Assembly (NCBI RefSeq): GCF_964355755.1
Contig: NC_092672.1
Span: 36,214,437 to 36,278,436 of the forward strand
DNA: 64,000 bases
Reading direction: 5' to 3'
From: Antedon mediterranea
Lineage: Eukaryota; Animalia; Echinodermata
The translations under genes were made by a program, and so were the position numbers. Of this stretch, positions 1-64,000 are shown in pieces. Within the stretch, counting starts at the first letter, position 1. Every line of letters starts with the position of its first letter. A model generated the notes under the pieces. It searched no databases and was not told where the DNA came from. It saw only the letters and a list, made by a program, of their open reading frames with translations.

Positions 1-198
1 GACTGTTTATTTTAACTTGAATAATATTAAATATTAGCGCTCCCTGGATGGAAAACTCCTGAATCAAGCCCTGGTTTTTATCTTCCATTAAATAATACTA
101 AATAACATTAAATAAGGCACATCAAAACAAGGGACAGATTTAAATTATATTGTATTTGAATACTAGCAGTAAGGCACTTTTAAACACAAAAACATATT

Positions 199-348
199 GC
201 TGTCTACGCTATCAAATGTGTAGCTTTTTATGTGACAAACAAATTGGAAGTGCCCATATGGACATGATAACTACTGTATGTGGGCATATCACTACCATAT
301 TTGGACATATCACACTTTTTGTACTAGTTTGATAGTGTAGACAGAGCT
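199..348. mobile_element. Harbinger-like MITE, family A (degenerate left end)
   Basis: Ends in the family TIR agtttgatagtgtagacagagct followed by TA; carries the internal atatcactaccatatttgg motif. Confidence 0.7.
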
Positions 349-488
349 TAATATGATATTAGCAACCAACGTCGATCAACAGATTTCTCTATTACCTTTA
401 AGCAGGTCAACGAACCTGGAAATATTGATTGTGGTTACTTTCAAGATATTTAAGTAGTAGAACCTATACCTACATACACTTCACTAAC

Positions 489-637
489 AATCTATCTAAA
501 CTATCAAACTTTATGGGATGTGCCCATATATGGACATGATGATGTCATTATAACTACTATTTTTGGACATATCACTACCATATTTGGGCACATAACACTT
601 TATTTTGTCAAACTAGTTTGATAGTATAGACAGAGCT
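489..637. mobile_element. Harbinger-like MITE, family A
   Basis: Runs from tctatctaaactatcaaact to tttgatagtatagacagagct, followed by TTA. Confidence 0.7.
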
Positions 638-659
638 TTAGGAAGACTTAAATGTTTAC

Positions 660-3600
660 TTAGATTTCATTGAATTCTAACTCAGCAATTTCTTTCATTC
701 TCTTATGTTTTTTGCGTGCATGTTGACCTTTGACCACTACATCCGGGGCTACTGTTGATGGCTCGAAGTCTGGCAGCATTGCAGGATTCTGACGAGATAA
801 AGTAAAAGATTGTTTGATATCATAATCTGAGTAATTCAAGTAAACTCAACTGAGTAATTCATAAATATAAACTATTAATAGTTTTGATACAAATATTAGG
901 GACCTTTCGATTTGCGATGATCGACCTATGAATATTGCCTCTTCGTCGAATCCACCACCAAAAAAGTGTCGAGTAATTGAGTGAGGAAGGATATTCCAAT
1001 GTTTTGTCTGGAGGTGTGCGGTACACTGCGTATAGTTGTGAAAAGTACTACTGAGTTTCTCGACGTTTCGATCAATATACTTTTATCATCTTTGAGGGTG
1101 AGAGAATGTAAACTTTATATCAACATATTCCAATAAATTACCATGACGTAACTAGTTCTTAGGTTAAAATCTAAATCTAGTAACTCACCAGAGGGCAAAG
1201 TTCACTGTCCATACGATCAGAGACAATAAGAGATGGAGTGATGAGTTCTACCGAGAAGTCGCCATTCCTAGGGTAGTCTGCTTCTGGTGCCTGCAGAGCA
1301 TGGTCTTTTACAAAGTTGACGACAGCAGTCTCGTTTACGTACGGTATTTGAAGTTTACATCCATAGGTGACCACGGCAAATGGCTGTAAATATAATCCAA
1401 ACATTGATAAGTATGATCATGCAGGAATACATGGCACAGGAACGTAACGCCCTCGTAGTTTTCTGAAAATTCTGTAACTCTGACCAAGTTTTTCGGAAGT
1501 GTGTATTACAAAGCTCTTTGGATTAGTCTAGCTAGGGTCTACGGGTACGATTGTTTGTTTTAAAAACATTTTGACGCGTGCCATGATCTGAAATACCTAT
1601 TCTTGAGCTCTGGTGGTTGGGGCAAATCTACTCTTAAGCTCTGTCTACACTATCAAACCTTATATGTGACAAAAACATGTGATGTGCTCATATATGGACA
1701 CGATGATGTCATATCACTACCATATTTGGGTGTATTACTATTGGCGACAAGATTACTAAAAAATTTGTCAAAAGTGATGGTTTAGTGATTGGCAACCAGA
1801 CACAAAAAAAAATGTGATGTGCCCAAATACGGTAGTGATATACCCAAATATGGTAGTGATATACCCACATATGGTAGTGATATGACATCGTCATGTCCAT
1901 ATATGGGCACATGACATTTTTCTGTTTGTTTGATGATGTAGACAGAACTTGTTCTCACTCTCCGACTCTAAATGAACTTACAAGATCACGTGGAAGCTTG
2001 TTGTACGGCGTAATGATGTGCTTACGCAGACAACGCGTTGCAATGCGTCGCAGCTCGTCAACTTCACTCTGTGGCGCACATGGGTGGTAGAGAAAGACGG
2101 CACAGCCATGCTAAACAGCAGATCGAGAAAAGGAAGAACAAAAGATGTTAGATTGCTGTCAATCATAGTAAAATTGAAATACAAAAGAGATTAGGATTGT
2201 CCTTAAACTTTGTTCTCACTAGGACGCAACGCAAGGACGTAACGCAATGTAAAGCGTGGTTCCCACTAGCGACGCAACACAAGGACGTAACGCAACGCAA
2301 GTGAATTGACCAATCACAAGCGATGGCTTATTCGCTTGTGATTGCTAACTGTCTATAACTTCGCTTGTCATTACGCTTGCGTTGCTTTTACGTCCTTGCG
2401 TTACGTTCTAGTGGGAACCAAGCTTAAGCTCATTGGTCAACACGCTTGCGTTGCGTTTACGTCCTTGCGTTACGTTCTAGTGGGAACCAAGCTTAAGCTC
2501 ATTGGTCAACACGCTTGCGTTGCGTTTACGTCCTTGCGTTACGTTCTAGTGGGAACCAAGCTTAAGCTCATTGGTCAACACGCTTGCGTTGCGTTTACGT
2601 CCTTGCATTGCATCCTAGCTTTAAAGGAAGAGTAGTCTTAACGCTATAGTGAAATTACTTTTACAAACACAGCCACACCACCGTAGGCGTACCATGGAAA
2701 CGTAACAAGTTGCTGGGAATATGATCGCCCCTGCCGAGAAGTTTAAAACATTCCCAGTACGATTCCAGTCATTTTGATATCCCATATGAATGATGAGAGC
2801 AATCGAATTTTTAAAGTAAATTTAAACACTGCGCAAAGATGGTATAACCTCTTTGGATACTTTCGTTAATAGGCGTTGCAAGGAAGGAGGGACTTTATAT
2901 ATGATGGCAGGTTAAACGGAAATATTTTGGATTTTTTTCTTTGCCTCTAATCCAGATCCGTCACAATTCAATCTCAGATTCCCCAATAGCATTGACTGGT
3001 AATTAGTATGGTGTTCGCTAGTTTACCATTCACTGGCGATCGTATAGATATCTACCGATTCCCCTCTCTAATTCAATCGTACAACAGATACGTTATAGTA
3101 CAGTACCTCTAGATTATGTAACCATCTCTGTGTTGGTAGATATCGATATTCTCCAAATTTTGGCCATAACGGTCTGTGTTTACCACTAGTTGGCAGGACC
3201 TCGTCATATTCGATTGGTGTGGTGAGACAACGATGAAGTGGCTACAAGAACGATGACAAAAATCATTATTTTTTTTGTATGGGGGCTTAAAGTGACCTTC
3301 CAAGAAACACAGATAATTTTCAAGTGGTCACTTTAGGCTTCCGTATTTTATATAGCGCTTATTAAACACATGTTCTTTACTCACCGGTTTTACGGGCTCA
3401 CAAACAGCAGATTGTTTCCATTGTATATCCTATAGTAGAAATAAAAGAAAGTACAGTTACAACAATATAGTCTCTTTTATTAACACGTAAATGTAAATGG
3501 CAAAGTAACTAATTTCTCATGGTATAATGCATCGGGTTTATTTTGTTTTATGCATTTGATAAATTATGTTGTACAGTATTATAGGAATAAAGTGTTAACC

Positions 3601-4244
3601 TGTTCTAAGGGTGACCACATGTCCGTCTCACATGTGTATGCGTCTGCCGATCCATCCCAATCTACAGTTAAGTTATGCTGCAAAACAATCATGTTGGTGC
3701 TCTTAATTATTGATGTTCTTGAATTAAAAAACAAATATATGATTGGTCCTCAGGGAGTAGTACTTGGTAAAATAGGAAGTGGTCCTTAATAAGATAGGGA
3801 GTGGTCCTAGATTGAAGAGGACGTGGTCCTTGAGGAATAGGGAGTGGTCCTTGAGGAATAGAGAGTGGTCATTGGGGAATATGGAGTGGTCATTGATTGA
3901 ATATTAAGTGTTCCCTTCAATAATATTTAATATTCTGTTCAATAATTTCTACTTTTATTTGTAAACATCTAATCAATTCACATAGCCTAGCGGAAAGACC
4001 AATCAAATACAACAACAACAACATTCGGTTATGTCCAATACGCGCCGCTTTAGTCAATCCTGAAAACAAATATAAGAACGAGAAAACTTACTATTCCATC
4101 ATCGCACTTAATGTCTTTTACCCCCATCTTAACTCCTCCGTGATTGACGTGCGGGATCTCGTTACTCATAGCGTTGTTACCATGGTCACACACCACGCCC
4201 TGCACACCAAGGAGTACCACAATTAACAGTCCTCTCACTATCAT
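660..4244 (-). CDS. Secreted DUF3105-domain (TP53I13-like) protein, 7 coding exons, about 287 aa
   Basis: Hand-spliced minus-strand exons 4244-4092, 3677-3600, 3429-3385, 3241-3107, 2110-1982, 1383-1189 and 788-660. All introns are GT-AG and phase 0; total 864 nt ending in TAA. The protein starts with a signal peptide ([16 protein letters not shown]). It contains [63 protein letters not shown] and PFAVVTYGC...[11 protein letters not shown], recalled as metazoan DUF3105/TP53I13 motifs. The last exon is the least certain. Confidence 0.82.
1637..1949. mobile_element. Composite (double) MITE of family A
   Basis: TTA then agctctgtctacactatcaaac at the left and tgtagacagaact at the right; the two internal halves are in opposite orientation. 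Confidence 0.65.
2203..2625. mobile_element. Harbinger-like MITE family B (core 2253-2424) with a tandemly reiterated right end
   Basis: TAA-agcgtggttcccactag ... ctagtgggaaccaagct-TAA, a near-palindromic element. It is followed by 69-bp tandem copies of its right end, which explains the repetitive ORF 2342-2635. Confidence 0.75.
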
Positions 4245-6402
4245 TTTCGATGAAAATTTTAGTTCAGAATTCGTCTATTGTACCTAAAGATGAAGCTCAA
4301 TAATAGGCCTAGTGTATTAAAGTACATTGGTTCCCAATGCGTATGACGATTAAAAGAGAAAGGAGGCGGGGATGGGCACGCGCGGGGATAGATAATATTA
4401 TTACTTTCAAAATCAGTACAGATGATTCGCTATACTATTAGGCCCTATATTACTTACTCAATGTGTTGTGATGATCCCCTGTTTTTAATCCAAGTATTAT
4501 TCAATCAAGAAGACTAGAAACTTACACTAGTAATATCAATAGCCTCCCAGTATGTTCAATTGATAAGATTTTTAACAAAAAAGAGCTGACGATAATCAAC
4601 GTCTTAAATAATCACAATTCTGTAGTCACATCATCAGGAGAACAAGCACCGTACAATAGTATAATACTCTGTGTTTAACGCACCAGCCAGTCACAAGCTG
4701 TTGCAACGCATATGTTGTGCTCAAATAATGTCACCATCTGTAACCATTAGCACATCACAGAATTACAGTATTATGTTGATTCTAAGTTAATGATATTCAC
4801 AGACATATTTATATTGATATTGAATTGAAACTATAATATATCTTCCGACGGTTGGAGGGGATGGGGGTTGGGGATTCTCCGTACGTTCAATCTCTTCTGT
4901 AGTCTTCGTTTACTAGTATCCATCCATATCAAATTGCATTACACACAATTTATTCAAGTCTAATAAATGGTTCTTAAATACGAGATGCTGTAGTAGAATT
5001 TCTATTTATACTTAATGTTTATTAATAATGGGGGGGGGGGGGGGAGTGTGAAATTGCTCTGTAAAAAAAACAAGGCAAACAACTTGGAAATTGCTTGAAT
5101 AAAATTAACTAACTTTTATAGTTACTAATTTTATCAGGAAAGAGTGAAATTCACATCGGGATTCACATTCACTAATTTCACTCTTCTCTGATTGTATCTA
5201 ACAATAATTGAAATCAGAGTGTAGCCTGCCATTGGGTATAAGTGACCTAGTTATGCAATAATGATATGTCTGAGACAACATTTAATATGGAATTGTTCAC
5301 AGGTTAAACACAATACAAATAACTGATTCATGGTATTATTATATCTAAATTATTAATTCATTGCTTGCATTAATATTTCTTAATAATCTAATAGTACTAT
5401 TTTTATAATTATGAGTACGTAAATTTCACAATAATAAAATAATTTGTATAAATAATGAAATGATAATATTATACAATACTCACCCACTCAGAATTAAATT
5501 TTTTATTCTTACTAATATTCCCTTACTTCTTGACGTGGATTTTGGATTTTAAGACCAACAGAATATTTACCGTAAAAAATAATATATTCCATATGGAAAA
5601 CCGGGGAAAACTGAATTAGATTGTTGATGTCGATGATGATTCCGCTCGTCTGTCTAGTCTAGCCTTTCTTGTAATACCAAGCGTAGTTTAATTACTTCCC
5701 GAACACGTCAGAACACTCCGATAAACATATTTAATTTTATAGTACAATTTTTAAACATTATAATCTTGAGCTGAGATGTTCTAAAATTAAGAGTCCGCCC
5801 TCTATAGTTTGTTAAAGTTCAATTGAAAAGAGTGCCAAATAGTAAGTACCTGTACTTATAATACATACCTGTACTGGGTTGTTATACCATAGCAAAGAAA
5901 TCTATGGTCATACTGAGGAAGCTAGAAATGAAAGACTATCATTCTAATTACAAGAAGGAGAATGCTTTTAATAGAAAAACACCACCTTTTAAAATTAACT
6001 ATTGTTAAGGACAGGGACTATAGTTAGTTGTAGGCTAAGATATAACATTGCTATTTCTACAACAAAAAAAAGAAAGTTTATAGGGTTAACAGTTTATATT
6101 AATAGTCAATACTTAAATTAATATGTTCTACCAACTAAATAATACTATATGCCCCATTTGTATAGGAATCCTGTTCTAATAAGGCCAATAAATAAGGATG
6201 CTTTGTTGAATTCCAATATCCGCCTATACTTTTTGGTACGGTCTGATTTCATTATATAGTGTCCTGTATTTTGTTACAAAGATATCAAGTGAACTGGATA
6301 CCACTGGGTTACTTTCATGCATCGTGTAATTTCGTATGATTAAATAATAATGATGATGATGGTATAATAATAGTGTATGGTGAAAAAGATTTAAAGAATC
6401 TC

Positions 6403-6463
6403 GTTTGACGTCAAACCCTGTATGAGAGACGTCACGCTATTGGCTGTTGCTCAGTCAGCCAAT
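6403..6463 (+). promoter_or_regulatory. Putative SERCA proximal promoter: palindromic CRE plus paired CCAAT boxes
   Basis: GTTTGACGTCAAAC 14-bp palindrome at 6403-6416 containing TGACGTCA, a second GACGTCA near 6428, ATTGG at 6439-6443 and CCAAT at 6459-6463. The cluster is about 380 bp upstream of the ATG at 6844. Confidence 0.5.
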
Positions 6464-6843
6464 CATTGAAGAACACCTCGCGCGAGCCGCTAGAATTTTC
6501 TGCAGCTCAACGACCTCTTTGCCCGACCACAGCAGCACTCGCCTGGAGAGAATTTTAGGCTTTAGCTAGCTTAGGAAAGTGAAGTGAGAAGGTTTTGAAT
6601 TGCCCGAAGAGCTAAATCTGTTGGGACTAAGTGCGAGGACAGACAACGGAATATCAACAACTTATATTTGTTTATTAACTATTGGATTTGCTATACGTAT
6701 ACTAAAGATTATTTCGCTGTAGGCTAGGCTAGTTGTGTAGGCAGTTATTGCAGTCCATTGTCTGAATCGCACGTCGTGATTCCTGTGGTAGTTGGGGAAC
6801 GTATTGCAAGTCATTCAAGAATACAGACACGTGGGCCTAGAAA

Positions 6844-39251
<32,408 letters not shown>

Positions 39252-39531
39252 TAATGGTAGACTGATCACTGTCCAAAGACTGTACCAAGGAGGCTAGCCA
39301 CTTAACATCGTTTTTTATACTGATGAAAATATTACTGATATATTTCATAAATTTCAACACAATTTGTCGGCGTGTCATCTTCACCGACATTTTATTGCGT
39401 TGATTTTAGTAGTTCACATGTCTGCGATCGTTAACAAACGACGCAAATGAGTGTCTTGGCTTAGTCATCCACAAACTTGGGATGAGTGTTGTCTATCATC
39501 CATACACTACACAGTAGATTATTCATTTAAC

Positions 39532-39878
39532 TGAGTATTGATGCTTTAGTGTCTGTACCCAAAGTCTAGTCACTTGAGTATTGATGCTTTAGTGTCTGTA
39601 CCCAAAGTCTAGTGACTTGAGTATTGATGCTTTAGTGTCTGTACCCAGAGTCTAGTCACTTGAGTATTGATGCTTTAGTGTCTGTACACAGAGTCTAGTC
39701 ACCTGAGTATTGATGCTTTAGTGTCTGTACCCAGAGCCTAGTCACCTGAGTATTGATGCTTTAGTGTCTGTACCCAGAGCCTAGTCACCTGAGTATTGAT
39801 GCTTTAGTGTCTGTACCCAGAGTCTAGTCACCTGAGTATTGATGCTTTAGTGTCTGTACCCAGAGCCTAGTCACCTGA
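39532..39878. repeat. 43-bp minisatellite, about 8 copies, downstream of the SERCA-b stop
   Basis: Unit tgagtattgatgctttagtgtctgtacccagagtctagtcacc. Confidence 0.93.
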
Positions 39879-40629
39879 TATTTCCCAGCATGCATGCTGC
39901 ACTATTTTTTTTCTACTGTGCAATTTAATTTGTCATTGTTTTTTCACAATGTTTTCACATGTCACTACATGTATCGAGTACATACTTCTCTTGTATTTTT
40001 CTTAATTATTAAATTATTAACATTTTATGGGATTGGTTGATGGGAATTTTTTTTTTCTTGCTTTCTCATTCAAAATATTTGCTTTATAGTATTCAAAATA
40101 CTTCTAATCCATGGCATAATGTTTTGATTCAAATAACTATTGCATTCAACTGAAATGTTTAATTTATATAATTCAACTCTAATCAAATTTTTATTAATCT
40201 AATTATTGATAATAGTATATCGAAAGTAAGATATAATTTGTGTTTGGAAGATAATACTAGTGAAACAGTAATTCATATAATTTTAAAATACTCACAATAT
40301 TGTGTTTTATTTATAACTCCATAATTAATTGTCTTGTTTGTGGATTGATTGATTAGTCCATCAATTTATTGATCTTTCAGGAATAATTATTTACCAACAA
40401 GTTTATTGGGTGTAAATATTTTTATTCTGTCTTTCTGAAACAAAAAGGTCAAAGACTCTTGACCTTTATATTTTACCTGGGATGATTTTTTTTAATAGTT
40501 TGTGAGTATAGGACACTAATATAAGAAGTCTTTAGTTAGGTTACTAGTTTCTGACTGCACTATGCAGTACTACAACGTTATTATCTGCACAGATATCTTG
40601 CTAAATTAAAATTAAGTATGTGTCTGTTA

Positions 40630-40762
40630 CGATTGATTGGTTTCAATTGGTTATGCTTGATTGGTTTCAATTGGTTATGCTTGATCGGTTTCAATTGGTT
40701 ATGCTTGATCGGTTTCAATTGGTTATGCTTGATTGGTTGCAATTGGTTATGCTTGATTGGTT
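40630..40762. repeat. 24-bp minisatellite, about 5 copies
   Basis: Unit tgattggtttcaattggttatgct. Confidence 0.88.
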
Positions 40763-42318
40763 TTGTAGTAACTGAGGTGCAGTCAAAAATCACTAGTTTG
40801 GAAAAGCCTTAATATAATCATGGAGAAATAATATATTTCTCCATGATACTAAACACTGCTATGTACATAATTTAAAATGAATGCAAAAATGAAATTAATT
40901 TAAATAGAAATTTGTTAGCATTCCAATTAAGTTGTGTAAACACCAAGAAATTGTGATTAGATAGTTGATTTGTTATATATCTATAAACTGTATTCTCTTT
41001 AAACATTCAGTGTAATAATCTAAATCAATTTTGTATTTAATGGTTAGATAGGACATAATTATAGATAAAATTGACTCAAACCTGCTTTTTATATTTGTTG
41101 TATGTGTTCACTGTAAACAAAGTGTATTTCATTAGGCAGGTTGGATTTTGACCAAACGTCTTTACTTTTATCCAAAAAGAATTACTTTGTTTTAAAGATG
41201 TTGAATACTTACCAGCTTTATTTTATGTTGCTTTAGACCCGTTTAAACATCCAAAACCTGATATTTTGCTGCTGCGGTAACAGAGGGAGGCAGTAGAATG
41301 GTGGCAAGGGTAAAATAATAGTGCAATGATGCCTGTTATGGCCATTACATATCAGGTTCACCCTCCTTTTGAGATTAGTTGAATGTCTGACCCAAATTTT
41401 GCAATAATATATACAAAAGGATGCATTTGTTAAGCTAGTAGATGTGTGTGTGTGAGTTTATATGTATTTACTCCAGTTTTCAGGAACTGATAAATGTTAA
41501 TATTCACTAAGGTCGGAGACGGCGATATTTGCAACATGGTGAATGCAATGTTGGTAATTAAGAAGTTTGGTCACATGGTTACGGTGACCAGCCAATTACT
41601 GGGCTGTGTTTATAATCGTTAATAAACTGCTGAAAAAAACACCTTCTTAATTCAATTTTATACATATCTAATGATATAGTGATTTATTGTATAAAAATAT
41701 AAATAATAAGAGAAAACATTTTTGTTGATGTTTTGGTGGCAAAATTGTTGATGTATTCTACAATTATGTTTTGTATAGGTAGGTGGAATGTATTCCATTA
41801 AAACATGTATTAAACTCTGTACAAACAACATTTTATTTAAAACCTACGTATATGCATATATATGGGCATGCTAACACCTAATATGGTGTAACATTGCTAT
41901 ATATGGGCATGTTATCACCAAATAATGGTGTACTGTTGCTATATATGGCCATGCTAACACCTAATATGGTGTAACATTGCTATATACTGTATGGACACGT
42001 TATCACCAAATATGGTATACCGTTGCTATATATGGTCATGATGACACCTAATACGGTGTACCATTGCTATATATGGGCATACAGGAGGTGTTTTTTTAAT
42101 AGAATGTTTTATCTGGACAGAGTGTAGAGTATGATAAACATCATATTTGTAATGACACATTAGCCCTTGATTGATACTGTTATATTTTATTCCTCCACTA
42201 CCAGAATTGAATAAAGTGTAACATATATACTTACAGTTGTTGTGTTAACAGGATACAGAGTGTATTAATTGCATGGTGTTTATTTGAAGTGAGCCTGAAC
42301 AGCATGAAATACTGCTAC

Positions 42319-42910
42319 ACCCTGGGGATATACTAAGACCCTGGGAATAATATATTAAGACCCTGGGGATATACTAAGACCCTGGGAATAATATATTAAG
42401 ACCCTGGGAATAATATATTAAGACCCTGGGGATATACTAAGACCCTGGGAATAATATATTAAGACCCTGGGAATAATATATTAAGACCCTGGGGATATAC
42501 TAAGACCCTGGGAATAATATATTAAGACCCTGGGAATATACTAAGACCCTGGGAATAATATATTAAGACCCTGGGAATAATATATTAAGACCCTGGGGAT
42601 ATACTAAGACCCTGGGAATAATATATTAAGACCCTGGGAATAATATATTAAGACCCTGGGAATAATATATTAAGACCCTGGGAATAATATATTAAGACCT
42701 TGGGAATAATATATTAACACTATGGAGATAATATATTAAGACCCTGGAAAATATTAAAACCCTGTGGATATATTATTATTATTAAGACCCAATGTCTTAA
42801 TATATCCCCAAGGTCTAATATAACCCCAGGATCTTAATATATCCCCTGGGTCCTAATAATATCCCCAGGGTCTTAATTATGTAGCCCCTGGGATATATTA
42901 TTAATACCCT
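42319..42910. repeat. 19/22-bp compound minisatellite with an inverted block (foldback-like)
   Basis: taagaccctgggaataatatat and taagaccctggggatatac units, then reverse-complement copies (cccagggtctta) at about 42795-42880. Confidence 0.85.
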
Positions 42911-44041
42911 GGAAATACATAGAAATTGAAGATATGTTAGAATGTTAAACCTGTTTTAGGGATGATTAATATTCCTCCGTATCCGTATAGTCTTTTAATA
43001 ATTGAATACTTTATATGAAATGTTTTTGGTTTAATACTCCATCTCTGTGATAACGATAGTTTATGTAGGCCTACAGTTGTAAGCTAGGTGAAAAGTTATT
43101 CATCAAAATGTATACGGTGAAAAGGATTCAGAAGTAATCTGGAATTGGCAAGCAAGTATCGCAGGTTTAGAGGTAAAACAAGTATTGTAAGATAATTTAT
43201 CGCATTAAAGTCCTAAACACTAATTTTCACTTTCATATATTTCCAACAAATTTGTAAGCGCTTGATTAATTTTGCTTTTATTAATATCAAAATCACTCAT
43301 TTTCTCATTTTTATGCTAAAGGTTTATTAACCATAGCCTAGCATACATAGTTTGCTTCATTTTCATGTCTATTATATCAAAATGTAAATCATTTGTGTTG
43401 TAGATTATTTTATGATCATCACTGCACAATATTTAATTTCATATTGATAAATATAGTATTGGAATAGATAAAAATGTTGCAATTTATTATTTTTTTCGTG
43501 GTCTCTTGTAGCGTCGTAGCTTAAAGTTACTTACCACACCGGATTTGCGCTGGATAATTATCAATATTTAGGCTGAATCTCCTTGAGAATAGTATTACAA
43601 TCGCCATTGCCAAAAGGGGAATAATACGACTAGGTTTCAATATCTTGTAGATATTTTCCAATAATTTAAACCATTGTTTGGTAACTGCATGGTTTATCTG
43701 TTTTAAAGCATGCACTTCGTTATTGTTGTGTTTAATCTTGCGTAGTGTTTTGTACTCTATGCTGCGTACTGTTAACGTACTCATGTATAATTCAATAATT
43801 TATTTATTTTTTCTTGGTTTGAGGCTCTTGTTAACCATACTGGAAGAGATATAAGGCCACCATGTTTGTATACTTGGCCCCAAGATATCGAATAATTTTA
43901 CAGTCACAATTTGATTCTCCGGTGGTCTAACCCCCACCTCTTAATTTCATTTTGGTTGTATTGTTGTAGAACACTATTGTATATCGTATATTACCAAATT
44001 TCTCATCGTTTATACATTTTTTTATTCTTTATTTGATATAG

Positions 44042-44067
44042 TTACTCCAGATAGGAAGAAGAGATAG
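44042..44067 (+). CDS. SERCA: Putative alternative terminal SERCA exon (a-type short tail VTPDRKKR*)
   Basis: Pyrimidine-rich acceptor ...tttattctttatttgatatag|TTACTCCAGATAGGAAGAAGAGATAG. It is in phase with the internal donor GACG|gtaaaa at 39168/39169. Confidence 0.55.
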
Positions 44068-45716
44068 ATAAGGAATGAATTGATGGTTGATTGGTAAGCC
44101 TGTAACGGCCACATGTCTTGAATGAAGGAAAAACGCCGCCTGTGAGATCATCAAGGATGTTCATAAATTGTCATCTCACCCAAAACGCCACTTGCCTCTT
44201 CGAAGGAAGTGGAGTAACGTTTTTGATGATAATAATCGTTTTTTCAGTATTGTGACTGGTTGGTTCAGACATGTAGAATTCGGAATTTAGAAATGGTTAA
44301 TATTAATAGTGGTACGATGATTTTCTTTCGAGTTGGGTCTGCCGTGTTTTCAGTCGTCTTGTTTACCCTCAAGTGATTAACCAATTCGTGGTTTGAAATC
44401 TAGTCATCATAGAAATTATTAATTTGAATGAAGTTATTGCAAAAAAAAATGGTTTATTTTATCAAAAAGTACTATGCTTTATTTTGTAACATTGCAAAAA
44501 TATTTCAAAATAAGTTATTTTATCAAATTAAAAATATATTTAATATATGGAATTTACATCCATTGGTGGAGTGGAATACTAAATCAGAAAATTGTGATAT
44601 GGCCTATGAAACGTAAATATATCAAATAGTGATCCTAATATGGTTAATTTTATAAATTCACTGCCCTTAAATAATATTAGGGTTTGTTTTGAATAATTAT
44701 CAAATACAGTAATATTATTAATAGGTACATGTGTATATATTTTGTGTGGGGTGTGTGCGTGTGTGTGATTTAAATCAAAGGGTCATTTTTTTGTTATTGG
44801 ACAATAATATAATTAGTGGGGTAATTTGATAAATTTAATTTAGATATTTGAATCTGAAAAAAAAATTTTAAACGATGAAGAACATAATAAATATTTTCAA
44901 AATTAAATTATTTAATATCAGAATAATTAAATAATATGAAAGTCAATTTTTAATCGGTTTAGTGTATTTTAAACAGGCAATTTATGTATTTGGTTAGAAA
45001 ATAGAATATATTTTATTTACTTTTTTTCTTTAGTTAACTTTTGTTTAGAACTTCATAATTTACAATATTTGTTGTTTATTTTATGAGTTTCTATCTTTAT
45101 TATTTATTTAATAACATTTTATTAATTGTGTTAATTTTAAAAAACCAGTACAATACATCTTCAGAGTTACTTAAAGTCATTATTTATCTGTACTTAAATC
45201 ATCAGTTTTAGCCGTTTTACATTATCTTGAAATTTTATTTAAATTCTTCAGAAACCATTGAACATCTATCTTCTGTTAAACGCATAAATTACAGAAAAAG
45301 ACTGTTTGATCTATAGCTACCCATCCGAGTACCACCTTAGTTGTACGACATTTGCACTGAAGTGTTGCCATTTGTCGAGGCAACATCCTCTTCCCAACCC
45401 CCTCTCTCCCCATTTTTATTTCACCATTCACCTCATATTGCAGTAAATACAACATGGTGCTTTAATTCACTAAAGATTTCCAAAACCAAATTTTAGAAAT
45501 GTTATAATGTAGTAAAAGATCACATTTAGTTTATTTTGTAATTTTCTAACAATAAAATATGTAATTGTATTAGAGATTGAGTCTGTGATTCGTGTTGTTT
45601 TCCATTGAATATTTTTAAGGAGACATTTTGATGTGGTAGGTTGTATATAAATATAAGCTTCAGAATCGGGTAACTTGTATAGTGTATTTTTTCTTTTCTC
45701 CTCCCTACCCATAATA

Positions 45717-46140
45717 ATGTACACCTTATTCCAACCATGTTGGGTGTGGTTATGATAATGATAATGTAAACCTTATTCCAACCATGTTGGGTGTGGTTTT
45801 GATAATGTACACCTTATTCCAACCATCATGGATGTGGTTAGGATAATGTACACCTTATTCTAACCATGTTGGGTGTGGTTGTGATAATGTACACCTTATT
45901 CTAACCATGTTGGGTGTGGTTGTGATAATGTACATCTTTTTCCAACCATGTTGGGTGGGGTTTTGATAATGTACACCTTATTCCAACCATCATGGATGTG
46001 GTTATGATAATGTACACCTTATTCTAACCATGTTGGGTGTGGTTGTGATAATGTACACCTTTTTCCAACCATGTTGGGTGTGGTTATGATAATGTAAACC
46101 TTATTCCAACCATGTTGGGTGTGGTTTTGATAATGTAAAC
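45717..46140. repeat. 41-bp minisatellite, about 10 copies
   Basis: Unit gataatgtacaccttattccaaccatgttgggtgtggttat. Confidence 0.92.
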
Positions 46141-46914
46141 CTTCACTAAAAACAAATATTGCAATATATCAAATTATCATCCATAATTTCACACTTAAAC
46201 ATTTAATCCTCAATATAAGTTAGAAGAGCACTAGTTTCTTTATCATAGTTTAGTTATTTATTTGAAACATACAATGGGGAAAATGTCTTGAAATAAATAT
46301 ATAAAATTAGGTTTAAAATGTTCTTTATTAAATGTAATCTAGAAATGTTTCTTAAGTACATGTACAGTGGCAGATTGTAAGGCCTAGGGGAGAAAAGAAG
46401 GGAAGGGACTATAAATTGTAAAATAATAATCTATAATAATCTTCTGTATGTTTGATAAATTTAGGAGGGGTTGTGCTTGTGTTGTAAGGCCCCCATTGGA
46501 TCCACCTCTATGGTGTACAGTGGATTCGCCCTATGGTGTAAAGTGTCGAGGGAGTTTAAGCCAACCCTAGCCTGCTGTCTACAAATCAGGATATTAAAGT
46601 GCCTAATATAACTTTTTTTTAATGTAGAATTACAGAAATATTAAAATGAGTACTAAACTAATAAATATTATCTGATGTGCAGTAATTTTTGGTAAACAGA
46701 AGAGTACCGATTTACCAACAGTCGTTGGTGCGTCCGCATGTTGCCCACTTTCTAATAGATATTTCTAATTGTCCATTTTCTTAGGGTTTGTTCATTTCTC
46801 TAAACTGTAATGTGTAGGTGTTAATAAATTAACTTCTCAGCTTAAAAGCAATAACATTGTTCGTTGTTTTATTACAAATCTTTGGTTTTTAAGATTTCGT
46901 GTTGGTTTTTAGTA

Positions 46915-47150
46915 CCTACCTTACTTATCCTCTTCGGCCAAGTTTCCCTTAAGGCTACAAGATGCTCTCTCCAGTCAATTCTGTTTCTAGGTTCAACATT
47001 AGCTTCATTCCATGATCTCGAGTCTTTTTCTTTCTCCAATGTGCGCCCCCAGGTTGTTTTAAAATGGTCGACCCAACCGATGCTTTCCTTCTGGCATCCA
47101 CGAAAAGCATTCAGGATTCATTCTCTGAACATGCCCTAACTTCCACCACC
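46915..47150 (-). mobile_element. Decayed RTE-type LINE 3' fragment
   Basis: The minus strand reads, with frameshifts, LGHVQRM...WMPEGKHRLGRP..TTWGRTLEKE...SWNEA.....NRIDWR, the typical RTE ORF C-terminus. Confidence 0.62.
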
Positions 47151-47514
47151 TCATTTTCACTGATTATTTTTAATTTGGCTTTTTCTAATTATTTCTCCAC
47201 TAAATTAAATGTAAAAGTAAAGTTTCCTTGATGGATTTTAGCAGCAGATACGGATCCAGGGAGTCGTGCTACCCACTTGATAACTAAAACTATTTTGTGA
47301 TCTAGTGGCAAAATATTAATGTTATATGTTAGCGCTGCTCTCCGTTTAAAAGTCCAGGATCCACCCCTGTGCTGATAGAATACAATGATTATCATTTTTA
47401 TTTATTTTTTTATTAAGAATCATTTACAAAAAATACAAATCAAAACTTTTTAACTTTGGAACAATAAAGCTATTTGTTGTTATTTTGTTTGTGGAAATTA
47501 ATACAATTCAAAAA

Positions 47515-47600
47515 GGGTTTCTAGAAAACTAAGATCTAGAAAACTAAGACTATAAGATCTTAGTTTTCCAAGATCTTAGGTCTTAGTTTTCTAGGCACCC
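47515..47600. mobile_element. Small palindromic MITE-like element
   Basis: gggtttctagaaaactaaga ... tcttagttttctaggcaccc inverted ends. Confidence 0.55.
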
Positions 47601-47762
47601 AATTCACAACTTTCTGTAGACTATACATATCAACAAAAGTATGTAACAAGCACATAAAAGGCTAGTACAACTGATTTGTTTACAAAATCTTTTTTACAAT
47701 GTCTGATCTTTATCAATACATGTATTCTGGAATATTGTTGTGCCAACCTCGACATCATCATT

Positions 47763-49889
47763 TTAATCAAAATCTTCTTTCATAAACGACTCGATATCTC
47801 GTCTAATCATATGATGCATAACGGCCTCCTGAGTGCGGTTTGCTTGTTTGGATTCAAGTATGGAATAAAAAAACGGAAAAATGCAAACAGTTGCTGCAGA
47901 TGCGAACAGGCTCTGGACAATCGACAACTTCTGAAATTGATTAACCATGATTAGAGTAGAAAAGCCAAGGTACAATGTCATTAAATAAACAAATACCTTG
48001 ATGACCCTTGACATTATTTCAACAGAGAAGGGTTTGTACCTCTGTGTAATATACTCGAAAATATCTTGCCGAATAGACAAAAAGTTATGCGAGTTGAGGA
48101 TCACGGCTGGTGGTGGGTTTAAAGTCATGCTCCGGTTAAATAAAGGAAACGATTGGCTCGTACAGATCACATGTGAATTTGAATGAACGAGATTTCGATT
48201 CGGATGATCTATATTTTGGTTTTTTTCGATACCTTTATTTTCTTTGGTAATTTTTTCCGCGGTGTTTAAAACGTTCCATAAAAGGTCTGAATACTGCTGT
48301 GTGTAACTGTTGATCATTGTTAAAATGTAAGCGAAAATTCCAATAGCATACACGTAAATCCTACTTAGCGCGCCTGCGTATATGACGATACCGGTGAACG
48401 TGTAACCAATAATTTCAATAATGTACAACAAAATCGTGATGCATTTACCCAACAAGATAACTTCTACAAAAATAAAAAGCACCCAGAGCAGCATCAGCTG
48501 TAGAGATTTTGAAATTTGCGTACTTGTTAGCCAGACGTGGAACATACGCATGAAACAATACAGAAATGGAATACAGTTCAACGCAACAATGAGTAAAAAA
48601 CCGGCACAGTACGGAACAAAACATGTTACGATAATCAATATAGACCAATGTTTTCCAAGCTTGATGGTAAAAAACCGGTAGAATAACTGAATTCCGTGGT
48701 ATCCTGATTTCCAAAGTTCAATCCTAACCAGCATCTCTGCTCGGGCCTGGAGAACATAGAGGAACCGTTTCATGCCTGAATACGAATCATTCGGAATTTT
48801 TAAAGCTTCGGGGAGATCAAACAAATCTAAAGATATTCTTGTGCGATCATGAGAATCTTCTATAAAGATTCGCTCGAACCAATCACTCTTGTGGTGTAAT
48901 GTGTACAACATGCCTACCACAAATATGGTGAAGATGGTGTTTGATATAACGTACCATACAATGCAGTGAACGGTTGTTTTTCCATTTTCCAATACTGCCT
49001 CCCATCTCAAATAAAAGTCCTCTTTATCTGTTGTAAACGCTATAGTATATGGAAGAAATTGTAGAAAAATGAATAAGAACAGGTAAAATAAACAGCGAGT
49101 TATATACACATAGTTATTTGAGTTCCCTTTAAAGAGTAGCCAATATTTCGGTCCTGTCGGTATGTCTGTTAGCAAACTTAAATACTTGATCTGTTTTCCC
49201 TGGTAGATTTTACTCTCGGGATGCGAGCGCAAGACGTATTTCAGCAATAATGGGAAATAGAACGATACTATGAAAGCGAGTAGTGTAATCGTCTTCATCC
49301 AAGGACGTGAAGATCGCGAAGATCGTGATTTAGTGAGAGAATTATCTGAATTATGGTTCCAACATTCGTAAAGCATGCTGCCTTGAAGTATGTTATAATA
49401 CGTGAACATGGTGTTCACTAAATCGTGTTTTTCCAGACAAACCTCAGAGGTGCTTAGTATCGGTTCGTCAGATGTTTCTAACAACGCTTTTGCAATAAGA
49501 GTGAGTTTTACCGCATCGTCTGCCATTCTAAAACAATCCGAATCTTGCGGAAAACTCGCATTCAGTCTAACCGTTTCCATCCTGAGGCTGAGTGTCCCCA
49601 GGGACAGCGAAGGGAAGTCAAACGGTAGACTTAGAAGGAACTTTCCCTTGCTTCCCACGACCCAAACCCAGTGATACGCATCCACGACATCAGAATCGTT
49701 CTGTAAATTAATCTTTTCGGCAAAGTTCAATTTAACTCGCATAAATGTTTTACGGTTTTCGACAGCTTGCGTCAGTCTTTCTGGTTCGTAGATCTTGATG
49801 TGGCAACTTGGAATGGGTACGTGTATTGTTGATCCAAGATGGAAGGTTACCATAGAAACCAATAACCAGGTGATACCGTTGCACAACAT
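47763..49889 (-). CDS. Uncharacterised multi-pass membrane protein with signal peptide (paralog 1), about 708 aa, single coding exon
   Basis: 723-codon ORF. The first ATG (49889) lies just after a strong acceptor ttttcccccag| at 49908. Signal peptide MLCNGITWLLVSMVTFHLG, a Cys-containing ectodomain of about 190 aa, then many hydrophobic segments. Clear motif sharing with 52681-54978. Confidence 0.88.
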   Translation of the reverse strand: MLCNGITWLLVSMVTFHLGSTIHVPIPSCHIKIYEPERLTQAVENRKTFMRVKLNFAEKINLQNDSDVVDAYHWVWVVGSKGKFLLSLPFDFPSLSLGTLSLRMETVRLNASFPQDSDCFRMADDAVKLTLIAKALLETSDEPILSTSEVCLEKHDLVNTMFTYYNILQGSMLYECWNHNSDNSLTKSRSSRSSRPWMKTITLLAFIVSFYFPLLLKYVLRSHPESKIYQGKQIKYLSLLTDIPTGPKYWLLFKGNSNNYVYITRCLFYLFLFIFLQFLPYTIAFTTDKEDFYLRWEAVLENGKTTVHCIVWYVISNTIFTIFVVGMLYTLHHKSDWFERIFIEDSHDRTRISLDLFDLPEALKIPNDSYSGMKRFLYVLQARAEMLVRIELWKSGYHGIQLFYRFFTIKLGKHWSILIIVTCFVPYCAGFLLIVALNCIPFLYCFMRMFHVWLTSTQISKSLQLMLLWVLFIFVEVILLGKCITILLYIIEIIGYTFTGIVIYAGALSRIYVYAIGIFAYILTMINSYTQQYSDLLWNVLNTAEKITKENKGIEKNQNIDHPNRNLVHSNSHVICTSQSFPLFNRSMTLNPPPAVILNSHNFLSIRQDIFEYITQRYKPFSVEIMSRVIKVFVYLMTLYLGFSTLIMVNQFQKLSIVQSLFASAATVCIFPFFYSILESKQANRTQEAVMHHMIRRDIESFMKEDFD

Positions 49890-50921
49890 TGTGTTTATTG
49901 TTGTAAACCTGGGGGAAAAATAGAAATATTTCAAGTGTTATTGTAGCTTTGGAAGGCCGGCCCAGGTCCCCACGCTAAATGTATAAACATTATAGAGAGG
50001 GCATCACAGTTCAGCACTTCTGTTTACTTTTTTTACTTTCAAAATCATGGATCCTTCATTTCTTAATGTTTGAATGTTTGTATATGAGTGACTCACTCCT
50101 TTGTTGAGTTCTGAGGTTGACCCCTTAAAGGGGGTCCTACTTTGTATTTGTAAATTGTACAATGAATATATAATACTGTTAAGTAGATCTTAAACTACTT
50201 GTCATGTTTAAGTAACTGTTTACAGCTATAATATATAAGTATATACTATATAATAATAAGTACTGTATTAAATTTTGTCCTAAAGTAAAAACTGAAACTT
50301 TAAAAAAAAGAATAATATTGTGATCATATACAGTATCACAAGGTCACGTGTTCTAATATATATGTCATATTATAATTATTATTTGAAACCTTACCTGGAT
50401 AGTTTTTTTGTTACCTTGCGGTAGTTAGCTCTCTGGATAGCTAGCTACAGACAGACACAAAGCGTGGTAGTTGGTGTATTACTGTTTTTTTAATTTAGTG
50501 GAGTTGGATCTCTCTGGTACAAAGAGCTCATTCAGGAAGTTTGGATTTCCTTCCTGAAGAATAAAAGAAAAATATTTTGCTCAGTTATTGTTTTCATTTT
50601 AAGATTCTCAACACATGTTTGTAGGGTAAGAAACAAACTTTTTTATTTTTAATCCATCTAACTTTGCTGTCATTTTTAACCCCAGATTCATACTCACTGA
50701 GATTTTATTATTTAATTTATGCCTCCGTCAAAAGCATTTGCTTGATTTATGTTTGTAGACTTATGTCTTTTTAAAAATAGAAATAGTCATCTGCTATGAA
50801 TGCAATGTTCTATTATGTGTCTCTAATTACAGTATATTCTAACATATGTAACTTGATACTCATTTCCTCGCTGGTATGACCAGGCTAACTATGGAACTAT
50901 AATATAATATTATATATTATA

Positions 50922-51446
50922 TCGTGAGGTAATTTCCCGATTGATCGTAATCAAAACGGTACTGGGTATGGTCTACTAGTTTTTCTGCTCCCAACCAGTA
51001 CATCCATTCATAGAAGCTTTGATGAAGTAAGCCTACCTGGTGGTAACCATAGAACGGTTCCGAGATAACGACTACCGTATACTTCGGCTTTAGTCGGTAG
51101 AAGATGAAAAAATTGTTAGAGATAGAGTATACGATGTTTGATTATGTGTAGATGTGTGATTTGTTCTTTTACTCAAATGATATTATTTATTTAATCCATT
51201 TTTTATATCAATTAATTAAATTATCGTAGATTGTATATTATGCGATAAATATTATTTAATAATTTGTTTTGATATATTTTTATTGTTATTTTTATTATTA
51301 TATTAAAAAAGATATCTGTTAGTATAAATTAAAAAATATAGATATAAGGAAGAAAAGCAAAGAGATTATGGAGCGGCTGTACCAGAATAACGTAGACCAT
51401 ACCCAGTACCGTTTTGATTACGATCAATCGGGAAATTACCTCACGA
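50922..51446. mobile_element. Non-autonomous element with perfect 55-bp inverted repeats
   Basis: tcgtgaggtaatttcccgattgatcgtaatcaaaacggtactgggtatggtctac (50922-50976) and its exact reverse complement (51392-51446). Confidence 0.8.
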
Positions 51447-52680
51447 AATCATGGGCTAACTAACTACCTTACACCAGCAGTCCTCTTGAATTTATCACAG
51501 AGATAAAAACACAAACATTTATATAAAGTGATGACATATCTGTTTGTGACTGTGTAGTGTATAGTAGTGAACTTCCTATTTATGTTTTTATGTATATGGC
51601 TCATACAGCATCCATCATGCTCAAACAAAGGAAAATGTTCTCATTTCTCTAAAATACCATGTGCTTTTCTTTGTATTTACCTATTTTTTCTATGATATTT
51701 AGAAACAATTCATACTATACCTTATATAAGCACTACTGTGAATCAACATTCTTCTGTCTGCTGTACAAATGTGTAAACTGATGTGGACTAAAAAACAGAA
51801 CCATCCTCATTGGATGGAAACAATACTCCACTCTACCACCAGTCTACTTAGTTGTCATGGCAACAATCACTTTGACCTCAATGTGTACCTTGTACATCCT
51901 TACACCAATTAAAAGTACCATATGTTTTGGAATAATGTAGTATAAAAGATAAGGGCCATTATTAAACCACCTTAGTTGTTGAGGTGATCCCTGTCGAAAA
52001 CTTTAATTTGACAAGACTATCCCTAAGACTTCCTCAAATGGGATAGGCCAAATTAGATCATACACCTCATAATAACATTCCCATAGTCTGTATATTATTC
52101 ATTCATGCAAGAAGCACACAAAGTAAATTGGTGACTTTATTTATCTGTAGGTAGAAAGTTGATGTTGCTACAAGCTTAGGTAGAAGGTTATTGAATGATC
52201 TCCAATCACAGTTAAACAGTTTACAAACTTGGATGTCATGGTTGTAAGTCTGTTTACAGTCATCCCGTACTTAATACATTTAAAGCGCATATAAGTTAAC
52301 TTTGTTTGACTTTTTGGTAAGTGTATTCATTTTTTAAATATTCATAGGTTCAGACATAACCAGGCCAGTTGCTGGCTGTGAAGATTTGCAGTAGAAAAAC
52401 TGGGCTTTTCCCTTAGTACTCTCGCCACTGAATGTAAGAAGAATGAATGAAGCCAGGATTAATTTTATGGGATAATTTCATGGGATACTCCATGGATAAT
52501 TACATGGGATAATTAGGCCTACATAGGATATATTATATAATACTAGTATGTGCATGGAGGTATATACCTCCATGGTATGTGTAACTGGAAAGTTTTATTG
52601 AATGCTAGATACAAATAGTACTTCCACGAGGTTAAAAAAAAAATTATTGAGGTTTTTCTTTCAGTCTTTACGCATTGATC

Positions 52681-54978
52681 ATGACACGCTCTAGGAGAAT
52701 CTTACTTCTTGTGGCAGCCATGTGTATTGTGACGTCATCCAGAGACATCTCTGCAAGGATCCAATCCGATAACACTACCTGTCTACTGGAGATGGATGGC
52801 ACAGATGTCTTGCAAGAACTCTTGGAAGGTGATGCTGTTTTTATCAACATAAAATTGTTATCTTTTGTTGATGCTTCTGATTCTGTTGGAATGGATTTTT
52901 ACGAAAATACAACAGTGATTGACGTCAACCACTGGGTTGTGGCTGTCGGGAAAATCGGTGAACTCCTTTCGACATTTCCTTTTGATTTTGAATACCTGTC
53001 ACTTGGAACTCTAACTCCTGGTGTGGAACACATCTCCTTAAACGTCACATCAATACCCGAGTGTTTCTTTGATGTTGACAACGAGGACAAATTAAACATT
53101 ATTGCAAAATCTTTGCTACAACTCGAAAGCGATGAAAATGTGAAACAAGACGTTTGCATTGAGCGGCAGCTAACACGCGATAATTTCAGCGTATCAGGTG
53201 TTTACGGAGTGCCTGCCTGTTATTACACTCTTCTTCAGGGCAGTACATACTTTGAATGCTGGCAAATATCAGGAGAAGATAGTTCAGTGGAACTTAGTAA
53301 TTTCGTGACGCATTTCTGGCTGGACACCTTTTTCTGGATTAGTGTAGTATTCACTTTTTATTTTAACTTGTTCTTCGTCTCCTTTTTTTGTCGTGTGAAA
53401 CCAATGGTTGATAACGAAAAACAATACTTGAGCATACGAACTGATCTACCAATGGGTTTTAAGTATTTGATGTTTTATAAGGGAAATCAATATACTTTTG
53501 TTTTTGTTTCACGTTGGCTTGTACTATTGGTTCTTGTCGCTTTCTTACAATACATACCTTACATCATTGCACATGTCTCTGACAGCGATAATTTCACACG
53601 TCGTTGGGCAGCGATTTTTAACAATGAAGTGATTCAAGAGAGTACATTTTGGGGTTGGAATATTTATGTAAATTTGGTGTATTTTATTTTTGGGGTTATT
53701 CTGATGATAACCTGGTTGAACTGTCAAAACTGGTTTGAAACTAAGTACATTGAGTCAATAATGCGAGATCATTTTTTTCTGGAAGAGTTCAATCTCGCGC
53801 CAGATTTGAAAATTCCAAAAGATAATTACAGTGGCCTGTATAGATTTTTATTTGTCGTGAAGGAGAGGACAAAGATGGCCGTATCGATTTCTCATTGGAA
53901 GCACGGGTTGAAGGGGTTTTGGAAGTCTTTGTCGTTCATAAACAACAAGGTACTACAGTATACCGTGGCAGCAATTCTCGTTGTACCGTTCCTATGTATC
54001 TACACCATTGGCACTGCAGTTAATTCTATCCCGTTGTTTTATTGCATGTTACGTTTCTTCCAAATATGGGTGATTGATGACAATATGAAACTTAGCAATC
54101 GTGTTTTGATGATTTCAGCTTCTTTTGGTCTCTTATTCGTCGAGATTGCTCTGTTGGGAAAATTTGTATCTATCTTTGCATATGTCTCCGGTATTGTATG
54201 TTACTTCTGCATCGGTTTACTGGTGAACTCCGGTACTGCCGGCGTCTTTGTTGCTGTCTCTGTCATCGTGATTGGTTACGTCATTTCGACGTTAACAGAT
54301 TATTACAAAGGATATGTGGTTCTTTTACAGCAAGTGATATCGGTGCTAGATGAGTTAATCACAGATAACATGGTTCAAGTTTCTAGTGATAAACTTCCAT
54401 CTTTTCCACAATGTACAGATCAGATAAATAATACCTGCATTCCTCTTTCTACTGTTGTTGACTTTCAAGCTGGTGGGAATGCTGGTACGTCAACTGGACC
54501 TTCAACTGGACATTCAACTGGACCTTCAACTGACCCTAACACACAACCTACTAGTACCCCTACTCCTTCAAATGGAACTCCTGCACCAGCACCATCAAGT
54601 GATAGCACATCTTTACCAGTAATCAGACAAGACACCGAAGGCTTAACTGCTATTGAAAAGACTCTCTTTGACTTGATTGTTCAGAAGTATAGACCAACAG
54701 GGATTCAAATCTTGACTGTCATCATGCAACTCCTGATTCTGAGTCTAGTAATCTGGGTTGGTTTCTCTACTCTAAAGCTTATTGAAGATTTCACTGACTT
54801 AAACCAGCAAGTAGAACTATTTGCAGGAGTTGTCATTGCTGGTATTGTACCTCTTTTTCAGGAAATTCTACGAAATAAGGCGGAAGAAGAGAGCAGACAA
54901 AAGATTCGTGAAAAATGTATCCGGCGCGACATTGAAGAATATCTGGCTAATGGAACATTTCAAACTTTGGTTATCTAA
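52681..54978 (+). CDS. Uncharacterised multi-pass membrane protein with signal peptide (paralog 2), about 765 aa, single coding exon
   Basis: 767-codon ORF. The ATG at 52681 follows acceptor tttttctttcag| at 52664. Signal peptide RILLLVAAMCIVTSS, multiple NxS/T sequons, many TM segments, and a Ser/Thr/Pro-rich loop insert. AATAAA signals at about 55379 and 55502. Confidence 0.9.
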   Translation: MTRSRRILLLVAAMCIVTSSRDISARIQSDNTTCLLEMDGTDVLQELLEGDAVFINIKLLSFVDASDSVGMDFYENTTVIDVNHWVVAVGKIGELLSTFPFDFEYLSLGTLTPGVEHISLNVTSIPECFFDVDNEDKLNIIAKSLLQLESDENVKQDVCIERQLTRDNFSVSGVYGVPACYYTLLQGSTYFECWQISGEDSSVELSNFVTHFWLDTFFWISVVFTFYFNLFFVSFFCRVKPMVDNEKQYLSIRTDLPMGFKYLMFYKGNQYTFVFVSRWLVLLVLVAFLQYIPYIIAHVSDSDNFTRRWAAIFNNEVIQESTFWGWNIYVNLVYFIFGVILMITWLNCQNWFETKYIESIMRDHFFLEEFNLAPDLKIPKDNYSGLYRFLFVVKERTKMAVSISHWKHGLKGFWKSLSFINNKVLQYTVAAILVVPFLCIYTIGTAVNSIPLFYCMLRFFQIWVIDDNMKLSNRVLMISASFGLLFVEIALLGKFVSIFAYVSGIVCYFCIGLLVNSGTAGVFVAVSVIVIGYVISTLTDYYKGYVVLLQQVISVLDELITDNMVQVSSDKLPSFPQCTDQINNTCIPLSTVVDFQAGGNAGTSTGPSTGHSTGPSTDPNTQPTSTPTPSNGTPAPAPSSDSTSLPVIRQDTEGLTAIEKTLFDLIVQKYRPTGIQILTVIMQLLILSLVIWVGFSTLKLIEDFTDLNQQVELFAGVVIAGIVPLFQEILRNKAEEESRQKIREKCIRRDIEEYLANGTFQTLVI

Positions 54979-55049
54979 CATTGTAACCATCTGTCAATTA
55001 TTTTATGCAAAGGTACTTATATTTGCCTGTTTTAATATGCAAATGACTT

Positions 55050-55270
55050 AAAGCAAATGGCCTGATTTATAGCAAATGGCCTGTTTTATACAAATGACTT
55101 TTATATACAAGTGGACCTTTATGCAAATGATGATTTATAGTAAATGGCCTGTTTTATACAAATGACTTTTAGATGCAAGTGTACCCCTATGCAAATGATG
55201 ATTTATAGCAAATGGCCTGTTTTATAAAAAATGACTTTTAAATGCAAGTGAACCTCTATGCAAATGAATT
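55050..55270. repeat. Degenerate tandem repeat in the 3' region of paralog 2
   Basis: Repeated gcaaatggcctgttttata...caaatgacttt blocks. Confidence 0.7.
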
Positions 55271-57154
55271 TATAAAAATAACCTGCTGTTTTTTTTTAAT
55301 TCTCTATTATGCTTGCAAATGTAAATTTTCCTTGTTGCTTACAGCAGTTTTAATTTTGAAATCTTGATTTGGGTTTAGAATAAATTTAGTCCAGACTTAA
55401 TATACAGTATTTGTACAAACATTTTTATATATATAATGAGGAAACTCATCTTTTTAAAGTTAAAGAATAGATTCATTTTTGTATTTTGTGAACTGATAAT
55501 CAATAAATGTTTTTGTTTTAAAAAATGAAATGCTGCAACTAATCTAATGTTATTCAGGTCATATTTATATATGTTTATCTTATAAGGTGTACAACCCTTG
55601 TAACCATATTATTGCTTAACTGTCTCAGCTAAAATAGACTGCTGCTTAATATGGATAGATAAAACACAAACATTTGAATTATAAACATTTATTTATTTTG
55701 ATACACCTTGCAGCATACAATAAATTTGTAACAAAACAATAATTGTAAGCATAAAAAATGGCACAAAAAACCAGCATTATAGAAACTGTGAAAAACACTA
55801 AGAATTCAATATACATTTTTTATTTGATTTTATACATAAAAAGTATTACATACCATACCATATATATGTAAAGACGATTGTTAGATATTTATATAATAGA
55901 TATAAGTGACCTAGAAGCTAGGGGCATAAATTAGTCTTTACCGATTCACCACGATAAGCGCTTAAAGCGCTCAAAAGGTTAAAAGTCAAGGTCATTGTAA
56001 ACAAATTACTGTATCAACAACAAAAAAGTAAATCGAATTTACATGCGCAGTTTGCTGTGCATGAATCGTAACAACAAATTATACAAAATATTCACAACTT
56101 TTTTTAAAAAAATATGCTTCTAAATATATAAAAACAATTGTTGAAGTTAGTTTGAAAATAAAATTCGAAAATATAACCGTTTTTCGAAGCACGCTGTTCG
56201 AAACGCGACAGGCGCGTTGAATGAATCTAGGCCTAGGCCTAAACATACAACGTAAAATCGTCTAAAATCCATCTTTATTTCTAATAATCACTATTTTGAA
56301 GCTTGTATACAATAAATGTATAATAAATAAAGATTATGTATCAGTTACAGTGTCTAAATCGTCATATTTCCATGTAAAAATGTGATTTTTCTACCGGAGA
56401 AAAGTCGTGAAGATGTCCTCACAAGGGCCGCGCCATATTGTTTACCTTTGATTGTAATATGAACCCTGACATGTCAGATGCATTATGGGCATGAAATATT
56501 TGTTCAAACTTCAGCTGCGCAAAGGTCAGTTTATTGAAGCATAACTTTTGACAAACATTTTGATACCAAACTTGTTTTAATTTCATAAGTTTTCGACGCA
56601 TTTTCGTCAAATTTTCTGCAAGCTACACGTCTAAAACAGCGGACTAAGCTCCCGAGGGATGCCGGTGCGCGTGAGAATCGCGAATTCCAAGTCGCTTTCG
56701 GGATGTTTTTTTTAACATTCCCGGTGAACAAACAGCGGCGACGACGCTCTCGGGGCGGCTCCCGATAGGCCTAGGCCCCATATGGTCATCGTCGGATGAG
56801 TCAGTCTACTAATTTCTTCATAATTTCGAAACCGGTCATTCATAATGGTCAAGTTTGGTCTTATTTTGAAGAGAAGAAATAGGTTCTGATGAAGAGATGA
56901 GTTTTATTATGAAATATTTATTAATTTTTGTGCATTTGGTAGTCAAAGATAAATTACAAATTTTTTATAATTTTCCTAAAATATTTATAAAATTTGCATA
57001 ATCCATACTCCGCCAAAATAAGTTGTAACACAAATTTGATAACATATTTGGAAATAAAATGTCCTTTATTGAGTGAATTTTCTCCAACTCAAAAACATTG
57101 TAATAAATAGTTGATCTGAGAAATAATACTATATGTCCGAGAAATACTGTATTA

Positions 57155-57275
57155 AGCTCTGTCTACACTATCAAACTTTATGTGACAACAAAATGTGATG
57201 TGCCCATATGGACATGATGATGTCATATCACTACCATATTTGGTTTTTGTCAATCTAGTTTGTGTAAACAGAGCT
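57155..57275. mobile_element. Harbinger-like MITE, family A
   Basis: TTA-agctctgtctacactatcaaac ... gtgtaaacagagct-TTA, with matching TSD. Confidence 0.78.
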
Positions 57276-57289
57276 TTAGCAACATAATA

Positions 57290-59892
57290 GGGAGGTTTCG
57301 CAACCTTACGAATACGATAACGAAAACGGATACGTCACACATTTGTGAAACTTTTGAGCAAAGATTATATAGCGCCGCTACGCGGCGCAAGATAGGTAAC
57401 TGTTGCCAAGCTCCTATCTTATAACACTACGCGCCCAGTAAATCCATGGACGCCATTCGGGCGGACAGCGATTTTTTTTTCCGTACGAGAGTTCCTCCAT
57501 CGGTTCGTTTCGGACTCAATCGACTCTTCGGTAAGCCACCGATGCTCACTGATGCGTGACAGCAACCACAAGACAAAACGTGAGCAGCTTTTTTGCACGA
57601 GTGACAGATTTATATATACTAGAGGCCTAACACTAATACTCACTGTAAATATAATAATAAATATTAATAGTAGTACATACTGAACGTCATTGTAATAATA
57701 ATAATAGGCCTAGAATTTTAATAATATAATACTGTATAGGCAGCCACAAACCAATGTATGTACCATCAGATTCACAAACAGTAACACACACACAGCAGCA
57801 GCACTTTGTTGGTCGTCACAAGCAAGTGCAAGGCTGGCCCTAGCTAGCCTAGCCCTACGTACGTGTGCTTCAATGTAGTACATTTCCATCTACAGACAGT
57901 ACTATTTTTTATTTTAATAAAATGAAGTAGTAGGTTAGAAATTATATGTACAGAAGTAACACTAACAGATGTTTTTATCAAGAAAATTACAATTTTCTTC
58001 AGGTTTTTAAGTGTAACATTTGAAAAATTGTATACATATATTATATTATTATTATAGGCCTAGTATTAGTATTCTATTAGTATTAGTAACATGTATTCTT
58101 GTAAGTTGTAATGTATAGAAACACATGCTTGCTTATAAAGCGTTTAATCTTGGCCGGTGGAAATTTTGAAATAAAATGAACAATTTAAAAAAAAAATTTA
58201 TTTCAGAAACCATAATAAAAAAAATAAATCAAGAATATGGAATACAGAAAACCCATCTTCATGACAAGATGATAGTATCACATATAATTATAAGCTTCCT
58301 GGAAAATGTGTTACAGTATTATTAAATGTATTTGTACTATTGCAGTCGTGTCAGTACCGTAATTGAATGTTTTTTACTTTGCATGTATTTTTTATGATTT
58401 TCCAAATTACATATACACATAATAAACAATAATATTAGTTGTAGGCCTATAATATAACTTAATTAAAACTCCAAAATTGCCTATATTAAAAGTCTGAAAT
58501 CTTTATTTTTCCAGATTGGGGATAATTAATACGTACACCTTTAACGTAAAATTTCCATTACCTTACAATACAAATATTAATTTAATAATATTATTTTAAA
58601 AGGTATAAAAAACATACACTGTGCATAGGAATTCCTACTGTACATAACCATTTTAAATTCAAAAGTAATACCTTGCATAGGCTTACACAAGGTTGGCTAT
58701 GTTGGCTAGGCTAGCCATGGGCTAGCTACAATACCATAAACGATAAGAAAAGAGCCTCTCGTTCGTGACAAAAGGTCGTTCAACTTTAAAAAATAATATC
58801 TGATACGACCTACTATTGGGTCGTAGACCTAAATATCTTCAATATGCTATTGGGTTCTTAATGTAATTACTAAGTAGGCCTAGTATTTATTAATTAATGT
58901 CATCAAAACTCGTATTAGTGTAGATTCATTTTACTATTATGAGAGCCTGTGTGAAAGTATTAGCTCGCGGTTTGTAAATGTAAATTGTATTATATTGTCA
59001 CGCATCAGTGAGCTGACTTTACCGAATACCGAAGAGAGTCGATTGAGTCCGAAACGAACCGATGGAGGAACTCTCGTACGGAAAAAAAAATCGCCGCCGG
59101 ACAGGTTATTATTGTGATTTAAATGTAAATGGTTTAAAGTTTGCGGTCCGCCTCGAAGTATCTGTGGTTAACCATCTTTATGATTAATTCTTGGAAAAGG
59201 GAAGAAATTATGGAAACAAAGTAAAATAAAAGTTTCTTTGGGATCTGGACACTTTCCGATTAATTCTGTGTGTTTACATTGATATGTTTGGTTAGACAAC
59301 TTCGTTCTTTAACCGAAACATCGTGGATATTGCCTTGACAACGACTTTATTCCGGTTCAAACTTGTCCGCCGGAATGGCGTCCATGGATTACAAAGGTCT
59401 CACCCAGTTACCTATCTTGCGCCGCGTAGCGGCGCTATACAATCTTTGCTTTTGAGCTGATGCCCATTTCATATTCATAAAGCGTATTCGTGTTGACGAA
59501 TATCACCAGTCATATTCGTAACTACAAAACGAGTATAGTTTTTGATCTATTTTGCACATTTTGCATTTGAATCAGGAATGATTCATGATTATAATATAAT
59601 TATAGATTTATTGAAAGTAATTTACTAAAGTAATTTACTAAAATGCCAGGTAAATTTTGATATAAATAGCAGTTTTTAAAGTCCTCACTCGCTTTATGTT
59701 ACGCTAGGCCTAGACAGCAAAGCACCACGCACACGTACCTGCTGCACTTCGCTCAAATTTATCGCAGTCATATTTTGGATGGCGCCCTTAATATTTCGTT
59801 GCCATGCGATTTTTACTGGCTTACGAAAAACGAATAATTGTGCGTGACGTATCCGTTTTCGTTATCGTATTCTTAAGATTGCGAAACCTCCC
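57290..59892. mobile_element. Non-autonomous DNA transposon with about 50-bp TIRs (outer host element)
   Basis: gggaggtttcgcaaccttacgaatacgataacgaaaacggatacgtcac ... gtgacgtatccgttttcgttatcgtattcttaagattgcgaaacctccc. Flanked by TA, or by AT if the termini are one base longer. Confidence 0.8.
57357..59450. mobile_element. Nested non-autonomous DNA transposon with long segmented TIRs and 4-bp TSD (TTTG)
   Basis: agcaaagattatatagcgccgctacgcggcgcaagataggtaactg / cagttacctatcttgcgccgcgtagcggcgctatacaatctttgct. TTTG occurs on both sides (57353-57356, 59451-59454). Further inverted blocks: 57440-57467 vs 59364-59390 and 57468-57561 vs 58996-59094. Confidence 0.82.
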
Positions 59893-60898
59893 TATATAAT
59901 TATTATTATTATGGACATAAAAATCCTTTCTATAGAGGGCGGTAGATAACATTTTGTTGCAATGAAAGAATTATTCCCTGGGTAATACTAATACACAGTA
60001 TAATACAGTAAAATATAATTATAATTACAATATAAATAATTAATTCAAATTATCATAATAGATCTATACTAACCCGTGCTTATGTTTTAAAATAATTGCA
60101 CATGATTATATTTGCTGCTGTAATACTTATTACATCAAAATAAAATGCAATACGTTCGAGCCTTGAGCAGACCACATTATGAGCCTTCTTGAATTGAGTC
60201 TTGTACGTACATGTTCCCTCTATACTAGCATGGATTAAACCCCTTCTTGATAGGGTAATTGGTATGCATTCGTTAACTGTATGTTTGTATCTTTCTTGGC
60301 ACTCTTATGTACCTTTCTTCCATCTAAGCCCCAATGTGGCATATTTTTGTCCATAGAGTAGCCTAGTAAACGACAGCACATGGTTTTACTTCATCAGTTA
60401 TGCGAATACGCCAGAAAGGGCTAAAATAGCGATTAAAACTACGGCGAGGACGAAGATGCCGGACAGGACAATACATATTACTTTGTTTCTCTATACGGAT
60501 ATAAAATAATATAAAAGTTAGACAATTACGAGCTTCACGCATTATGTGAATGCCCATTTACTGGACACATACGCCAAACTTGTAATATACATTGCCATAG
60601 CCTTGTGGTTTTATTCTCTATTGAACCTTTATTACTGTCAAAATTTGTTTTCGAAGTTCTTAAAGTTAGTGAAAATATTATCATTGCTATTTTCATACTT
60701 GTACCGTACTATTTGTGTGCCATGTTGGACACTGTTATCACCAGTTGTCACATATAGAATAATAATAATAATATTTTAATATTAGTTAATGGGAACAATT
60801 CTCCCCCTTAATAATATAATGAAAAACCGTCCCCCCCCCCACCCCATGCAATTCAGTTGGTTTGATTATCGTGCTCTTATTCATCAATACATACCTAA

Positions 60899-61127
60899 AG
60901 CTCTGTCTACACTATCAGACTAGTGTGTGTACCCAATTAATATGGTAGTGATATGCCCAAATATGGTAGTGATATGACATCATCATGTCCATATAAAGAA
61001 GAAGCACATAAACTTGACACATTTCACAGACAGCAACTTCGCAAAATCATAGGTATCAGGTTGCCAGACAGGATGATATCGGACATAAATTTACAGAAGG
61101 ACAGGAACAAAACCAATTTCGTTAGAA
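60899..61127 (+). mobile_element. Truncated family A MITE (60899 to about 60994) fused to an RTE-type LINE fragment (about 60995-61127)
   Basis: Left MITE TIR, then KLDTFHRQQLRKIIGIR.PD and, frameshifted, IYRRTGTKPISLE, typical of the LINE RT C-terminal region. The similarity stops abruptly at 61127. Confidence 0.65.
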
Positions 61128-64000
61128 CACGCTGTCTTCAACTATAGGCGATACAGACAAAAAGTACTGTACTATAGAGGGCGCATTCTCATAACCTTTA
61201 TTCAGCTTGCGTGATCAGTAGAGCGTGACCAGCGAGTTTTGCGATTACGCCGTCGATTTGTTTATATTATTAGACGTACTAGATTGTATATATTAGAAAA
61301 CTGATATTATATATAACGTAATTCTTTGAATAAATTTGTACTTTTATGTATTATAAACAGCATATTAAAACTAAAAATAAAGAAAAAGTTCGTTTTGGTG
61401 CAATTTGTATTGTATATCGCCTTTTGTTTCGAATAAACAAATTATATGAACAGCGCCACCTAGAATAATGGGGCGCTAAATACGATCGTCTGTTTTACGT
61501 GACAGCCACCAGTTCATGTTCCGAATTTTTGCAGACCGACTCATTCCATCTTTATCAACAACATATGTTAAAACAACAATTTTGTTATGGTTAAAATCGT
61601 AGAAATTGACTGCTAAACTTGCTCAATATTTTCAAGCTAGCCTAGGCTAATGCTGCATGCTGAGATGGTATTTGTATGTTAATGTATTGTAAATATTTTG
61701 TAAAAAGGTATGGATGTTCATATTTCTTGTATGACAGGTCTCTGTCGTTTATGTGGTTGTAGATTTAAAAAAAATGATACAAAAACAAATATTCTGAACT
61801 TAAGATCTGACATTCTTCCATATTACAATCTGATTGAATCTGTACAAAATGTTCACCCCAACTTTATTTGTGCTACTTGTACATCAAAATGTTACAAATT
61901 CAAGCCGATAACAACATACAAATGGACAAGTCATAAACAATCATCATGTTTGACATGCTTTTTATTTACAAATCAGTACATTCACGGATCTATGAAGAAA
62001 CATAATCAGCGATCACGAAATCTTAATGGTACATTTTGTAAGCCTGACAATTCATCACCTTCATTAAACAGTCAATTTGAAGTAAAAAACAGTGCTATTG
62101 ATGATATTTATGTCTGTAAAGTATGTAATGATGTTATGTCTTTGTCTATGTTAGAGACTAAATGTTGCCATACTTTTTGTGCAAATTGTTTGTCCCAACT
62201 GTTTTGTACACTAAAAGCAGATGTAATTCCTTGTCTTCAATGTTTGTCTCCTGTTTGCATTGTTGATGTGAAATCGCCATCGAAACTAAGCCAGCAATCA
62301 TTGAGCTGAGATGCCAAAAGTGCTCGGACACACTTTTGTATCCAGAATGTCAAGATCATACTTGCATATCAAACTGCCAACTAAAGGTTAAAAAAATTAA
62401 AAAAGCAGTAAATGAGATCAACGAATCAATCAATGAAGTGATACCTAATCAACTTGAAAAATTAGCTCATAAAGTAATTCACAAGTCTCTGAAGAAAAAC
62501 AAGGAAATTACTTTAAACACAAATGGCAGGGTAAGTCAATTACAATTTTAAAATAAAAAAATACTGAAATATTAATCAAACTAAATTATAATGTTAATTG
62601 AAATTTTATAAGCAAATTGTATTACTTTTAACCAGCCATTGAAAGTTACTGTTATTCCTAATGCAACAAAGTCAAGCAATGATGTGAGTCAACGAACTGT
62701 AAAGCGAAGAACATCAGAGGTTCAGCGACTGAGGAAAGCAGTATCTGTAGGTGGGGAATTAAGACAGTTATCCGATGAAGTGAGTCACCTTCCTTCCAAA
62801 CCTCCAAATCAAGATGTAGATGATAGCTTGGCGATGAAAGTTGACTGTGGTCTTGGTTGGCAACAAATTAGAAAGCTAAGAAGGTAAATAAAACAACTTT
62901 GATTAGATAATATGATAATATAAGCATCACCAACATGTTTATTTAAATTGGCAAGTATCTCCGTTATTTAAAATGTACTGTTTTTACAAATTCTATTAGG
63001 TATTTTTTACCTGGGTTTATATCGTCAGAAAGACAAATGCAAGGTCGACAAGAAGAATTAACTCTTGATTTTATCGATGAAAAGATGATTCCCCTGGTTT
63101 TTAAATGTGATGGTGCAAATGGTAAAGATGGGTTTTTAGAGAAGATGGCTCCTGTAGTAGTAGTGAAAAATATCCATGACTTTTTATTTACACACCTGGA
63201 AAAACATGAAGAGTAAGTATTTTTTGGTAATCTAATCAGTCGCAAGTGTAACAATATTTTGTGTTGATTTATAAGGACAGTTAAACATAATATTTTGTAT
63301 ATACTTTTGTTTCTAGATTGCACAACATCAAACCAAAGGATGGGGAGATCCTGATCAAATTTGGTGGCGATAAAGGTGGCGGGTCCACAAAATTTGAGTT
63401 ACAAATTTGCAGCATTGACAAACCCAACGCCTTGCACAACATCCTTGTCGTGCTGATGTTTAATGCACCAGACTACACCACTAATTTATCTAGAACACTC
63501 CCACTCATCAGCAAACAAATCACAGATTTGAATGGACAAGAGTGGAGGTAGGATTAAATATATCTTAATATAATTTACAAAACATCATAATTACCTGAGT
63601 CATACATGAAATCTGCAATTAACATGTGTTTGTTCTATTTGTTTTTTAGAGGTTATAAACTGCGGGTCTTCTTTTTTGGAGATTATGATTTTCTAGTCCG
63701 AATATATGGGCTATATTCACCTAATGGTAAGAATAGAATTATAGATTAATTAGAAAATATGTTATGATTAATATATATTGTATGTATTGATATCACTGGA
63801 TGTATTCCTATTCCAGGAAGATACTGTTGTTTGTTTTGCACATCAACAAAAGATGACATAAACAAGGGAATTAAAAGGGAACCGAGATGTCTACAGAATA
63901 TGTCTGAAGATTATGCCAAATTTATTGACTCTGGGTCAAAAGAGGACAAAAGTAAGGATGTTTCTAGAAACATTGTACGGGCGCCAATGGTTAATGTAGA
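61128..64000 (+). mobile_element. Chapaev-type (CMC superfamily) DNA transposon, left part; continues beyond the window
   Basis: Begins with CAC exactly where a LINE remnant is cut, and contains a spliced transposase gene starting 582 bp inside. The right TIR and TSD are not in the window. Confidence 0.72.
61710..64000 (+). pseudogene. Chapaev-type DDE transposase with RAG1-like N-terminus; one frameshift; 3'-incomplete
   Basis: Exons 61710-62530 (frameshift at about 62280-62305), 62636-62883, 63000-63212, 63317-63547, 63650-63726 and 63817 to the edge, joined by phase-compatible GT-AG introns. Motifs: H-X7-CRLCG...HPNFICATC...W..H...CLTC (Chapa); C3HC4 RING CKVC..CCHTFCANC..CLQC; CQKC...HTC; NGRPL; KFGGDKGGGSTKF; FFGDYDFLVRIYGL..PNGRYCCLFC. 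Confidence 0.85.

What the first reader, a model, noticed from the sequence alone, without database searches (positions are those of the whole stretch)
61710..64000. Spliced transposase with RAG1-like domain order on a Chapaev-type catalytic core
Seen: six exons separated by five short (90-116 bp) GT-AG introns join into one protein. Its order is H-X7-CRxCG/HxxxxCxxC/W/CxxC zinc module, C3HC4 RING, SPSKL...IELRCQKC...HTC zinc finger, NGRP (split across an intron), basic helix QRTVKRR, KFGGDKGG, then FGDYDFL..YGL...RYCCLFC. Known: RAG1 has the same order (CND, RING, ZnA, GGRPR nonamer-binding motif, D600, D708 followed by CxxC), and Chapaev transposases and Aplysia N-RAG-TP share the RAG1 N-terminal region. 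Inference: the GGDKGG and GDY catalytic contexts point to Chapaev rather than RAG1L/Transib (RAG1 has DGMG and GYDEK). This copy is relevant to where RAG1's N-terminal domains came from. The ORF track shows it only as fragments.
Basis: partly seen in the sequence, partly recalled or inferred. Interest (0 to 1): 0.85.

Follow-up and report, generated by a model that had tools for sequence, protein, structure and literature searches.

The report
Young RING-bearing Chapaev transposon, antisense-spliced
This is one copy, broken by a small deletion, of a recently mobile jumping gene of the known Chapaev family, whose enzyme carries the same front-end zinc domains as the antibody-gene recombinase RAG1 (a likeness long in print), and whose family makes a spliced RNA running against the gene that likely helps silence it.

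Summary
In detail: six exons, five GT-AG introns (105, 116, 104, 102, 90 nt), all listed motifs, and one frameshift. Reads from four runs show 10 more bases there, so the family ORF is open and only this copy or assembly is broken. The element starts at CAC 61128, inside a LINE-like fragment, and runs off the window. It is a RING-bearing Chapaev transposon. Exon 4 hits DUF1280 (Chapaev). Whole relatives have CAC..GTG ends, 4-bp target duplications at 4 of 7 sites (none 5-bp) and one gene. A full-length relative folds like the RAG1 core (Z about 25) at only 11-14% identity, no closer than to Transib. Extras: a spliced antisense RNA spans most exons in one run; three relative families carry a shared box 10-11 bp deeper at one end (12/23-like); this element's left end resembles a 23-RSS, weakly. 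The scan has already reported Chapaev elements, an antisense RNA and uneven ends on other DNA. The right end, target duplication, catalytic Glu and a tree with RAG1 could not be checked.

The parts
60996..61127 (+). LINE-like ORF fragment that received the insertion (label from recalled motif likeness; no Pfam hit)
   Evidence: Reads of 4 of 4 runs match up to 61127 and then go on with other letters that continue the same reading frame (table 7, read by eye); Pfam blank for 60941-61126
61128..61165 (+). Left (5') terminus/TIR, starting CAC; 7-mer + 22 nt + A-rich 9-mer matching the RSS nonamer at 7 of 9
   Evidence: Empty-site loose ends at 61127; an X1 contig with a different 134-nt flank joins at 61128; positions 10-20 match the left TIR of relative L008 at 10 of 11; RSS likeness occurs at 29 of 1533 CAC sites of the window
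61710..62530 (+). Exon 1: Chapa/NZD double zinc finger (aa 4-83, type I ligand pattern), C3HC4 RING (aa 136-178), C2H2 ZnA, NGR
   Evidence: weak RING hits; RAG1_imp_bd E 0.084; RAG1 N-terminal clusters, score 0.93; by-eye comparison with supplement 5 of PMC4411706
62300..62301 (+). 10-nt deletion in this copy or assembly; shifts the frame, stop at codon 200 just after the RING
   Evidence: Insertion at full depth in X8, X2, X7, X11 and 10 gaps in X1, X10; with 10 N put in, 594 codons without a stop
62636..62883 (+). Exon 2: NBD-like basic helix region
   Evidence: the matching region of relative P0100 aligns to RAG1 from residue 390 (rmsd 11.5 with this part included)
63000..63212 (+). Exon 3: DDBD/pre-RNase H-like region (inferred from the relative's model)
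63317..63547 (+). Exon 4: first catalytic Asp (GGDKGG), DUF1280/Chapaev
   Evidence: Pfam PF06918 E 1.8e-13, 51 bits against cutoff 25; 330 relatives at E<=0.001
63650..63726 (+). Exon 5: second catalytic Asp (GDY), 69 residues after the first
   Evidence: the family profile aligns this D with the RAG1 GYDEK Asp
63817..64000 (+). Exon 6 (cut by the window end): CxxC of ZnB
   Evidence: P0002 continues about 160 aa further, with the LH motif
62175..63720 (-). Spliced antisense RNA: exons 63720-63595, 63195-63011, 62875-62626, 62380-62175, plus an upstream exon from beyond the window
   Evidence: X8 contig with three CT..AC joints, depth 49.6; canonical donors and acceptors on the minus strand, no long ORF, 702 of 767 nt overlap sense exons

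Best explanation
This is the left 2.9 kb of a recently mobile, RING-bearing Chapaev DNA transposon whose single spliced gene encodes a transposase predicted to cut and paste the element with a RAG1/Transib-type DDE core and no RAG2 partner; this copy is frameshifted and would move only with enzyme from intact sister copies. Steps. (1) Shown: CAC left end at 61128, insertion into a repeat fragment, at least one other insertion site, an open family ORF in reads, the domain order, and Chapaev profile membership. (2) Shown in relatives only: CAC..GTG ends, 4-bp TSD, one gene in 4.4-5.3 kb, third catalytic Glu after HxxxxH, RAG1-like fold. (3) Inferred from the shared fold and from known RAG/Transib chemistry (recalled): a transposase dimer binds both ends through NBD/DDBD-like domains, nicks, leaves hairpins on the donor flanks, and inserts the ends 4 bp apart. 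(4) Inferred: the RING acts as a ubiquitin ligase, as RAG1's does, and the spliced antisense RNA, starting near the right end, dampens the transposase as a small-RNA source or by interference.
For: DUF1280 hit = Chapaev. Chapa motif pattern like Chapaev-1/2_NV and _BF, followed by RING and C2H2. Spliced protein against full-length P0100: 27% over 642 columns, E 7e-66. P0100 model (pLDDT 80.8) against RAG1: Z 25.4, rmsd 3.7, 452 aligned, 14% identity; BbRAG1L Z 23.5; HzTransib Z 22.1; RAG1 RING-ZnA 1RMD Z 10.4, 109 of 116 aligned. Relatives: 4-bp TSD at 4 of 7 distinct two-ended sites, 3-bp at 1, none at 2, 5-bp at 0. Published Chapaev hallmarks are 3-4-bp TSD, CAC/GTG ends, DDE, and C(2)C, LH, H(4)H motifs. 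Youth: the X1 contig differs at 3 of 2873 letters but has another flank. Antisense joints: rough chance 2e-7; not listed in X2, X7 or X11.
Against: Right TIR, TSD and catalytic Glu of this element lie outside the window and were not seen. Fold and TSD evidence come from relatives about 25-40% identical, not from this element. No sense-spliced RNA joint was listed in the one RNA-like run. No named Repbase Chapaev core sequence was available for direct alignment. D-to-E spacing in relatives is 314-380, longer than the 220-290 I recall from Repbase (recalled, not seen). The antisense RNA rests on one run whose RNA status is a guess by the tool, and its silencing role is untested.
Confidence: 0.9

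Rival explanations
1. It is a RAG-like (RAG1L/TransibVDJ) transposon, the RING-bearing direct ancestor of RAG1, with RAG2L downstream of the window.
For: Domain order matches RAG1; the N-terminus is nearest to vertebrate RAG1 clusters in the Atlas (0.93); the S-P to ZnA-Cys distance is 17 residues, as in human RAG1; the left end has a 7/9 nonamer match at a 22-nt spacer; a convergent transcript exists.
Against: The core of a relative is 11-14% identical to RAG1 and BbRAG1L, against more than 30% for TransibSU/RAG1L. The family profile reaches RAG1 only at E 0.0017 and BbRAG1L at 0.23. TSDs in relatives are 4 bp, while RAGL TSDs are 5 bp. Six whole relatives have no minus-strand stop-free stretch over 142 aa. 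The antisense RNA has no ORF in the part seen.
Confidence: 0.03
2. It is a domesticated host gene derived from a Chapaev transposase rather than a mobile element.
For: Multi-exon gene with conserved intron positions; low apparent copy number; a database gene model exists (P0002).
Against: A sharp CAC terminus inserted into a repeat fragment, with the empty site in reads; a second flank; an internally deleted derivative in other runs; this copy is frameshifted. The same introns sit inside TIR-bounded relatives.
Confidence: 0.04
3. The window's copy is itself intact and autonomous, and the 10-nt deletion is an assembly error.
For: No laid contig shows the deleted form, including X1 and X2, the best holders, which may be the window's own sample.
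Against: Contigs collapse near-identical copies and drop rare variants. The deletion lies between short direct repeats (3 nt), as real deletions often do. X2's contig reaches only 30 nt into this flank, too little to phase.
Confidence: 0.25
4. The antisense spliced RNA is read-through from a host promoter next to one insertion, using cryptic splice sites, with no role in the element's biology.
For: No ORF; one run only; its far end (29 nt) lies on nothing in the window; AT-rich DNA offers many cryptic splice sites.
Against: Its depth (49.6) exceeds the unspliced pieces (5-7.4) in the same run. Its upstream exon still lies inside the element.
Confidence: 0.4

Closest known systems
RING-bearing Chapaev transposons (Chapaev-1/2_BF, -1/2_NV, -4/6/7_HM; Kapitonov and Koonin 2015, PMC4411706; Pfam DUF1280 PF06918; CMC/CMCT clade)
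   Same: Chapa domain with the type I ligand pattern (one N-terminal His, then His and two Cys), then RING, then C2H2; DUF1280 core; CAC terminus; 4-bp TSD and one gene in relatives.
   Different: A new family in another host. Lacks the KGGRP that follows the Chapa domain in BF/NV families and in several relatives. A spliced antisense RNA and uneven end boxes were not found in print for Chapaev (searches; listings only).
Vertebrate RAG1
   Same: NZD-RING-ZnA-NBD-like-RNase H-ZnB order; D2 followed 19 residues later by CxxC; same fold in a relative (Z 25).
   Different: 11-14% core identity; lacks the vertebrate insertion (helix H2) in the NZD; relatives carry a coiled-coil insertion of about 110 residues after the LH motif; no RAG2; 4-bp rather than 5-bp TSD in relatives.
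RAG-like transposons (ProtoRAG/BbRAG1L, TransibSU, RAGL families)
   Same: CAC termini, Chapa/NZD domain, DDE fold (Z 23.5 to 6B40 for the relative), transcription converging from the right end.
   Different: No RAG2L in whole relatives; 14% identity instead of over 30%; TSD 4 bp in relatives; the convergent RNA here is non-coding and overlaps the transposase exons.
Transib transposons (HzTransib)
   Same: Single gene, RAG-type core (Z 22.1 for the relative), CAC ends; some families have 12-like 5' and 23-like 3' ends (PMC1131882), the polarity seen in three relative families here.
   Different: Transib has no Chapa or RING domain and makes 5-bp TSDs.
Chapaev3 (Merrow, Garfield, Conan; PMC4079192)
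   Same: Chapa domain, CAC ends, C(2)C, LH and H(4)H motifs.
   Different: About 2 kb, 480-560 aa, no RING, 3-bp TWA TSD, one or two exons.

Membership tests
Chapaev (RING-bearing) | Chapa zinc-finger domain at the N-terminus | tested here: met
   Motifs at aa 4-83; ligands conserved in alignment A3; pattern matches supplement 5 of PMC4411706 by eye; model aligns to ZAD domains at Z 4.4-5.0, weak; 6 of 26 relatives hit RAG1_imp_bd
Chapaev (RING-bearing) | RING and C2H2 after the Chapa domain | tested here: met
   RING pattern at aa 136; Pfam RING hits below cutoff (E 0.003-0.03); PDB RING hits E 0.004; relative's model matches 1RMD, Z 10.4
Chapaev (RING-bearing) | Core matches the Chapaev profile (DUF1280) | tested here: met
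   E 1.8e-13, above cutoff; 25 of 26 aligned relatives hit it; identity of DUF1280 from PMC3985635
Chapaev (RING-bearing) | DDE triad with C(2)C, LH and H(4)H motifs | tested here: inconclusive
   D, D and CxxC are in the window; LH is in P0002; a PKLH..H motif is read by eye in a loose end; the Glu is seen only in relatives (14 of 16 tested)
Chapaev (RING-bearing) | TIRs with 5'-CAC and GTG-3' | tested here: inconclusive
   Left end CAC at 61128 is shown; right end is outside the window; both ends are present in relatives
Chapaev (RING-bearing) | 3-4-bp target site duplication | not testable with these tools
   Needs this element's right flank; no genome is held. In relatives: 4 bp at 4 of 7 sites, 3 bp at 1, none at 2
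RAG-like transposon (RAG1L-RAG2L) | Core more than 30% identical to RAG1 over about 600 aa | tested here: not met
   11-14% in structure-based alignments of relative P0100; family profile reaches RAG1 only at E 0.0017; criterion from PMC4411706. Tested on a relative and on the family profile.
RAG-like transposon (RAG1L-RAG2L) | Convergent RAG2L gene inside the element | tested here: inconclusive
   Downstream DNA of this element is not held; six whole relatives (4.4-5.3 kb) leave no room and have no minus-strand open stretch over 142 aa
RAG-like transposon (RAG1L-RAG2L) | 5-bp TSD | not testable with these tools
   0 of 7 sites in relatives; this element's right flank not seen
Transib | No Chapa or RING domain; core only | tested here: not met
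   Chapa, RING and C2H2 are present; definition from PMC4411706
Chapaev3 | No RING, about 2-kb element, TWA TSD | tested here: not met
   RING is present; the element exceeds 2.87 kb within the window alone; features

The most novel reading that the evidence does not exclude
RING-bearing Chapaev elements keep the pre-RAG2 state of the RAG lineage: a single transposase with the full RAG1 domain order acts on two unequal ends spaced like 12- and 23-RSS, and a promoter at the right end drives a convergent spliced RNA in the slot that RAG2L fills in RAG transposons. This young family with an open ORF would then be a live enzyme on which a 12/23 rule without RAG2 can be tested; its left end would be the 23-type end and its unseen right end a 12-type end.
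Probability: 0.2. Interest if true: 0.7.

Novelty: new member of a known kind. Interest (0 to 1): 0.33.

Why it matters
The domain order itself is known. What this locus adds is a young family with an open reading frame. A 2026 preprint notes that Chapa-domain function in Chapaev systems has no experimental validation, and an intact RING-bearing family is a natural substrate for such a test. If the uneven end boxes seen in three relative families are functional, the 12/23 asymmetry of V(D)J recombination would reach back to the common ancestor of Chapaev, Transib and RAG. The spliced antisense RNA gives a handle on how such elements are kept at low copy number.

Tried and rejected
No whole genome is held, so the right end could not be read. 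A 23-nt left-end pattern found 0 matches in metagenome contigs; in the window only the one site matches at up to 3 mismatches, so no non-autonomous copy was on hand to show a TSD. Viral contigs: 27 pattern matches, none confirmed. An attempt to fetch RAG1/RAG1L sequences with the N-terminus of P0100 returned only P0100, so no tree with RAG1, RAG1L or Transib was built. A within-family tree (35 rows, quick method, careful search unfinished) puts the window core with P0004, a brittle-star protein (SH-aLRT 96), and says nothing about RAG1. Foldseek of the window's own N-terminal model gave no match at E<=0.001; the wide search gave only Z<=5.5 (RINGs, ZADs); the RAG1 NZD structure was not listed. 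No listed holder is on record as RNA, and no sense-spliced joint was listed: no evidence either way on sense expression. The 144-aa minus-strand ORF at 62964-63398 has no Pfam hit and crosses the antisense intron, so it was rejected as a gene. Rfam was blank for 58000-64000. The sigma-70 promoter scan does not apply to an animal. The RSS23 likeness of the left end is post hoc: 29 of 1533 CAC sites do as well, and relatives score 2-6 of 9, so it is a lead only. Contig depth (59.8 on the element against about 15 on nearby allelic contigs in X1) hints at a few copies but is not a copy number. Literature searches for Chapaev with asymmetric TIRs (0 papers), with RSS and spacer (1) and with antisense (15 held, 14 listed, listings only) showed no description of these features; the library lacks Repbase Reports and most subscription journals.

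Full report
Observation. The window is AT-rich animal-type DNA; no genome is held. Five introns with GT donors, pyrimidine-rich AG acceptors and stops in all frames lie at 62531-62635, 62884-62999, 63213-63316, 63548-63649 and 63727-63816. The joined exons read open for 199 codons in one frame and for the last 405 in another. In four relative loci the best-scoring intron sits at the same codon and phase for intron 5 (4 of 4), intron 4 (3 of 4) and introns 1 and 2 (1 of 4 each); for intron 3 only the donor agreed (2 of 4). A database gene model, P0002, is identical to exons 4-6 in the part compared, uses introns 4 and 5, and runs about 160 aa past the window.

The frameshift. All 4 runs laid carry 10 extra bases behind 62300 at full depth, and X1 and X10 show the same gap. 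With ten N at that place the spliced frame has 594 codons and no stop. The distance from the S-P motif to the first ZnA cysteine is then 17 residues, as in human RAG1 in supplement 5 of PMC4411706. So the family ORF is open. The window's copy would stop at codon 200, unless the deletion is an assembly error, which contigs cannot exclude.

Boundaries and age. Reads match the window up to 61127 and then continue with other letters in 4 of 4 runs. Read by eye, these letters extend the upstream LINE-like frame (label recalled; Pfam blank). A 3190-nt X1 contig joins the window at 61128 from a different flank and differs at 3 letters over 2873. The element therefore starts at CAC 61128 and has at least one other insertion site. 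In X7 and X11, DNA breaks off after 62354 into letters that also follow 63724 in X8 and that read as a PKLH..H motif, which points to an internally deleted derivative (read by eye). An 86%-identical sister sequence is present in X1 and X2.

Family. Exon 4 hits DUF1280 at E 1.8e-13, which PMC3985635 equates with Chapaev transposases (passages). A search with exon 4 found 330 relatives. Several are full length (950-1030 aa) with Chapa, RING and DDE motifs; the best full-length one is P0100, a crinoid protein, 27% identical over 642 columns. Of 16 relatives tested, 14 gave all three catalytic motifs: D-D spacing is 69 in 13 of them and D-E is 314-380. The window's N-terminus is nearest to RAG1 N-terminal clusters in the Atlas (0.93). 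Its ligand pattern is the type I Chapa pattern shared with RAG1 (bioRxiv 10.64898/2026.01.24.700457: abstract, introduction, passages and section 9 read; its supplements were not seen). Kapitonov and Koonin 2015 state that two Chapaev subgroups have Chapa followed by RING (passages) and align seven such families with RAG1 (supplement 5).

Distance from RAG1. A profile of 26 relatives reaches RAG1 only at E 0.0017, aligning the second Asp, CxxC, LH, the two histidines and the Glu. The P0100 model matches the RAG1 core at Z 25.4, rmsd 3.7, 452 residues and 14% identity, BbRAG1L at Z 23.5, HzTransib at Z 22.1 and the RAG1 RING-ZnA at Z 10.4. RAG1L cores are more than 30% identical to RAG1. The fold was tested on a relative, not on the window's own spliced protein; the window's N-terminal model gave only weak RING and ZAD matches.

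Whole relatives. Of 42 loci fetched, 10 show both ends, at 7 distinct sites. The ends are CAC..GTG; the duplication is 4 bp at 4 sites, 3 bp at 1, absent at 2 (both contigs under 6 kb) and 5 bp at none. This fits the published Chapaev hallmarks (PMC4079192, passages) and not the 5-bp TSD of Transib and RAGL (PMC1131882, PMC7204232, passages). Six elements of 4.4-5.3 kb have no minus-strand open stretch over 142 aa. The window's left end matches the L008 left TIR at 10 of 11 positions from 10 to 20.

Antisense RNA. One contig of run X8 (RNA status is the tool's guess) skips 62381-62625, 62876-63010 and 63196-63594. Each gap is CT..AC on the plus strand, with good donors and acceptors on the minus strand; rough chance 2e-7. 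These joints are not listed for the other three runs. The contig's depth is 49.6 against 5-7.4 for unspliced pieces. A second contig adds an upstream exon from beyond the window, joined at an acceptor at 63721. The RNA has no long ORF (87 aa stop-free at most), and 702 of its 767 nt in the window overlap sense exons. Its far end lies on nothing in the window. A silencing role is inferred, and read-through from a host promoter remains possible.

Uneven ends. Two earlier notes (e1-9121108, e1-9572750) suggested 12/23-like ends, so I tested this. In 3 of 3 relative families with both ends, the longest shared internal word lies 10-11 bp deeper at the right end (positions 20/30, 19/30, 17/28); shuffles reached this in 9, 55 and 0 of 2000. 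Three of five further right ends have the box at 30. These families are kin, so they are not independent cases. The polarity matches Transib families with 12-like 5' and 23-like 3' ends. The window's left end has a similar word at 29, the long position, and a 7/9 RSS nonamer match at a 22-nt spacer; 29 of 1533 CAC sites in the window do as well. Without the right end this cannot be tested for this element.

Mechanism. Most likely cut-and-paste by a single transposase with RAG/Transib chemistry (inferred from the fold; chemistry recalled), a 4-bp staggered insertion (shown in relatives), no RAG2, and a RING that may act as a ubiquitin ligase (inferred). This copy would depend on intact sisters.

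Verdict. A new member of a known kind, interest 0.33. Also read in passages: PMC12730594, PMC3014272, PMC8355894, PMC4455052. [quoted passage not shown]

Noticed in passing
window 47763-49937 (-) and 52651-54978 (+): Two long single-exon ORFs (724 and 775 aa) for multi-pass membrane proteins, 28% identical to each other (E 2e-96), divergently oriented, with no Pfam hit at E<=0.1.
   Followed up: partly
window 36132-36482 (+), 35783-36085 (+): Exons of a P-type ATPase, SERCA-like by recalled motifs (DPPR, VITGDNK); a host gene in the window.
   Followed up: no
window 60895-60995 and many other sites (for example 1669-1925, 57134-57341): A very abundant short inverted-repeat (MITE-like) family with 21-nt internal repeats; summed contig depth over a million in X1.
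   Followed up: no
window 57468-57527 and 59035-59094: Perfect 60-nt inverted repeat 1.5 kb apart, probably the ends of another non-autonomous element.
   Followed up: no
window 62354 (runs X7, X11): An internally deleted derivative joins 62354 to the 3' part of the transposase; X7 depth is about twice as high left of this point.
   Followed up: partly
window 62547-62996 (runs X1, X2): A sister sequence about 86% identical on contigs of 3658 and 4128 nt, probably a second Chapaev family in the same organism.
   Followed up: no
L008:8265-12736, L019:1059-5479, L013:7226-12093: Relative elements with a shared box 10-11 bp deeper at the right end than at the left, giving roughly 12- and 23-nt spacers after the first 7 bases.
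   Followed up: yes
P0100 residues about 634-749: A long coiled-coil insertion after the LH motif in this Chapaev group, which does not match RAG1 in the profile alignment.
   Followed up: no
window 27860-28450 (+): 196-aa ORF that looks like the C-terminal part of a LINE reverse-transcriptase protein (recalled likeness; no Pfam hit).
   Followed up: no
L015:1731-1789: The intron matching the window's intron 1 is a GC-AG intron in this relative.
   Followed up: no
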